From the NCBI RefSeq assembly GCF_913063425.1, contig NZ_CAJXYK010000034.1, forward strand, positions 911 through 64,910: a stretch of 64,000 bases of DNA. Direction: 5' to 3'. Position numbers and translations under genes: made by a program. The stretch is from an uncultured Thiohalocapsa sp. (GTDB lineage: Bacteria > Pseudomonadota > Gammaproteobacteria > Chromatiales > Chromatiaceae). Under the pieces are notes generated by a model, which worked only from the letters and a program-made list of their open reading frames with translations, searched no databases and was not told the origin of the DNA. Shown piece by piece: positions 1 through 64,000 of this stretch. Each line of letters opens with the position of its first letter. The first letter of the stretch is position 1.

Positions 1-297
1 GACGGCTGCGGCCCCGTGCTGTTGTGGGAAGGCGCCCCGGCCCGCGTCATCGCCTGCCCGTGGTGCTTCAACCGGGTTGCCGGGCGGCCCGTCCCCAGGC
101 CCTCGCAACCCGCCCCGACAGCACCGGCCGCGCCCGTCACATGCGCGACCTGCGGGCACTTCGAGCCGAACCGCGCCGGCAGCAGCGCCGGCATCGGCCG
201 CTGCCGCATCAACGCCAAGGCGAGCCGCAAAGCGCCGGCCCTATGGCCGAACGCGGTTCACCGCTGCCCTGACTGGAGCCCCGCCGATGACCGCTGA
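1..297 (+). CDS. 5'-truncated Cys-rich (Zn-binding) phage-type protein
   Basis: Frame open from base 1; CPWC, CATCGH and C..CPDW motifs; stop overlaps the next start. Confidence 0.55.
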   Translation, partial: DGCGPVLLWEGAPARVIACPWCFNRVAGRPVPRPSQPAPTAPAAPVTCATCGHFEPNRAGSSAGIGRCRINAKASRKAPALWPNAVHRCPDWSPADDR

Positions 298-613
298 TGC
301 CCCGACCGCACGCGCCCGCGTCCGCTGCCTGGACTGCGCGCACGCCGACCGCAGCAAGGCCCGCTGCCCGATTGATGGGCGCCCCATCAAGAGCCCCGGC
401 GCGTGGCGCCGCTGCGATGCCTTCGCGCCCGATGCGAGCCCCGCTGAGCGCGCACGGGAAGCCCTCAGAGCCGCCGGGCTGCTGGGGCATGTTGCCGCAC
501 TGGCCGACATGGACGGGCGCCGTGTCGGGCTGTGCGTGCGCGCAGAAGCCGACCGCAAGACCGCATCGCGCGTGCTGCTGACCGTTGACCGCGCCATGCG
601 CCGCGCCGCCTGA
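287..613 (+). CDS. Small Cys-rich hypothetical protein
   Basis: ATG at 287 overlapping the upstream ORF; CLDCAH...RCPIDG...WRRCDAF. Confidence 0.55.
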   Translation: MTADAPTARARVRCLDCAHADRSKARCPIDGRPIKSPGAWRRCDAFAPDASPAERAREALRAAGLLGHVAALADMDGRRVGLCVRAEADRKTASRVLLTVDRAMRRAA

Positions 614-629
614 CACTGGAGCCTGACCC

Positions 630-938
630 ATGCGAAACCCCGAACGCCGCCCATCCGCCGCCCGGCTCGCCGCTGAGCGAGCTTTCTACGCCCCGACCGA
701 CCCACCGACCCCGGAGCCCCGACCCATGACCGATCCGACCCCGCTGCCCGAGCCCACCATCATCCAGCACTGCGACGGCAGCCGATGCCGAACCGCGTTC
801 GTCATGGGCACGGCCGCCCGCCCTGGCGAGCTTGCCGCCCGGCCCGTTCCCGGCGGCTGGAAGGTAGGCAAGGCCGACCGCCGCCCCGGCTGGCGTCGTG
901 TCGTCATGGATGACGCGCCGCAGGAGCCCAAGCGATGA
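630..938 (+). CDS. Hypothetical protein (start may be ATG 727)
   Basis: Fills the gap in the co-oriented element and its stop overlaps ATG 935; no recognisable motif. Confidence 0.35.
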   Translation: MRNPERRPSAARLAAERAFYAPTDPPTPEPRPMTDPTPLPEPTIIQHCDGSRCRTAFVMGTAARPGELAARPVPGGWKVGKADRRPGWRRVVMDDAPQEPKR

Positions 939-1711
939 CCCGGTTGCCGTCGATCCTGGAACCGCTGTCCGGCGCCCCGTCCGAGCTGTGGGCTGGGCTT
1001 TCACCGACCCTGATTGCCACCTTCGCCGCCTGTGACCACAAAGGCGCTGCTGACCCTGACGGCCCGTCGGTGCAATGCGCGCTGACAGACGATGTGCAAC
1101 TGGACATCTTGCTGAACTGGCAGAGCCCGTTTGAAGGCGCAGGCCCCGAGGCACGGGCGCCGACCATGGCCGCGATGCTCCAATCCGGCGCCCTGCAACC
1201 GCTGGCTGAGCGCATCGGCGGGGGCATCGGCGGGGCGATTTCCGGGCTGATGGAGACCGGCCGCGGGCGCACAGGCGTAACGAAGCTGAACAGCACGCAG
1301 GTATTCAGCGGCATGCCGCCGCTGCGCATCCAGTGCACGGCGCTGTTCCGCGCATGGTCGGACCCTGCGACCGAGGTTGAGGCGCCGTTGGATCGGCTTG
1401 TGACGCTGGCGTTGCCCGAATCACTCGCCCCGGAAGGCACGTTGCTGAACGTCTACGACGCGCTTCGGGCGGGCCGGTATGACCTGAACAACCTTGTCGC
1501 CGCCGCGATGCCCAGCAAGGCCCCGCGCACGCTCGCCATGACCTACAAGGGTCGGACCTTCGCGCCGTTGGTCATCGAGTCCGTCGGCATCCCGCTGCAT
1601 TCCCCGTCCGACGAGCACGGGCGGTTCGTGCAGATGCAGGTTCCGCTGACCATCGCAACACTGACCGCTATCGACGGTTCCGACTGGATGGGCTTCAAGG
1701 GCGCTGTCTGA
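935..1711 (+). CDS. Phage tail-tube-initiator/baseplate-like protein (P1-like myovirus class)
   Basis: Motifs NWQSPFEG, NSTQVFSGMPP, DPATEV...ALPE and SPSDEHGRF resemble, from memory, P1-type baseplate/tube proteins. Confidence 0.5.
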   Translation: MTRLPSILEPLSGAPSELWAGLSPTLIATFAACDHKGAADPDGPSVQCALTDDVQLDILLNWQSPFEGAGPEARAPTMAAMLQSGALQPLAERIGGGIGGAISGLMETGRGRTGVTKLNSTQVFSGMPPLRIQCTALFRAWSDPATEVEAPLDRLVTLALPESLAPEGTLLNVYDALRAGRYDLNNLVAAAMPSKAPRTLAMTYKGRTFAPLVIESVGIPLHSPSDEHGRFVQMQVPLTIATLTAIDGSDWMGFKGAV

Positions 1712-1776
1712 CGCGCCCGCGCTCCCGCTGACCGACCAACCCCGCACCGACCACCGCAACGCCCCAGGAGGCACCC

Positions 1777-2490
1777 ATGACCGCAAAGACCGCCGAGACC
1801 CTGACCCTGACCGAGCAAGCCGCCCGCCATGACGCCGCCACTGGCGCCGCGGGCAACCGGCTCGCCCTCAAGCTCCGCGAGCTTGCCGACGCGCGCCACA
1901 TGCTCGCCCAAACGTCCCTGAAAGGCCGCGTTTACGCCGCCCTGGAAGCCGCCCACTGGCGCCCCGAACACGCGATTCGCGCCGCCGAGAAGGAGCTTGA
2001 GGCCGTCAATGCGCAGATCGCCGCCGCGCACACCGGGCGCGCGCATTCGGCTGACCTGGCGACGGCTCTGAACCGCGGGCTGTCCAGCGTCCGCGCCGAC
2101 CTTCAGCGGCAGCGCGAGAGCCTGATGGGCGACAAGCACGCCGCCGAGCACCGGCTGCGCCGCCTGACGGACCAGCGCCGGGCGGCCGTTGCGACGCTGA
2201 CCGAGGCCGGGCTGACCACCGACGAAGCCGCCGCCCGCGCGAAGCCTACCGCCGACGAGGTAGCCGCCGCCGCCGAGCGCGCGGAGGTCACGATGCCCGC
2301 GCAGATTGCAGCCGTGGACGAGCGCATGAAGGACACCGTTGGGCTTGCGCGCGAAGCCGAAGCCCGCCAACGGGCCGAAGCCGCCGAAGCCGCCCGCAAG
2401 GCCAAGGACCGCGAGCGCGTCCGCGAACAGGCCCGCATCGAGGCCGCCGCCGACGCTGCCGTTGCCCGTCACGACGCCGAGGCCGCCTGA
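1777..2490 (+). CDS. Ala/Glu/Arg-rich coiled-coil protein
   Basis: RBS GGAGG before ATG 1777; 237 aa of helical composition. Confidence 0.7.
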   Translation: MTAKTAETLTLTEQAARHDAATGAAGNRLALKLRELADARHMLAQTSLKGRVYAALEAAHWRPEHAIRAAEKELEAVNAQIAAAHTGRAHSADLATALNRGLSSVRADLQRQRESLMGDKHAAEHRLRRLTDQRRAAVATLTEAGLTTDEAAARAKPTADEVAAAAERAEVTMPAQIAAVDERMKDTVGLAREAEARQRAEAAEAARKAKDRERVREQARIEAAADAAVARHDAEAA

Positions 2491-2492
2491 GC

Positions 2493-3179
2493 ATGGGCGC
2501 CGCACCCGCCGACGCGCGCCGCGACGATGCGGCGCAGGAATCCACCGAGCCGCCGGCACACTCCGGCGGTACCCCAAGCCGCTGGGCACAGGTTGAGCTT
2601 GCGCGTGAGATCGGCCGCCGGCTGCGAAACGCACGCGAGCTTGCCGGGTTCCAGCAACAAGAAGCCGCCGGGCTGCTCGGCTACGTGCAGAAAGGCAACC
2701 TGAGCCGCATCGAGTCGCATCTTGACGGGCGCTCGGCAGTGCCGTTGTGGCTGCTGCCGCGCGCCGCCCGGCTGTATGGCGTCAGTGCCGACTACCTGCT
2801 CGGGATCGTGGACGACCCGGAGGCCGACGCGCTTGGTGCGGCTGAGCGCGCCGTGGTCGGGATCATGGGCGCCGTTTGGGATGAGCAACGCCGCCGGGAC
2901 GTGCACGCCATGACTGCCGCCCTGGCTCGCATTGCCGAACTGGAAGCCGACTGCGCCGCGCTGACCCGTCTCACGTCGGGCGCCGCGTCAGCACTGCAAC
3001 GCTTCGTCGCGTTGAACCCAGGATGGCCCGACATGCCCGGCGGGGCATCGCTGGCGCTGAAGGTACAGCAGTCGGCATCGACAGCGGCCCGGCTGTGCAG
3101 CCGTCTAGCGAAGCTCCACGAGGACGGGCGCCGCGTTGCCGATGGCCCCGTGACCGATCACGACCCGGAGGACGGCTGA
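2493..3179 (+). CDS. XRE-family helix-turn-helix regulator with C-terminal coiled extension
   Basis: IGRRLRNARELAGFQQQEAAGLLG...NLSRIE...LYGVSADYLLG. Confidence 0.85.
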   Translation: MGAAPADARRDDAAQESTEPPAHSGGTPSRWAQVELAREIGRRLRNARELAGFQQQEAAGLLGYVQKGNLSRIESHLDGRSAVPLWLLPRAARLYGVSADYLLGIVDDPEADALGAAERAVVGIMGAVWDEQRRRDVHAMTAALARIAELEADCAALTRLTSGAASALQRFVALNPGWPDMPGGASLALKVQQSASTAARLCSRLAKLHEDGRRVADGPVTDHDPEDG

Positions 3180-3706
3180 TGCCCGCCCGAGCGAAGTACC
3201 GCCCCGAGTTCTGCGAGCTGGCGCACCGGCTGGCGCTGCTCGGGCTGGTGGATGACGAAATTGCCGACGTGCTGAACGTCAGCACGCGGCAGTTGCACCG
3301 CTGGAAGCGCGCGCATCCCGAGTTCGCCGAAGCCCTCGCCAACGGCAAGGCACCCGCCAACGCTGCCGTTGCGGCTGCCCTGTACCGCCGTGCGACTGGC
3401 TACGTGGACGAGACCGGCAAGCACCACCCGCCGGACACGGTTGCCTGCATCTTCTGGCTGAAGAATCGACGGCCCGAGGCATGGCGCGACAAGGTTGAAG
3501 TCGAGCAACAGCACAGCTTCACCGACGCCGACCGGGAAGCCCTGCGGAAAATCCACGAGCAAGCCCTGGAGCATGCCGAGCAACAGCGGCAGGCCATGCT
3601 CGGACGTGCCGAACGGCTTGGGCTGACCATGGAAGCCGAAGAAGGCGCCCTGTTCGACCTGGACGCCGACGGGGCACTGATCGAAGCCGACGACGACGCA
3701 CCGTAG
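3179..3706 (+). CDS. Terminase small subunit
   Basis: KYRPEFCE...LGLVDDEIADVLNVS...LHRWKRAHPEF...AALYRRATGY...PPDTVACIFWLKNRRPEAWRDK; TGATG overlap with the XRE gene. Confidence 0.85.
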   Translation: MPARAKYRPEFCELAHRLALLGLVDDEIADVLNVSTRQLHRWKRAHPEFAEALANGKAPANAAVAAALYRRATGYVDETGKHHPPDTVACIFWLKNRRPEAWRDKVEVEQQHSFTDADREALRKIHEQALEHAEQQRQAMLGRAERLGLTMEAEEGALFDLDADGALIEADDDAP

Positions 3707-4044
3707 CCGAATCGTCACCCCCTAAAGCACCGGCGCCGACCATGGCGCCGCGCTGCCCTCCCGCCCGCCTAAGCCGCCGCGGGCGCTGCCCCCTGCCCAC
3801 TGCACCCGGACGACGCCCGGCGCCCGTAGCGGCCCGCTGGCGAGCCTGAGCCGTTGCCGACCCCCTACACCTGCACGGGCACCGTGCCCAAGCATCAGCG
3901 CGCCGGAATAACCACACGCCGAAGTCAACCTATCGCCTTTCCGTGATGGATCGAAAATTGCCATGCGGCCCGCGCGTCTATCGGCCATGACGGGAACATG
4001 GTTTTTCCCTTCAGCCGCCGCGCGCATCGGCTGGCCAGCGCACC

Positions 4045-4233
4045 GCACAGGGTCGGCGCCTGCGAGCCCGCCCGCCGCTGGCGAGCCCTCCCCGCCGGCA
4101 TCGGCCGCCGTCCCATGGGCACCCGAAGCCCGAGCCGTCGCACAGGGTCGGCGCCGGGGTTTTGAGGATTGTGGGAATTGTCGGTATAGGGTCGGCGCTG
4201 GCGAGGCCCTGAGCCCTGCCCATGGTCGGCGCC
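4045..4233 (+). repeat. Cluster of GGTCGGCGC motifs, including a 16-bp direct repeat GCACAGGGTCGGCGCC
   Basis: 16-mer at 4045-4060 and 4140-4155; core also at 4190 and 4224; inverted 14-mer at 3732-3745 matches 4220-4233. Confidence 0.8.
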
Positions 4234-4342
4234 CGTTGTGGCTCGCCTGCGAGCGGCACCCGCGGTTGCGGGGCGCGATGCCGGGCGCCATGAGCTGCAA
4301 GCCAAGGTCCGGGACCGACAGGCACCGGGAGCCCCGCGCGCC

Positions 4343-4368
4343 GAGTCCCTGAGTCCAAACTGAGTCCA
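4343..4368 (+). repeat. GAGTCC x3 / TGAGTCCA x2, candidate integrase arm-type sites
   Basis: TGAGTCCA at 4350-4357 and 4361-4368, about 115 bp inside attR. Confidence 0.5.
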
Positions 4369-4482
4369 CTCCTGCCTTACACTCGGCACAAGGCCCCACC
4401 ATCGGGCACGCCCACAAACCGATAAGCGGTTGTTTTTTGTGGTGCGGATTTGTGGGAAATCGCGTAAGTTATTGAACCGTAA

Positions 4483-4530
4483 GGACTCATAATCCCTTGG
4501 TCCTAGGTTCGAATCCTAGACGGCCCACCA
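4483..4530 (+). pseudogene. 3' half of tRNA-Ile(CAU) (attR of the element)
   Basis: GGACTCATAATCCCTTGGTCCTAGGTTCGAATCCTAGACGGCCCACCA contains anticodon loop, T arm and CCA; 5' acceptor strand and D arm are absent. Confidence 0.85.
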
Positions 4531-4889
4531 AGTCCACCCGACTGCCGGGTTCGGCGTTGTCACGATCCTTTTACAGTGGCGTGCCCCAGGCAGCCTTCGA
4601 TGCGCTGTTGCGGCCACCTCTGGTTCCCAGGTACTTCCGTGATTTGTCAAGTACGGCGGTATCGCGTTTGTCCGGCCTCTCATCGGTTCCGGCTGTCGCA
4701 TGGGTGTCGATTGCAGCGATCCATCTGGCGGTGACGCCCGTGCGCTCGACGCGCCCCGCGTTGGGATGTCGCCGCTACGCCCTGCGAGTCGCCCGGAGTG
4801 TCCACATTTTTTACAATCCTTCCTCCGCGGTTCTGGCGCCAAATCGACAAGGGCCTGTAACACACTGAATAAGCGAGCGATTATAAATA

Positions 4890-4905
4890 AGGTGTGATAC
4901 TTGCT
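4890..4905 (+). promoter_or_regulatory. Candidate sigma54 promoter of the PEP-CTERM-type genes
   Basis: AGGTGTGATACTTGCT fits GG-N10-GC with TTGCT; AT-rich stretch upstream; TGT-N11-ACA palindrome at 4799-4815. Confidence 0.4.
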
Positions 4906-4999
4906 TAGCGGTCAGTGGTACTCTTATCTCTACATCAGTGAACCGCGCCAAAGCTGGTACAGTACCGGCGCTGATCCCCCTGTCGCTCCGGAGCTCCCG

Positions 5000-6853
5000 A
5001 TGCCCAAGCGTATTCCCCTCGCTGCTGCCGCCCTGCTGGCCGGTGCTGTGACGCCCGCTGCGGCCGTCCAAACGGTCCAGCTTGGCTCCATCACCGACGT
5101 CGAAACTGCCACATCGGAGGTCGCCGCTTACAACGAATGGGCTGCCAACTGCCCGAACGTGTCCACCAGCGGTCTCGGCTGCGGTGCGGTGGTCGCTCCG
5201 CTAGACAGCGATCGCACCCTCTTCTTCTGGGGCGCGCGTGGGAATACCAACAACACCACCATCGAAGTGGAGTGGACGGGCACGCAGCCGAGCGAAGTGA
5301 TCCGAAACGTCGCCATTCGTACTGCGGACACCGAGCCCATGGGCCCGGCAAGCGGCCCCCGATCCTTCCGCTTTGCCCCCAGCTTTGTCCCGGGCACTTG
5401 GGAAGCGAATTTTGGCGCGCCGACACAGGGAGAGGGGCTCTTCCTGGCGTATGGGCGGAACGAATATGCGTTCGATTCCTCTGGCGGCGCCGCAGAGTGG
5501 GAATCCACCAGAACTGCGCCGTACTTCGTTGCAAGCTTCAACGCCTCGGTGAGTCTGCCTGGGCTCGCCGCGGAAGACATCGTGGTCGATGGGACACCCT
5601 TCCAGCTCTTCGATCCTTTTCCCAACCAAGATGGTACCGCGATCAGTACGGCGCAGCCCTTCCCAGTAGACATTCTCACGGAGCTTCCGCAGAGCAAGCG
5701 GGGCAGCCTCAGTAATGGCGACGTATTGACCATCGAGTTGTTCGTGGGCAGTGCAACCTCTCCCGTGCCAGGCGACGTGCCGGTCGGCTTCATGGATGAC
5801 ATCAGCATCCAGCTCAACGTGGGGCCGCGTCTGGAGCTGGACCCGGCGAAGGCGACCACACCCGGTGTGCCGGATGTCGAGCTCGGGGACGTGCGTGCGG
5901 GGACATCTGGTACGGCGGGCGACATCACGGCGGAGAACACCGGTGAGGCGCTGAGCGGCAACCCCACGCTGGAGCTGACGTTCAATGCGGTCACAGGTGA
6001 TACGACGCAGATCGCAGCCGGCGACGGCGGCAGTTTGAACGACAGCATCGACTTGGCGCCGGGCGACACCTTCACCCGCAGCTTCACGCTCGACGGCAGC
6101 GGCATCGACCTCGATCTCACGGACACCGACGGGCAAACCTTCCAGGTGACGCAGGAAGTGAGCCTGCGAAACCCGAACGACTTCATCCAGAATCCGGATG
6201 ACCTCGCTGACCCGACCGGCCCGCAGACGCGCACCGTGTCCGGGACGGTGGTGGGTCCGATTCTCGGCGTCAGGGCCGACGACGGCGCCCGGTACCTGCC
6301 CTACAACTCCAGCGCTGACGCAGATAAGATCGACCTCGGCACGGTGGAGATCGGAACTGATCCACCGGGCCTGCAGAAGCTGCTCATCGAAAATTTGTTT
6401 GGCGCCGATCTCGGTATGCTGACATCACTCAGTCTGCTCAATGTGGGCATCGATGACGCCTCGGATCCGCGCAACTACTACTGCATTCTGACCGCAATGA
6501 CCGGTGACTGTGCCAGTGGCGCGGAGATCGCCAGCGCGTTCGAGAAGATCATCCTCGGTGACGGCAATCTGGTGTCCACTGACGGCTCGCAAGGAAGCGG
6601 GACGACCCCCCTGCCGGACATGTGGATCCAATTCGACCCGACCCGCAACGTCACGGACTACGAAGCCATCCTGTTCTTCGAAACCGACATGAATACCGCC
6701 TTCGGCAACAACAGTGGCCGCCTCAGCTTCACGCTGACCGGCTCCAGCTTCGGCTATGAGCCGACGCCGACGCCCGCCTCCCTTGCCCTGATCGGTTTGG
6801 GGCTGGCGGGGCTTGCGGGTGTGCGGGCGCGGCGCGCGTCGGCGCGGCGGTAA
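5000..6853 (+). CDS. Large secreted PEP-CTERM-type surface protein (choice-of-anchor D-like C-terminal half)
   Basis: Signal peptide MPKRIPLAAAALLAGAVTPAAA; acidic Thr/Asp/Gly-rich body; C-terminal PTPASLALIGLGLAGLAGVRARR. Confidence 0.8.
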   Translation: MPKRIPLAAAALLAGAVTPAAAVQTVQLGSITDVETATSEVAAYNEWAANCPNVSTSGLGCGAVVAPLDSDRTLFFWGARGNTNNTTIEVEWTGTQPSEVIRNVAIRTADTEPMGPASGPRSFRFAPSFVPGTWEANFGAPTQGEGLFLAYGRNEYAFDSSGGAAEWESTRTAPYFVASFNASVSLPGLAAEDIVVDGTPFQLFDPFPNQDGTAISTAQPFPVDILTELPQSKRGSLSNGDVLTIELFVGSATSPVPGDVPVGFMDDISIQLNVGPRLELDPAKATTPGVPDVELGDVRAGTSGTAGDITAENTGEALSGNPTLELTFNAVTGDTTQIAAGDGGSLNDSIDLAPGDTFTRSFTLDGSGIDLDLTDTDGQTFQVTQEVSLRNPNDFIQNPDDLADPTGPQTRTVSGTVVGPILGVRADDGARYLPYNSSADADKIDLGTVEIGTDPPGLQKLLIENLFGADLGMLTSLSLLNVGIDDASDPRNYYCILTAMTGDCASGAEIASAFEKIILGDGNLVSTDGSQGSGTTPLPDMWIQFDPTRNVTDYEAILFFETDMNTAFGNNSGRLSFTLTGSSFGYEPTPTPASLALIGLGLAGLAGVRARRASARR

Positions 6854-6859
6854 GCAGGA

Positions 6860-8893
6860 GTGATGACAATGACGCAGCAGCAGATGCCGCCTCGGCGCCA
6901 GCTCAGCGATGAAGTGACCGTGCCGGTCGAAGTGCGTTCGCGTAAGTGTCAGTACCGCCGGCTCGGCGCACCACTCGCGGCCGCCGTCGCCGGTTGCTTT
7001 GCGGTGGGCTCGGCGCAGGCGGTGATTACTCTTGACCCCATCGCTGTCAATCTCAGCGCGGCGACGCCGGAAGCGAACAGGACGTTTTCGGTGGGTCTTG
7101 ATCAGACCTATTGGACACGGTTCTCTGAAAACTGTGACAACGCAGGTGGGACGGGCGGCGGAACTTCACGATGTGAAGGATCAGGCTTTCCAGCGCAGCC
7201 GGCGCCAAACCCGACTGCCCAAGGCGGCACAGCTCAGGCCCTCCTCTTCAGTTGGGGCACCTACGACGAAGTGGATGCCGGTGGCACCTCGCTCAACTCC
7301 GTTCTTCAAGTAGAGTATCGGGGCGACAGCGGGGGGCCGCAGTCGTTCACCTTAGATTCCCTTACTTTTGTGTCAGGCACTGACCGATTAGGCCCCCCTA
7401 ATCCTGACGGCGATAATCCCGCGGGACGCAATTACACTCAAGCTGGACGTCGAGACTTGGGGCAGGGCTCTATGATCGCCTACGAAGTAAACGGAAGTGA
7501 AAATCTGTTGGGTTACTTCCCTAACGACCCGAACAATAACGCACACTTTATTACCGATCAGCTGATGGCCGTCCGTATCTACGACGGCGACAACGGTGGA
7601 GTGAAGGCGGAAGTTCGGGACTGGATTGTGGCGCGTCCGGAGTCGGAGGCGGGGGTGCGAGACGAGTCGACTGACTACTTTGAATTCAATAGCCCGTCGG
7701 ATTATGGTTTCCCCGATTATCGGTTTGTGGGTGTCTCCGGTAACCCGGCGGATGGGAAGACCTATTTCTTCACCGACAATGGCACGGCCGATCCGAATAC
7801 ACCGTCGGACGCGAAGACGACGGTGATGATCGATCCCGGAGACATGATCGAGTTTCAATTCTACGAAGCGTCGAATTGCGGTCCGGGCGGCAACGAGTCG
7901 TGTTGGAATAATGCGACTTCGGCGAACACGGACTTTCTTCCGCCGCCGGATGCGTATTATGGAAGTTTCGACCTGATTCTGAATCCTGCTGCGGCGTCGG
8001 AGCTTCGGGTCACGCCGGATGACACGCTCACCCTACCGAACGCCCGCGCCGGCGACCCGACCGCCACCACCGACAGCATCCAGGTCGAGAACGTCGGCGG
8101 CGGAGTCATCACTGGTGAGTTTGCGGCGCTCACCGGTGACACAACGGAGATCGGGCCGTCCGGCACCCAATCCTTCTCTCTTGCCGCGTCGGGTTCGGCC
8201 ACGGACCAGCGCGATTACACCTTCGATGCGTCGGGGGTGATCTTCGACGTCAGTGACGCGGGTTCCACCGGCAAGAGCTTCACGGTGACGCAGGACATCA
8301 CCAGCGACGCCGATTTGAGTCCCGACCAGACCCGTACCGTCCAGGCGACGGCAAAGAGCCCTATCCTCGGCGTCTCCAACGTAGCGTCGCCGGACACGTC
8401 TGGCTCCGCGGACTGGTTGGCGTATGGCTCGACGATCGACCTCGGCACTCTCGACGTCGGCGATGACTTTCTGGTCGCCGATCTGATTCTCGGCAACTTG
8501 TTCGGCGTGGATGAGGGTGACATGACGGACCTGACCCTGTATAGCGTATCGATCCCAGCGCTGTCGAACCCGAATGGGTTGTTCGAGATCGAGTCCGGTG
8601 AAGTCAGTGGCACGGAGGAGACCATTGTTGCGACGGATACGCGGTTCCCGGCGGTGCGCATCCGCTTCGATCCGGACGACACCGACATCGGCACCTGGAC
8701 TGCGCAGCTCGACTTTGTGACCGACATGTATCGCGCCCACGACGTCGGCGAGCCCAACGCATCAACACTGTCGTTCACGCTTCAGGCGACCTTGCGGGAG
8801 GCGCCGGCCCCAGGGGCTGTCGCGCTCATCGGCATCGGTTTGGTGCCACTCCTCGCGGCGCGGCGGCTGGCGTCGGCGACGTCTGGGCGCTGA
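6860..8893 (+). CDS. Second PEP-CTERM-type surface protein, paralog of 5000-6853 (true start may be downstream)
   Basis: Signal-like RRLGAPLAAAVAGCFAVGSAQA; C-terminal PAPGAVALIGIGLVPLLAARR; shared C-terminal motifs. Confidence 0.8.
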   Translation: MMTMTQQQMPPRRQLSDEVTVPVEVRSRKCQYRRLGAPLAAAVAGCFAVGSAQAVITLDPIAVNLSAATPEANRTFSVGLDQTYWTRFSENCDNAGGTGGGTSRCEGSGFPAQPAPNPTAQGGTAQALLFSWGTYDEVDAGGTSLNSVLQVEYRGDSGGPQSFTLDSLTFVSGTDRLGPPNPDGDNPAGRNYTQAGRRDLGQGSMIAYEVNGSENLLGYFPNDPNNNAHFITDQLMAVRIYDGDNGGVKAEVRDWIVARPESEAGVRDESTDYFEFNSPSDYGFPDYRFVGVSGNPADGKTYFFTDNGTADPNTPSDAKTTVMIDPGDMIEFQFYEASNCGPGGNESCWNNATSANTDFLPPPDAYYGSFDLILNPAAASELRVTPDDTLTLPNARAGDPTATTDSIQVENVGGGVITGEFAALTGDTTEIGPSGTQSFSLAASGSATDQRDYTFDASGVIFDVSDAGSTGKSFTVTQDITSDADLSPDQTRTVQATAKSPILGVSNVASPDTSGSADWLAYGSTIDLGTLDVGDDFLVADLILGNLFGVDEGDMTDLTLYSVSIPALSNPNGLFEIESGEVSGTEETIVATDTRFPAVRIRFDPDDTDIGTWTAQLDFVTDMYRAHDVGEPNASTLSFTLQATLREAPAPGAVALIGIGLVPLLAARRLASATSGR

Positions 8894-8907
8894 GGCGCCA
8901 AAGTCTC

Positions 8908-8966
8908 GACTGCGGCGCAGGGACGCGGCCGGTGCCTTTGCGGGCGCTTGCAAGTGCGCCGCAGTC
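8908..8966 (+). terminator. 12-bp inverted repeat after the surface-protein genes
   Basis: GACTGCGGCGCA (8908-8919) / TGCGCCGCAGTC (8955-8966); no U tract. Confidence 0.4.
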
Positions 8967-9185
8967 ATGCCCATCGTCCCCTGCTTCGACAGGGGCGAGG
9001 CACGCCGAGCGGATGCCCCCTCTCAGGCTCCCTGTCGGGGATTGGCGCAGGTCAAGCCTCGCGGGAGCGGTGCCAGACCGCTCTCGGCTGGACCTCTTGC
9101 AGGCCATGGCGGTCCGGCGGCCTAATACTTTATGCTGCGCGCTGGAAGCATTAAGCAGCCTGACCCGTCAGCCCGTTCCCGACCC

Positions 9186-10106
9186 GTGCACTTCGACATC
9201 CAAGCCTTCCGCAACTGGCAGCACCGCAGCGTCACGCTGCTCGGCATGTCCGGGGTCGGCAAGACCTACCTGTCCGCCCTGCTGCGGCGCAGTGACTGGT
9301 TCCACTACTCCGGCGACTATCGTATCGGCACCCGCTACCTGGATGAGCCCATCCTGGACCTGATCAAGTCCAAGGCCATGGAAGTGCCCTTCCTGCGCGA
9401 CCTGCTGCGTCGGGACTGGATCGCCATCCAGAACAAGATCGCGGTGGACAACCTGGGCCCTGTGCTGAGCTTCGTCGGGCAGCTCGGGGACCCGGACAAG
9501 AACGGGCTGTCCTTGCAGGAGTTCAATCGCCGCCAGGCCATGTACCGGGAGGCCGAGATCCAGGCCATGCGCGACGTGCCGGCCTTCATCGACAAGGCCC
9601 GGCGTATCTACGGCTACAGCCACTTTGTGAACGACGTGGGCGGCAGCCTGTGCGAGCTGGAGGCACCGGAGGTCATCGACCTGCTCGCCCGCCACACGCT
9701 GATCCTCTACATCCGTGTGCCGCAGCAGGACGAGATCAAGCTCATCCGCCGCGCCCAGGCAGACCCCAAGCCGCTCTACTTCCGCCCGGCGTTCCTCAAG
9801 TCCGCCGTCAAGGATTACCTCGCCGAGCGCGGGCTGACCTATGTGGCGGACATCGACCCGGACGACTTCACCCGCTGGGTCTTCCCGCGGCTCTTCCACT
9901 CCCGTGTGCCCCGCTACGAGGCCATCGCCCGCCCCCACGGCTATGTGGTGGAGTCCACGGAGGTGGCCGCCGTCCGCGACGAGCAGGACTTCCTTGCGCT
10001 CATCGAAACGGCCATCGCGCGCAAGGCGGCCGGCGGCGACACCGCGGGCTATCCTGCCTCCACCGGCGCCACACCGCCGCCCGCGGAGCCCGACGCCACC
10101 GCCTGA
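9186..10106 (+). CDS. P-loop ATPase/kinase-like protein upstream of metA
   Basis: Walker A GMSGVGKT; YSGDYRIGTRY; NDVGGSLCE; GTG start inferred. Confidence 0.8.
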   Translation: MHFDIQAFRNWQHRSVTLLGMSGVGKTYLSALLRRSDWFHYSGDYRIGTRYLDEPILDLIKSKAMEVPFLRDLLRRDWIAIQNKIAVDNLGPVLSFVGQLGDPDKNGLSLQEFNRRQAMYREAEIQAMRDVPAFIDKARRIYGYSHFVNDVGGSLCELEAPEVIDLLARHTLILYIRVPQQDEIKLIRRAQADPKPLYFRPAFLKSAVKDYLAERGLTYVADIDPDDFTRWVFPRLFHSRVPRYEAIARPHGYVVESTEVAAVRDEQDFLALIETAIARKAAGGDTAGYPASTGATPPPAEPDATA

Positions 10107-10145
10107 GAAGCCCTCGCCTGAGACGCCCTCGACCGAGCCAGATCC

Positions 10146-11216
10146 TTGCCCATCGTCGCCCACAACGACCTGCCCACCTTCGAGCGCCTGCGCGCCGAGG
10201 GCCAGAACATCCTGCCGTCGGACCGCGCCATTGCGCAGGACATCCGCGAGCTGCACATCGGGCTGCTCAACATGATGCCGGACGCGGCGCTGGCGGCCAC
10301 CGAGCGCCAGTTCTTCCGGCTGGTGGGGCAGAGCAACCAGATTGCGCAGTTCTACGTGCACCCCTTCACCCTGGACGAGCTGCCGCGCTCGCCGGATGCG
10401 CGCGAGCATATCCGGCGCTGGTACGAGCCCTTTGCACAGGTGCGCGAGCAGGGGCTGGATGCGCTCATCATCACCGGCGCCAATGTCGCCGGACCGGACA
10501 TCGCCCGGGAGCCCTTCTGGCGCCCGCTGAAAGAGGTGGTGGACTGGGCCTGTGAATCCGTCACGTCCACGCTCTGCTCCTGCCTCGCCACCCACGCCGT
10601 GATGCAGTTCCGCTACGGGCAGCCGCGGCGGCCGTTGGGCTTCAAGCGCTGGGGCGTCTATGCGCACCGGGTGGTGGACCGCAGCCATCCGCTGGTCACC
10701 AGCGTCAACACCCTGTTCGATGTGCCGCACTCGCGCTTCAACGAAGTCGGTCGCGACCAGTTCGAGGCCGCCGGCGCGCGGGTGCTGGTGGAGAGCGGGA
10801 CCGCCGGCGTGCACCTGGCGGTGAGCGGCGACGGACTGCGGCTGGTGATGTTCCAGGGGCATCCGGAGTACGACACGGTCTCGCTGCTGAAAGAGTACAA
10901 GCGCGAGGTCGCGCGCTACGCCACCGGCGCACGTCCCGACTATCCACCATTCCCAGACAACATCTTCAGCCGCAAGACCCGCGCGGTGCTGGACGAGTAC
11001 CGCCACCTGCTGGAGCACGAGCTCGACCGTGGGCGCCCGCCACCCGAGCTGCCCGAAGCGCGCATCGCCGAGACCCTCGACAACACCTGGCGCGACACTG
11101 CGGAGGGCGTCATCGGCAACTGGATGGGCCTCATCTACCGGGTCACCAACAACGACCGGCGCATCCCATTCATGGACGGCGTGGACCCGGATGATCCCCT
11201 CGCACTGCGTCGCTGA
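10146..11216 (+). CDS. metA: Homoserine O-succinyltransferase (MetA family)
   Basis: LHIGLLNMMPDAAL, LIITGAN, catalytic CSCLATHA, FQGHPEYD; TTG start. Confidence 0.95.
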   Translation: MPIVAHNDLPTFERLRAEGQNILPSDRAIAQDIRELHIGLLNMMPDAALAATERQFFRLVGQSNQIAQFYVHPFTLDELPRSPDAREHIRRWYEPFAQVREQGLDALIITGANVAGPDIAREPFWRPLKEVVDWACESVTSTLCSCLATHAVMQFRYGQPRRPLGFKRWGVYAHRVVDRSHPLVTSVNTLFDVPHSRFNEVGRDQFEAAGARVLVESGTAGVHLAVSGDGLRLVMFQGHPEYDTVSLLKEYKREVARYATGARPDYPPFPDNIFSRKTRAVLDEYRHLLEHELDRGRPPPELPEARIAETLDNTWRDTAEGVIGNWMGLIYRVTNNDRRIPFMDGVDPDDPLALRR

Positions 11217-11560
11217 CGGCCCGCGGCGGCATCGGAATGCAGCGCGCAACGGGCGCTGCTCCGCCTCCAGATGTTACAAGCTTGTCGCCTAACTGCAACA
11301 TTACGGACTGATGGCAGGGTGGGCGAGGCTGTTTGTCAGGCATTTAAGAAATTCCTTACGAAACCGTCATTCTGTGGGGCTCAAACATGCGTTGGTTACC
11401 TGCTTGTCAAGGTCCGGACGGCTGCCTACACTTGCCTTAACAGACCAACTGTGGCCCAACGGCCACATGCGTGGTTTGGAGCTCCGGGAAAACCCGAAAT
11501 CCGCAGGCAGATCAAGGGCGAGGCCCGCACCGAAAGTAAGCATCACTGAGAACGATCAAA

Positions 11561-11815
11561 ATGTTCGACGAGCAAGAGAACGTCATCCGCTACAAGTGGG
11601 ACCCATGGACCGGCTCCGGCTACCGGATCCGTTGCGCAACCGGCGGTGGTGAGCACCACTACTTCGTCGAGGACTGGAGCAACCATGTCGTCGTGGACGA
11701 CTACGGCTGCCACGACCTCGACGAAGCGCTGGGCGTATTGAACCGCTACTGCGACATCGACGTCGCCGCGGAGCGCACCCGCATTGCCGCCTGGCTGCCG
11801 GAGAATCTGCAATAG
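11561..11815 (+). CDS. 84-aa hypothetical protein
   Basis: Host-like codon usage, own intergenic promoter region, followed by hairpins. Confidence 0.65.
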   Translation: MFDEQENVIRYKWDPWTGSGYRIRCATGGGEHHYFVEDWSNHVVVDDYGCHDLDEALGVLNRYCDIDVAAERTRIAAWLPENLQ

Positions 11816-11870
11816 ACCATCCGAGCCCCTGCAGGCCGCCGCATGCGGGGCTCAAAGGTGCAGATTGAAA

Positions 11871-11896
11871 GAGGCCGCCTATGCGGCCCCTTTTTT
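11871..11896 (+). terminator. Rho-independent terminator
   Basis: GGCCGC-ctat-GCGGCC followed by a T run; additional hairpin at 11823-11853. Confidence 0.7.
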
Positions 11897-12012
11897 GCCG
11901 AGGTTCGGTCGTCGGCGATTGCGCGCGCGGGTCATCCTGTCCTTGACGAGGATGCGCTGATTAGGTTCTAATGACGGGCTTCGTACGGCAACACTGCGTG
12001 CGTCCCGCCCCC

Positions 12013-12088
<76 letters not shown>

Positions 12089-12473
12089 TTTTTCAAGCAT
12101 TTAACCTTTTCTAGGGTCTCATCAGCTGCGGTCTGTCGTGCGGTTTGCGCGCGCCTGTGTGCTGCGCCAAAAGCCTCGGATGCCTCGCCGTCGCTGGGCT
12201 CCGGGGCTTTTGCCGTTTGGGGCTTGGCGAAGGTGGGGACTTCTGCGTGTGTTATGGGAGCAGGTGCCGGTAGACGTCGGGAGCCGGGCTTGCATTGCCT
12301 TGAATGGGGCGGCACGCTGGCTTTGCCTGACACCCCGGATGCTCTGCCCAATAGACACCCATGTGCCGCGTCGGGCGCACCCGTACGCGACCTTTGCTGG
12401 CCTGTCTGCTGCTGATGTCGGTCCTGGTCGCGCCCGCCATCCTCCCCGCCGAGACCGCGGCGCCCGATGCCGG

Positions 12474-12776
12474 TCAGCCGGCAATGGTCTCCATGCGCCC
12501 GGCAAGACTGAAGTCCAGCTCCGTGATGCCGCCGGCATCATGGGTGGCGAGGTCCACCCGCACGGTGCGGTAGACATTGAACCATTCCGGGTGATGGTCC
12601 ATGGCTTCCGCCACCAGCGCGGCACGGGCCATGAAGCCGAAGGCCTCGTTGAAGTCCTTGAACTGGAATTCTTTGTGCAGCTTGCCGTCGACGACCTGCC
12701 ATGGTGAGGGCACGGAGGCGTTGAGGGCGGCTAGGGCGCTTTGGATCTCTTGGTCGGTCAGCTTGGTGCGGCTCAT
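12474..12776 (-). CDS. phhB: Pterin-4a-carbinolamine dehydratase
   Basis: [11 protein letters not shown]...[17 protein letters not shown]...THDAGGIT. Confidence 0.95.
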
Positions 12777-12839
12777 CGGGATCTCCTGGTTTGGGGGTGA
12801 CGAGAGCGGAGGTTGCCCCGGTGCAGCCTGGGTTCAAGT

Positions 12840-12880
12840 GGGGGATTGGGTTGGGCGGGGCGAGGGGCGAGGGGCGAGGG
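12840..12880 (+). repeat. G-rich tract with AGGGGCG heptamer repeats
   Basis: GGGGGATTGGGTTGGGCGGGGCGAGGGGCGAGGGGCGAGGG. Confidence 0.6.
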
Positions 12881-13083
12881 AGCAGACTAACGCTTCGTTA
12901 AGTGCAGAAGTGCACCGGTGCCCGCTTGCGGGGCGTGCGGCAGCGCGGCGCTGCGGTGGGGGCAGTGCGGGTGGCGGATGCGCTTCGCATATCCGCGCTG
13001 CGGCGACAGTGTTCTCACATGGGTCGGGGCGGAGCCGGCGGGCGGTGGATGGCGGATGCCGGCTTCGCCCCTGTTACCCGGTG

Positions 13084-13428
13084 TCAGGCGTCCTGCTTGC
13101 CTTCGGCGACGTCGCCGGCGGCCTCTTCGGCCTTCCTGGCGGTGCGCTTGGCTTTCTTCATCGCAGCGTCGACGACGGACTTGGCCTTGGCGGAGACGCT
13201 CTCGGCGCCGTGCTCGACGGCTTCCACCGCGGCGGCGGCCGTCTGCTTGGTGCTGCGGCCGAAGGCGGGCACCCATTCGGCCACCTTGCCCGCACCGGCC
13301 TTCACCCCGCTGACGACCTTGCCGGTGAGCTGAGCGGCCCGCTCGTGCAGTGCCTTGTCAGTGGCGCCATAGGTGGCCAGCGAGCCGACGGCAACGCCCG
13401 CGGCGAAGGGAATCAGGGGAAATGCCAT
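13084..13428 (-). CDS. Small YtxH-like membrane-anchored protein
   Basis: MAFPLIPFAAGVAVGSLATY followed by a Lys/Ala-rich helix; RBS GGAGG. Confidence 0.65.
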   Translation of the reverse strand: MAFPLIPFAAGVAVGSLATYGATDKALHERAAQLTGKVVSGVKAGAGKVAEWVPAFGRSTKQTAAAAVEAVEHGAESVSAKAKSVVDAAMKKAKRTARKAEEAAGDVAEGKQDA

Positions 13429-13783
13429 GGAGACCTCCAGTTGGGTGGCGGGCACCGCACAGCGGCCCGCAGGTCGGGGGAAAGACACGCGCTGCCGGAT
13501 CTGCTGTCCGGGATCTGCCTTCGCGCATGAGCGGGCGCATCCGGATGCCTGCGCCTTCCGGCGCGCTGCTGTTCAAAGCCTAAGCTTAGCAGATGACAGC
13601 AATATGACCGTTCTGCCCATGGGTGAACGGATCTGTGGCGGTTGCCCGTGGAGGGGACTGACGGGGGCCGACGGCGTCCGTCGCCGACGCAGGCGAATCG
13701 ACACCAAGGTTGGGCTGCCGAGACGCCGCCGACGGCCGTCTGCACTGCTGCCGGCGGCCGTCGGGTTGTGGCGAGCGCCGGCG

Positions 13784-14224
13784 TCAGGCCGCCTCCCGCT
13801 CCTCCAGCTTGCGGATGAGCGGATAGAGGTGCTCCGTCTCGCGTTGGATGCGGTCGAGCACCAGACCGAACATCTGCTCGGTTTCCGACAGGAACTCGCC
13901 GTGGTTGCGGATGGTGAGGCGGCGGCTTGACTCGTTGCACCAGTCCTTGAGGTAGCGGTTGAAGATACGCTTGATCTCCGTGGAGCCGGACAGGAAGCGG
14001 TCAGCGGTGTTCTTGACCGTCTGGTCCGGATAGGAGATGAGCTTGCCGCAGAGCTCGCGGTCCACCAGCTCGATATGCTCCTTTACCTTGCCGGTGTACT
14101 CGAAGAAGACGTCACAGGCGGTCTCGGTGTCGCACATCTCCCGGTTCTGCACCAGGTACAGGAAGACGTTGGAGAGCTCGGTGATCTTGTGGTTCTGAGC
14201 ATGCAGCTTAGAGAAGGCAGTCAT
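13784..14224 (-). CDS. Hemerythrin-like four-helix protein
   Basis: HAQNHKI...KEHIE...RIQRETEHLYP pattern. Confidence 0.6.
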   Translation of the reverse strand: MTAFSKLHAQNHKITELSNVFLYLVQNREMCDTETACDVFFEYTGKVKEHIELVDRELCGKLISYPDQTVKNTADRFLSGSTEIKRIFNRYLKDWCNESSRRLTIRNHGEFLSETEQMFGLVLDRIQRETEHLYPLIRKLEEREAA

Positions 14225-14445
14225 TGCAGGGCATCCTCCATCGGAGCGCTGTCGTTGTCTGTGGTGGTGAGGCAACAGGATTTCGGCTGTCGGCGCTGGC
14301 GTCGCGCCGACGTCTGCGGCTGGACATCGGCGGCGCGATGGCGCTCTCGCAAGCCTGCGCCGCGCTGGCCTTTACCGGAGAAAGTGTAGCTGAATTGCGC
14401 GGGCGCCGTCGCGGCCACTTTGGTACAAGACACTGAATCCACTCA

Positions 14446-16188
14446 TCAACTTTCGATCATCGCCGTCAGCCGCTGGCCCGGGGGGACCATCGGCAGGACA
14501 TTTTCCGCCTTGTCCACCCAGACATCCACCAGCACAGGTCCGGGTTCTGCCAGGGCCTGCTCCAGGACTTCGTGAAGCTTGGACGGCACACGCACCCGAT
14601 AGGTGGAGAGGCGGGGGTAGACGGCCTTCAGCGCCGTGAGATTCGGCAACTGGCGGCGGCAGTTCTGGTCCAGATCGATGCAGCCCGCATCGCAATCCCA
14701 CTGCCGGGCGAGGCAGGTCTCGTGGTGATGGCCGTCGTCCATCATGTCTTCCCACTGACGCACCATGCCGAGGAAGCTGTTGTTCAGGACGAACATCTTG
14801 AGCGGGACACGATTGGCGACGACGGTGGCCAACTCCTGCATGTTCATCTGGAAGCTGCCGTCGCCGTCCACCAGCACCACGGGGTGCTCCGGGTTGCCGT
14901 ACCAGGCGCCGATGGCGGCCGGCAGGCCATAGCCCATGGTGCCGAGCCCGCCCGAGCTGATCCACTGGCGCGGCCGGCTGAAGCGATAATACTGCGCGGC
15001 CCACATCTGGTGCTGGCCGACGCCGGTGACCACCGTGGCCTGGCCGTCGGTGAGCGCCGACAGGCAGGCGACCACCGCCTGGGGCTTGATGTGCTCACCC
15101 TCAGCGAAGGGCAGCGGCATCTGCTCGCGCCAGCGCCGCACGCGCGCCATCCAGTCCGGGTGCCGGGCACTGCGCCCGGAGGTAAGGGCGTAGTCCAGAA
15201 AGCGGCTCAGCGATGCCACCAGCGCCAGCTCGCACTTGATGGTCTTGTCGATCTCGCTCGGGTCGATGTCCACGTGCGCGATGCGCTTGCCATCCGCGAA
15301 GCCCCGCACGGCCACCCGGTCGTCGAAGCGCCCGCCCAGGGTGAGGATCAGGTCTGCCTCGCGCAGCGCGTAATTGGCCGGCACGCTGCCGTGCATGCCC
15401 GGCATGCCGAGGCTGTGCGGCGCGCCCATGGGCACGGCGCCGAGGGCGTTGAAGGTGGTGGTGACGGGGGTGTCGAAGCGCTCGGCAAAGGCGCACAGCG
15501 CGTCCGCGGCGCCGGCGTGGATGACGCCGCCGCCGGCCTTGATCACCGGGCGCTCGGCGCCCGCCAGTGCCGCCAGGATGGCATCGGCGGCGGCGGCGTC
15601 GAAGGGCACCCCGGCGCGATGGCGGGTGCGCGGCGGTTGGCTGCGGGTCAGGGCGGCCTGCTGCACGTCCTTGCAGATGTCCACCACCACGGGCCCGGGG
15701 CGACCGCCCGCGGCCAGCGCGAAGGCCTCGCGCAGCATCCACTCGAGATCCGCGATGTCCTTCACCAGGTAGTTGTGCTTGGAGATGGGCCGGGTGATGC
15801 CCACGGTATCCACCTCCTGGAAGGCGTCGCTGCCGATGGCCGCGCTCGGCACCTGGCCGGTGATGAAGACCGTGGGGATGGAGTCCTTGTAGGCGTCCGC
15901 AATGGGCGTGGTGAGATTGGTGGCGCCCGGCCCCGAGGTGGCAAGCGCCACGCCGACGCGCCCGCAGGCGCGGGCATAGCCCTCCGCCGCATGGCCGGCG
16001 CCGGGCTCCTGGCGGCACATGACCACCTTGGGCACGGGCTCGCCGCGACGCAGGCGCCGGTTCAGCTCAACGTGCAGCGGGATCACCGCCCCGCCCGTGT
16101 GGGCGAAGATCACCGCCACGCCGAGCTCGCGCAGGACGTCGAACAGCACCGCGGCGCCGGTGCGGGGGGTGGATGGGTCGTGCGTCAT
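14446..16188 (-). CDS. ilvB: Acetolactate synthase large subunit (ThDP enzyme), stand-alone
   Basis: RQEPGAGHAAEGYAR, TSGPGATN, AFQEVD, GQHQMW, SGGLGTMG, GDGSFQMN, LGMVRQW. Confidence 0.9.
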   Translation of the reverse strand: MTHDPSTPRTGAAVLFDVLRELGVAVIFAHTGGAVIPLHVELNRRLRRGEPVPKVVMCRQEPGAGHAAEGYARACGRVGVALATSGPGATNLTTPIADAYKDSIPTVFITGQVPSAAIGSDAFQEVDTVGITRPISKHNYLVKDIADLEWMLREAFALAAGGRPGPVVVDICKDVQQAALTRSQPPRTRHRAGVPFDAAAADAILAALAGAERPVIKAGGGVIHAGAADALCAFAERFDTPVTTTFNALGAVPMGAPHSLGMPGMHGSVPANYALREADLILTLGGRFDDRVAVRGFADGKRIAHVDIDPSEIDKTIKCELALVASLSRFLDYALTSGRSARHPDWMARVRRWREQMPLPFAEGEHIKPQAVVACLSALTDGQATVVTGVGQHQMWAAQYYRFSRPRQWISSGGLGTMGYGLPAAIGAWYGNPEHPVVLVDGDGSFQMNMQELATVVANRVPLKMFVLNNSFLGMVRQWEDMMDDGHHHETCLARQWDCDAGCIDLDQNCRRQLPNLTALKAVYPRLSTYRVRVPSKLHEVLEQALAEPGPVLVDVWVDKAENVLPMVPPGQRLTAMIES

Positions 16189-16314
16189 GGTGGGGGGCTC
16201 GTGGCAGCGCCTGCTGATTCGGGCATGATACGGCCTTGCACCCGGCCCGCCATGATGCGCGCCAATTCCCCTGCCGGCCAATGCCGTCCCCGAGCACCAC
16301 GACATCGCGCCCAC

Positions 16315-17124
16315 ATGAGCAATCCACTTCGCCGCTGGTGGCAGCGCCGCCGCCTGGAGCGAGCCCACGCGGACATCGACCCCGCCCTTTGGCCCGAGGT
16401 CTGCGCGGCGCTGCCGCTGCTGGACGGCTTCGACGCCCCCGCCCGCCGCCGACTCATCGACAGCGCGGCGCTGTTTCTGCACCAGAAGACCTTCGAGGCC
16501 GCCGGCGGTGCCGAGCTGTCCCTGCGCACGGGCATGGAGCTGGCCCTGCAGGCGGCGCTGCCGGTGCTGGAGCTGGGGCTCGACTGGTATCAGGGCTGGC
16601 ATGCGGTGATCGTCTACCCGGACGAGTTCGTGCCGGCCCGGGAGGTGGTGGACGAGGACGGGCTGGTTTGGGTGGACGACGAGCCGAAGAGCGGCGAGGC
16701 CTGGGAACAGGGCCCCGTGATCCTGTCGCTGACCGATGCCCTGGATGGCCGCGAGCGCAGCGGTTACAACGTCGTCATCCATGAAATGGCGCACAAGCTC
16801 GACCTGTGCGACGGCGCCGCCAACGGCCATCCGCCGCTGCACCGCGGCATGGACGACACCGCCTGGGCGGGGCACATGCAGCGCGCCTACGACGACCTGT
16901 GTCGGCGCGCCGACGCGGCGCCCGAGCTGTCCCCGGCGCTGTTCATGGTGGACCCCTATGGCGCGACCTCGCCGGCGGAGTTCTTCGCGGTGACCAGCGA
17001 GCTCTTCTTCGAGCTGCCGCACCGCCTGCGGGCGGCGTACCCGGAGGTCTATGCCGAGCTCGCGGACTTTTATCGCCAGGACCCGGCGCTGCGGCTTCGG
17101 CCCGTCAGCGGCCGCTCAGCGTGA
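16315..17124 (+). CDS. mtfA: MtfA/M90-family zinc peptidase
   Basis: VIVYPDEF, GEAWEQGPVILS, NVVIHEMAHKLD, PYGATSPAEFFAV. Confidence 0.9.
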   Translation: MSNPLRRWWQRRRLERAHADIDPALWPEVCAALPLLDGFDAPARRRLIDSAALFLHQKTFEAAGGAELSLRTGMELALQAALPVLELGLDWYQGWHAVIVYPDEFVPAREVVDEDGLVWVDDEPKSGEAWEQGPVILSLTDALDGRERSGYNVVIHEMAHKLDLCDGAANGHPPLHRGMDDTAWAGHMQRAYDDLCRRADAAPELSPALFMVDPYGATSPAEFFAVTSELFFELPHRLRAAYPEVYAELADFYRQDPALRLRPVSGRSA

Positions 17125-17956
17125 GCCGGTTTTCCTGGTCGTCGATGGTGAGCTGGTAGCGCCCGAGCACACTCATGCCGAGCAGCCCGGCGTTGCCGAG
17201 CTTGTCGTCGTCGAGGAAGGCCACGGCGACGTCCGTGACCCGCTGCGCGCCGAGCCAGACGGCATCGAGCCGGCCCGTCAGTGCCTGGGTCATCCCGTTG
17301 GCGGTCTGCACTTCGCGCTCCTGAAGACCGTCCTCGTCGAGGCCCAGGTCCTCGATGAGCGAGTCGGGCAGCACCACGGTGTCGGCGCCGGTGTCGATGA
17401 GCAGTACCCGCGCCAGGCGGCGGCCATCGGCACCCTCCAGCGCCACGCGCACCGAATGCTGGCTGCCCTGGCGGATGGTGGGCAGCTCGATGGGCGCGTC
17501 CGGCGGCGGTCCGCCATCCACGGCCACCAGCGGCTCCGCCGACGTGGCGCCGGGCGCCGTGGCGCCCATCACGATCACCCGCTCCACACCGCCGCGGCCA
17601 TCCTGCACGATGATGTGGTCGAAGCCCTCCAGCAGGGTGCGCAGACGCCGCACCGGGTCTGCGACCGATTCGGCGCGCCCGGTGCTTTCGGCCAGGTGCT
17701 CGTCACCCGTGACCGTGAAGCCGTAGTCGGCGGCGAGGCGGGCAAGCTCGGCCGCCACCGCCACCTGGCGCGCCTCCGGGGTCTCGGGCGGTGCAGCGGG
17801 TGCCGGGGTGGCCGCCGGCAAGGGTGCCGACCAGCCCATGGACACGACGAACAGCAGGGCCGACAGCCGGGTCAGCCCCTGAGCCGGCAATTGAGCTGGC
17901 GACTTGGCCCGCAAGCGGGTCTGCCGCGAGCGCTGCCGGAACGAGAATCTCTGCAT
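17105..17956 (-). CDS. Retropepsin-like aspartic protease with N-terminal extension
   Basis: LLIDTGADTVVL, VQTANG, LLGMSVL. Confidence 0.85.
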   Translation of the reverse strand: MQRFSFRQRSRQTRLRAKSPAQLPAQGLTRLSALLFVVSMGWSAPLPAATPAPAAPPETPEARQVAVAAELARLAADYGFTVTGDEHLAESTGRAESVADPVRRLRTLLEGFDHIIVQDGRGGVERVIVMGATAPGATSAEPLVAVDGGPPPDAPIELPTIRQGSQHSVRVALEGADGRRLARVLLIDTGADTVVLPDSLIEDLGLDEDGLQEREVQTANGMTQALTGRLDAVWLGAQRVTDVAVAFLDDDKLGNAGLLGMSVLGRYQLTIDDQENRLTLSGR

Positions 17957-18112
17957 GACGCACCACAGGTGTTGGTGAGACGCCGCGACCCGATGCGCGG
18001 CGGGACGCTCCGGGTGCTCACCGTCGCAGCATACCAGTGCTCCCGGGTGCCAACCAGATACGGCCATTGCGCCGGCGCGTTGTTAGACTGTGCGCAACCG
18101 CACAGCTGGAGA

Positions 18113-20095
18113 ATGACAGTGGGCCCGTTCGGGAGCGCACGCAACGGTGCGGCCGCAGATGCCGCGCCCGCCGGCGAGGAGGGCATCGCGGCGCAACTGG
18201 CGGCGCTCTTCATCGGCGCCGTTCCGTTGGCGCTGCTGGCGGTGGTCATCAATGCCGCCGTGCTGGGCTGGTTCCTCACGGGCTCCGCATCGCCTGCGAC
18301 ACTCGCCGTCTGGCTCATTGCCATGGGCGCGCTCAGTCTCGCCCGATACCTCGACGCCCGCGCGGCCCACGCCCGGCGCGGCGATGAGCGGGCGCTCGCG
18401 CGTCACCTGCGGCGCGCGCAGGCGGGTGTTCTGCTCTCGGGTGGCCTCTGGGGCGCCGCCAGCGTCTTCCTCTTCCCCGTGGACAACGTCGTCCATCAGG
18501 CCATGCTGACGGTGGTGCTGGCGGGCATTTCCGCGGGGTCGGTCACCACCTTTTCCGTGTGCCTGCGCGTCTGCTGGACCCTGTTGGCGCTCATGCTGCT
18601 GCCGCTGTCCGTGCGGATGCTCATGCAGCAGACCGAGGTGGGCTATGCCATCGCGCTGCTGACGCTGCTCTACTTCGTGCTCATGCTGAGCATCGCCCGG
18701 CGCTATCACGACACCGTGGTGGAGAGCCTGCGGCTTGGGTATGCCCGCGAGCGCGCCGAGGCCACTGTCGTGCAGCAGGCCTATTACGACCCGCTCACCA
18801 CCCTGCCCAACCGGCGCCTGCTCTGTGACCGCCTGCAGCTCGACATCGCCCGCCATGCCCAGCAGGGCCATGTGGGTGCGCTCTTGTACCTGGACATCGA
18901 TCGCTTCCGGCTCGTCAACAATTCCTGCGGACGCGAGGCCGGCAATGCCCTGCTGCGGGCCGTCGCTCAGCGCATCAACGACCTGCTGGGCGGTGCCTAC
19001 AGCATCGCGCGCATCGAGAGCGACCGCTTCGCCATCGTGCTCACAGAGCTCGGCGGCACCACTCCCGCCGCCGCCGATCGTGCCCGCCAGCGGGCCGAGA
19101 ACCTGCGCCGCGTGCTGGCGATGCCGATCGAGCTGGAGGGGCGTGACCTTCAGCTCAGCGCCAGTGTCGGCATCGCCCTCTTCCCCAGCGATGGCGATGC
19201 CCCGGATGACCTGCTGCGGGCGGCGGAATCGGCGCTGGCGCAGGCAAAGAGCGCGGGCCGCGATTGTGCGCGCTTCTATCTGCCGCAGATGCAGGCGGCG
19301 GCAAAGGCGCGCATGGACCTCGAGGGCGCCCTGCGCCGGGCGCTGCGCGACGGTGAGCTGACGCTCCACTACCAGCCGCAATGCGACCGCCACGGGCGCA
19401 TCATCACCGTGGAGGCGCTGATCCGCTGGCCCCGCGGCGACGGCGAGATGGTTGCCAGTCCCAGCGTGTTCGTGCCCCTGGCGGAGGACAGCGGTCTCAT
19501 CCACGAGCTCGGGGAATGGGTGGTGGGCCAGGCGCTGCGGGACATCCGCAGCCTGGATCGGGAAACGGGGGCCGCGCGCCCGCAGCGCATCGCCCTCAAT
19601 GTGAGTCCGGCGCAATTCCGTCAGGTGGACTTCGCCGGCGGGCTTGCCAGCCGCCTGCTGACGGAGCGGCTTGACCCGCAGCGCCTGGAGCTTGAGCTCA
19701 CCGAGCACGTTTTGGTGGCAGACTTCCAGGATACCGTGCGCAAGATGGACCGGCTGCGGGAGCTGGGCGTGCATTTCTCCGTGGATGACTTCGGCACCGG
19801 CTATTCGTCGCTCAGCTACCTGAAGCGGCTGCCGCTGGATGCGCTCAAGATCGACCGCTCCTTCGTCCGTGACGTGGCCAGCGACGCCTCGGACGCAACC
19901 ATCGTCGAGACCATCATCGACATGGCCCACCGCCTGGGTCTGCAGGTCGTCGCCGAGGGTGTGGACAACCCCGCAGTGAAGGCCTTTTTGGAGCAGCGCG
20001 GCTGCGACCGCTACCAGGGCTTTCTGCTGTACCGGCCCCTGCCGCTGCCGACACTCGTGACCACCCTGCGCGAGCAGGTGCGCGCCGCCGGCTGA
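18113..20095 (+). CDS. Membrane-bound GGDEF-EAL protein (degenerate GGDEF, intact EAL)
   Basis: About five TM helices; YYDPLTTLPNR; ESDRF in place of GGDEF; VEALIRW; DDFGTGYSSL. Confidence 0.9.
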   Translation: MTVGPFGSARNGAAADAAPAGEEGIAAQLAALFIGAVPLALLAVVINAAVLGWFLTGSASPATLAVWLIAMGALSLARYLDARAAHARRGDERALARHLRRAQAGVLLSGGLWGAASVFLFPVDNVVHQAMLTVVLAGISAGSVTTFSVCLRVCWTLLALMLLPLSVRMLMQQTEVGYAIALLTLLYFVLMLSIARRYHDTVVESLRLGYARERAEATVVQQAYYDPLTTLPNRRLLCDRLQLDIARHAQQGHVGALLYLDIDRFRLVNNSCGREAGNALLRAVAQRINDLLGGAYSIARIESDRFAIVLTELGGTTPAAADRARQRAENLRRVLAMPIELEGRDLQLSASVGIALFPSDGDAPDDLLRAAESALAQAKSAGRDCARFYLPQMQAAAKARMDLEGALRRALRDGELTLHYQPQCDRHGRIITVEALIRWPRGDGEMVASPSVFVPLAEDSGLIHELGEWVVGQALRDIRSLDRETGAARPQRIALNVSPAQFRQVDFAGGLASRLLTERLDPQRLELELTEHVLVADFQDTVRKMDRLRELGVHFSVDDFGTGYSSLSYLKRLPLDALKIDRSFVRDVASDASDATIVETIIDMAHRLGLQVVAEGVDNPAVKAFLEQRGCDRYQGFLLYRPLPLPTLVTTLREQVRAAG

Positions 20096-20267
20096 CCGGG
20101 CGCCGAGGTGCCTACCGGCCAGCGCTGATTCATCGCGTCCCGTGCAGGCAGGCGCGCGCCGACGCGCACCCTGCCGCGCATGCGCTCCGCCGGTTCCATG
20201 GCCTGATCGGCCGTGCGGCCGCGCCGGGCGTCATCCTTCCACCAGACGCGGCGCTCCGACGCGAAGC

Positions 20268-23200
20268 TCATCGCGCCCCGAATCGCAGGTACAACGCCGG
20301 CACTACCAGCATGTTCAGCGCCGTCGAAGACAAGAGCCCCCACAGCATGACGATGGCCATGGGCGTTTGCAGCTCGCTGCCGGGCTGACCGCCGGCCAGT
20401 GCCAGCGGCACCAGGGCGAGGCCCGCCGAGAGGGCTGTCATCAGGATCGGCGCCAGGCGCTCCATCGCGCCGCGGCGGACGGCGGCGCGGAAGTCGACCA
20501 TGTGCTCGTCTTCCACCAGATGACGGATATGGGTCACCAGCATGACGCCGTTGCGGGTGGCGATGCCGAAGAGCGCGATGAAGCCGACGATGGCGGCCAC
20601 GGAGACGACGCCGCCGGCGGCATAGACGCCGAAGATGCCGCCCACCAGCGCCAGCGGCAGATTGAGCATGACCAGGGCTGCATCGCCCGCGGAGCGGAAG
20701 GCGACGGTGAGCAGCAGGAAGATGCCGACGACGACACCGGCGCCCAGGATCAGCAGGGTCCGGCGCGCCTGGGCGGCGCTCTGGAACTGGCCGCCGTAGG
20801 CGATGCGATAGCCCAAGGGCAATTTCACCTGCTCAGCCACGGCCCGCTGGATATTGGTCACCACCGAGCGCAGGTCCGTCCCGGCGCCGTTCGCGGCTAC
20901 GTTGGCGGAGACCACGATCTTGCGCTGCACGTCTTCGCGGCTCACGGTATTCGGTCCGCGGTCGCGGCGGATGTCGGCGAGCGCGTGCAGGGGCAGCCGA
21001 GCGCCATCGGGGGTGGTGATGAGGGTCTCACGGATGCGCTGAAGGTCTTCCCGGGCGCTGTCCGGATAGCGCATGACCAGATCGAAGCTGCGCTGGCCCT
21101 CCAGCACGCGGGAGACCCGGCTGCCGTAGAAGGCGGCCTCGATGGCGCGGGAGACCTCGGCGACGCGCAGCCCGTGGCGGGCCAGCGCAGCGCGGTCGAA
21201 GTCGATGTGCACGAAGGGGATGTCCGCCTGCTGCTCGACGAACAGGTCGACGACGCCGGGCACGCCCCGCATGGCCGCTTCCACCTCGCGGGCGAGGCGC
21301 CGCAGCTCGTACAGGTCGTCGCCGAACAGCTTCACCGCCACCGCGGCGCGGGTGCCCGAGAGCATGTGATCGACCCGGTGGCTGATGGGCTGGCCGATGG
21401 TGATGGACAGGCCCGGCACCTGGGCCACGCGCTCGCGCAGGGTGGCGAGCAAATGGTCCATGTCGCGGGTGCCGCCACCCTGGCCTGTCAGGTCGAGGCT
21501 GACCTCGATCTCGGTGCTGTTCGCCTCCTGGGTGTGCTCGGCGAGCTCCGAGCGCCCGGTGCGCCGGGTGGTGCCGATGACCTCCGGCTGCTCCAGCAGG
21601 GCCGCCTCCAATTGCGAGGCCAGGGCATCGGACTGCGCCAGCGAGGTGCCGGGCGGTGTGCTGGCGAGGATGGTGAGGCTGCCCTCGTTGAAGGGCGGCA
21701 GGAAGGTCTGGCCCGCCTGGCTCAGTGCCACCAGGGCCGCGGCCAGCAGCAGAAAGGACGACCCCGCCAGCAGCTTCCAGCGCCGCAGTGTCGCATCCAG
21801 CAGCGGCCCATAGCCGGCCTTGAGCCAGCGCACCAGGGCCGGCTCGCGACCACTGCGGATGGCCCCGGAGCGCGGCAGCAGGATGCAGGACAGCACCGGC
21901 GTGACGGTGACCGCCACCAGCAGCGAGGCCGCCAGTGCTACCACGTAGGCGAGCCCCAGGGGTGCGAGCAGCCGGCCCTCCACGCCGCTCAGGAAAAACA
22001 ACGGCAGGAAGACCAGGATGATGATCAGGGTCGCGAAGACGATGCTGGACTGGATCTCGTGAGTGGCGGCGTAGACGACGGCGAGGGTCGGCCGGCGCGC
22101 CTCGGCGGGCAGGGCGGCGTTCTCGCGCAGGCGCCGGGCGATGTTCTCCACGTCGATGATGGCGTCGTCCACCAGGGCGCCGACGGCGATGGCCATGCCG
22201 CCCAGGGTCATGGTGTTGATGCTGGCACCCAGGGCCTCCAGCACCAGCACCGCGGCGAGCAGGGACAGGGGGATCGCGAGCGCCGTGATGACCGTTGCGG
22301 TGGCGCTCCACAGGAACAGGAACACGATCAGCACCACCAGGATGGCGCCGTCGCGCAGGGCCGCCTCCACGTTGTCAACGGCAAGCTGGATGAAGTCCGC
22401 CTGACGGAACAACCCGGTCTCGATCTCCATGCCCGCCGGCAGGCTCCGCTGGATCTCGGCAATGCGCCGGTCCAGGCGCGAGGTCAAGGCCAGGGTGTTG
22501 GCGTCCGGCTGCTTCTGGATGGCCAGCACCACTGCCGGCGCACCGTTGGCGGAGGCCGCGCCCCGGCGCACCGCCGGGCCGATGCGCACCTCGGCGACGT
22601 CGTGGATATGCACCGGCACGCCGCCGCGCTCGGCGATGACGGTGGCGGCGATGTCCTCGGCGCCATGTACCCGGCCCAGGCCGTAGATCAGGTATTCCTG
22701 GCCGTTCTCGGCGAGGAAGCCGGCGGAGGTGTTGGTGTTGGTCTCGACGAGCGCCGCGCGCACCTGGTCGATGCCGATGCGGTAGTCGGCGAGCTTGAGC
22801 GGGTCCAGCAGTACCTGATACTGCCTTGTGTCGCCGCCCGTGGGCACGATCTGCGCCACGCCGGGCACCGCCAGCAGCTGCCGGCGCAGGGTCCAGTCGG
22901 CCTCGGTCTTGAGGGTCATGGCGTCGTGGCGGGGGCGGCCGTCGGCATCCAGCGCCGAGCGCAGCGCGATGTACATGACCTCCCCCATGATGGAGGTCAC
23001 CGGCGCCAGCGTCGGCGGGGCCATGTCCGGCGGCAGCGAGGGCAGGGCGGTCTGCAGCCGCTCGGCGACGATCTGGCGAGCGCGGTAGATATCCGCGCCC
23101 CAGTCGAATTCCACGTAGACGATGGCCGCGCCGATGCTGGTGGACGAGCGGATGCGGCGCACGCCGGACGCGCCGTTCATGGCGGTTTCGATGGGGACGG

Positions 23201-23396
23201 TGACCAGGGTCTCCATCTCCACCGGGGCGAGCCCCGGGGCCTCCGCGAGGATGGTCACCGTGGGCGCGGTGAGGTCCGGGAAGACATCCACCGGCATCTG
23301 CAGGGCGCGATGGGTGCCGTAGCCGAGCAGCAGCACGGCGGCGGCGAGGACGAACAGCCGGTTGCGCAGGGACCAGTCGATCAGGGTGCCGATCAT
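20268..23396 (-). CDS. CusA/CzcA-family heavy-metal RND efflux permease
   Basis: MPVDVFPDLT, GALVDDAIIDVEN, IATRNGVML, ERLAPILMTAL. Confidence 0.93.
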   Translation of the reverse strand: MIGTLIDWSLRNRLFVLAAAVLLLGYGTHRALQMPVDVFPDLTAPTVTILAEAPGLAPVEMETLVTVPIETAMNGASGVRRIRSSTSIGAAIVYVEFDWGADIYRARQIVAERLQTALPSLPPDMAPPTLAPVTSIMGEVMYIALRSALDADGRPRHDAMTLKTEADWTLRRQLLAVPGVAQIVPTGGDTRQYQVLLDPLKLADYRIGIDQVRAALVETNTNTSAGFLAENGQEYLIYGLGRVHGAEDIAATVIAERGGVPVHIHDVAEVRIGPAVRRGAASANGAPAVVLAIQKQPDANTLALTSRLDRRIAEIQRSLPAGMEIETGLFRQADFIQLAVDNVEAALRDGAILVVLIVFLFLWSATATVITALAIPLSLLAAVLVLEALGASINTMTLGGMAIAVGALVDDAIIDVENIARRLRENAALPAEARRPTLAVVYAATHEIQSSIVFATLIIILVFLPLFFLSGVEGRLLAPLGLAYVVALAASLLVAVTVTPVLSCILLPRSGAIRSGREPALVRWLKAGYGPLLDATLRRWKLLAGSSFLLLAAALVALSQAGQTFLPPFNEGSLTILASTPPGTSLAQSDALASQLEAALLEQPEVIGTTRRTGRSELAEHTQEANSTEIEVSLDLTGQGGGTRDMDHLLATLRERVAQVPGLSITIGQPISHRVDHMLSGTRAAVAVKLFGDDLYELRRLAREVEAAMRGVPGVVDLFVEQQADIPFVHIDFDRAALARHGLRVAEVSRAIEAAFYGSRVSRVLEGQRSFDLVMRYPDSAREDLQRIRETLITTPDGARLPLHALADIRRDRGPNTVSREDVQRKIVVSANVAANGAGTDLRSVVTNIQRAVAEQVKLPLGYRIAYGGQFQSAAQARRTLLILGAGVVVGIFLLLTVAFRSAGDAALVMLNLPLALVGGIFGVYAAGGVVSVAAIVGFIALFGIATRNGVMLVTHIRHLVEDEHMVDFRAAVRRGAMERLAPILMTALSAGLALVPLALAGGQPGSELQTPMAIVMLWGLLSSTALNMLVVPALYLRFGAR

Positions 23397-23406
23397 GCCC
23401 GCGCCC

Positions 23407-25500
23407 TCAGTGGTCGTGGCCGTGATGCTGGCCGGCATCGGCCTCTGCTCCGGCGGCCAGGTGCACCAGATAGGCGCCGCGGCTCACCACCCGCTCGCCC
23501 AGCCGCACGCCGTCATGGACGCCGACAAGGTCACGGTCGCGCAGCCCCGTGTGCACCAGTCGGCGCTCGAAGCGGTCGCCGCCCACCTGCACATAGACCA
23601 CGTCGGCACCGGCATCATTGACCAGGGCCCCGGCGGGGACCACCAGGGTGTGCGAGGCCTCCCCGGTGTAGACCCGGGCACCGACCGACTGCCCCACCCG
23701 CAGCCGCTCGCCGTTGTCATACGCGCTGGGCGCGAATTCGAGCACCACGGGCACGGTGCGGCTCTCCGGGTCCACCATGGCGCCGTAGGTCACCAGCCGG
23801 GCGCCGGTGGCCGGTGTCAGGACGAACACCTGGCCGCCACCCGCAGCCTCGGCGCCGTGCAGGCCCCGCACTCGGAACCAGGCGCCGACGGGGGTCTGGA
23901 TGCGGCCAATGTCTGCTTCCGCCACCCGTGCATCCAGCCACAGGCGCTCGGGGCTCACCAGGTGGAACAGCCGCGCGCCCTCCTCCACGAAGGCGCCGGG
24001 GGCCACCTCGACCCGGGCGACCACGCCGCCAATGGGGGCGCGCACGGGCACGCCGGCGCCTTCGCCCTCTTCGGTGCGCTGGATCTGGGCCAGTCGGCGG
24101 CGGGCCGCGGACAGCTCCGCCGCGGCCACGTCCTCGTCACCCCGGGCCTGAAGCACCTCCCGGAACGGGATCGAGCGGTCCTCCCACAGGGCATCCAGCC
24201 GCTCGCGCTCCTGGCGGGCCAGGTCCAGCGCGGTCTCGGCGCGGGTGACGGCGAGCTCCAGGCCCGCGACATCCGCCTCGCCGCTCAGGCGCGGCACCAG
24301 GTAGGCGAGGGTCTGCCCCGCCGCCACCTGCATGCCGGTGTACGGGAAGCCGCCAGCTGCCGGGCGCAGATGGGCGTCGATGGGCGCCGTGACATGGGCA
24401 TCACCATCGGCGCTCGCACGCAGCACGCCGGTGGCGGGGACTGAGCCCCGCAGGAGGCGCCGCTCGACCGCGGCGGTGGCGAAGTCCGAGAGCCATTGCT
24501 GCTCCTTGGTCAGCTGAACGCTGGCGCCTGCCGCCGCGGGCTGTGCCGGGGCCGGGTGATCATGGTCCCACTGCTGATGGGAGTCGCCGGCGTGATCATG
24601 CGCTCCCGCGGGGGCGCTGTCGTGGTCATGACCGTGGTCCCGGGCATCGCCGGCCTCATGGTCATGCTCGTCGTCGTCCGCGTCCGCGTCCGCGTGCGCG
24701 TGCGCGTGCGCGTCCGCGTCCGCGTGCTCGTGCGCGTGCTCGTGCTCCGCTCGCTGGTCGTGGTCCGGCGCGTGGGTATGCCCATCGGCGTGCATGCCTC
24801 GCGTACCTGGCTGCGCCACCGATACCTTCAGGGCAAAGCGAGCCGTCGTCTCTCCGTCGGCCCAGGACAGTGCCAGCTGATGATGTCCGGCGCGGTCCGG
24901 CGTCAGCCGCAGTCGATAGACACCGGGGCGGCTCGGCTCGGCGACCTCTGCGGCAATTGCCGCGGGCTGACCCCTGGCGCTGTCATGCCCTTCCGACCCG
25001 AGCTCGGGGGTCAGGGATGCCGTGACCCTGCCACGATGCAGGGGCGAGAAGTCCGACAGCCGCGTCAGAAAGATCAGCAGCTCCGCGGACTCGCCGGCGA
25101 CCAATGGCGGGTGCTCGAGGAACAGCTCGACATCCTGCGTCCAACGGGTCGCCGTCAGGATCTCCTCGGGGTCCGCGTCATGGTCGTGGTCATCCGCGTG
25201 TGGATGCTCGCCGCCGAGCGCTTCGATCAGCCAATGCTGGAGGCGATGCCACAGCGAGTCGTTCAAGTGCGCGTCCGGGGCGTGCGCGTGCTGGTGCCCG
25301 GTATCCTGGACAGCAGCCCGCCTCCCGGGTTGGTCATGGCCTTGCTGCGCGGCGGCATGGGCATGCATGTGCAGGCCCGCTGTGACGGCTGCGGTGCCTT
25401 CCGCTGCGTTCATTCCCCGGGCCGCAGTCAGGGCAGGGATCAGGACAAGGAACAGGGCGAATGTCCGCCGCGGGCGGACGACAAGCAGTTTGCGTGGCAC
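23407..25500 (-). CDS. RND periplasmic adaptor with long His-rich N-terminal region
   Basis: Adaptor core (VRAPIGGVV, ARVAEADI, VDPESRTV) preceded by His/Asp tracts; GTG start. Confidence 0.9.
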   Translation of the reverse strand: MPRKLLVVRPRRTFALFLVLIPALTAARGMNAAEGTAAVTAGLHMHAHAAAQQGHDQPGRRAAVQDTGHQHAHAPDAHLNDSLWHRLQHWLIEALGGEHPHADDHDHDADPEEILTATRWTQDVELFLEHPPLVAGESAELLIFLTRLSDFSPLHRGRVTASLTPELGSEGHDSARGQPAAIAAEVAEPSRPGVYRLRLTPDRAGHHQLALSWADGETTARFALKVSVAQPGTRGMHADGHTHAPDHDQRAEHEHAHEHADADAHAHAHADADADDDEHDHEAGDARDHGHDHDSAPAGAHDHAGDSHQQWDHDHPAPAQPAAAGASVQLTKEQQWLSDFATAAVERRLLRGSVPATGVLRASADGDAHVTAPIDAHLRPAAGGFPYTGMQVAAGQTLAYLVPRLSGEADVAGLELAVTRAETALDLARQERERLDALWEDRSIPFREVLQARGDEDVAAAELSAARRRLAQIQRTEEGEGAGVPVRAPIGGVVARVEVAPGAFVEEGARLFHLVSPERLWLDARVAEADIGRIQTPVGAWFRVRGLHGAEAAGGGQVFVLTPATGARLVTYGAMVDPESRTVPVVLEFAPSAYDNGERLRVGQSVGARVYTGEASHTLVVPAGALVNDAGADVVYVQVGGDRFERRLVHTGLRDRDLVGVHDGVRLGERVVSRGAYLVHLAAGAEADAGQHHGHDH
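24676..24747 (-). repeat. In-frame hexamer repeat tract encoding (H/D-A/E)n
   Basis: GTCCGC/GTGCGC/GTGCTC units on the + strand. Confidence 0.8.
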
Positions 25501-25578
25501 GCTCCATCATCTCCATCGCTTTGAGAACGAATGCCGTGGGCGACGGGCAGGGCGTCGCCTCCGGGCTCGGCGTCGGGC

Positions 25579-25992
25579 TCAAGCGCTGGCGCGAGGTGGG
25601 CGTTCGGGCGGGGAGAGGCGCTGAGATCGCCAGGTCGCGCGATACGACACCGGATGCTGGCGGATCAGGTGGACGCCGACGGCAGGGCAGCAGCCGGGCA
25701 GGCCCGGCAGGTGGGCCCCGGCCTGGCAGGCCGGACCACAGGCGTGGTCATCAGCCTCATGGTTCTGCGACGCGGATGCGGCGGGCATGGGGCCAGAGGT
25801 CAGTGACGAGTCCCGACCCTGGTCAGCATGGGCTGAGAGGTGCGCATGGTGGCCGGCCTGTGCCTGTGATGCAACACGCCCATGTGCGGACAACGCATGC
25901 TGCGACGCGATGACAGCCGCCATGGACGGCTGCAGGAGCATTATCAGGGCTGTCAGCAGCGGGATGACCCAATCACGATGGCGCGCATTCAC
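25579..25992 (-). CDS. DUF2946/CzcI-like small exported His/Cys protein
   Basis: Hydrophobic N-terminus VIPLLTALIMLLQPSMAA; His patches; CGPACQ...CC; C-terminal PPERPPR. Confidence 0.6.
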   Translation of the reverse strand: MNARHRDWVIPLLTALIMLLQPSMAAVIASQHALSAHGRVASQAQAGHHAHLSAHADQGRDSSLTSGPMPAASASQNHEADDHACGPACQAGAHLPGLPGCCPAVGVHLIRQHPVSYRATWRSQRLSPPERPPRASA

Positions 25993-26140
25993 GGCAAAGC
26001 ACCCGACTCCATCTTGCCAGAAGCGGTCCGCTGGCGGAGCCGGCACGACCTCGCAGCGTCGTATGCCGGATCAGGACTGCACTCGGCTTTCCGCCGCCCC
26101 GCAGATTGGCGCCGGCGGCAGGAGACCGCAACCCGCCCGG

Positions 26141-27004
26141 TCAGTCGTTCGCTGCCAGGCGTCTGCGCACGAACTCGGGCTGTGCGAGGGCCGCGGCATG
26201 GATGTCGGCGTTGTAATAGGTGGTGTCCAACAGGTTGCCTGCGTCGATGCGGCGGAAGTCCGGCAGGCGTTCCCCGGCCGCTGCCATCGTGGCGCTCCAC
26301 CAGCCCGATGGGTAGATGGTCTGGGGAAAGAAGAGCGTCTGCACGGCGCCGAAGCCGGCGGCGCGCAGGTCGTCGTACATGCTGCGGATGATGTCGAGGT
26401 GATAGAGGGGCGATTCGCTCTGCTGCACCAGCAGCCCGTCATCCGCCAGCGCCCGGCGGCAGTCGCTGTAGAAATCCTCCGTGAACAGGCCCTGGGCAGG
26501 GCCCACGGGGTCCGTGCTGTCCACGATGATCACGTCGAGGCTGCCCGGCTCGGCGTCCGCCATCCAGCGGATGCCGTCGGCGAAGAGCAGTGTTGCGCGC
26601 GGGTCATCGTTGCCGGCGGTGAGCTCCGGGAAGAACTGCTCGGCGACGCGGGTGACGCGCTCGTCGATATCGATCTGGGTCACCTGCTCCACGTCAGCGT
26701 GCTTGAGCACCTCACGCAGGGTACCGCAGTCACCGCCGCCGATGATGCAGACGCGCTTGGGTGCCGGATGGGTCAGTAGCACCGGGTGGGCGAGCATCTC
26801 GTGGTAGAGGAAGTTCTCGCGCGAGGAGAGCATGGTGAAGCCGTCGATGACCATGAGATTGCCGAACTGCTCGGTCTCGTAGACCTCGATGGTCTGGTAG
26901 TCACTGCGCTCCTCGTGCAGCTTCCGGCGGATGCGCAGCGAGAAGGCGCTGCCCGCACCGTCCTGGACTTCGGTGAACCAGTGCTTGTCGTCGAGGTTGG
27001 GCAT
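26141..27004 (-). CDS. speE: Spermidine synthase (polyamine aminopropyltransferase)
   Basis: YHEMLAH, IIGGGDCGTLREV, VIIVDSTDPVGPA, QQSESP. Confidence 0.95.
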   Translation of the reverse strand: MPNLDDKHWFTEVQDGAGSAFSLRIRRKLHEERSDYQTIEVYETEQFGNLMVIDGFTMLSSRENFLYHEMLAHPVLLTHPAPKRVCIIGGGDCGTLREVLKHADVEQVTQIDIDERVTRVAEQFFPELTAGNDDPRATLLFADGIRWMADAEPGSLDVIIVDSTDPVGPAQGLFTEDFYSDCRRALADDGLLVQQSESPLYHLDIIRSMYDDLRAAGFGAVQTLFFPQTIYPSGWWSATMAAAGERLPDFRRIDAGNLLDTTYYNADIHAAALAQPEFVRRRLAAND

Positions 27005-27100
27005 GGTGACGGGCGGCTGGGGCTTGCGTGATGGGAATTGCGGTGCCCGGGCCGCGCGCGGCGGCGGGGCCCGGGCTGGCGTCAGAGCGTGTTACGCGGC

Positions 27101-27463
27101 TCAGCGCGGATAGCGGTCGTCGAGGTTCGCCGGGCAGAGCACGTCGCGCATGATACCGATCAGCTCCAGCAGCTGGTGATTGCGGATCCGATAGAAGATC
27201 CGGTTCGCCTCCTTGCGTGCGACGACGATGTTCTTGTTGCGCAGCTGCTCCAGGTGCTGGGAGATGTTGCTCTGCGACGTCCCGGTGCGCTCGACGATCT
27301 CGCCGACGGAGAGCTCGCGGTCGCCCAGGGAGCAGAGGATCTTCCAGCGCAGTGGGTGCGCCATGGCCTTGAGCGCCATGGCCGTCAGAGCCGTGTCCTC
27401 CTGGGAGGGCGGCGTGGACGGATCCTGATCCGCGGGTTGTTGCTCGTTCATCGTTACGGCCAT
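27101..27463 (-). CDS. ArsR-family regulator, SqrR/BigR type
   Basis: LKAMAHPLRWKILC...SQSNISQHL...IFYRI...VLC; Cys44 and Cys110. Confidence 0.85.
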   Translation of the reverse strand: MAVTMNEQQPADQDPSTPPSQEDTALTAMALKAMAHPLRWKILCSLGDRELSVGEIVERTGTSQSNISQHLEQLRNKNIVVARKEANRIFYRIRNHQLLELIGIMRDVLCPANLDDRYPR

Positions 27464-27546
27464 CGCTTACCTTGGGTGGGCAGGCCCGCCGTGCGCGCGG
27501 GCGCAATTGTCGTCATTGTCGTTGTCGTGGCGCGGGCGGACGGCGG

Positions 27547-28445
27547 TCAGCTTACCGACGCCCTGGCAGCGGACTCCTTCGTCCGGTACGCGGCCTCGTC
27601 ATCGATGCGGACATAGCCGGTCATATCCTTGGCGATGCAGATGATCTCGCTGATCCGGCCGGCGTCGTCCTTGACGGCGGTGCGCGAGAACAAAATCGGC
27701 ACCCGCTTGCCGTCTTTGGCGATGAAGCGCGCCTCGATCTTGGCCAGCGCCCCGGTGCGGATCAGTGCCTCCAGCCAAGTGCCCATGAAGGCGCCGGCCT
27801 CTTCGTCCCCTTCTTCCTCGAAAACGTCGCCGATGGAGAGCCCGATCAGATCCTGCTCGGCGTACTCCAGCATGGCGCAGGCGGTGGGGTTGGCCTGTTT
27901 GATGATGCCCTCCGCATCCAGCACCAGCAGCGCCTCGCCCATGTAGGTGACGATGTTCTCCAGGTACTGCCGGGCCTGCTCCAGCTCGCGGGTGCGCTCG
28001 GCGACCTTCTCTTCCAGCGCGACGTTGAGCGCGCGCTCCTTGGCGATGAGCCGGAAATAGGTGCTGATCTTGTTGATCAGCAGATTGTCGTCGATGGGCT
28101 TCAGCAGATAGTCCACGGCGCCCACGGCGAAGCCGCGCTGCTGGAACTCCTCGGACTTGAAGGCGGCCGTGAGAAAGATGATCGGGATATCACGGGTGCG
28201 CTTGCGCAGCTTCAGCAGCGAGGCGGTCTGGAAGCCGTCCATCTCCGGCATCTGCACATCGAGAATGATCAGATCGATGTCGCGGTGCTCCAGCGTCAGG
28301 TCAATGGCCTCACGCCCTGAGGACGCCTCCAGCACGGTGGCCGCGTCCAGGTGCTTCTCGATCAGCGTGCGCAGCGTATACAGGTTGTGCGCATGATCGT
28401 CCACAATCAGGATCTTGTAACCGGAGCCCTCTGTCATAGCTGCCG

Positions 28446-28449
<4 letters not shown>
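27547..28449 (-). CDS. Response regulator, REC + PAS, no output domain
   Basis: ILIVDD...LDVQMPEMDG...KP, then a PAS domain; ATGA overlap with the kinase. Confidence 0.9.
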
Positions 28450-30896
<2,447 letters not shown>

Positions 30897-31033
30897 GCCG
30901 GGCCTCGCGTCCGTGACCAACCAGTTACGATACCCGGCCGCGACAACCGATGGAATGGGTCTTACCGCCGTTCCGCCAGGGTTTCGGCTGCGGCCCATGT
31001 CCGTCCACCGGCCTGCGACCGGGGTTGTGGGAG

Positions 31034-31765
31034 ATGCCCATGCTGAAGGTGCTCTATCGCGATGCGCATCTGGTGGCGGTGGACAAGCCGCCGGGGCTCC
31101 TGGTGCATCGCACCCGCATCGCCGACGCCGACAGCTTCGTGCTACAACGCCTGCGCGACCAGCTGGGGCGCCGCGTGCACGCGGTGCACCGGCTCGACCG
31201 GCCCACCTCGGGCGTGCTGCTGTTCGCCCTCACCGCCGATGCGGCGCGGCGGCTGTCGGCCCAGTTCGCGACGCAGCGCGTGGCCAAGCACTATCTTGCG
31301 GTGGTGCGCGGCTGGCCGCCCGTCGCCGGCCGCATCGATTGGCCGCTGGACGATCCGGAGGCGAGCGCACCGGGTCGGCGTCTGCCACGACCGGCACTCA
31401 CCACCTACCGGCGGCTCGCCACGGCGGAGCTGCCGGTCGCCGTGAGCCGCTATCCGACGAGCCGCTATGCCCTGGTGCTGGCAGCGCCCCACACCGGGCG
31501 GCGCCACCAGCTGCGCCGGCACTTCGCGCACATCCGCCACCCCCTGATCGGCGACACGACCCACGGCGAGGGCCGGCACAATCGGCTCTTTCGCGAGCGC
31601 TTCGGCCTGCACCGACTCCTGCTGCATGCCTGGCGGCTCGACTTCACCCATCCGGACACGGATGCGGCCATGCGCGTCACGGCGGCGCCGGATGCCGACT
31701 GGTGCCGGCTGTTCGAGTCGCTGGGGTGGGCGGAGGCCTTGCCGCAGCGGATGGAAGCGTCTTGA
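31034..31765 (+). CDS. truC: tRNA pseudouridine synthase C (RluA family)
   Basis: DKPPGLLVH, HRLDRPTSGVLLF, TGRRHQLRRH, HPLIGDTTHGEGRHN. Confidence 0.9.
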   Translation: MPMLKVLYRDAHLVAVDKPPGLLVHRTRIADADSFVLQRLRDQLGRRVHAVHRLDRPTSGVLLFALTADAARRLSAQFATQRVAKHYLAVVRGWPPVAGRIDWPLDDPEASAPGRRLPRPALTTYRRLATAELPVAVSRYPTSRYALVLAAPHTGRRHQLRRHFAHIRHPLIGDTTHGEGRHNRLFRERFGLHRLLLHAWRLDFTHPDTDAAMRVTAAPDADWCRLFESLGWAEALPQRMEAS

Positions 31766-31836
31766 CCGGGCAACGATGCTGCGCGCTGGGGCCACCGCTT
31801 GATTAAGTGTACCGTCCCCGTATTGGGTCTCCGTAT

Positions 31837-31879
31837 CCGGGGCTTCCGGGGCTTCCGGGGCTTCCGGGGCTTCCGGGGC
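31837..31879. repeat. 9-bp tandem repeat (CCGGGGCTT x4 plus partial)
   Basis: Read directly; lies between the convergent truC and bcp. Confidence 0.9.
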
Positions 31880-31889
31880 GAGCGGGGGC

Positions 31890-32354
31890 TCAGAGATCGC
31901 GGACGAGCTCCAGGACCCGGGCGGCGTGGCCCTTGGGCTTGATGTCGTAGAGGGCGTGTCGGATCAGGCCGTCGCGACCGACGATGAAGGTGGAGCGCAC
32001 GATGCCCATTTTCTTCACACCGTTTTTCTCTTTTTCGCGCCAGACATCATAGGCTTGGCAGACGTCGCCGTCGGTATCCGCGAGCAGCGTGACGCTCAGG
32101 CCGTACTTGTCGCGAAAGGCGCCGTGACTGGCGCAGGTGTCGCGGCTGATGCCGATGATGTCGGCACCCGCCGCGGCAAAGTCCTCGTGCAGGTCCGTGA
32201 ACTCCAGGGCCTCCATGGTGCATCCCGGCGTGTCGTCCTTGGGATAGAAGCACAGCACGATGTGACGCTCGCCCCAGAGCTTGGTGATGTCCACCCGTTC
32301 CATATCCGCGTCGGGCAGCGAGAAGGGCGGTGCCGGGTCGCCGGGTTGCAGCAT
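31890..32354 (-). CDS. bcp: Peroxiredoxin, BCP family
   Basis: FYPKDDTPGCTMEA...GISRD...RSTF. Confidence 0.92.
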   Translation of the reverse strand: MLQPGDPAPPFSLPDADMERVDITKLWGERHIVLCFYPKDDTPGCTMEALEFTDLHEDFAAAGADIIGISRDTCASHGAFRDKYGLSVTLLADTDGDVCQAYDVWREKEKNGVKKMGIVRSTFIVGRDGLIRHALYDIKPKGHAARVLELVRDL

Positions 32355-32610
32355 GATCTCCCCCTGGTCAGCGGTTTGTCGTGCGGTGGCCGGCAGGTGC
32401 CGGCGCCGGCTCAGATGTCGGCGTCCGCTGGTCGAAATCTGGTCCAAAACTGGGCGAAATGTAGGCAGCCGTCGGTGACGCGTCAACCGCGGTGGCAGCG
32501 CGTCTATACGCCGCCTCGGAGGGTGCGCAGCGGTGCCGCTGACCCGCGTCTGCGCTGCGTGTTCGGTGGCAGGCTCGGGGCCCGCGCGCAGGCACCGGGG
32601 TGTGGGGTCC

Positions 32611-34005
32611 TCAGGCTGCTTCTGTGCCGGTTGGGGTGCCGGCGGGTCTGGTGTCGGCCGGCCTGTCCTGAGGCTCTGCGCGAGCGCCGTTGGGCGGTGT
32701 CTCCTGTTCCGGCGGCAGCCGCACGCTGGCCACGGTGCCGCCACCCACGCGGCTGCTCAGATGGATCTCCATGTCGTTGGCCACCGCGAGCTGACGCGCC
32801 ACGGCCAGGCCGAGCCCGGAGCCGCCGGTGCGGCGGTTGCGCGAGGCCTCCAGCCGGTAGAAGGGGCGGAACACCGCCTCGCGCTCGTCTTCCGGAATGC
32901 CGGGGCCGCGGTCGAGCACGAAGATTACGGCCGCGCGGTGATTGCAGTCGAGGCGCACCTCCACCGGCGCCTGACTGTAGCGCAGGGCGTTTTCGATGAG
33001 GTTGCCGAGGATGCGGCGCAGGGCCAGTGCGCTCACGCATTGCACACAGTGCTGCGTGGGCCGCCAGACGATGCGCGGGCGGGTGCCCACCACCTCGCCG
33101 ATGAGCTTGACGATGTCTACGCGGTGGCGCTCGCCGGCACCGAGGGTGCTGCCGAGCTCCACCGCCTGGCTGATCTGCGCGTTCATCTCCTCAAGGTCCC
33201 GCTCCATGCGCGCCTTCAGCGCCGGGTCGGTCTGGCGCGGCAGCATCTCCAGCGCCAGGCGCAGGCGGGTCAAGGGCGTGCGCAGGTCGTGGGAGATGCC
33301 CGCCAGCAGCACGGTGCGGTCCGCGAGCAGCTCGCGCACCTGCTGGCTGGTCTCGTTGAACTGCCGGGCGAGGTTTGCAAGCTCCCGTGGACCGCTCTCG
33401 GGCAAGGGCTCCGGCGAGCGTCCCTTGGCGACTTCCTCGGCCGCGTGGGCGAGGCGCGTCAGCGGCGAGGTGATGCGCCGGGCCAGCACCGAGGCCGTCA
33501 CCACCAGCAGCAGCAGCGCCAGCGTGGAGATGATGAAGAGTCCCTCAAGCGGCTTGGTGTTGATGCGGTCCCGGGGGAAGCCCGCCCAAACGTGCCCCTG
33601 CGGCGTGTCCAGGTCCACCCAGAACCAGCGTTTGCCGTCGATGACATTGCTCTGCATCCGCACCTCGGCACCGGCGCGCCCGCTGAGCGCCTCGCTCAGC
33701 CGCTGTACATAGGGAAAAAAGTAATGGCGCAGATGCTGGGGAGCCTCGGCCTCGGTGCGCAGCCAAAGCTGGTAGTCGTTCAGGAGCTTGAAGCGGTACT
33801 CGCCCTGCATTTCTTCGGGCAGCTGCACCAGGGTGTGGGCGGAGAGCTCCATAAAGGCGGCGAGGTCCGCCGTGGAACGCTGCACCACGGGGAACAGCGC
33901 ATAGTAGACGACGGTGAAGAAGGTGATCAGCGCGAAGCTGCCGAAGGTGAGCACCAGCGTCAGCAGCACCCGCGCGAACAGCGACGCCGGCAGCAGCGAG
34001 CGCAC
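32611..34005 (-). CDS. EnvZ-like sensor histidine kinase
   Basis: Two TM segments, HAMP, ISHDLRTPL, NLIENA, DRGPGI, GSGLGL. Confidence 0.92.
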   Translation of the reverse strand: MRSLLPASLFARVLLTLVLTFGSFALITFFTVVYYALFPVVQRSTADLAAFMELSAHTLVQLPEEMQGEYRFKLLNDYQLWLRTEAEAPQHLRHYFFPYVQRLSEALSGRAGAEVRMQSNVIDGKRWFWVDLDTPQGHVWAGFPRDRINTKPLEGLFIISTLALLLLVVTASVLARRITSPLTRLAHAAEEVAKGRSPEPLPESGPRELANLARQFNETSQQVRELLADRTVLLAGISHDLRTPLTRLRLALEMLPRQTDPALKARMERDLEEMNAQISQAVELGSTLGAGERHRVDIVKLIGEVVGTRPRIVWRPTQHCVQCVSALALRRILGNLIENALRYSQAPVEVRLDCNHRAAVIFVLDRGPGIPEDEREAVFRPFYRLEASRNRRTGGSGLGLAVARQLAVANDMEIHLSSRVGGGTVASVRLPPEQETPPNGARAEPQDRPADTRPAGTPTGTEAA

Positions 34006-34008
34006 CCT

Positions 34009-34722
34009 TCAGCCCTCCGCCTGGGGGGTGAAGATATAGCCGCGGCCCCAGACGGTGCGGATGTAGATGGGCTGTTTCTTGTTCGGCTCGATCTTCGCCC
34101 GCAGCCGCGCCACCTGCACGTCGATGCTGCGGTCGAAGGGGTTGCGCTCGTAGCCCTTCAGCAGGTCCAGCAGGCGGTCGCGGTGGAGCATCTGGTTGGG
34201 ATGCTCGACGAAGATGCGCAGCAGATCGAACTCGCTGCCCGTCAGCGTCACGGGCTCCCCGTCGCGGGTCAGCTGGCGGGCCGGGATGTCCAGCCGGTAG
34301 GGCCCGAAGCTCACGGCCTCCGGCGCCGCCGCCTCGGCCGCCGGCGCCCGCCGGCGCAGCACGGCGCGAATGCGGGCCAGCAGCTCGCGGGGGTTGAAGG
34401 GCTTTGCGAGGTAATCGTCGGCGCCGACTTCGAGGCCCACGATGCGGTCGATGTCCTCCCCGCGTGCGGACAGCATGATGATGGGGATGTCGTCCTTGGT
34501 GCGCAGACGCCGCGCCAGGGTCAGTCCATCCTCACCCGGCAGCATCAGGTCCAGAATCAGGAGATCCGCCTGATGCGTGTCGAGCCAATCGAACATGGCC
34601 GCACCGTCTTCCACGCCGCTCACCTCGAAGCCTTCCTGGCGCAGGTAATCGGTCAGCAGCTCGCGCAGCGAGGCGTCATCGTCGACCACGAGCACGCGGG
34701 TGGGGCCTTCGGCGGCGGACAT
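34009..34722 (-). CDS. OmpR-family response regulator
   Basis: LVVDDD...LDLMLPGEDG...GADDYLAKPF; winged-helix DRSIDVQVARLR. Confidence 0.95.
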   Translation of the reverse strand: MSAAEGPTRVLVVDDDASLRELLTDYLRQEGFEVSGVEDGAAMFDWLDTHQADLLILDLMLPGEDGLTLARRLRTKDDIPIIMLSARGEDIDRIVGLEVGADDYLAKPFNPRELLARIRAVLRRRAPAAEAAAPEAVSFGPYRLDIPARQLTRDGEPVTLTGSEFDLLRIFVEHPNQMLHRDRLLDLLKGYERNPFDRSIDVQVARLRAKIEPNKKQPIYIRTVWGRGYIFTPQAEG

Positions 34723-34821
34723 GGCTCAAGCTCATCCAGGGCGTGGGGCAGCGCGTGCCGGGTGCGTTCTTGTGACGCGCTTCCGAGAATCTGCGGCAGC
34801 CGTCGGAATCACCACGGCGCC

Positions 34822-34838
34822 TGTAACAACTTGTCACA
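34822..34838. promoter_or_regulatory. Candidate OmpR-family direct-repeat box
   Basis: TGTAACAACTTGTCACA = GTAAC-N5-GTCAC in the divergent promoter region. Confidence 0.45.
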
Positions 34839-34940
34839 ATATTAGCACTTGGCGAAATAACCTGGTCGATGCCCTCAAGGAGAATGACTGTCGACCCGGG
34901 GGGAAGCCCGGTCTCGGCCGGCGCCTCAGGCGCGGCCCGA

Positions 34941-34987
34941 CACAGCACCAGGGCCACACAGCACCAGGGCCACACAGCACCAGGGCC
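34941..34987 (+). repeat. 16-bp tandem repeat CACAGCACCAGGGCCA x3
   Basis: Units at 34941, 34957 and 34973, with no spacers. Confidence 0.9.
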
Positions 34988-35044
34988 GGATCAGCCCAGC
35001 ATGAGACACAGGCTAGCGCAGTTGCGGGAAACGGAGGCAGTACC

Positions 35045-35173
35045 ATGAGTTTCGACGCATTGACCATCAGCGGCATGGTGGCCGCGCTCGTGAGCGCCGG
35101 CTTCATCGTCGGCATCGTGCGTAACAACGAGCGTCTGCGCAGCCGTGATGCGCAGGACCGCAGCACGGACTGA
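35045..35173 (+). CDS. 42-aa single-TM small protein
   Basis: GGAGG RBS; MSFDALTISGMVAALVSAGFIVGIVRNNERLRSRDAQDRSTD. Confidence 0.6.
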   Translation: MSFDALTISGMVAALVSAGFIVGIVRNNERLRSRDAQDRSTD

Positions 35174-35399
35174 GCACAGCAGCATCGTCGAGCGAGCCGG
35201 TTGTGGCCCGGGCGGAGTCCCCCGCCGCCGCGGGTGCGCCGGCAGCCCTTCCCGATTCAGCGCGGAGCCGATGTACGCCGCACTGACCCCCGCGCGGCAG
35301 CACGCCGGCGCGCCGCATCGTCCGGCAGGATTTCACAGGCCCGTGTGCGCCTGAGTGGCGCCCTTTGGGAAAACGATTTCTGGGCAGCAAGCCAGTTGG

Positions 35400-35439
35400 C
35401 CGCCCGGCAGCACACACCCTGCCGAGGCGGTCTTTTTTT
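35400..35439 (+). terminator. Rho-independent terminator
   Basis: CCGCCCGGCAG-8 nt-CTGCCG(A)GGCGG followed by T7. Confidence 0.75.
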
Positions 35440-35562
35440 GGCGCATCCTTACAACAGCGACCGGTGGGCTCGGGCGCGGTGCCCGGTGGATACGCGGCTG
35501 GGTATATATTCGGCTGGGTGGATACGCGATTGGGGCTGTGTGGGCCGGGCGGCGGCGGGCCT

Positions 35563-35778
35563 TCAGGATCGGCCGTGCTCGCCAGGCAGGGCCTCGGTCA
35601 GGATGTCGAAGACGGCTTCCAGCGTCTCCAGGACTTCCCGGGTGACGGCCAGGGTCTTGGGGTCCGTGCCGGCGTCGTCGCCAGCGAGCGCCATGGCGCC
35701 CTGCAGCGTGTCCGGCGCCAGGCCCAAGTGGCCAAGATCGATCTGGGTGAGCTCTTTCAGCTGGGTGCCGCGGGTCAT
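35563..35778 (-). CDS. 71-aa hypothetical helical protein
   Basis: GGAGG upstream; host-like codons; MTRGTQLKELTQIDLGHLG...VLETLEAVFDILTEAL. Confidence 0.45.
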   Translation of the reverse strand: MTRGTQLKELTQIDLGHLGLAPDTLQGAMALAGDDAGTDPKTLAVTREVLETLEAVFDILTEALPGEHGRS

Positions 35779-36181
35779 CGATGATCTGCCTCCGCCCCCG
35801 GTGATGGGAAAACCCGTACTGCCACTCGCCGGGCATGCTACCCCAAGTCTTTGCGCGGTGTCTGTGCCGCATTGGTGCTTTGCGGCCCCTGTGCTCGGTC
35901 GGCGCCCGCGCTGGCGCCAGCGCCGCCGCCGCGGCTTTCGGTGGTGTCGCAGGTGGTGACGCCGTTCGTCGGACGATGCACGGCGAGGCGTGTTCTTGAT
36001 CTGCGACAAGGACCGTCGCTGGCGGGCGGCGCCGCCGCTGCGCGGGCAGACGCAAGCGGCGCTATCGCTTGACCGGCGACACTTCTCATGACCGCCCGGG
36101 TGACGCATGCTGGCAGTTACCGTTCATGCGCCCGTTCACAGAAGGCGAAGCACCCCACCACCAAGACCAGGAGCCCGTGCC

Positions 36182-36577
36182 ATGCAGGTCCGCGATTACA
36201 TGAGCCCCGCGCCCGTCACCATCGACGCGGGGGCCGACTACCAACAGGCCTTCAGCGTCATGGAGGAGAAGAGCCTCCACCACTTGCCCGTGCTGGACGC
36301 CGCGGGCAACTGCGCCGGCCTGGTGGCGCGCCGCGACCTCCAGCTCGCCGCCCGCTGCTTCCAGGAGGCGCCGGTGGAGATCGGCGAGATCATGCACAAG
36401 CCCGTCACCACCATCGCCCCCGACGCGGACCTCAGCGCCGCCGTCGAGCGCATGATGGACGACCACATCGGCTGCCTGCCCGTCTCCGACGATGGCGGCG
36501 GCCACCTGGTCGGCATCATCACCGAGACGGACCTGATGCGCGCGCTCAAGGACCTGCTGGCGCAGCGCGGCGGCTGA
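36182..36577 (+). CDS. CBS-pair protein
   Basis: VRDYMSPAPVTI...LHHLPV; IGCLPV...VGIITETD. Confidence 0.9.
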   Translation: MQVRDYMSPAPVTIDAGADYQQAFSVMEEKSLHHLPVLDAAGNCAGLVARRDLQLAARCFQEAPVEIGEIMHKPVTTIAPDADLSAAVERMMDDHIGCLPVSDDGGGHLVGIITETDLMRALKDLLAQRGG

Positions 36578-36623
36578 GTGCAACGGGGGCCGGTCACCAC
36601 GGCCGGCCCCGGCGGCAAAGCGC

Positions 36624-36776
36624 TCAGGCGGCCACCCCTTTCGGGTTCGGCCCATGCGCATTCGTGCCCGGCTGGCTGTCCTGCACGAAGAAGAAGATCA
36701 GCACCAGCGCGCCGATGATCGGGATCAGGATCAGCAGGTACCACCAGCCCGTGCGCCCCGTGTCGTGCAGGCGCCT
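36624..36776 (-). pseudogene. 3' remnant of a DUF805 membrane-protein gene
   Basis: RRLHDTGRTGWWYLLILIPIIGALVLIFFFVQDSQPGTNAHGPNPK with no 5' part. Confidence 0.8.
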
Positions 36777-36949
36777 GGATGCAGGATCAGGGTATGGCGC
36801 GGGGACCTGGTCCTCTTCTCCACGATGATGCCATTGACCAGCTCCGTTTTGACGTCCACGAGCCCCAGGTCCCGCAGAACGTGGCAGCTCTCCACCGAGA
36901 TCGGAGCGACCCGCCGCCGCACCCCGGGGCTCTCCAGGATGTCGATCAT
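36777..36949 (-). pseudogene. 5' remnant of a Uma2-family endonuclease gene
   Basis: MIDILESPGVRRRVAPISVE...TELVNGIIVEK...SPRH, then an out-of-frame junction. Confidence 0.65.
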
Positions 36950-36977
36950 TGCGGATAACTCGCGTGCGAATGCCGGC

Positions 36978-38198
36978 TCAGCTGCGGCGGCGCCCCTGCA
37001 CCCGCAGCCGCAGCGCATTCAGCCGGATGAAGCCCGTCGCATCGCCCTGGTCATAGGCGCCGGCGTCCTCCTCGAAGGTGGCGATGGACTCGTCGAACAG
37101 GCTGTTGGTGTCCGACCGGCGGCCCACGACCATGACGTTACCCTTGTAGAGCTTCAGGCGCACGTCGCCGTTGACCACGGTCTGGGTCTGGTCGATGGCC
37201 GCCTGGAGCATCTCCCGCTCCGGGCTGAACCAGTAGCCGTTGTAGATGAGCTGCGCGTAGCGCGGCATCAGCTCGTCCTTCAGGTGCGCCGCCTCGCGGT
37301 CCAGGGTCAGGGACTCCATGGCGCGGTGGGCCTTCAGCAGGATGGTGCCGCCGGGGGTCTCGTAGCAGCCACGGGACTTCATGCCGACGTAGCGGTTCTC
37401 GACGATGTCGGCGCGGCCGATGCCGTGCTCGCCGCCGATGCGGTTCAGCGCCGCCAGCACCTCGGCCGGGGTCATGGGCTTGCCGTCGATGGCCGTCACG
37501 TCCCCGTGCGTGAAGCTCAGTGCGATCTCCACGGGCGTGTCCGGCGCGTCCTGCGGGTCCCGGGTCCAGCGCCACATGTCGCCGCCCGGCTCCACCCAGG
37601 GGTCCTCTAGGTCGTAGCCCTCGTAGGAGATGTGCAGCAGGTTGGCGTCCATGGAGTAGGGCGACTTGGTGCCGTCGCGCTTCTGCTCGATGGCGATGCC
37701 GTGGGCGGCGGCGTAATTCATGAGCTTCTCGCGGGACAGCAGGTCCCACTCCCGCCATGGCGCGATGATCTTGATGTCCGGGTTCAGGGCGTAGGCCGTC
37801 AGCTCGAAGCGCACCTGGTCGTTGCCCTTACCGGTGGCGCCGTGGCTGATGGCGTCCGCGCCGGTCTCCGCGGCGATCTCCACCAGGCGCTTGGCGATGA
37901 GCGGGCGGGCGATGGAGGTGCCGAGCAGGTACTCGCCCTCGTAGAGGGCGTTGGCGCGGAACATCGGGTAGACGAAGTCGCGCACGAACGCCTCGCGCAG
38001 GTCGTCGATGTAGATCTCCGTGATGCCGGCGGCCTGGGCCTTCTCCCGGGCGGGCTCCAGCTCCTCGCCCTGGCCGATGTCGGCGGTGAAGGTGACCACC
38101 TCACAGCCGTATTCCTGCTTCAGCCACTTCAGGATCACGGAGGTGTCGAGGCCGCCGGAATAGGCGAGCACGACCTTCTTGACGGGGGTGCGGGACAT
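36978..38198 (-). CDS. argG: Argininosuccinate synthase
   Basis: [44 protein letters not shown]. Confidence 0.98.
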
Positions 38199-38385
38199 GG
38201 CGGGCTCCTGTGACGCGGGATGGGGGAAGTTTGAAGTGTGCAGCTAGAAGTGTGAAGTATGCGCGTTCCCCGGCGCCTGGGCACCGGCGGCTCGGCGCTG
38301 CTGCTGATGGACGCTGCGCCTTTAAGACAGGTCGGGCGGACCCCGCGCTCGAAGCCCGGGTCGGGATTGGTTACCCTTGCCGCCC

Positions 38386-41016
38386 ATGGCGAAGAAGCAC
38401 AAGAAGCGGTCCGGTCGCGGCACCCCGAAGTCCGCGCAGCAGGCCCAGCAGGCGAGCCCGGAGGTCCGCGCGCGTGCGGCGCAGGACGCGCTGGCGCAGG
38501 GCCGGTTCCGCGATGCCGTCGGCGGTTTCAAGGCGCTGCTCAAGGAGGATGCGGCCAGCGAGCACACCCCGGCGCGCCGCCTCGCCCTCGCCGAGGCCTA
38601 TGCCGGCCGCGCGCGGGAGTTGACTGCCAAGGGCATGCACAAAGAGGCGCTCGCCATCTGGGACAACCGGGCGGCCCTCGGCCCGGAGGTGCCGCCGGCA
38701 CCGGAGCACGCCGCGCTGAAGCTGCGCCTCGGCGACCCTGGGCCGCTGTTGGCGCTGTGGGCGCGCGCGGATGCGCTGCCCCGTGACGAGCGCGAGCAGA
38801 TCGGCACCTGGCTCGCCGCCGCCGCGCTGGCCGATGCCGCACCGGGGCTGCAAGGGCTTGCGGCAGACGACCCGCTGCGCCGCCACGCCGAGCCCGCGCG
38901 CGCTGCGCTCGACGCCTATTGCGCCGGGGACGACGCGGCCCTGGAGTCGGCGCTGGCGGGCATCCCATTCCGCTCACCCTACCGCGACCTCGCGCTGCTG
39001 CTGAAGGCGTTGAGCCGCCTCGAGGCCGAGCCGGCGACGAGCCGCGATCTGCTCGCGCGCATCGGCGCTGCGTCCGCCTTTGCGCCCCTGCGCCAGGCGG
39101 CCGAGGCGGCGCTGCTGTCGGATGCCGATTGCCTGGACGCGCTGCACCGGCTTGGCCCCCGCCAGGCGCAGCTGGCCGCCGCCCTGCGCGGCTGGTCCGC
39201 CGAGCAGCTCGCGTTGGCCCGGGAGGTCGCGGCCATGGACGCCCCGCTGGACGCGCCGGCGGACGCCGACGCCCGCAAGGCCCTGCTGCGGCTCCTGGAG
39301 CGTCACCGCGAGCTGCTCGGCCGCGATTGGGCCGCGCGAGCTGCCCGGCGGCTGTCGGCGTCGCTGCCCGGAGCCGGCGGCGGGCGGCATGCGCCGGCAT
39401 CGCGTGCACGGGATCTGATCGAAGACACGCTGTCCGAGGCGCTCGCCGCTGCGCATGCGGCGGAGGCCGACGGTCATCCCTGGAATGTCCTGAATGCCTG
39501 GGACGATGTCGCCGAGGTGCTGCGGGTGGCGGCGGAGGCCGAGCCGACGGACCCGGACCGGCCCGTGGCGATCGCGCTGGCGTTGCGCCGGGCCGATCAG
39601 TACTTCGACCTCCTCGGCGTGGATGTGCCCGATACGGAGCCGGACTCCGAGCAGTCTGTCGCCGCCGAGCAGCTCGCGCGCAGCCTGGAATGGGACCCGG
39701 AGCACCGGGACACCTATCTGCGCCTCATCGGCTGGTACCGCCGCGGCGCCCGACTCAAGGACGCGCGCCGGGTGCTGGCGGCGGCGCAGGCGCGCTGGCC
39801 GCGCGATATGGCCGTGCTGGAGGCGGCGCTCGACACCGCCCTGGCCGGGGACGCCTTCAAGAAGGCCGCCGGCATCGCCCGGCAGATGCTGGACATCGAC
39901 CCCATCAACAGCGGCGCGCGGCGGCGCCTGGTGGATGCCCACATCGCCCACGCCGCCAAGCAGCTCGGGAAGGATCGTCCCGACTTGGCAAGTAAAGAGC
40001 TGCATCAGGCACGGCAATGGACCCAGCGCGGCGCGGGCCTTCAGACCTTGCGCGAGCGTCTCGACTTCATGCAGGCGCTGGCGAGGCTGCACGTCGTCGG
40101 CGTCGATGCCGGCCGCAAGCGCGTGCAGGAGCTGCTGGAGCAGTGCGGCCCGGGGCCGGTGGCGCAGCTGGAGCTGGCCCTTGCCGCCGAGCTGCTACTC
40201 TTCGATCAGGTCAAGCTCTTCGAATTACTCGATCTGCCCAAGGTCAAGCTGCAGGCCCCGGGCGATCTCAGACTCATCCTCACCCGACTGCGGGAATTCG
40301 CGGAGCGGCGCAAGCGCTACGCGGTGAGCCTGGTCGATTGGCTGAAGACCCTGCTGCAGGGGGCGCCCTGGAAGCAACTGGACGCCGAGGCGCTGGAGCT
40401 CGCCTGCGAGACCCTGCGGCGGATGCGCCTGAGCGCGCCGCGCCGGGAGGCCGCCGGTGCGGCGCTGAAGTGCTGGGCGGGAACGCCCGCGTTCGTCTTT
40501 CATGCGCTGGAGAGCAAATACGACGAGTCCGGGAGCCCGGGGGCGGCCGACCGCGTCAAGCTGGAGCAGGCCCTGGAGCGCGCCGAGCGCGACGGCGATG
40601 CGCGCACCGTCAGCCGGCTGCTGTCGCTGCGGGAGACATTCTGGCCCTTCAGTGGCTTCCCGCCGTCGGGCTTCGATCACCTGCTGGATGACGCGGGCGA
40701 TGACGAGCCGTTCGACCTGCCTGACCCCCGGCTCGATCCAGGCGCCGATGAGGTTGCAGCGAACCTGCTGGACAAGCTCGATCGCCTGCCGTTGCGCCAG
40801 GCGCTGGAGGCCTGCGGGATTCCCAAGTCCCTGCGCAAGCGATTGTTGAAGCTCGCCCGTGACGAGGGCGAAGCCTTTGTCAGAGAGCAGCTCAAGCAAC
40901 TGTTGCGCGACACCGAGGCGAGCTTCCACGCCGAAGACGCACCGACCGAAGCGCGCGGCCGCCGCAGTGGGCGTCAACCAGACGACGACCATCCCGAGCA
41001 ACTGGATCTCTTTTGA
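38386..41016 (+). CDS. Large TPR/alpha-helical protein ending in QLDLF
   Basis: Basic N-terminus MAKKHKKR, TPR-like helical repeats, C-terminal EQLDLF-stop. Confidence 0.8.
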   Translation: MAKKHKKRSGRGTPKSAQQAQQASPEVRARAAQDALAQGRFRDAVGGFKALLKEDAASEHTPARRLALAEAYAGRARELTAKGMHKEALAIWDNRAALGPEVPPAPEHAALKLRLGDPGPLLALWARADALPRDEREQIGTWLAAAALADAAPGLQGLAADDPLRRHAEPARAALDAYCAGDDAALESALAGIPFRSPYRDLALLLKALSRLEAEPATSRDLLARIGAASAFAPLRQAAEAALLSDADCLDALHRLGPRQAQLAAALRGWSAEQLALAREVAAMDAPLDAPADADARKALLRLLERHRELLGRDWAARAARRLSASLPGAGGGRHAPASRARDLIEDTLSEALAAAHAAEADGHPWNVLNAWDDVAEVLRVAAEAEPTDPDRPVAIALALRRADQYFDLLGVDVPDTEPDSEQSVAAEQLARSLEWDPEHRDTYLRLIGWYRRGARLKDARRVLAAAQARWPRDMAVLEAALDTALAGDAFKKAAGIARQMLDIDPINSGARRRLVDAHIAHAAKQLGKDRPDLASKELHQARQWTQRGAGLQTLRERLDFMQALARLHVVGVDAGRKRVQELLEQCGPGPVAQLELALAAELLLFDQVKLFELLDLPKVKLQAPGDLRLILTRLREFAERRKRYAVSLVDWLKTLLQGAPWKQLDAEALELACETLRRMRLSAPRREAAGAALKCWAGTPAFVFHALESKYDESGSPGAADRVKLEQALERAERDGDARTVSRLLSLRETFWPFSGFPPSGFDHLLDDAGDDEPFDLPDPRLDPGADEVAANLLDKLDRLPLRQALEACGIPKSLRKRLLKLARDEGEAFVREQLKQLLRDTEASFHAEDAPTEARGRRSGRQPDDDHPEQLDLF

Positions 41017-41375
41017 TGTCTGACCCCTATCTCACCCTCGGCGTGGCGCCAGGCGTGGACGACGCCGCCGTCGAGCAGGCCTACCGCAACGCCATCAAGC
41101 GCTGCCCGCCCGATCGGAACCCGGCCGCGTTCCAGGCCGTGCGCGCCGCCTACGAGCGCCTGCGTACCCGCCGCGACCGTGTCGCGTACGAGCTGTTCGA
41201 CGCCGAGCCGCCGGCACCGCTCGATCTGCTGCGCCGCGCCCTGACTGCCCCCGGTGCGGGGCCCGCTGCCGCGCCCAGTGCCGCGCCCAGTGCCGCGCCC
41301 AGTGCCGCCTCCGGTCCTGACCGCCGCCGCCCCGACCCTGACCTGCTGCGGGCGCTGCTGCGCGGGGAGGCGTAG
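41016..41375 (+). CDS. Small atypical J-domain protein
   Basis: DPYLTLGV...AYR...CPPDRNP..FQAVRAAYERL; PPD instead of HPD. Confidence 0.8.
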   Translation: MSDPYLTLGVAPGVDDAAVEQAYRNAIKRCPPDRNPAAFQAVRAAYERLRTRRDRVAYELFDAEPPAPLDLLRRALTAPGAGPAAAPSAAPSAAPSAASGPDRRRPDPDLLRALLRGEA

Positions 41376-42079
41376 GTGGAGGACGCTGCCAAGGACGCCC
41401 TCGCCGCCCGCTTCCGCGCCTATCTGGACCTGCCGCCCGCACCCGAGGTGCCGGCGTCGGTGTCCGCGGAGGCGCCGCCGGCGCCGGACCTGTTCACGCT
41501 GCTCGCGGAGGTCGCGGCACTCAAGAACGAGGTCAAGCTCGAATCCCGCCAGGTCAAAGGCGCCCTGGACGAGTTCCGCGGCCTGTTCGAGACGCTCAAG
41601 AGCGCCCACGACCGGCTCGCGGACGAGCAGCAGCGCCGCCGCGAGCACGAGCGCGCCGCCCAGGCCCGGGAGCACCGGGACCTGCTGCTGGAGCTCCTGG
41701 AGCTGCGCGATCGGATGCAGGCCGGGCACGCCAGCGCCGCGGGTCACCGGCCCCGGGGGCTGTTCGGGCGGCGGCGGGTCCGCGCCTTTGCCGCCGCCAT
41801 GGCCGATGGCCAGGCCATGAGCCTGCGCCGCCTGGACGAGACCCTGGCGCGGCGCGGCGTCCGGCCGCTGGCGGCGGTGGGCCAGCCCTTCGACCCGCAC
41901 CGCATGCACGCCGCAGAAGTGGAGTCCGACCCGGCGCGGCCCGCGGGCGAAGTGATCCGGGAGCTGCGCCCGGGCTTCCTGCTCCACGGTGAGCTGCTGC
42001 GCCTGGCGGAGGTGGTCGTGAACCGCCCCGACGCCGTCACCGCCCCGGCGCCGTCACCGACACAGATCGAGACCAAGAC

Positions 42080-42083
<4 letters not shown>
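41376..42083 (+). CDS. GrpE-family nucleotide exchange factor (paralog)
   Basis: Coiled coil, then VGQPFDPHRMHA...LRPGF...LLRLAEVVVN. Confidence 0.85.
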
Positions 42084-43842
<1,759 letters not shown>

Positions 43843-43843
<1 letters not shown>

Positions 43844-44142
43844 TGGAGCGCTGCCCCAACTGCCGCGCCCGCACCGACGGCACCGACACCTGCCGGCGCT
43901 GCGGCATGGCGCTCGGGCTGCTTCAGGCCACCGAGCGCGCCGCCGAGCACTGGCTGCGCCTGGGCATCGCCCACCTCGCCGCGGGCGCGCCGCAGGCCGC
44001 CACCCGAGCACTCAACCGCTCCCTGGCACTGCGCCACGATCCCCTCGCCGAGGAGCTGCTGGAGCTGGCGCCGGGGCTCGTGCGGCAGTTGCCGGGCGCA
44101 GCCGCCGCATCCGGATCGCCCGACGGCTCCCGCGAAACCTGA
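43843..44142 (+). CDS. Zn-ribbon + TPR small protein
   Basis: CPNC...CRRC followed by a helical TPR-like segment; TGATG overlap. Confidence 0.7.
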
Positions 44143-44589
44143 AAGGTTGTGACGAAACGCACCTCCGCTGCTGCGGACGCCTCCGAGCGTGCCCGGAGAC
44201 GTCCTCGCGACGGCGGGCGGATGGTCCACACCCGCTGAGCCGGCGAAAAAGTCCTGCGCCGCGACTCAGAACCTGCTAACGTGAGAACGGAGGACCGCCG
44301 GTTGCCGGCCTCAGGCCGTCCGGCACAAGGCATCTGCCATTTCGACGAGACCGCCCGGTCTGCTCCGGCGCCACGCCGCCGCCCAGGCCCCGCCCGCTCC
44401 CCACGAGATCCGTAGCATCCTGCCTCCTCCTGCCGTCCCGGCGCCGCTGGCTCACCAGCCGCGTCGGCGGCCGTCTGCCGCTGCCGCGGCGCCGCCCCGC
44501 GCACCTGAAGCCCCACCGGGCGACCTTGAGCGGGACGCTGAAGCGGCGGCAGTCACAGCATCCGCAACCAGACTCCGCGAGGACACTTG

Positions 44590-44877
44590 ATGAACATCTA
44601 CGTCGGCAACCTTCCCTACAGCGTCACTGAGGGCGATCTGCGCGAGACCTTCTCGCAGTACGGCAGCGTCGACACCGTCAACATCATCACCGACCGTTTC
44701 AGCGGCGACTCCAAGGGCTTCGGCTTCGTGGAAATGGGCAACAACTCCGAGGCGGATGCTGCCATCAAGGCGCTCAACGGCACTGACTACAAGGGCCGGA
44801 ACATCACCGTGAACCAGGCCCGCCCGAAGAGCGACCGCCCGGCGCGCGGCGGTGGTGGCGGGGGCCGTCGTTGGTAA
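44590..44877 (+). CDS. RRM RNA-binding protein with Gly-rich tail
   Basis: IYVGNLPY, SKGFGFVEM, GGGGGRRW. Confidence 0.95.
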   Translation: MNIYVGNLPYSVTEGDLRETFSQYGSVDTVNIITDRFSGDSKGFGFVEMGNNSEADAAIKALNGTDYKGRNITVNQARPKSDRPARGGGGGGRRW

Positions 44878-45258
44878 CAGCGGAGCGCTGAGCACTCACC
44901 CGGTCGCGCCGCGCGGCCGGTTGATCACTCCTACAAAGACGGGGACGGTATACTGAACTATCCCGTGCGCCGAACTGCTGCGACGCCGTGACCCAGGCGT
45001 CGGGCCTCGGGCGTTGCAGGCAATCACTGTCGGCTGTGCATTCGCGCCGGGTGCGCTTGGAATCCGCCTCGTGCTGGTGCTCTCCCCTCAGCCGGCAGGT
45101 GGAGCCTGCGGAGCAGGGGATTACGGTTACCGTCCCCGAATTTTGTGCACTTGGTTTGGGCGGCGGATGCAGCGGCAGCCGCGCGTGTCTTCTGCGTCGT
45201 ACCGCCCGTGCGGGCTCGCAGAAACAGACGTCGCGGCAGGTGGGTATGAGGGGGTGGG

Positions 45259-45333
<75 letters not shown>

Positions 45334-45582
45334 AGAAGTGCAGGCAAGAATCGCGTATTATACGTGAAACGTCGGGCCGCTCAAGGTGTGCGTCGCCCGC
45401 ATCGACATCGGACCAGCATCGGACCGCCACCAGCCCGGCGACGGCGACGGCGACGGGCGCCCGGCAAACGCGAGTCCTGCGGTGCGGTTTGGCCGATGGC
45501 GGCCCGCGACCTCGTCACAGCCGCGGCCATGGCCACGGGCGCAGCCGGCGACGGCCCGCATCCTCCTGAACATGCGCTCCAG

Positions 45583-45623
45583 CCGCTCCAACCCCACCGC
45601 TCCAACCCCAGCCGCTCCACCCC
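45583..45623 (+). repeat. 14-bp tandem repeat CCGCTCCAACCCCA (about 3 copies) upstream of pcnB
   Basis: Read directly. Confidence 0.7.
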
Positions 45624-47009
45624 TTGTCTTCAACAGCTGACCCAGAACCGCTGATCGTCCCGCGCGCGGAGCACAGCATCTCGCGCAGCAACATCAGTCA
45701 AAATGCGCTCAAGGTCCTGTACCGCCTGCGCGATGCAGGCCACGCGGCATATCTCGTCGGCGGCGGCGTGCGCGACCTGCTGCTCGGGCACGAGCCCAAG
45801 GACTTTGATGTGGCCACGGACGCCACGCCCGAGGAAGTGCGCCAGGTGTTCCGTAATTGCCGGCTCATCGGCCGTCGTTTTCGGCTGGCGCATGTGTTCT
45901 TCGGGCCGGAGATCATCGAGGTCGCCACGTTTCGCGCCAGCGCCATCCCCGCGGGGCAGGACGGCACCGACGACGACGGCGCGCGCACCGAGAACGGCAT
46001 GATCCTGCGCGACAACGTCTACGGCAGCATCGCCGAGGACGCGCTGCGGCGGGATTTCACGGTCAATGCCCTCTATTACAACATTGCCGACTTCTCGGTG
46101 GTGGACTACGCAGGTGGCCTGGAAGACCTCAAGGCCGGGCGGCTCAGGCTTATCGGCGACGATGTGGAGGCCCGCTACCGCGAGGACCCGGTGCGCATGC
46201 TCCGGGCGGTGCGCTTCGCGTGCAAGCTGGGCTTCATGATCGATGCGCCCTGCGAGACCCCATTGCCGGAGCTGGCGCCCCTGCTGGGCGAGGTGCCGGC
46301 GGCGCGGCTGTTCGAGGAGGTGCTGAAGCTCTTCCATGCCGGCTATGGTCTGCATGCCTTCGAGAAGCTGCGCCACTACGGGCTGTTCGCGCAGCTCTTC
46401 CCGGCCGCCGATGCCTGTCTCGCGCGACAGGAGCACGAGTTCCCGATGGTCTTCGTGAGCCGCGGCCTGGACAACACCGACCGCCGCGTGCTGGACGGCA
46501 AGTCGGTGGTGCCGCCGTTCCTGTTCGCGGTGCTGCTGTGGGAGCCGGTGCGGCTGCGCTATGAGGCGCTGCTGGATGGCGGCACGCCCTGGGCGGACGC
46601 CATGGCGCTCGCGTCCCACGAGGTCGCCTCGGCCCAGCAGCGGCATGTGGCCATCCCCAAGCGCTTCGGCATGCCCATGCGCGAGATCTGGTCCCTGCAG
46701 CCGCGGCTTGAGCGCCGCCAGGGGCGCCGGCCCATGGCGCTGCTCGGCCATCCGCGCTTCCGGGCAGCCTACGACTTTCTGCTGCTGCGGGCCGAGGCCG
46801 GCGAAGTGGACCCGGAGCTGGCCGATTGGTGGACCAAGTTCCAGGACGCCAATCCGGGCGACCGCGCCAAGATGACCGGCGCGGGCAAGCGCCGCCGCCC
46901 GCGCCGGCGCCGCAAGCCGAAGGACGCCGCCGGGGGCTCCGGCAGCGAGGGCAGCGAGCGGGTGGCCGGGCTCCAGGGGCGCGCTGCCGGGGGTGACGGC
47001 GATGGCTGA
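45624..47009 (+). CDS. pcnB: Poly(A) polymerase I
   Basis: GGGVRDLLLG..PKDFDVAT, LIGRRFRLAHV, RRDFTVN, REDPVRMLR, RFRAAYDFL; TTG start uncertain. Confidence 0.95.
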   Translation: MSSTADPEPLIVPRAEHSISRSNISQNALKVLYRLRDAGHAAYLVGGGVRDLLLGHEPKDFDVATDATPEEVRQVFRNCRLIGRRFRLAHVFFGPEIIEVATFRASAIPAGQDGTDDDGARTENGMILRDNVYGSIAEDALRRDFTVNALYYNIADFSVVDYAGGLEDLKAGRLRLIGDDVEARYREDPVRMLRAVRFACKLGFMIDAPCETPLPELAPLLGEVPAARLFEEVLKLFHAGYGLHAFEKLRHYGLFAQLFPAADACLARQEHEFPMVFVSRGLDNTDRRVLDGKSVVPPFLFAVLLWEPVRLRYEALLDGGTPWADAMALASHEVASAQQRHVAIPKRFGMPMREIWSLQPRLERRQGRRPMALLGHPRFRAAYDFLLLRAEAGEVDPELADWWTKFQDANPGDRAKMTGAGKRRRPRRRRKPKDAAGGSGSEGSERVAGLQGRAAGGDGDG

Positions 47010-47616
47010 GCCAGTGACCGGGCCACTGCTGGCCCGCGCGGAGACCGTCTACATCGGTCTCGGCGCCAACCTGGATGATCCGCGCCGGCACGTGGAGCGG
47101 GCGGCCGATGCGCTCACGCGGCTGCCGGCGAGCCGTGTCACGCAGGTGTCGCGGCTCTATCGCACGGCCCCCGTTGGCCCCGCGGACCAGCCAGACTACA
47201 TCAACGCCGTCGCCCGGCTCGACACGCGGCTCGCCCCGCGGGCGCTGCTCGCGGCGCTCCAGGCCCTGGAGCGTGCGCATGGCCGGGTGCGTGACGGCAC
47301 GCGCTGGGGGCCGCGGACGCTGGATCTGGACATCCTGATGTTCGGCGCCCGCCATGTCGCCTGGCCCGGGCTCACGCTGCCGCACCCGCAGGCGCGCCGG
47401 CGTGCCTTCGTGCTCGTGCCGCTCGCCGAAGTGGCGCCGCCCGGGCTGGACATTCCGGGGCAGGGCCGGCTCAGCGCGCTGCTGGCCGCCGTGCCCAAGC
47501 AGGGTGTTGCGCCGCTTGCGCCCATCCCGCTGCAATTGCCCGCTGGGCCGCTGCCGGCCGACCAGGCGCCGGACGCCGCCTGCGATGGCAAGTCGCCCCG
47601 CGCCGCCTTATCCTGA
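47002..47616 (+). CDS. folK: 2-amino-4-hydroxy-6-hydroxymethyldihydropteridine diphosphokinase
   Basis: YIGLGANL, DYINAV, RWGPRTLDLDIL, LPHP. Confidence 0.95.
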   Translation: MAEPVTGPLLARAETVYIGLGANLDDPRRHVERAADALTRLPASRVTQVSRLYRTAPVGPADQPDYINAVARLDTRLAPRALLAALQALERAHGRVRDGTRWGPRTLDLDILMFGARHVAWPGLTLPHPQARRRAFVLVPLAEVAPPGLDIPGQGRLSALLAAVPKQGVAPLAPIPLQLPAGPLPADQAPDAACDGKSPRAALS

Positions 47617-47718
47617 AGCCCGCGTCCCGGCGCCGCACCGCGAGCGCCTGCTTCTGCGCGCCGGGCGTCGTCCTGCCCCATCACCAGTGATCTGCGACCT
47701 GCCTCACGGAGCCCCGCC

Positions 47719-48522
47719 ATGCCCGCAGCGCGAATCACCAGAGCCACCCTGGCGGCGATGAAGCGCCGCGGCGAGCCCATCGCCTGCCTCACCTGCTACG
47801 ACGCCGCCTTCGCCGGGCTGCTGGAGGCGGCCGGTGTGGAGGTGCTGCTGGTGGGCGACTCCCTGGGCATGGTGCTTCAGGGCCAGCCCACCACGGTGCC
47901 GGTGCAGCTTCAGCACATGGTCTACCACAGCGCCTGCGTCAGCCGCGCCGCCGAGCGGGCGCTGGTGATCGCGGACATGCCCTTCCTGAGTTATGCCACC
48001 GACGACCGCGCGCTGACCGCCGCCGAGCGCCTGATGGGCGAGGGCGGTGCGGCCATGGTGAAGCTGGAAGGGGGCGGCGACCTTGCCGATACGGTGGCGC
48101 GGCTGACGCGCTTCGGTGTGCCCGTGTGCGCACACCTGGGGCTGTTGCCGCAGTCCGTGCACCGCCTCGGCGGCTATCGCTACCAGGGGCGGGACGACGC
48201 CGGCGCCGCCCGCATCCGTGCCGATGCGCTCGCGTTGCAGGACGCCGGGGCCGGCATGCTGGTGCTGGAGTGCGTGCCCGCCGCACTGGCGGAGGCCCTG
48301 TCCGGCGAGCTGCACATCCCCGTCATCGGCATCGGCGCCGGCAGCGCCTGCGACGGCCAGGTGCTGGTGCTGCACGACATGCTGGGCCTGCTGCCGGGGC
48401 GCGCGCCGAGCTTCAGCAAGGACTTCGCCGCCGGCTACGGCGGTGTCGCGGCGGCGCTCGCAGGCTATGTGGCGGAGGTGAAGGCGCGGACCTTTCCCGG
48501 CCCGGAGCACACCCTGCACTGA
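47719..48522 (+). CDS. panB: 3-methyl-2-oxobutanoate hydroxymethyltransferase
   Basis: LTCYDA, LVGDSLGM, DMPFLSY, VKLEGG, GQVLVLHDMLG. Confidence 0.97.
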   Translation: MPAARITRATLAAMKRRGEPIACLTCYDAAFAGLLEAAGVEVLLVGDSLGMVLQGQPTTVPVQLQHMVYHSACVSRAAERALVIADMPFLSYATDDRALTAAERLMGEGGAAMVKLEGGGDLADTVARLTRFGVPVCAHLGLLPQSVHRLGGYRYQGRDDAGAARIRADALALQDAGAGMLVLECVPAALAEALSGELHIPVIGIGAGSACDGQVLVLHDMLGLLPGRAPSFSKDFAAGYGGVAAALAGYVAEVKARTFPGPEHTLH

Positions 48523-48610
48523 GGCTGGTCCGGGCGCCGACGCCGCGCGTCACATCCATGCCCCGATGAAGCCCAGCCCCGAGGAAGCCGGCCCCAAGGC
48601 AGACAGCCGC

Positions 48611-49474
48611 ATGGAAACCCTGCACGACATCCCCGCACTGCGGTCCCGCCTTGCCGGCTGGCGGGCGGCGGGGCTGCGCATCGCGCTGGTACCCACCATG
48701 GGCAACCTGCACGAGGGCCATATCGCCCTGGTGCAGACGGCGCTGGCAGGTGCGGACCGCGTGGTCGCTACGGTGTTCGTGAATCCATTGCAGTTCGGCC
48801 CGGGGGAAGACCTGGACAGCTATCCGCGTACCCTCGCAGAGGATGCCAGGCAGCTTCAGGCCGTGGGCTGCCAGCTGCTGTTCGCGCCGGCGGAGGCCAC
48901 CATGTACCCGCAGGGGCGCGCCGGCCACACGCAGGTGGAGGTGCCGGGGCTCTCGGCGGAGCTCTGCGGTGCAAGCCGCCCCGGCCACTTCCGCGGCGTC
49001 ACCACCGTTGTCGCCAAGCTCTTCAACCTGGTGCAGCCGGACCTGGCCGTCTTTGGGCAGAAGGACTACCAGCAGCTGCTGTTGATCCGCCGCATGGCAC
49101 TGGATCTCAACATGGACATCGAGATCGTCGGCCTGCCGACGGTGCGCGAGGCGGACGGGCTCGCCATGAGCTCCCGCAATGCTTATCTCACCGCGGCGGA
49201 GCGCGCACGGGCACCGGTGCTGTTTCGTACCCTCACGGCCGTCGCCGCCGCGGTGGCCGCGGGCACCAGCCCGGAGCAGGCCGAGCGCGATGCGGCCCAG
49301 GCGCTGCGCACGGCGGGCTTCGAGCCGGACTACGTGAGCGTGCGCCGACGCGTCGATCTGGCCCTGCCGGGGCCCGCCGACAGCGCGCTGGTGGTGCTGG
49401 CGGCGGCACACCTGGGCCGGGCACGGCTCATCGACAACCTGGAGCTGGATCGCCCGCTGCCCGTGCAGGGGTGA
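48611..49474 (+). CDS. panC: Pantoate-beta-alanine ligase
   Basis: VPTMGNLHEGH, SRPGHFRGV, FGQKDYQQ, SSRN, RLIDN. Confidence 0.97.
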   Translation: METLHDIPALRSRLAGWRAAGLRIALVPTMGNLHEGHIALVQTALAGADRVVATVFVNPLQFGPGEDLDSYPRTLAEDARQLQAVGCQLLFAPAEATMYPQGRAGHTQVEVPGLSAELCGASRPGHFRGVTTVVAKLFNLVQPDLAVFGQKDYQQLLLIRRMALDLNMDIEIVGLPTVREADGLAMSSRNAYLTAAERARAPVLFRTLTAVAAAVAAGTSPEQAERDAAQALRTAGFEPDYVSVRRRVDLALPGPADSALVVLAAAHLGRARLIDNLELDRPLPVQG

Positions 49475-49771
49475 TGCGGTCGCCGGGTCGCCGCCGGCCC
49501 GGTTGCTGCGTCTGCGCGGGGTTCCCAGTCGGTGACCGCGGTGCGACGCGCGGCTCAGCGCGCCGCCGGCTGTCAAGGAAACCCCGGATTCTGCTTGCGG
49601 TTCCGGGGCATGCGTTGCGACAATAGCGCCCATATTGCACCGCAGCAAACGCGCTGCGTCGAAGGGCTTGCCGTCGCTGCGGCGGAGTAACCGCAACAGC
49701 ACCCCACATATCAAGACATCAGATTCAGGCCGCGGTTGTCCGTGCCCCTGCCCAGAGGAGGAATCCAGGCC

Positions 49772-50152
49772 ATGCAACTCACGCTGCTCAAATGCAAGCT
49801 GCACCGTGCCTGCGTCACGCACGCGGAGCTGGACTACGAGGGCTCCTGCGCCATCGACGAGGAGCTGATGCGCCGTGCCGGCATCCGCGAGTACGAGCAA
49901 CTGCACATCTACAACGTCACCAACGGCGAGCGCTTCACCACCTACGCCATCCGGGCGGAGGCGGGCTCCCGGATCATCTCCATCAACGGCGCCGCCGCAC
50001 ACAAGGCGCGCCCCGCCGACCGTGTCATCATCTGCTGCTACGCCGCCATGACGGAGCAGGAGGCCGCGGTCTTCAAGCCCGCCCTCATCTACTGCAACGA
50101 GCATAACGAAGTCACCGGCACCGGGGATGCCATCCCGGCGCAGGCCGCCTGA
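49772..50152 (+). CDS. panD: Aspartate 1-decarboxylase
   Basis: [31 protein letters not shown]. Confidence 0.97.
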
Positions 50153-50246
50153 GGCGCGGCGCCGGAGCGGCACGCCTGCCGCGATTGCTGCGTGGGTGCG
50201 CTTTGTCGCGGCCGGAGGCCGCTGCCACGGCGTGCGGTGCGTCGGA

Positions 50247-51209
50247 TCAGCCCCGCACCGTGTCGGGTGCCACCGCGCACAGCGGCGCCAGGCGCACAAG
50301 CCCCTGCGCCTGCTCGATGCACTCCAGCCGGATATCCCGCTCCAGGTGGCGCATCCAGCGGGTGGGGATATCGGTGGGCCCGTAGAGGGCGCCTGCGATC
50401 ATGCCGGTGATGGCGCCGGTGGTGTCGGCGTCCCCGCCGCGGTTAACGCAGTCGATGAGTGCCGTCTCAAAGCTGTCGGTCGCGAACAACGCCTGGAACA
50501 CCGTGCGCAGGGTATCGACGATGAACCCGCTCGGATTCTCGCTGCGCTTGCGCGTGTAGTCGAACACGGGGTCCTGTGCCACCAGCTCGTCGGCGATGGC
50601 CGCGAGGGCGGCACGGTCGCCGCCGAGCATCGCCGTCTGCACCATGCGCAGCACGCACAAGGTGCCGGCGTCCGACGTCGGGTTGTTGTGGGTGACGTGC
50701 GCCTGCGCCTGGTTGGCGGCGTCGATCTGGGCGATGTCCGAGCCGATGGTGGCCAGCGCCACCGGCAGGCAGCGCATGCAGGCGCCGTTGCCGGCGTCGA
50801 ATTCGCTTGGGAGGGACTCCGGGTTGCCGGTGCGCCGGTAGGCGGCGATGCCGCGGCGCACGGTGTTGCCGATGTCGATGGGCTTGCGCCGCATCCAGTC
50901 ACTGAACGCCTCGGCCGCGGCATGGGCGTCGACGCCGCCCGCGGCCAGGATGCTCCGGCCCAGGGCCAGGGCCATCTGGGTGTCGTCGGTGATCTGGCCG
51001 CGGCGGAGCTTGAGCCAGCCGCCGCCGGCCATGTCGCGGTGCACGCGGTAGGCGGCACGGATCTCGGATGGCGTCAGGAACTCCACCGTCGCGCCGAGCG
51101 CATCGCCGACGGCGAGGCCCAGATAGGCGCCGATGGCGCGCCGCTTGATGCGGTCGCCGCTGCCCTCCGCCAGGAACAGAAGCTCAGTTCTCAGGCCCGA
51201 AACAGGCAT
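50247..51209 (-). CDS. draG: ADP-ribosyl-[dinitrogen reductase] glycohydrolase
   Basis: GLAVGDALGATVEF, TDDTQM, DIGNTVRRG, AGNGACMR, GGDADTTGAI. Confidence 0.92.
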   Translation of the reverse strand: MPVSGLRTELLFLAEGSGDRIKRRAIGAYLGLAVGDALGATVEFLTPSEIRAAYRVHRDMAGGGWLKLRRGQITDDTQMALALGRSILAAGGVDAHAAAEAFSDWMRRKPIDIGNTVRRGIAAYRRTGNPESLPSEFDAGNGACMRCLPVALATIGSDIAQIDAANQAQAHVTHNNPTSDAGTLCVLRMVQTAMLGGDRAALAAIADELVAQDPVFDYTRKRSENPSGFIVDTLRTVFQALFATDSFETALIDCVNRGGDADTTGAITGMIAGALYGPTDIPTRWMRHLERDIRLECIEQAQGLVRLAPLCAVAPDTVRG

Positions 51210-51867
51210 GGTAGTCGCTGCAGACCTCGCAGGAAGGTGCGCGGCAGGCATAGATGCCCTCGGCCTCGCACAGCTGTTTGTAAAGGAAGCGCTTCCATTT
51301 CATGTCCTTGACGTTACGCGCGGCGAGCGCCGGGAAGTTGCGCCGCATCAGTGCGGTGAGGTCGGCGCGCTGCCACAGCCCCAGGTCCTGCCAGAGGTGG
51401 TCACTGGCCATGCAGCCGGCAGCCACCACATGGGCCATCCAGACCTCGGAGGGCGAATCCCCCGCCTTGTCCATGAGCATCAGTTCGACCAGCTCATGGC
51501 GCTCGTCGTTCCGTGCCGGGTCGATCTGACGGCCCGGGCAGGGTGAGGCATTGAGCCGCAGGCCCGGAAAGTGATGGGCGAGCAGGCAGCTGAATGCCGC
51601 GGGCTCCAGCCCGAGCCAGTCCGGCAGGGCGCCGCCGCCGGCACAGAGGCTCGCGATCATGCAGGCGAAGGCCTCGTCATTGGGCTCGCCCGCCGCGTGC
51701 AGCGCCAGCCTGGCGTAGAGCGCATTGGCCAGCGCGTCGTTGGCGGCGTGGGCGGCCGGTGTCGGCGGTGCCGCCAGCTTCAGGCCGCTGCGGGTGCGCT
51801 TCGGGTCGTGCTGGTCGGCCTGTTGCCGGGCCGCGTGGGCTGGGCTGGCGCTCATGTCGCTGTCCAT
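51184..51867 (-). CDS. nifQ: Nitrogen fixation protein NifQ
   Basis: HLWQDLGL, NVKDMKWKRFLYKQLC, CRAPSCEVC. Confidence 0.93.
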   Translation of the reverse strand: MDSDMSASPAHAARQQADQHDPKRTRSGLKLAAPPTPAAHAANDALANALYARLALHAAGEPNDEAFACMIASLCAGGGALPDWLGLEPAAFSCLLAHHFPGLRLNASPCPGRQIDPARNDERHELVELMLMDKAGDSPSEVWMAHVVAAGCMASDHLWQDLGLWQRADLTALMRRNFPALAARNVKDMKWKRFLYKQLCEAEGIYACRAPSCEVCSDYHACFGPEN

Positions 51868-51919
51868 CCGTCTCTGCGTTGACTGTGCTCGGGCGCCGGC
51901 GGGCGGCGCCCGAGGTGCT

Positions 51920-52267
51920 TCAGTACTCCACCAGGATGTCTTCGTCGCGGACGATCATCTGGCAGGCCAGGCGCCATTCGCTCGGCACGTCTTCCACCAT
52001 CAGCCGGTCGATGTCGTCCTGGGTGAGCTTGCCGAGGTCCTTCAGCACCGTACGCTCCTTCTCGGTGAGGTGGTAGCCCATGCGCTCCTTGTCGTCGATG
52101 CCGGTGACGCGCACCAGGCAATGGCCGCATTCACCGTCCTGGCAGTCGAACTGCACCGGGATCTTGTGCTCTTTCGCGATCTTGAGAATGGTCTCGGTGT
52201 GGCTGCCGGCCACGGCGTAGACCGTCTTGTCTTTGTATTCGGGGTTGGAGAAGGTGACGAGGGCCAT
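51920..52267 (-). CDS. [2Fe-2S] ferredoxin
   Basis: CQDGECGHC...RLACQ. Confidence 0.9.
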   Translation of the reverse strand: MALVTFSNPEYKDKTVYAVAGSHTETILKIAKEHKIPVQFDCQDGECGHCLVRVTGIDDKERMGYHLTEKERTVLKDLGKLTQDDIDRLMVEDVPSEWRLACQMIVRDEDILVEY

Positions 52268-52377
52268 GGTTTTGCTCCAAGTATCGAGTAGCGGGTTACG
52301 AGGTTCGAGTGTCGCGGGGCGGGTCGGAGGCACGGGGCGAAACCGCGTGACTCGTTACGCGCACCACGTCACTGGGT

Positions 52378-52776
<399 letters not shown>

Positions 52777-52864
52777 TCAGTGCTCAGCTGGTGATTGCCC
52801 GACGAAGCAACAGCTGTGATGCTGGCGCGCTTGCCGGCCAATCAATGCGGGCATGTCGGGCGTC

Positions 52865-54202
52865 TCACGCCAAGTCCGCGAAGTCGATGACGGGCTTCTG
52901 TGCGCCGCCGCCGGCCTCCGCCGCAGCGCCATCCGCGCCGGTCACCGCCTGCGCCAGGGCCTGGCCGAAGTCGCGGCAGTCGGCGAGCTCGGCGTCGGTG
53001 GGGATCAGCTTCAGGCGCAGCCCAGGCACCGGCACCCGCAGCTTCAGGCCGCGCAGCCGGTCCTCGATCATGGGCACCGCCTCGCCGCTCCAGCCGTAGG
53101 AGCCGAAGGCGGCACCCACCTTGCCGCGCAGGCTCACCACCGCCAGCGATGACAACAAATCCCAGACGGGTTTCACGGCATCGCCGTTCACGGTGGGTGA
53201 GCCGAGCGCGATGGCGTCCGCGGCCTCGATGAGGTCCACAAAGGGCTCGGTCTCGCCGCCGTCCAGGTCGTAAAGCGATACGCGGATACCGGGCACGCCC
53301 TCCGCACCGGCGGCGATGGCCTCGGCCATGCGCGCCGTGCTGCCGTAGGCGCTGAGATAGAACACCAGCAGGGTGCGCAGGGGCTTGGCGTCCGCCAGCA
53401 CCGGCTCCAGCGCCATATCGGCGCCGGACAGCTCCCGGTAGCGGGCCACGTAACGTCGCGGGCGCTCGCGCAGGATGGGACCGTGGGTGGGCGCGATGAG
53501 CTTGAGCGGCAGGGGCTCGATGAGCTTGAGCGCGTCGAGCACGTGCGCCTTGAAGGGCCGCATGATGTGCGCGTAGTAGTACTCGAAAGCGAAGCGGAAG
53601 TCCCCGACCCGGTCATTGAAGAGCCGCGGGTCGCAGTGGTGGCAGCCGAAGACGTCGCCGGAGAAGAGCACCTGCTGCTCGGGCAGATAGGTGCACTGGG
53701 TGTCCGGCCAGTGCAGGAAAGGGGTGTGCAGGAACCGAAGCCGCCGGTCCCCGAGGTCGATCGCGTCGCCGGTGTCGACCGTGTCGTAGCGGATCTCCTG
53801 GTCGTCCGCCTTGAGCAGGGCCTTGAGCATGGCCGGTGCCCGCTTGGAGATGACCAGCTTCGCCCGCGGCGCCCGGCGCATCAGCTCCGGCAGGGCGCCG
53901 GAGTGGTCCGGCTCCAGGTGGTTCAGCACGATGACGCGGATCTCGTCATAGCCCGCCACCTGCTCCAGCCGCGCGAAGAAGGTGTCCGCGAACTCCGCCT
54001 TGACGGTGTCCACCACCGCGACCCCGGCACTGCCGCGCACGGCGTAGGCGTTGTAGGTGGTGCCGTTGGCCGTGCGCAGGATCAGGTCGAAGCGGCGCAG
54101 CGACGGGTCCAGCGCGCCGATCCAGTGCACGCCGTCGGCGATGGCGACGGGCGTCGTGCCGGTGCCGGGCTGGCCCTCGCTGCCGGCGGTGGTGCGGCTC
54201 AT
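52865..54202 (-). CDS. fprA: Flavodiiron protein (FprA family)
   Basis: GTTYNAY, HLEPDHSG, HWPDT, SGDVFGCH, SAYGST, AFGSYGWSGEA. Confidence 0.93.
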   Translation of the reverse strand: MSRTTAGSEGQPGTGTTPVAIADGVHWIGALDPSLRRFDLILRTANGTTYNAYAVRGSAGVAVVDTVKAEFADTFFARLEQVAGYDEIRVIVLNHLEPDHSGALPELMRRAPRAKLVISKRAPAMLKALLKADDQEIRYDTVDTGDAIDLGDRRLRFLHTPFLHWPDTQCTYLPEQQVLFSGDVFGCHHCDPRLFNDRVGDFRFAFEYYYAHIMRPFKAHVLDALKLIEPLPLKLIAPTHGPILRERPRRYVARYRELSGADMALEPVLADAKPLRTLLVFYLSAYGSTARMAEAIAAGAEGVPGIRVSLYDLDGGETEPFVDLIEAADAIALGSPTVNGDAVKPVWDLLSSLAVVSLRGKVGAAFGSYGWSGEAVPMIEDRLRGLKLRVPVPGLRLKLIPTDAELADCRDFGQALAQAVTGADGAAAEAGGGAQKPVIDFADLA

Positions 54203-54840
54203 GGCTCGGCGCTCCCGACAGGACCGGCCTCGCTGCCGGGAGCCGGGCTGGTATGCCCGGCGCTGCTCTGGCCAACGCTGCTCTGCCCGGCGCTGCTTTG
54301 CCCGGCGCTGCTCTGCCCGGCGCTGCTCTGGTCGGTACTCCTCTGGCCGGTGCTGCTGGGGGCGGTGGCATCGGTGGCGCGCCGCCCGGTATCGGACCGG
54401 CAGGCGGCGGCGCGCGCATCGCAGGATGGCGCCCGGCTCTGTGGCGTCTGTGTCCCGCGTGCACAGCTGTCCAGCGCGCGGGCGGCCTCCGGCACACCCA
54501 GGGCCGCGAGCACCGGGCCCGGCAGGAAGCCGGCGCAGCGCCCGTGCGGCGAGTCGATCAGGGGCCGGCGGATCAGCAGCGGCTCTGCCACCAGCAGCGC
54601 CAGCGCCGCGCCGGCGTCCAAAGCGTCGATGTCGATGTCACCGTCGCGCACTGCGGGCGCGCTTGGGTTGAGCCAATCGCGCACCGGCATGCCGGCGAAA
54701 TAGCGCGCCAGGTCGTCGGCTTCCCAGGCCGTGCGCAGCAGATCGCGCACCTCGAGCCTGTGCCCGAGACCCACAAGAAGCTGCTTCTGCCGGGCGTTGC
54801 CGATGCAGCCCGGCTTCTCGTAGAAGACGATGGCGGTCAC
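54199..54840 (-). CDS. nifO: NifO/ArsC-like nitrogenase-associated protein
   Basis: FYEKPGCIGNARQK, DWLNPSAP, PLLIRRPLI; low-complexity C-terminal tail. Confidence 0.85.
   Translation of the reverse strand: MTAIVFYEKPGCIGNARQKQLLVGLGHRLEVRDLLRTAWEADDLARYFAGMPVRDWLNPSAPAVRDGDIDIDALDAGAALALLVAEPLLIRRPLIDSPHGRCAGFLPGPVLAALGVPEAARALDSCARGTQTPQSRAPSCDARAAACRSDTGRRATDATAPSSTGQRSTDQSSAGQSSAGQSSAGQSSVGQSSAGHTSPAPGSEAGPVGSAEP
54255..54359 (-). repeat. 15-bp imperfect tandem repeat (about 7 units) encoding AGQSS
   Basis: GCCCGGCGCTGCTCT units on the + strand. Confidence 0.8.
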
Positions 54841-55115
54841 CGTCCGGCGCCCTCCGGATACGTGTACGTTGGGGCGGCGTCGGGGTCGATGCCCGCGCGC
54901 AGGCAGATGAGGGCGCCATGACGGCGCCAGGCCCGCCGCGGCAGCCAGCCGCAGCGGGCGGGGCGGGGCAGTGACCGGCCGCGGTCCACCAGGTCCCGGT
55001 GAGCTGCGGCCGCCGCCAGCAACCGCGCCGGCAGGCGCCGGATGCCGTGCTTGGGCGCGGTGGCGTCCGGGGCCCTGCGGGCGGTGAGCAGGGCAGCGGT
55101 GTCGAAGACGAACAT
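54837..55115 (-). CDS. Small hypothetical protein within the nif operon
   Basis: Lies between fdxN and nifO, overlapping the nifO start by 4 nt. Confidence 0.55.
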   Translation of the reverse strand: MFVFDTAALLTARRAPDATAPKHGIRRLPARLLAAAAAHRDLVDRGRSLPRPARCGWLPRRAWRRHGALICLRAGIDPDAAPTYTYPEGAGR

Positions 55116-55256
55116 GGCGTTGCTCCCGGGCGGCGTTGGTGTTGCCTGCGGCTGGGCGCTGGACTGGGTGTTGGGCTGGACGCTGGACCGGACGTTGGGC
55201 TGGGCCTCGGGCTGGCACCCCGGGTGGATGCGAGCTGGGGTGGCGGGCCCGGCGCG

Positions 55257-55547
55257 TCAGCGCGCCCGGATCTCCGCCATGGCCTGGGCCTGTCGCTCCG
55301 GCGGGATGCCTGTGAGCGACCCGGCCGGGTTCACGGCCTCGCCGGCGGCGTCCAGGATGGCGCCCTCCACCGGGCAGATGCTCGCGCACTGCGGGTCGGC
55401 GTAGTCGCCCTCGCACTCGGTGCAGGCGCGGGCGTCGATGGTGAAGTGACTCATGGCGGGCGGCTCCGCGGGGCGGATCGCGTCGCTCGGGCAGAGCGGC
55501 TCGCAGGCCCAGCAGTTCACACAGCTGTCGATGATGCGGTAGGCCAT
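55257..55547 (-). CDS. fdxN: FdxN-type 2[4Fe-4S] ferredoxin
   Basis: CVNCWACEPLCP and CTECEGDYADPQCASICP. Confidence 0.9.
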   Translation of the reverse strand: MAYRIIDSCVNCWACEPLCPSDAIRPAEPPAMSHFTIDARACTECEGDYADPQCASICPVEGAILDAAGEAVNPAGSLTGIPPERQAQAMAEIRAR

Positions 55548-55651
55548 GGTTGGCTCCTTGGGTGTCTGGTGATAGGTCGCGGCTGGTGCGGATCGGGCCT
55601 GTCAGTCCGGAGTCTGCAGAGCCACCCGGGAGCGGGCTGAATCGCGCCGCC

Positions 55652-57193
55652 TCAGGCCGACAGGGCCGCGGCCTCGGCAGGCGCGTCCAGCCGGCCCTCC
55701 GCCAGCAGCTCCCGGTAGACGGCGGCGACCGCGTCCTCGATGGGCTCCATCGCGTGCTCCCCGTTGGGCACCAGGCCGGCGGCCTCGAGGCGGTCCCAGG
55801 GCTCGATGCCGATCTTCGAGCAGAGCACGCCGGTGACGCCCTCCAGGGTGCGGATGGTCTTGCCCAGCGCGTCCTCGGCCTCGCCGCAGGTGTCGCCGCC
55901 GGCGCAGTAGAGGTCCACCTTGCGGGCGGCGAGGAAGCGCACGTCCACGCCCTCGCCGACGCCGGCGGCCTCGTAGATCAGAAACTCCCGGGCGTGGCCG
56001 AAGTGCTCGTTGATGACACCGCTGCCCGTGGTGGCGACGGCGAAGCGGGCTGTGGGCGCCGCAGCAGGTGCCGGCCGCGGCTTGCTGCGCTTGAGGGACG
56101 TGATCGGGACGAAGGTCTCGCTGGGCTGATCGGGGCGTTGCTGCTGCTGCGCCGTCCGGTTGGCCTCGATGGCCGCGTGCACCTCGGCGCGGCGGGCCAT
56201 GGCGGCTTCGTAGTCGATGTCCATGGCCGCGACCTTCTCATTGGTGAACTCCGCACCCCGATCCTCGCCCAGCATGCCGACGGCGTCCGCGCGGCACTGC
56301 CGGCAGTGGCGCATCATGGCCATGTCCCCGGCGCACGCGTCCTGCAGCGCCTGCAGCTCCTCATTGCTCGGCCCGCGCTGGCCCATGAGCCCATAGAAGG
56401 TGCCGTGCTCGGGCTCGGCGATGAGCGGCATCACGTTGTGCAGGAAGGCGCCCTTGGCCTTGACGACCCGGCTGACTTCTTTGAGGTGCGCGTCGTTGAC
56501 GCCCGGGATCAGCACCGAGTTGACCTTCACCAGCACGCCCCGGTCGCAGAGCATCTGGAGCCCTTTCTGCTGCTGCTCGATGAGGATTTTCGCGGCCTTC
56601 ACGCCCTTGATGCGGCGGTTGTTCCAGAAGATCCACGGGTAGATCTTGGCGCCGATCTCGGGGTCCACGCAGTTGATGGTGATGGTGACGTGGTCGATGT
56701 TGTGCTGGCAGATCTCGTCCACCAGCTCCGGCAGTGCCAGGCCGTTGGTGGAGACGCAGAGCTTGATGTCCGGGGCCTTTGCAGACAATTCGCGGAAGGT
56801 GGCCAGCGTGCGCTCCGGGTTCGCCAGCGGGTCGCCGGGTCCGGCGATGCCGAGCACCGTCATCTGCGGGATCTCCGCCGCCACCGCCAGCGTCTTGGCC
56901 ACCGCCTGCTCCGGCGTCAGCAGCTCCGAGACCACACCCGGGCGCGACTCATTGGAGCAGTCGTACTTGCGGTTGCAGTAGTGGCACTGGATGTTGCAGG
57001 CCGGTGCCACCGCCACATGCATCCGCGCGTAGTGGTGATGCGCGTCCTCCGAGAAGCACGGATGGTTGTGCACCTTGGCGCGGATGTGCTCCGGCAGGTG
57101 CGCGAGCTTGTCGGAGCCTGAGCCGCAGCCGCTTGAAGAGCAGCCGCCGCCGGCGGCAGGTGACTTGGGTTGGTCCAGTGCTTCGAGCGCCAT
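55652..57193 (-). CDS. nifB: FeMo-cofactor biosynthesis radical SAM protein with NifX-like C-domain
   Basis: HPCFS, CNIQCHYCNRKYDC, AGPGDPLAN, MRHCRQCRADA, INEHFGHA. Confidence 0.98.
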   Translation of the reverse strand: MALEALDQPKSPAAGGGCSSSGCGSGSDKLAHLPEHIRAKVHNHPCFSEDAHHHYARMHVAVAPACNIQCHYCNRKYDCSNESRPGVVSELLTPEQAVAKTLAVAAEIPQMTVLGIAGPGDPLANPERTLATFRELSAKAPDIKLCVSTNGLALPELVDEICQHNIDHVTITINCVDPEIGAKIYPWIFWNNRRIKGVKAAKILIEQQQKGLQMLCDRGVLVKVNSVLIPGVNDAHLKEVSRVVKAKGAFLHNVMPLIAEPEHGTFYGLMGQRGPSNEELQALQDACAGDMAMMRHCRQCRADAVGMLGEDRGAEFTNEKVAAMDIDYEAAMARRAEVHAAIEANRTAQQQQRPDQPSETFVPITSLKRSKPRPAPAAAPTARFAVATTGSGVINEHFGHAREFLIYEAAGVGEGVDVRFLAARKVDLYCAGGDTCGEAEDALGKTIRTLEGVTGVLCSKIGIEPWDRLEAAGLVPNGEHAMEPIEDAVAAVYRELLAEGRLDAPAEAAALSA

Positions 57194-57278
57194 CGCGCGT
57201 CCCCCTTGCAATCGGTCGTGTTCGATGCGGCACCGGCCGGCGGTGCAGAGCATGATTCGCAGTGCCTGGCAGGGTTTA

Positions 57279-57294
57279 AGCAAGCACCGTGCCG
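57279..57294 (-). promoter_or_regulatory. sigma54 (-24/-12) promoter of nifB
   Basis: Minus strand CGGCACGGTGCTTGCT. Confidence 0.85.
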
Positions 57295-57367
57295 GCATAC
57301 TCCAGGTTGCGCAGGTGATTGTTTGCAAAGGGATGCGTGGGATGCGTGCGTCAGCGGGCCGCGGGCT

Positions 57368-57383
57368 TGTCGCAAGCGTGACA
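57368..57383. promoter_or_regulatory. NifA upstream activator sequence
   Basis: TGT-CGCAAGCGTG-ACA (TGT-N10-ACA), about 75 bp beyond the -24 box. Confidence 0.85.
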
Positions 57384-57580
57384 GGTGGGGAAGGTCGGAT
57401 TGTCGGGTCCGGTACCGGGCTTGTGTGGCTGGTCAGGCCGTCATTCGCCACCGACGCAACGCCGCGGTTGGTCTGTGGGCGGCCCGTGCCTGGCCCGGTT
57501 TCGGCATCTGGGCGGCGCCGTTCGCCGCCGCACGCCGGCCCAGGTACGCGAGCGCGTCGCCGGCCGCTGCACTCGTTGCA

Positions 57581-57684
57581 CTCGTTCCCAAGCTCTGCTT
57601 GGGAATGCGGTCCCGAAGCTCCGCTTCGCGTCGCTCGGGAAGCAGAGCTTCCCGGCCGAGTTCCCAAGCGTAGGTTGGGAACCA
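57581..57684. repeat. REP-like multi-palindrome element
   Basis: TTCCCAAG-CTCTG-CTTGGGAA, GAAGC-TCC-GCTTC, GGAAGC-AGA-GCTTCC, TTCCCAA-N7-TTGGGAA. Confidence 0.75.
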
Positions 57685-57966
57685 GTTGGCGTCGGGCTCA
57701 CCGAGCTTCGAAGCGCCATCGAACGCGTTCTGAACGCGCAGATTGCAGCCGTGGCAGGCCACATGCAGCGGGGCATGCCGCACCGACTTGCGTCGGGGCA
57801 TTTATTATTACTTTAGCAAGTGCTAATATATTGCCATTCGGGTCGCTCGTCGCCGCGTCGCTCACCCGCACGCCGTGGGTCAGCGCAGCGCACAGGTCCC
57901 CGGGCCTGAGGCGCGTCCCGACCATCAACGCAACGCAACTTTCGGAGTGGATTCATGCACGGGGAA

Positions 57967-58752
57967 ATGACTGAGCAGAGCTTATCGGACGCGCATCGGG
58001 ACAGCGTCGATGCGCACGCACTGACCATCGGCAGCGTGGCGCCGTCCATGCCATGGCAATGGCTGCGGCAGGGCTGGGGCACGCTTGGGCGCACGCCCTT
58101 CGTGAGTACCTTCTATGGTGGGCTGTGCGCGGCCGCCGGGCTCGGCGCCGTGATGATGAGCCAGGCGATGCCGGGGCTCACGGTGAAGTTCGTCATCGGG
58201 CTCCTGATGCTGGGGCCGTTCCTGGCGGCGGGCCTGTACGTGACGGCGCGACGCAGCCTGGCGGGGGACCGCACCGGCATCGGCCGCAGCCTGGCGCTGG
58301 ATGCCTCGCGCCGCTCCAGCCTGGCACTGTTCGGGCTGGTGCTGGTGATGGTGGTGTCCTTCTGGCTCATGGCCACTGCGGTGCTGTTCGCGCTCAAGGT
58401 CACCACGGTGGCGCCCACGGCCTACACCGGCTTCCTCGGCGGCGGCCTTCAGCATCCGCTGATGCTGCTGTTCACCCTGGGCAGCGGTGCGCTGCTCGCC
58501 GCGGCCGTTTTCGCCTCGAGCATCGTTGCCGTGCCGCTCATCGTTGATCGCGACGCGGGCCCCATCGCCGCCGTCCAGGCCAGCTGGCGGGCGGTGACTG
58601 CCAACCCCAGGCCCATGTTGCTCTGGGCCGCCATCATCGTCGGCCTGATGCTGGTGGGCGCCGCGACGGCCTTCATCGGCATGCTGGTGATCTTCCCGCT
58701 GCTCGGTTATGCCAGCTGGCATGCCTATCGGGACTTGATTCCGGAGGCTTGA
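57967..58752 (+). CDS. DUF2189-like integral membrane protein
   Basis: PWQWLRQGW, GPFLAAGLY, multiple TM helices, PLLGYASWHAYRDL. Confidence 0.8.
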   Translation: MTEQSLSDAHRDSVDAHALTIGSVAPSMPWQWLRQGWGTLGRTPFVSTFYGGLCAAAGLGAVMMSQAMPGLTVKFVIGLLMLGPFLAAGLYVTARRSLAGDRTGIGRSLALDASRRSSLALFGLVLVMVVSFWLMATAVLFALKVTTVAPTAYTGFLGGGLQHPLMLLFTLGSGALLAAAVFASSIVAVPLIVDRDAGPIAAVQASWRAVTANPRPMLLWAAIIVGLMLVGAATAFIGMLVIFPLLGYASWHAYRDLIPEA

Positions 58753-58965
58753 GCGACGCGGCCGCGGCCGGGTCCGGTGCGACTGCGCAGGCATTGCGCT
58801 CGGACCCTGCCGCGGAACGCAGCCCACCCGGCGCGCGCCGGCAGTGGCGGATTGCCGGGGCCTTTTCGCTGGACACCTCCCCCGCAGCGCATCGGCGCGA
58901 TGGGCCGTCGCGCCCGCCATCGAGCCCCCGGCCCGCAGCAGGTCGGTGGGTTTCTTCACAGCCGC

Positions 58966-61833
58966 TCAGCCCTGCTGCGCCTCCGCGGGCACCTGCGCTC
59001 GCCGTCGCCGCACCAACGCCTTCTCCAGCTCCACAATGAACAGCACCGAGGCGGCCACCAGCACGATGCGCAGCCAGATGCCCGCATCGATGGCCGCGGT
59101 GCCGAACAGGGCCTGCATGGGCGGCAGATAGGTGAAGGCGAGCTGGAACAGGATCAGCAGGCCCACCGCATAGAGCACATAGCGGTTGCCGAAGAGACCT
59201 CGGAGGTTCAGCACCGGTGCGGTCGTGTAGCGGGAGTTGAACAGGTAGAAGATCTCGAACATCACGAGCGTGTTCACGGCCACGGTGCGGGCCTGCTCGA
59301 TGGGCGCGCCCTGGTATCGCTCCCACAGGAAGAGCCCGAAGGTGCCGGCGGTGAGGATCAGCGACACATAGGCGATGCGCCACAGGAACAGGGCCGACAG
59401 CACCGGCTCGCGGGCATTGCGCGGCGGGCGCGTCATGACGCCCGGCTCCGGCGGCTCGAAGGCGAGCGCCAGGGCCAGGGTCACGGCGGTGATCATGTTC
59501 ACCCAGAGGATCTGCACCGGCGTCAACGGGAACTGGTGAAAGCCGAACAGGATGGCCCCCAGCACCACCAGGGCCTCGCCGCCGTTGGTGGGCAGGATGA
59601 ACAGGATGGCCTTCTTCAGGTTGTCGTAGACGGTGCGGCCCTCCTCCACGGCGTTGGCGATGGACGCGAAGTTGTCGTCCGCCAGCACCATCTCCGCTGC
59701 TTCTTTGGCGGCCTCGGTGCCGTTGATGCCCATGGCGACGCCGACGTCGGCGCGCTTCAGGGCCGGCGCGTCGTTGACGCCGTCACCGGTCATGGCCACC
59801 ACGGCGCCCGATTGCTGCAGCAGCTGCACCAGGCGCAGCTTGTGCTCCGGCGTGACCCGGGCGTAGATGTCCACCTCCTGGGCGCGCCGGCGCAGCTCGG
59901 CGTCGTCCAGTGTGTCGAGCTGTGCGCCGGTGAGGGCCTCGCCCGCGTTCTCGAGACCCACCTGGGCCGCGATGGAGCGGGCGGTGGCGGCATGGTCGCC
60001 GGTGATCATCTTCACGCGGATGCCGGCATCCCGGCAGGTGCGCACGGCGGCGATGGCCTCCTCCCGCGGCGGGTCCATGAGCCCGAACAGGGCGAGCAGG
60101 GTCAGGTCGCCGTCCACGTCCTGGAAATCGAGCTCCGAGCGATGCGGCTCTGCCGGCTTCACGGCCACCGCCAGCACCCGCTGGCCGGCGGCGGCCAGGG
60201 CCTCCATGCGCGCCTCCCAGGCGGCACGGTCCAGGGGCGCGTCGCCGTCCGCGCCGCGCTCGGTGCTGCATTTGTCGAGCAGGGCCTCCGGGGCGCCCTT
60301 CACATAGATAAAGGACTCGCCCGCGTGGCTGTGGTGCAGGGTGGCCATGAACTTGTGGCCGGACTCGAAGGGGATCAGGTCTGTGCGGGGAAAGCGCTTG
60401 GCGACGGCCTCCAGATCGACGCCGGCCTTCGTCGCCGCCACCAGCAGGGCGCCCTCCATGGGGTCGCCGTGCACCCGCCAGGGCGCGCCGTCCTGCGCAT
60501 CCAGTGATGCATCGTTACACAGCACCACGGCGCGCAGGGCCTCGACGAGCTGTGCGTCCTCCTGGGGGCGCAGCAGGGCATCGCCGTCGTGCATGAAGGC
60601 GCCGTGCGGGTCGTAGCCGGTGCCCGTGACGCTGAGCGCCCGCTCTCCGGTGTGCACGCTGGCCACGGTCATGGCGTTGCGGGTCAGGGTGCCGGTCTTG
60701 TCGGAGCAGATGATGCCGACGGTGCCCAGCGTCTCCACCGCCGGCAGCCGGCGGATGATGGCGTTGCGCCCGGCCATGCGCTGCACGCCGATGGCGAGCG
60801 TGATGGTCATGATGGCCGGCAGGCCCTCCGGGATGGCCGCCACGGCCAGGCCCACGGAGGCCAGGAACATCTCCGCGGCGGTGTAATTGCGCACCAGGAT
60901 GCCGAAGGCGAAGCTCGCCGAGGCCAGCACCAGAATGGCCGCCGTGAGCCAGCGCCCGAACTGCGCCATCTGCCGCAGCAGCGGTGTGGTGAGCTGCTCC
61001 ACATTGGCCACCATGGCGCTGATGCGGCCGATCTCCGTGTCGGCCCCGGTGGCGGCCACCACGCCGGTGCCCTGGCCATGGGTCACCAGGGTGCCGGAGT
61101 AGGCCATGCAGCGGCGGTCCGCGAGCGGCGTCTGCACCGGCAGCGCCGCCACGACCTTATCCACGGGTACGGATTCGCCGGTGAGCGGTGCCTCTTCGAT
61201 CTGCAGGCCCTTGGCCCGCACCAGCCGCAGGTCCGCCGGCACCTTGTCGCCTGACTGGAGCTGCACCAGGTCGCCGGGCACCAGCTCGGCGGCGTCCACG
61301 GTGACCAGCCGGCCGCCGCGCCACACCATGGCCTGGGGCGAGAGCATGTTGCGGATGGCCTTGAGCGCGTCCTCGGCCTTGCCTTCCTGCACGAAGCCGA
61401 TGGCGGCATTCACCAGCACCACACCGAAGATGACGCCGGCATCCAGCCAGTGCTGCAGCAGCGCTGTCACCAGCCCGGCCGCCAGCAGCACATAGATGAG
61501 CACGTTGTGGAACTGCGCCAGGAAGCGCAGCCAGGGGCCGCGGGTCTTCGGCTCCGGCAGTCGGTTGGGGCCGTGTGCGTCGAGCCGCTGCCGGGCCTCG
61601 TGGGGGCTCAAGCCCTCATGGCCGCCGTCGAGCCGGGCCTGGGCCTCCTCGGCGCTCAGGTGATGCCAGGCAGGCTCCCCCCGGGGAGGCTGTTTGGCCG
61701 TGGGCGCGCGCAGCTCGCGGCGCCCGCCCCGGTCCACGAAGCCGCCGACGATGACGACGGTCATGATCGCCAGGAGTCCGATGATCCACTCCATGGCGAT
61801 GATGTCGAAGATCAGGATGTCGCTTTCGAGCAT
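58966..61833 (-). CDS. P-type cation-transporting ATPase (P2A/PacL-CtpF-like)
   Basis: LTGES, IPEGLP, CSDKTGTLT, MITGD, TGDGVNDAPAL. Confidence 0.95.
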   Translation of the reverse strand: MLESDILIFDIIAMEWIIGLLAIMTVVIVGGFVDRGGRRELRAPTAKQPPRGEPAWHHLSAEEAQARLDGGHEGLSPHEARQRLDAHGPNRLPEPKTRGPWLRFLAQFHNVLIYVLLAAGLVTALLQHWLDAGVIFGVVLVNAAIGFVQEGKAEDALKAIRNMLSPQAMVWRGGRLVTVDAAELVPGDLVQLQSGDKVPADLRLVRAKGLQIEEAPLTGESVPVDKVVAALPVQTPLADRRCMAYSGTLVTHGQGTGVVAATGADTEIGRISAMVANVEQLTTPLLRQMAQFGRWLTAAILVLASASFAFGILVRNYTAAEMFLASVGLAVAAIPEGLPAIMTITLAIGVQRMAGRNAIIRRLPAVETLGTVGIICSDKTGTLTRNAMTVASVHTGERALSVTGTGYDPHGAFMHDGDALLRPQEDAQLVEALRAVVLCNDASLDAQDGAPWRVHGDPMEGALLVAATKAGVDLEAVAKRFPRTDLIPFESGHKFMATLHHSHAGESFIYVKGAPEALLDKCSTERGADGDAPLDRAAWEARMEALAAAGQRVLAVAVKPAEPHRSELDFQDVDGDLTLLALFGLMDPPREEAIAAVRTCRDAGIRVKMITGDHAATARSIAAQVGLENAGEALTGAQLDTLDDAELRRRAQEVDIYARVTPEHKLRLVQLLQQSGAVVAMTGDGVNDAPALKRADVGVAMGINGTEAAKEAAEMVLADDNFASIANAVEEGRTVYDNLKKAILFILPTNGGEALVVLGAILFGFHQFPLTPVQILWVNMITAVTLALALAFEPPEPGVMTRPPRNAREPVLSALFLWRIAYVSLILTAGTFGLFLWERYQGAPIEQARTVAVNTLVMFEIFYLFNSRYTTAPVLNLRGLFGNRYVLYAVGLLILFQLAFTYLPPMQALFGTAAIDAGIWLRIVLVAASVLFIVELEKALVRRRRAQVPAEAQQG

Positions 61834-62212
61834 GGCGCCCTCCACCTGCGTTGCAGCCAATCCGCTGAAGCCAAGCTTACGACACCACTTCGGGTGCATT
61901 GACGCCCGGGGGGTGCGGGTCCGGCGAAGGTCCGGGCGGTGCGGGCGCGCGCTGCTGCATGGCGCCCGCAAAGCCGTGGCAGCGTTGTGGGAATGGCTGG
62001 CTGCGGACTGGATGCCGCGCTGTCAGCGGTTGGACCAAGCAGCGGCGCTGACCCGGACGCGCGAGCTGGTGCCTTGATTGGCGGAGACCTACAACCGCAT
62101 CAACGCCTACAGCAGCGAACGCTTCGCCGGCGTCAGCGACCACCGGCCCACGCCCGTGACTGAAGCCAGCGGGTCGGGCCGCTGACAGGAGGGGTGTCGG
62201 CCCGCGGCGGAC

Positions 62213-62653
62213 TCAGTCCGCGGCCTCGGGCAGCCAGTCCTCGCTCAGCATGTCTGCAAGCATGAATGGGCAGCTGTCGGGGAACCGCTCGGGGGCGAGT
62301 CCCGTCTGCTTCGCGGCGGCACGTCGGGCCTTGCGGTAACAGGTGGCCAGCTGCTCGGCGGGGTAGGGCCTCAGGCTCGGGCTGTCTTCGAGCGCAAGCT
62401 GGATCTGCAGGCGCGCATCGGCGATCGAGTCCCGCCAGCTGTCGGAGCGCCGTTCCGGCTGATGGCGCCACTTGAGCAGATGCACCAGTAATCGGATCAG
62501 CTGGCTTGCGATGCCGCGCCGCTCGCTCTTGCCCAAGTCCTCCACCTCCTCGGCCAGGTGCTCCGCATCCAGCTCCTGCCAGCGGCCCTCGCGGATCAGC
62601 CGGGCGGTCTGCGCCAGCCAGGCCTGGTAATCGGAGGCATAGTCGCTGTTCAT
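62213..62653 (-). CDS. DUF29-family protein
   Basis: DYQAWL...LDAEHLAEEVEDLGKSE...HLLKW...SPSL...CPF. Confidence 0.9.
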   Translation of the reverse strand: MNSDYASDYQAWLAQTARLIREGRWQELDAEHLAEEVEDLGKSERRGIASQLIRLLVHLLKWRHQPERRSDSWRDSIADARLQIQLALEDSPSLRPYPAEQLATCYRKARRAAAKQTGLAPERFPDSCPFMLADMLSEDWLPEAAD

Positions 62654-63008
62654 CCTGGTCACCGCTGCGGACGCCGTGTGTGTGGAGACAATAGCGCCGG
62701 CCCCGAGGGGCCACAAGCGATGGGCGGTGGGCGCGCTGCGCTTTGCGCCCGCCCCGATGTCTGCGGTCACGAGCGCCGTCAAGCCCGTGTCGCACCGGTG
62801 CGGACCAGCCGGCCGCCCTCCAAGACCTGTTGCAGTCTGCCAAGCGGCTGACCCTGCCGGCGCGCCGCTTCGGCTGGCGCAGGCGCACCGGACTGGGCTC
62901 CCGCTTGACCCAGCGCAGCCAAACCGCGGGTAGCCGTCAGCTCCCTCGCCAAGCCCTTGATCCCGGCCGGGATGCGCCTGCGGACGGCATTGACGCCCCT
63001 GCGGGGAG

Positions 63009-63026
63009 TGTCTATTTTACTTGACA
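63009..63026. promoter_or_regulatory. PpsR/CrtJ binding site upstream of crtE
   Basis: TGTCTATTTTACTTGACA = TGTC-N10-GACA. Confidence 0.8.
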
Positions 63027-63104
63027 CTCAATCGTGACAAACGGCTGTGACAGGGGTTTCGCCGCCGCCTGTGAGCCGGTTTCCAGCAGCGGGAGGCAAG
63101 GCCG

Positions 63105-63980
63105 ATGGACGTACTGCAACGCATCGAGCAGGCCCTGGAGGCGGCGCTCACGCTGGGCCTGGCCGAGGACGGCCCGCCCAAGCTCGCCCGCGCCGTGCGC
63201 CATGCGGTGCTGACGCCGGGCTCGCGCGCCCGCCCGCGGCTGCTGCTGGCGGTGGCGGAGGCCTGCGGCGACGACGCGCCGGCGGTGGCCGATGCCGCCG
63301 CGGCCTCGCTGGAGCTCATGCACTGTGCCTCGCTGGTGCACGACGATATGCCCGTCTTCGACGACGCCGACACCCGCCGCGGTGCGCCCACGGTGCACCG
63401 GTTGTTCGAGCAGCACGGCGAGCAGCTGGCCCTGCTGACCGGCGATGGGCTCATTGTGCTCGCCTTCGAAAACCTCGCCTGGCACACCCGCCTGCACCCG
63501 GAGCGGCTCGGGCCCCTGACCCTGATCATCGCCCGCGCCGTGGGCGTGGGCCACGGCATCGTCGCCGGTCAGGCCTGGGAGTGCGAGACCGATGTGGATC
63601 TCACCCAGTACCACCGCGAGAAGACCGCTGCGCTCTTCTCCGCTGCCACCGAGGCCGGCGCCGCCGCCGCGGGCATGAACCCGACCCCCTGGCGCACGCT
63701 CGGCGAGAACCTGGGCCTGGCCTATCAGGTGGCGGACGACCTGCGAGATGTGGCCGGCGATGCCGCCGAGCTCGGCAAGCCGGTGGGGCAGGACGCCGCC
63801 CACGAGCGCCCGAGCGCCGTGTCCCAGCTGGGGGTGGACGGCGCCGTGGCCAGGCTCGGGGACCTGCTGATGGAGGCCGTCGATTCCATCCCGGACTGCC
63901 CGGGCCGCGATCAGCTCGCCGCCATGGCGCAGGCGGAGCTGGACCGGCTGCTGCCGGCGGCGCTGCACGCCAAGGGCTGA
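63105..63980 (+). CDS. crtE: Geranylgeranyl diphosphate synthase
   Basis: HCASLVHDDMPVFDDA, RRGAPTVH, GQAWECE, YQVADD, KPVGQD. Confidence 0.93.
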   Translation: MDVLQRIEQALEAALTLGLAEDGPPKLARAVRHAVLTPGSRARPRLLLAVAEACGDDAPAVADAAAASLELMHCASLVHDDMPVFDDADTRRGAPTVHRLFEQHGEQLALLTGDGLIVLAFENLAWHTRLHPERLGPLTLIIARAVGVGHGIVAGQAWECETDVDLTQYHREKTAALFSAATEAGAAAAGMNPTPWRTLGENLGLAYQVADDLRDVAGDAAELGKPVGQDAAHERPSAVSQLGVDGAVARLGDLLMEAVDSIPDCPGRDQLAAMAQAELDRLLPAALHAKG

Positions 63981-64000
63981 GTGCTGAGGGTCTAGGGGAA

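What the first reader, a model, noticed from the sequence alone, without database searches (positions are those of the whole stretch)
40996..41016. The TPR protein ends in a canonical beta-sliding-clamp motif (QLDLF)
Seen: GAG CAA CTG GAT CTC TTT TGA = EQLDLF-stop, after a flexible charged linker. Established: QL[S/D]LF is the consensus DnaN-binding motif and is often at a C-terminus. Inference: the Hsp70 module is tethered to clamp-loaded DNA, where it could sense or dismantle host or phage replication forks.
Basis: partly seen in the sequence, partly recalled or inferred. Interest (0 to 1): 0.72.

Follow-up and report, generated by a model that had tools for sequence, protein, structure and literature searches.

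The report
Clamp-binding tail on an Hsp70 scaffold
A large repeat protein that heads an undescribed five-gene Hsp70 chaperone operon ends in a conserved five-residue tail, QLDLF, identical to the peptide that binds the bacterial DNA sliding clamp most tightly, which suggests (untested) that the chaperone machine is recruited to replicating DNA.

Summary
The ORF at 38386-41016 (876 aa) ends in ...DDDHPEQLDLF-stop at 40996-41016.

The motif is conserved, not a chance match:
- Qxx[LMIF][FL] lies in the last 9 residues of 143 of 243 full-length family members, against 0.5% of internal 9-residue windows.
- It persists down to about 30% identity and across several gammaproteobacterial families.
- Synonymous codons vary freely, so selection acts on the peptide.
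- Positions 1, 4 and 5 (Q, L, F) are the most conserved, and these dominate clamp binding in published work.

AlphaFold2 places the motif at the end of a disordered, first basic then acidic, tail behind an all-helical TPR-like solenoid.

The gene heads a strictly syntenic, self-contained operon: scaffold, J-like protein (HPD replaced by PP[D/E]), GrpE, divergent Hsp70, small zinc-ribbon protein. It has no conserved neighbours, no plasmid or phage copies and no PADLOC match.

The best reading is a beta-clamp-binding motif that tethers a dedicated Hsp70 machine to clamp-loaded DNA. Binding itself is untested. About a quarter to a third of members have lost the motif, so it is accessory.

The parts
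38386..41016 (+). Scaffold gene: 876-aa TPR-like alpha-solenoid protein, first gene of the operon.
   Evidence: ORF and translation. 174 close homologues and 1750 cluster representatives at E<=1e-3. AlphaFold2 model with pLDDT 88.9. Foldseek finds only TPR scaffolds.
38386..38427 (+). Conserved basic N-terminal tail (MAKKHKKRSGRGTP; family pattern M-x-K-K-x-K-[RK]-R).
   Evidence: N-termini of 255 family members. pLDDT below 50 for residues 1-12.
38428..40641 (+). All-helical solenoid, residues 15-752.
   Evidence: Secondary structure and pLDDT. Foldseek hits TTC7B, Ski3, IFT-A, Ctr9, APC/C and OGT TPR.
40744..40932 (+). Small helical C-terminal domain, residues 787-849, joined to the solenoid by a disordered linker (753-786).
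40933..40998 (+). Disordered tail, residues 850-871: a basic patch (RGRRSGR) followed by an acidic patch (PDDDHPE).
   Evidence: pLDDT below 50. The family tail pattern is basic, then D-rich at -6 to -4, P at -2 and D/E at -1.
40999..41013 (+). QLDLF pentapeptide (residues 872-876), a candidate beta-clamp-binding motif. The stop codon is at 41014-41016.
   Evidence: Conservation statistics. Codon analysis.
41016..41375 (+). J-like protein, 119 aa. Its ATG overlaps the scaffold stop codon (TGATG). The HPD tripeptide is replaced by PPD.
   Evidence: PF00226 at E=5.5e-9. PP[D/E], SPE or PAE stands at the HPD position in all 75 loci.
41376..42083 (+). GrpE-like nucleotide exchange factor, 235 aa.
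   Evidence: PF01025 at E=2e-20. It scores below every NCBIfam GrpE equivalog cut-off.
42080..43843 (+). Divergent Hsp70 paralogue, 587 aa, with a remodelled SBD-beta loop L1,2 and an invariant C-terminus ...DLIYYLE[ST].
   Evidence: PF00012 at E=5e-147. It scores 537 bits against the DnaK equivalog cut-off of 648. Alignment to DnaK 2v7y. Family alignment.
43843..44142 (+). Fifth gene: small zinc-ribbon protein (CPNC...CRRCG) with a TPR-like helical hairpin, 99 aa.
   Evidence: Conserved directly after the Hsp70 gene in nearly every locus long enough to hold it. Weak TPR/MamA hits.

Best explanation
The last five residues of the scaffold protein are a short linear motif that docks into the hydrophobic pocket of the beta sliding clamp (DnaN). 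They sit at the end of a roughly 27-residue disordered tail that is first basic and then acidic. The motif would therefore tether the solenoid, and the dedicated J-like/GrpE/Hsp70/zinc-ribbon machine made from the same translationally coupled operon, to clamps loaded on DNA at or behind replication forks. There the Hsp70 would remodel or remove proteins bound to the clamp or to DNA.

Shown: the motif, its disorder, its family-wide conservation at the peptide level, and the operon.

From established knowledge: QLDLF and Qxx[LM]F bind the clamp, and Hsp70 systems disassemble replication complexes.

Inferred: this protein binds DnaN in vivo, it carries the Hsp70 machine with it, and the identity of the client.

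My estimate is about 0.6 that the tail binds the clamp for some purpose, and about 0.5 for the tethering model as stated.
For: 1. The sequence is an exact match to the consensus QL[S/D]LF. Published work identifies QLDLF as the tightest-binding pentapeptide, with a Kd of about 0.1 uM for the E. coli clamp.

2. The conservation profile mirrors the published binding-energy profile. In 98 close homologues with the tail, Q is at position 1 in 83, L at position 4 in 85 and F at position 5 in 98. Position 2 is L in 62, F in 13 and M in 4. Position 3 is D in 74. Positions 1, 4 and 5 are the ones reported to matter most, position 2 tolerates substitution, position 3 prefers Asp, and Q-to-N is mild. 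N is the most frequent polar replacement of Q here: 3 of 98, behind Leu in 4 non-canonical LSD[LF]F tails.

3. Distant members keep Q-x-[DEGS]-L-F followed by acidic residues, for example NQKDLFDD and QGDLFE. This matches the Qx[D/E][L/M]F consensus of the Mor/MuC family. MuC itself (QHDLF) was shown to bind the clamp in a two-hybrid assay.

4. The acidic flanks match the negatively charged flanks described for clamp-binding motifs.

5. The motif is in a disordered tail, as in Pol II and Pol IV.

6. Selection is on the peptide. Codons are CAA/CAG 24:24 for Q, six Leu codons at position 4, and GAC/GAT for D. The motif is kept where the stop codon lies 11-23 nt from the next start.

7. About a third of tails carry 1-3 extra residues after the F. 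The clamp pocket tolerates this, whereas carboxylate-dependent receptors would not.

8. Loss of the motif is not accompanied by any consistent change in the Hsp70, J-like, GrpE or zinc-ribbon proteins. The best column association covers 8 or fewer of the 17-18 motif-less loci. This fits an invariant partner outside the operon.

9. Basic tails at both ends of the protein fit association with nucleic acid.

10. Hsp70 systems have a long record of taking apart replication complexes: lambda O-P-DnaB, RepA, RepE and RctB (PMC8215388).
Against: - No binding data exist, and no co-fold could be run.
- Roughly 25-40% of family members lack the motif but keep the operon, and the motif was lost many times: about 38 changes on a 236-tip tree. 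Clamp tethering cannot be essential to the machine.
- Position 2 is P, K, G, R or T in a minority of members, and position 4 is P in 7 of 98. Such variants would be weak clamp binders.
- The extended conservation upstream of the motif (DDD-x-P-[DE]) goes beyond what known clamp-binding motifs need. It could point to another receptor.
- A constitutive, optimal clamp-binding motif could be toxic, as MuC, TnsE and TrfA are when overexpressed. Expression would need to be low, or the tail masked.
- No replication or repair gene is linked to the operon.
Confidence: 0.5

Rival explanations
1. The motif docks inside the operon's own machine. It could be the dedicated recognition peptide of the operon's specialised Hsp70, as LPPVK of IscU is for HscA. 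It could also fold back onto the TPR groove or onto the zinc-ribbon/TPR protein, acting as a pseudo-substrate, an autoinhibitor or a hand-off signal. The match to the clamp motif would then be coincidental.
For: - The Hsp70 is specialised. It scores below the DnaK equivalog cut-off.
- Its SBD-beta loop L1,2 is replaced family-wide by GTSAxxExxGxxYP[YF], so the DnaK arch Met is absent.
- The motif has a Leu/Phe core of the kind Hsp70s like.
- HscA/IscU is a precedent for one operon-encoded client peptide.
- The upstream DDD-x-P-[DE] conservation exceeds what a clamp-binding motif needs.
Against: - Negatively charged residues disfavour DnaK-type binding (PMC8215388), and the motif is embedded in acid.
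- The invariant spacing Q-x-x-L-F with a conserved Gln is the hallmark of the clamp motif and has no Hsp70 rationale.
- A quarter to a third of members lost the motif with no compensating change in the Hsp70, J-like, GrpE or zinc-ribbon proteins.
- AlphaFold2 with a 77-sequence alignment shows no confident docking of the tail onto the solenoid; pLDDT is below 50.
- Extra residues after the F in about a third of tails argue against an EEVD-type carboxylate clamp on a TPR.
Confidence: 0.2
2. The tail does bind the clamp, but its job is to occupy or regulate the clamp. It would act as a replication or RIDA brake, or as a competitor of polymerases whose availability the Hsp70 machine controls. It would not be there to deliver the chaperone to clients.
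For: - The motif is the optimal, sub-micromolar version.
- Proteins with strong clamp-binding motifs perturb replication when abundant: MuC, TnsE and TrfA.
- The tail could be masked or unmasked through its basic and acidic patches.
Against: - A large, highly conserved solenoid and four co-translated chaperone genes are a lot of machinery for a simple competitor.
- The motif is lost often without loss of the operon.
- Many members carry weakened variants such as QKDLF and QGDLF.
Confidence: 0.1
3. The tail addresses some other hub. One option is an SSB-C-terminus-like acidic tail (DDDIPF type) recognised by SSB-interacting proteins. Others are an unknown receptor or a protease adaptor.
For: - An acidic run followed by a terminal hydrophobic residue and Phe resembles the SSB tail.
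- A few distant members end in ...DDSDSEIPF...NFPF or ...GFPF.
- Position 4 is Pro in 7 of 98 tails.
Against: - Gln at position 1 occurs in 85% of tails and has no counterpart in SSB tails.
- The penultimate residue is Leu in 87% and Pro in only 7%. From my own knowledge, the Pro of IPF is critical in SSB.
- About 36% of tails carry residues after the Phe, which removes the free Phe carboxylate that SSB-type pockets need.
- No known degron resembles an acid-flanked LF end.
Confidence: 0.1
4. The conservation is a by-product of nucleotide-level constraint from the overlapping start and ribosome-binding site of the next gene, and is not a protein motif.
For: The stop codon overlaps the ATG of the J-like gene (TGATG or ATGA) in most loci.
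Against: - Synonymous codons vary freely at all five positions.
- The motif is retained in the 14 of 54 loci where the stop is 11-23 nt from the next start.
- The overlap explains only the occasional extra residue after the F.
Confidence: 0.01

Closest known systems
C-terminal beta-clamp-binding motifs of Pol II (QLGLF), Pol IV (QLVLGL), B. subtilis Pol Y1 (QLDLF) and Pol III alpha (Dalrymple consensus QL[S/D]LF)
   Same: A pentapeptide with the same or near-identical sequence, at the end of a disordered tail, with negatively charged flanks. Positions 1, 4 and 5 are the most constrained.
   Different: The carrier is not a polymerase, repair or replication protein. It is an 876-aa TPR-like scaffold encoded with an Hsp70 system. 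Binding to DnaN is not demonstrated.
Mor/MuC transcription activators of phage Mu (N-terminal QHDLF; family consensus Qx[D/E][L/M]F)
   Same: A non-replication protein family carrying a conserved terminal clamp-binding motif, with the same degenerate consensus as the distant members here. It is a precedent for using the clamp as a landing pad for other machinery.
   Different: The motif is N-terminal. The proteins are small, phage-encoded DNA-binding proteins, and there the clamp dependence has been shown experimentally.
Site-tethered Hsp70 machines: the ribosome-associated complex (zuotin/Ssz/Ssb) and the mitochondrial import motor (Tim44 scaffold, Pam18 J protein, Pam16 J-like protein without HPD, Mge1 = GrpE, mtHsp70). 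This comparison is from my own knowledge.
   Same: A dedicated Hsp70 with its own exchange factor, a J or J-like partner and a scaffold that fixes the machine at one cellular site. A J-like protein lacking HPD is part of the set.
   Different: Those systems are eukaryotic or organellar. Here the proposed anchor is the DNA sliding clamp, there is no HPD-bearing J protein in the operon, and there is no homology between the scaffolds.
HscA/HscB/IscU (a specialised bacterial Hsp70 that recognises the single peptide LPPVK in its operon-encoded client)
   Same: A specialised Hsp70 with an altered substrate-binding domain, a minimal J partner, and a conserved short peptide in an operon partner.
   Different: HscB has HPD, and HscA works without a dedicated GrpE in the operon (from my own knowledge). 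The peptide here is acid-flanked, terminal, frequently lost, and identical to a motif for another receptor.
GAP1-N2 GTPase-centred conflict systems with Hsp70 and GrpE and FNIII proteins fused to DnaJ or TPR (Kaur et al. 2020, PMC7159879)
   Same: Hsp70, GrpE and a J or TPR component encoded together outside the housekeeping dnaK operon.
   Different: Those systems are built around a GTPase, occur in actinobacteria and firmicutes, and carry effectors. None of that is present here.

Membership tests
Beta-sliding-clamp-binding motif (CBM) proteins | Pentapeptide Q-phi-x-[LM]-F (consensus QL[S/D]LF) or hexapeptide Q-phi-x-L-x-L. | tested here: met
   QLDLF at residues 872-876. The consensus is as given in PMC11139829 and bioRxiv 10.64898/2026.05.27.728225.
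Beta-sliding-clamp-binding motif (CBM) proteins | The motif is exposed in a disordered terminus or loop. | tested here: met
   pLDDT below 50 for residues 851-876, with no secondary structure.
Beta-sliding-clamp-binding motif (CBM) proteins | The motif is conserved in homologues, with positions 1, 4 and 5 the most constrained. | tested here: met
   Q in 83, L in 85 and F in 98 of 98 tails, while positions 2 and 3 are looser. 143 of 243 family members have Qxx[LMIF][FL] at the end, against a 0.5% background. The motif is inferred to be ancestral. It is absent from about 25-40% of members.
Beta-sliding-clamp-binding motif (CBM) proteins | Physical binding to the DnaN pocket that is abolished by mutating the motif. 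| not testable with these tools
   No DnaN is encoded in the window.
Canonical DnaK-DnaJ-GrpE system | The Hsp70 scores as a DnaK equivalog. | tested here: not met
   NF001413 scores 536.6 bits against a cut-off of 648. TIGR02350 scores 522.5 against 822.55. Loop L1,2 of the SBD-beta is remodelled.
Canonical DnaK-DnaJ-GrpE system | The J domain carries the HPD tripeptide. | tested here: not met
   The window protein has CPPDRN. PP[D/E], SPE or PAE stands at this position in all 75 loci. HPD is essential in every system tested (PMC8215388).
Canonical DnaK-DnaJ-GrpE system | A GrpE-fold nucleotide exchange factor. | tested here: met
   PF01025 scores 73.5 bits against a cut-off of 25.8. It is below all NCBIfam equivalog cut-offs.
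TPR repeat proteins | A significant match to a TPR profile. | tested here: inconclusive
   The window protein has no Pfam or NCBIfam hit at E<=0.01. Many homologues have precomputed PF14559, PF13432 or PF13428 hits, some of them weak or faint.
TPR repeat proteins | A superhelix of paired antiparallel helices. | tested here: met
   The AlphaFold2 model shows about 40 helices in a solenoid. The top 50 Foldseek hits are all helical-repeat scaffolds, mostly TPR-type (probability 1.0 but TM-scores of only 0.11-0.45).
SSB C-terminal-tail mimics | An acidic run ending in [I/L]-P-F with a free Phe carboxylate. | tested here: not met
   The penultimate residue is Leu in 85 of 98 tails and Pro in 7 of 98. 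35 of 98 tails have residues after the F. A conserved Gln is present.
Known anti-phage defence systems | A match to a defence-system protein model, or a defence-island or mobile context. | tested here: not met
   No PADLOC hit for any of the five proteins. No phage or plasmid copy. The flanking genes are housekeeping and differ from locus to locus.

The most novel reading that the evidence does not exclude
Purple sulfur bacteria and some relatives have a dedicated Hsp70 machine associated with the replisome or the sliding clamp. The machine consists of a solenoid scaffold, an HPD-less J-like protein, GrpE, an Hsp70 with a remodelled substrate site and a zinc-ribbon protein. The scaffold's C-terminal QLDLF docks it on the sliding clamp, and the machine strips or remodels proteins on newly replicated DNA. 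This would be the DNA counterpart of the ribosome-associated and import-motor Hsp70 systems, and a chaperone class not previously linked to the clamp.
Probability: 0.35. Interest if true: 0.85.

Novelty: new variant of a known kind. Interest (0 to 1): 0.68.

Why it matters
Known partners of the sliding clamp are polymerases, repair and initiation-control proteins, some transposases, and (recently) phage transcription factors. The full-text library searched here holds no paper that links a clamp-binding motif to an Hsp70 system.

If the tail binds DnaN, the clamp would also serve as a landing pad for ATP-driven protein remodelling. That would give a direct route to asking what has to be unfolded or evicted on replicating DNA.

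Independently of the motif, the operon is an undescribed, self-contained Hsp70 system. Its J-like partner lacks the supposedly indispensable HPD tripeptide. That makes it of interest to chaperone biochemists.

Everything is testable with a peptide, a purified clamp and a two-residue mutant.

Tried and rejected
1. Nucleotide-level constraint from the overlapping start or ribosome-binding site of the next gene was rejected by codon analysis.

2. Chance occurrence was rejected by the family statistics and the background rate.

3. Defence system: PADLOC gave no hits, there is no plasmid or phage copy, and no effector or conserved neighbour exists. The Hsp70/GrpE conflict systems of Kaur et al. are built differently.

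4. Looking up the window protein's own contig found nothing on record.

5. I looked for a receptor within the operon that co-varies with the motif. No column in the Hsp70, J-like, GrpE or zinc-ribbon proteins tracks motif presence. This test is weak because of shared ancestry.

6. Intramolecular docking of the tail: AlphaFold2 gives none with confidence.

7. Foldseek on the scaffold returns only generic TPR scaffolds with low TM-scores, so no functional lead emerged.

8. The promoter and terminator scan of the operon was uninformative.

9. I considered co-folding the tail with DnaN or with the Hsp70 substrate-binding domain.

10. Literature searches for a clamp motif together with a chaperone found nothing relevant.
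Full report
**1. The observation**

Window 40996-41016 reads GAG CAA CTG GAT CTC TTT TGA, which is EQLDLF-stop. It ends a long ORF. By comparison with homologues that all begin M-[AS]-K-K, the ORF starts at the ATG at 38386 and encodes 876 aa. The stop codon shares its last base with the ATG of the next gene.

Downstream lie a J domain (PF00226), a GrpE (PF01025) and an Hsp70 (PF00012). A 99-aa ORF follows, which turns out to be a conserved zinc-ribbon protein. All five genes are packed head to tail: GrpE begins directly after the J-like stop codon, and the other three junctions overlap by 1 or 4 nt.

The flanks are housekeeping genes: argG divergently upstream, then an RRM protein, pcnB, folK, panB and panC downstream. 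The window has 69% G+C.

**2. Is the motif more than chance?**

A search of the 5.8-billion-protein collection returned 174 homologues, all from Chromatiaceae-like gammaproteobacteria. Reading their C-termini gives the following:

- 98 of 118 full-length homologues end in x-x-x-[L/F/P]-F plus 0-3 residues.
- Position 1 is Q in 83 of these.
- Position 2 is L in 62, F in 13 and M in 4.
- Position 3 is D in 74.
- Position 4 is L in 85.
- Position 5 is F in 98.
- Upstream, positions -6 to -4 are mostly Asp, -2 is Pro and -1 is Asp or Glu. Before that comes a variable Pro/Lys/Arg-rich stretch.

A profile search of 1.84 billion cluster representatives found 1750 relatives at E<=1e-3 and 530 at E<=1e-30. 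The more distant ones keep a degenerate form, Q-x-[D/E/G/S]-L-F, often followed by D or E, for example NQKDLFDD, QGDLFE and QFDLF.

Over all 243 full-length members, Qxx[LMIF][FL] lies in the last nine residues of 143. The same pattern occurs in 0.5% of internal nine-residue windows of the same proteins. The strict Q[LMF]xLF occurs in 90, against a background of 0.009%.

Eighty loci from GTDB species representatives show the same tail in Sedimenticola, Thioalkalivibrio, Aquisalimonas, Halomonas ventosae, and in MAGs of Granulosicoccaceae and Methylococcaceae.

**3. Peptide or nucleotide constraint?**

Because the stop codon overlaps the next start, I checked codons in 54 loci. Gln is CAA or CAG in a 24:24 split. 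Leu at position 4 uses six codons. Asp uses GAC and GAT. The motif is also retained where the stop lies 11-23 nt from the next start. Selection is therefore on the peptide.

The 1-3 extra residues after the Phe in about a third of tails arise where the next ATG overlaps as ATGA.

**4. Anatomy of the carrier**

AlphaFold2 with a 77-sequence alignment gave a confident model with mean pLDDT 88.9:

- a disordered basic N-terminus;
- an all-helical solenoid at residues 15-752;
- a disordered linker;
- a small helical domain at 787-849;
- a disordered tail at 851-876 that carries the motif, with no confident docking back onto the solenoid.

Foldseek finds only generic TPR-type scaffolds with low TM-scores: TTC7B, Ski3, IFT-A, Ctr9, APC/C and OGT. 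The window protein has no Pfam hit of its own, but homologues carry weak TPR_19 and TPR_14 hits. 'TPR-like scaffold' is a fair label.

**5. The operon**

The order scaffold / J-like / GrpE / Hsp70 / zinc-ribbon is kept in every fetched locus long enough to show it. Nothing outside these five genes is conserved. The commonest flanking cluster occurs in 9 of about 65 loci.

There are no plasmid or phage copies and no PADLOC hit. The operon occurs in at least 14 named Chromatiaceae genera and sporadically elsewhere.

The components are unusual:

- The J-like protein has PP[D/E], rarely SPE or PAE, in place of HPD in all 75 loci. HPD has been essential in every system tested (PMC8215388).
- The Hsp70 scores below the DnaK equivalog cut-offs.
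- The Hsp70 keeps the R-I-I-N-E-P-T segment that contacts the J domain and the DVTP linker.
- It has a family-wide replacement of SBD-beta loop L1,2.
- It ends in an invariant ...[ST]-D-L-[IV]-[YF]-Y-L-E-[ST].

**6. What the motif most likely does**

QL[S/D]LF is the Dalrymple consensus for binding the beta clamp. QLDLF is the strongest pentapeptide. Substitutions at positions 1, 4 and 5 are the most damaging, position 2 is tolerant, position 3 prefers Asp, Q-to-N is mild, and flanks tend to be negative (PMC11139829; Kd 0.10 uM in bioRxiv 10.64898/2026.05.27.728225). The conservation profile in this family reproduces that pattern position by position.

The degenerate consensus of the distant members equals the Qx[D/E][L/M]F of the Mor/MuC family. 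MuC itself (QHDLF) was shown to bind the clamp in a two-hybrid assay.

I therefore think the tail docks on DnaN and tethers the scaffold, and with it the dedicated Hsp70 machine, to clamp-loaded DNA. Hsp70 systems already have classical roles in dismantling replication complexes, so a remodelling role at the fork is plausible. The client, however, is unknown.

The basic N-terminal tail and the basic patch of the C-terminal tail would fit contact with nucleic acid. Members without the motif mostly end in that basic patch, for example ...RKRNRAKRKRR.

**7. What speaks against it, and the rivals**

Binding is untested. A tree built from the protein body alone, with Fitch parsimony, makes the motif ancestral with about 38 changes over 236 tips. 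Shuffled labels give about 56. The motif has thus been lost many times while the operon stayed. In Thiocapsa marina a stop codon now precedes a decayed remnant of the motif. The tail is an accessory.

Four points argue against this:

- the acidic context, since negative charge disfavours DnaK-type binding;
- the conserved Gln;
- the lack of any column in the four partner proteins that tracks motif loss (a weak test);
- the lack of predicted intramolecular docking.

*Rival 2: the tail binds the clamp to block or regulate it.*

*Rival 3: an SSB-tail-like or other receptor.* The Gln, the Leu rather than Pro at the penultimate position, and the frequent residues after the Phe argue against this. 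A handful of distant members do end in IPF or FPF.

*Rival 4: a nucleotide-level artefact.* This is refuted.

**8.

The idea that the module senses or dismantles phage or host forks is not supported by context, and I treat it as speculation.

**9. Novelty**

The full-text searches found no paper that connects a clamp-binding motif with an Hsp70 or other chaperone system. They also found no description of this five-gene operon. The nearest published Hsp70/GrpE gene clusters are GTPase-centred conflict systems of different composition.

The motif is a known kind. Its carrier, and the operon behind it, are a new variant.

**10. Verdict**

This is a real, conserved short linear motif, and most probably a clamp-binding motif. 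I put the probability that it binds the clamp for some purpose at about 0.6, and the tethering model as stated at about 0.5. It is an interesting and cheaply testable lead.

Noticed in passing
window 41016-41375 (J-like gene; HPD position at about 41103-41111): The J domain lacks the HPD tripeptide. The window protein has C-P-P-D-R-N, and PP[D/E] (rarely SPE or PAE) stands at this position in all 75 loci. The Hsp70 keeps the R-I-I-N-E-P-T segment that normally contacts HPD. The protein is either a non-stimulating J-like regulator or a co-evolved, non-canonical J-Hsp70 interface.
   Followed up: partly
window 43810-43840 (C-terminus of the Hsp70): The Hsp70 ends in a near-invariant ...[ST]-D-L-[IV]-[YF]-Y-L-E-[ST]-COOH in 65 loci, unlike the variable charged tail of DnaK. 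It could be the peptide that docks the Hsp70 on the TPR scaffold or on the zinc-ribbon/TPR protein, by analogy with EEVD.
   Followed up: no
window about 43240-43300 (Hsp70 SBD-beta, after the DVTP linker): Loop L1,2 of the substrate-binding domain (GIETMGG in DnaK) is replaced family-wide by a longer conserved G-T-S-A-x-x-E-x-x-G-x-x-Y-P-[YF]. This implies a changed client specificity.
   Followed up: partly
window 43843-44142: The 99-aa ORF after the Hsp70 gene is a real, conserved fifth gene. It has an N-terminal zinc ribbon (M-E-R-C-P-N-C-R-A-R...C-R-R-C-G-M) followed by a TPR-like helical hairpin and a variable tail.
   Followed up: partly
window 38386-38427: The scaffold's N-terminus is a conserved, disordered, strongly basic peptide (M-x-K-K-x-K-[KR]-R-x-x-R) across the whole family. 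It may contact nucleic acid or membrane.
   Followed up: no
L002/L041 (Thiocapsa marina), L002 10620-10775: In the Thiocapsa clade the scaffold stops right after the basic patch (...RKRARAKRKRR). A gap of about 150 nt before the J-like gene still reads through to ...DPPDAVQQPSDPDLM, which looks like a decayed remnant of the acidic patch and motif.
   Followed up: partly
P0192, P0233, P0170, P0239 (distant family representatives): A few distant members end in ...DDSDSEIPF, ...NFPF, ...GFPF or ...PFFPFPF. These resemble an SSB C-terminal tail more than a clamp motif.
   Followed up: no
window 41013-41016, 41373-41378, 42080-42083, 43841-43845: The five genes are packed head to tail. Three junctions overlap by 1 or 4 nt (TGATG or ATGA), and GrpE begins immediately after the J-like stop codon. 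This indicates translational coupling and probably fixed stoichiometry.
   Followed up: partly
window 44587-44877 and 45624-47009: A 96-aa RRM-type RNA-binding protein lies just upstream of pcnB (poly(A) polymerase), followed by folK, panB and panC. This neighbourhood is not conserved with the Hsp70 operon.
   Followed up: no
window 4901-6853 and 9132-10106: Two sizeable ORFs (650 aa and 324 aa) have no Pfam hit at E<=1e-4. The second has coding-like GC3 of 0.90; the first did not pass the same GC3 screen and may not be a real gene.
   Followed up: no
window 55652-57667 (- strand): A radical-SAM domain fused to a dinitrogenase FeMo-cofactor-binding domain, the architecture of NifB. This suggests that the organism is a diazotroph.
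   Followed up: no
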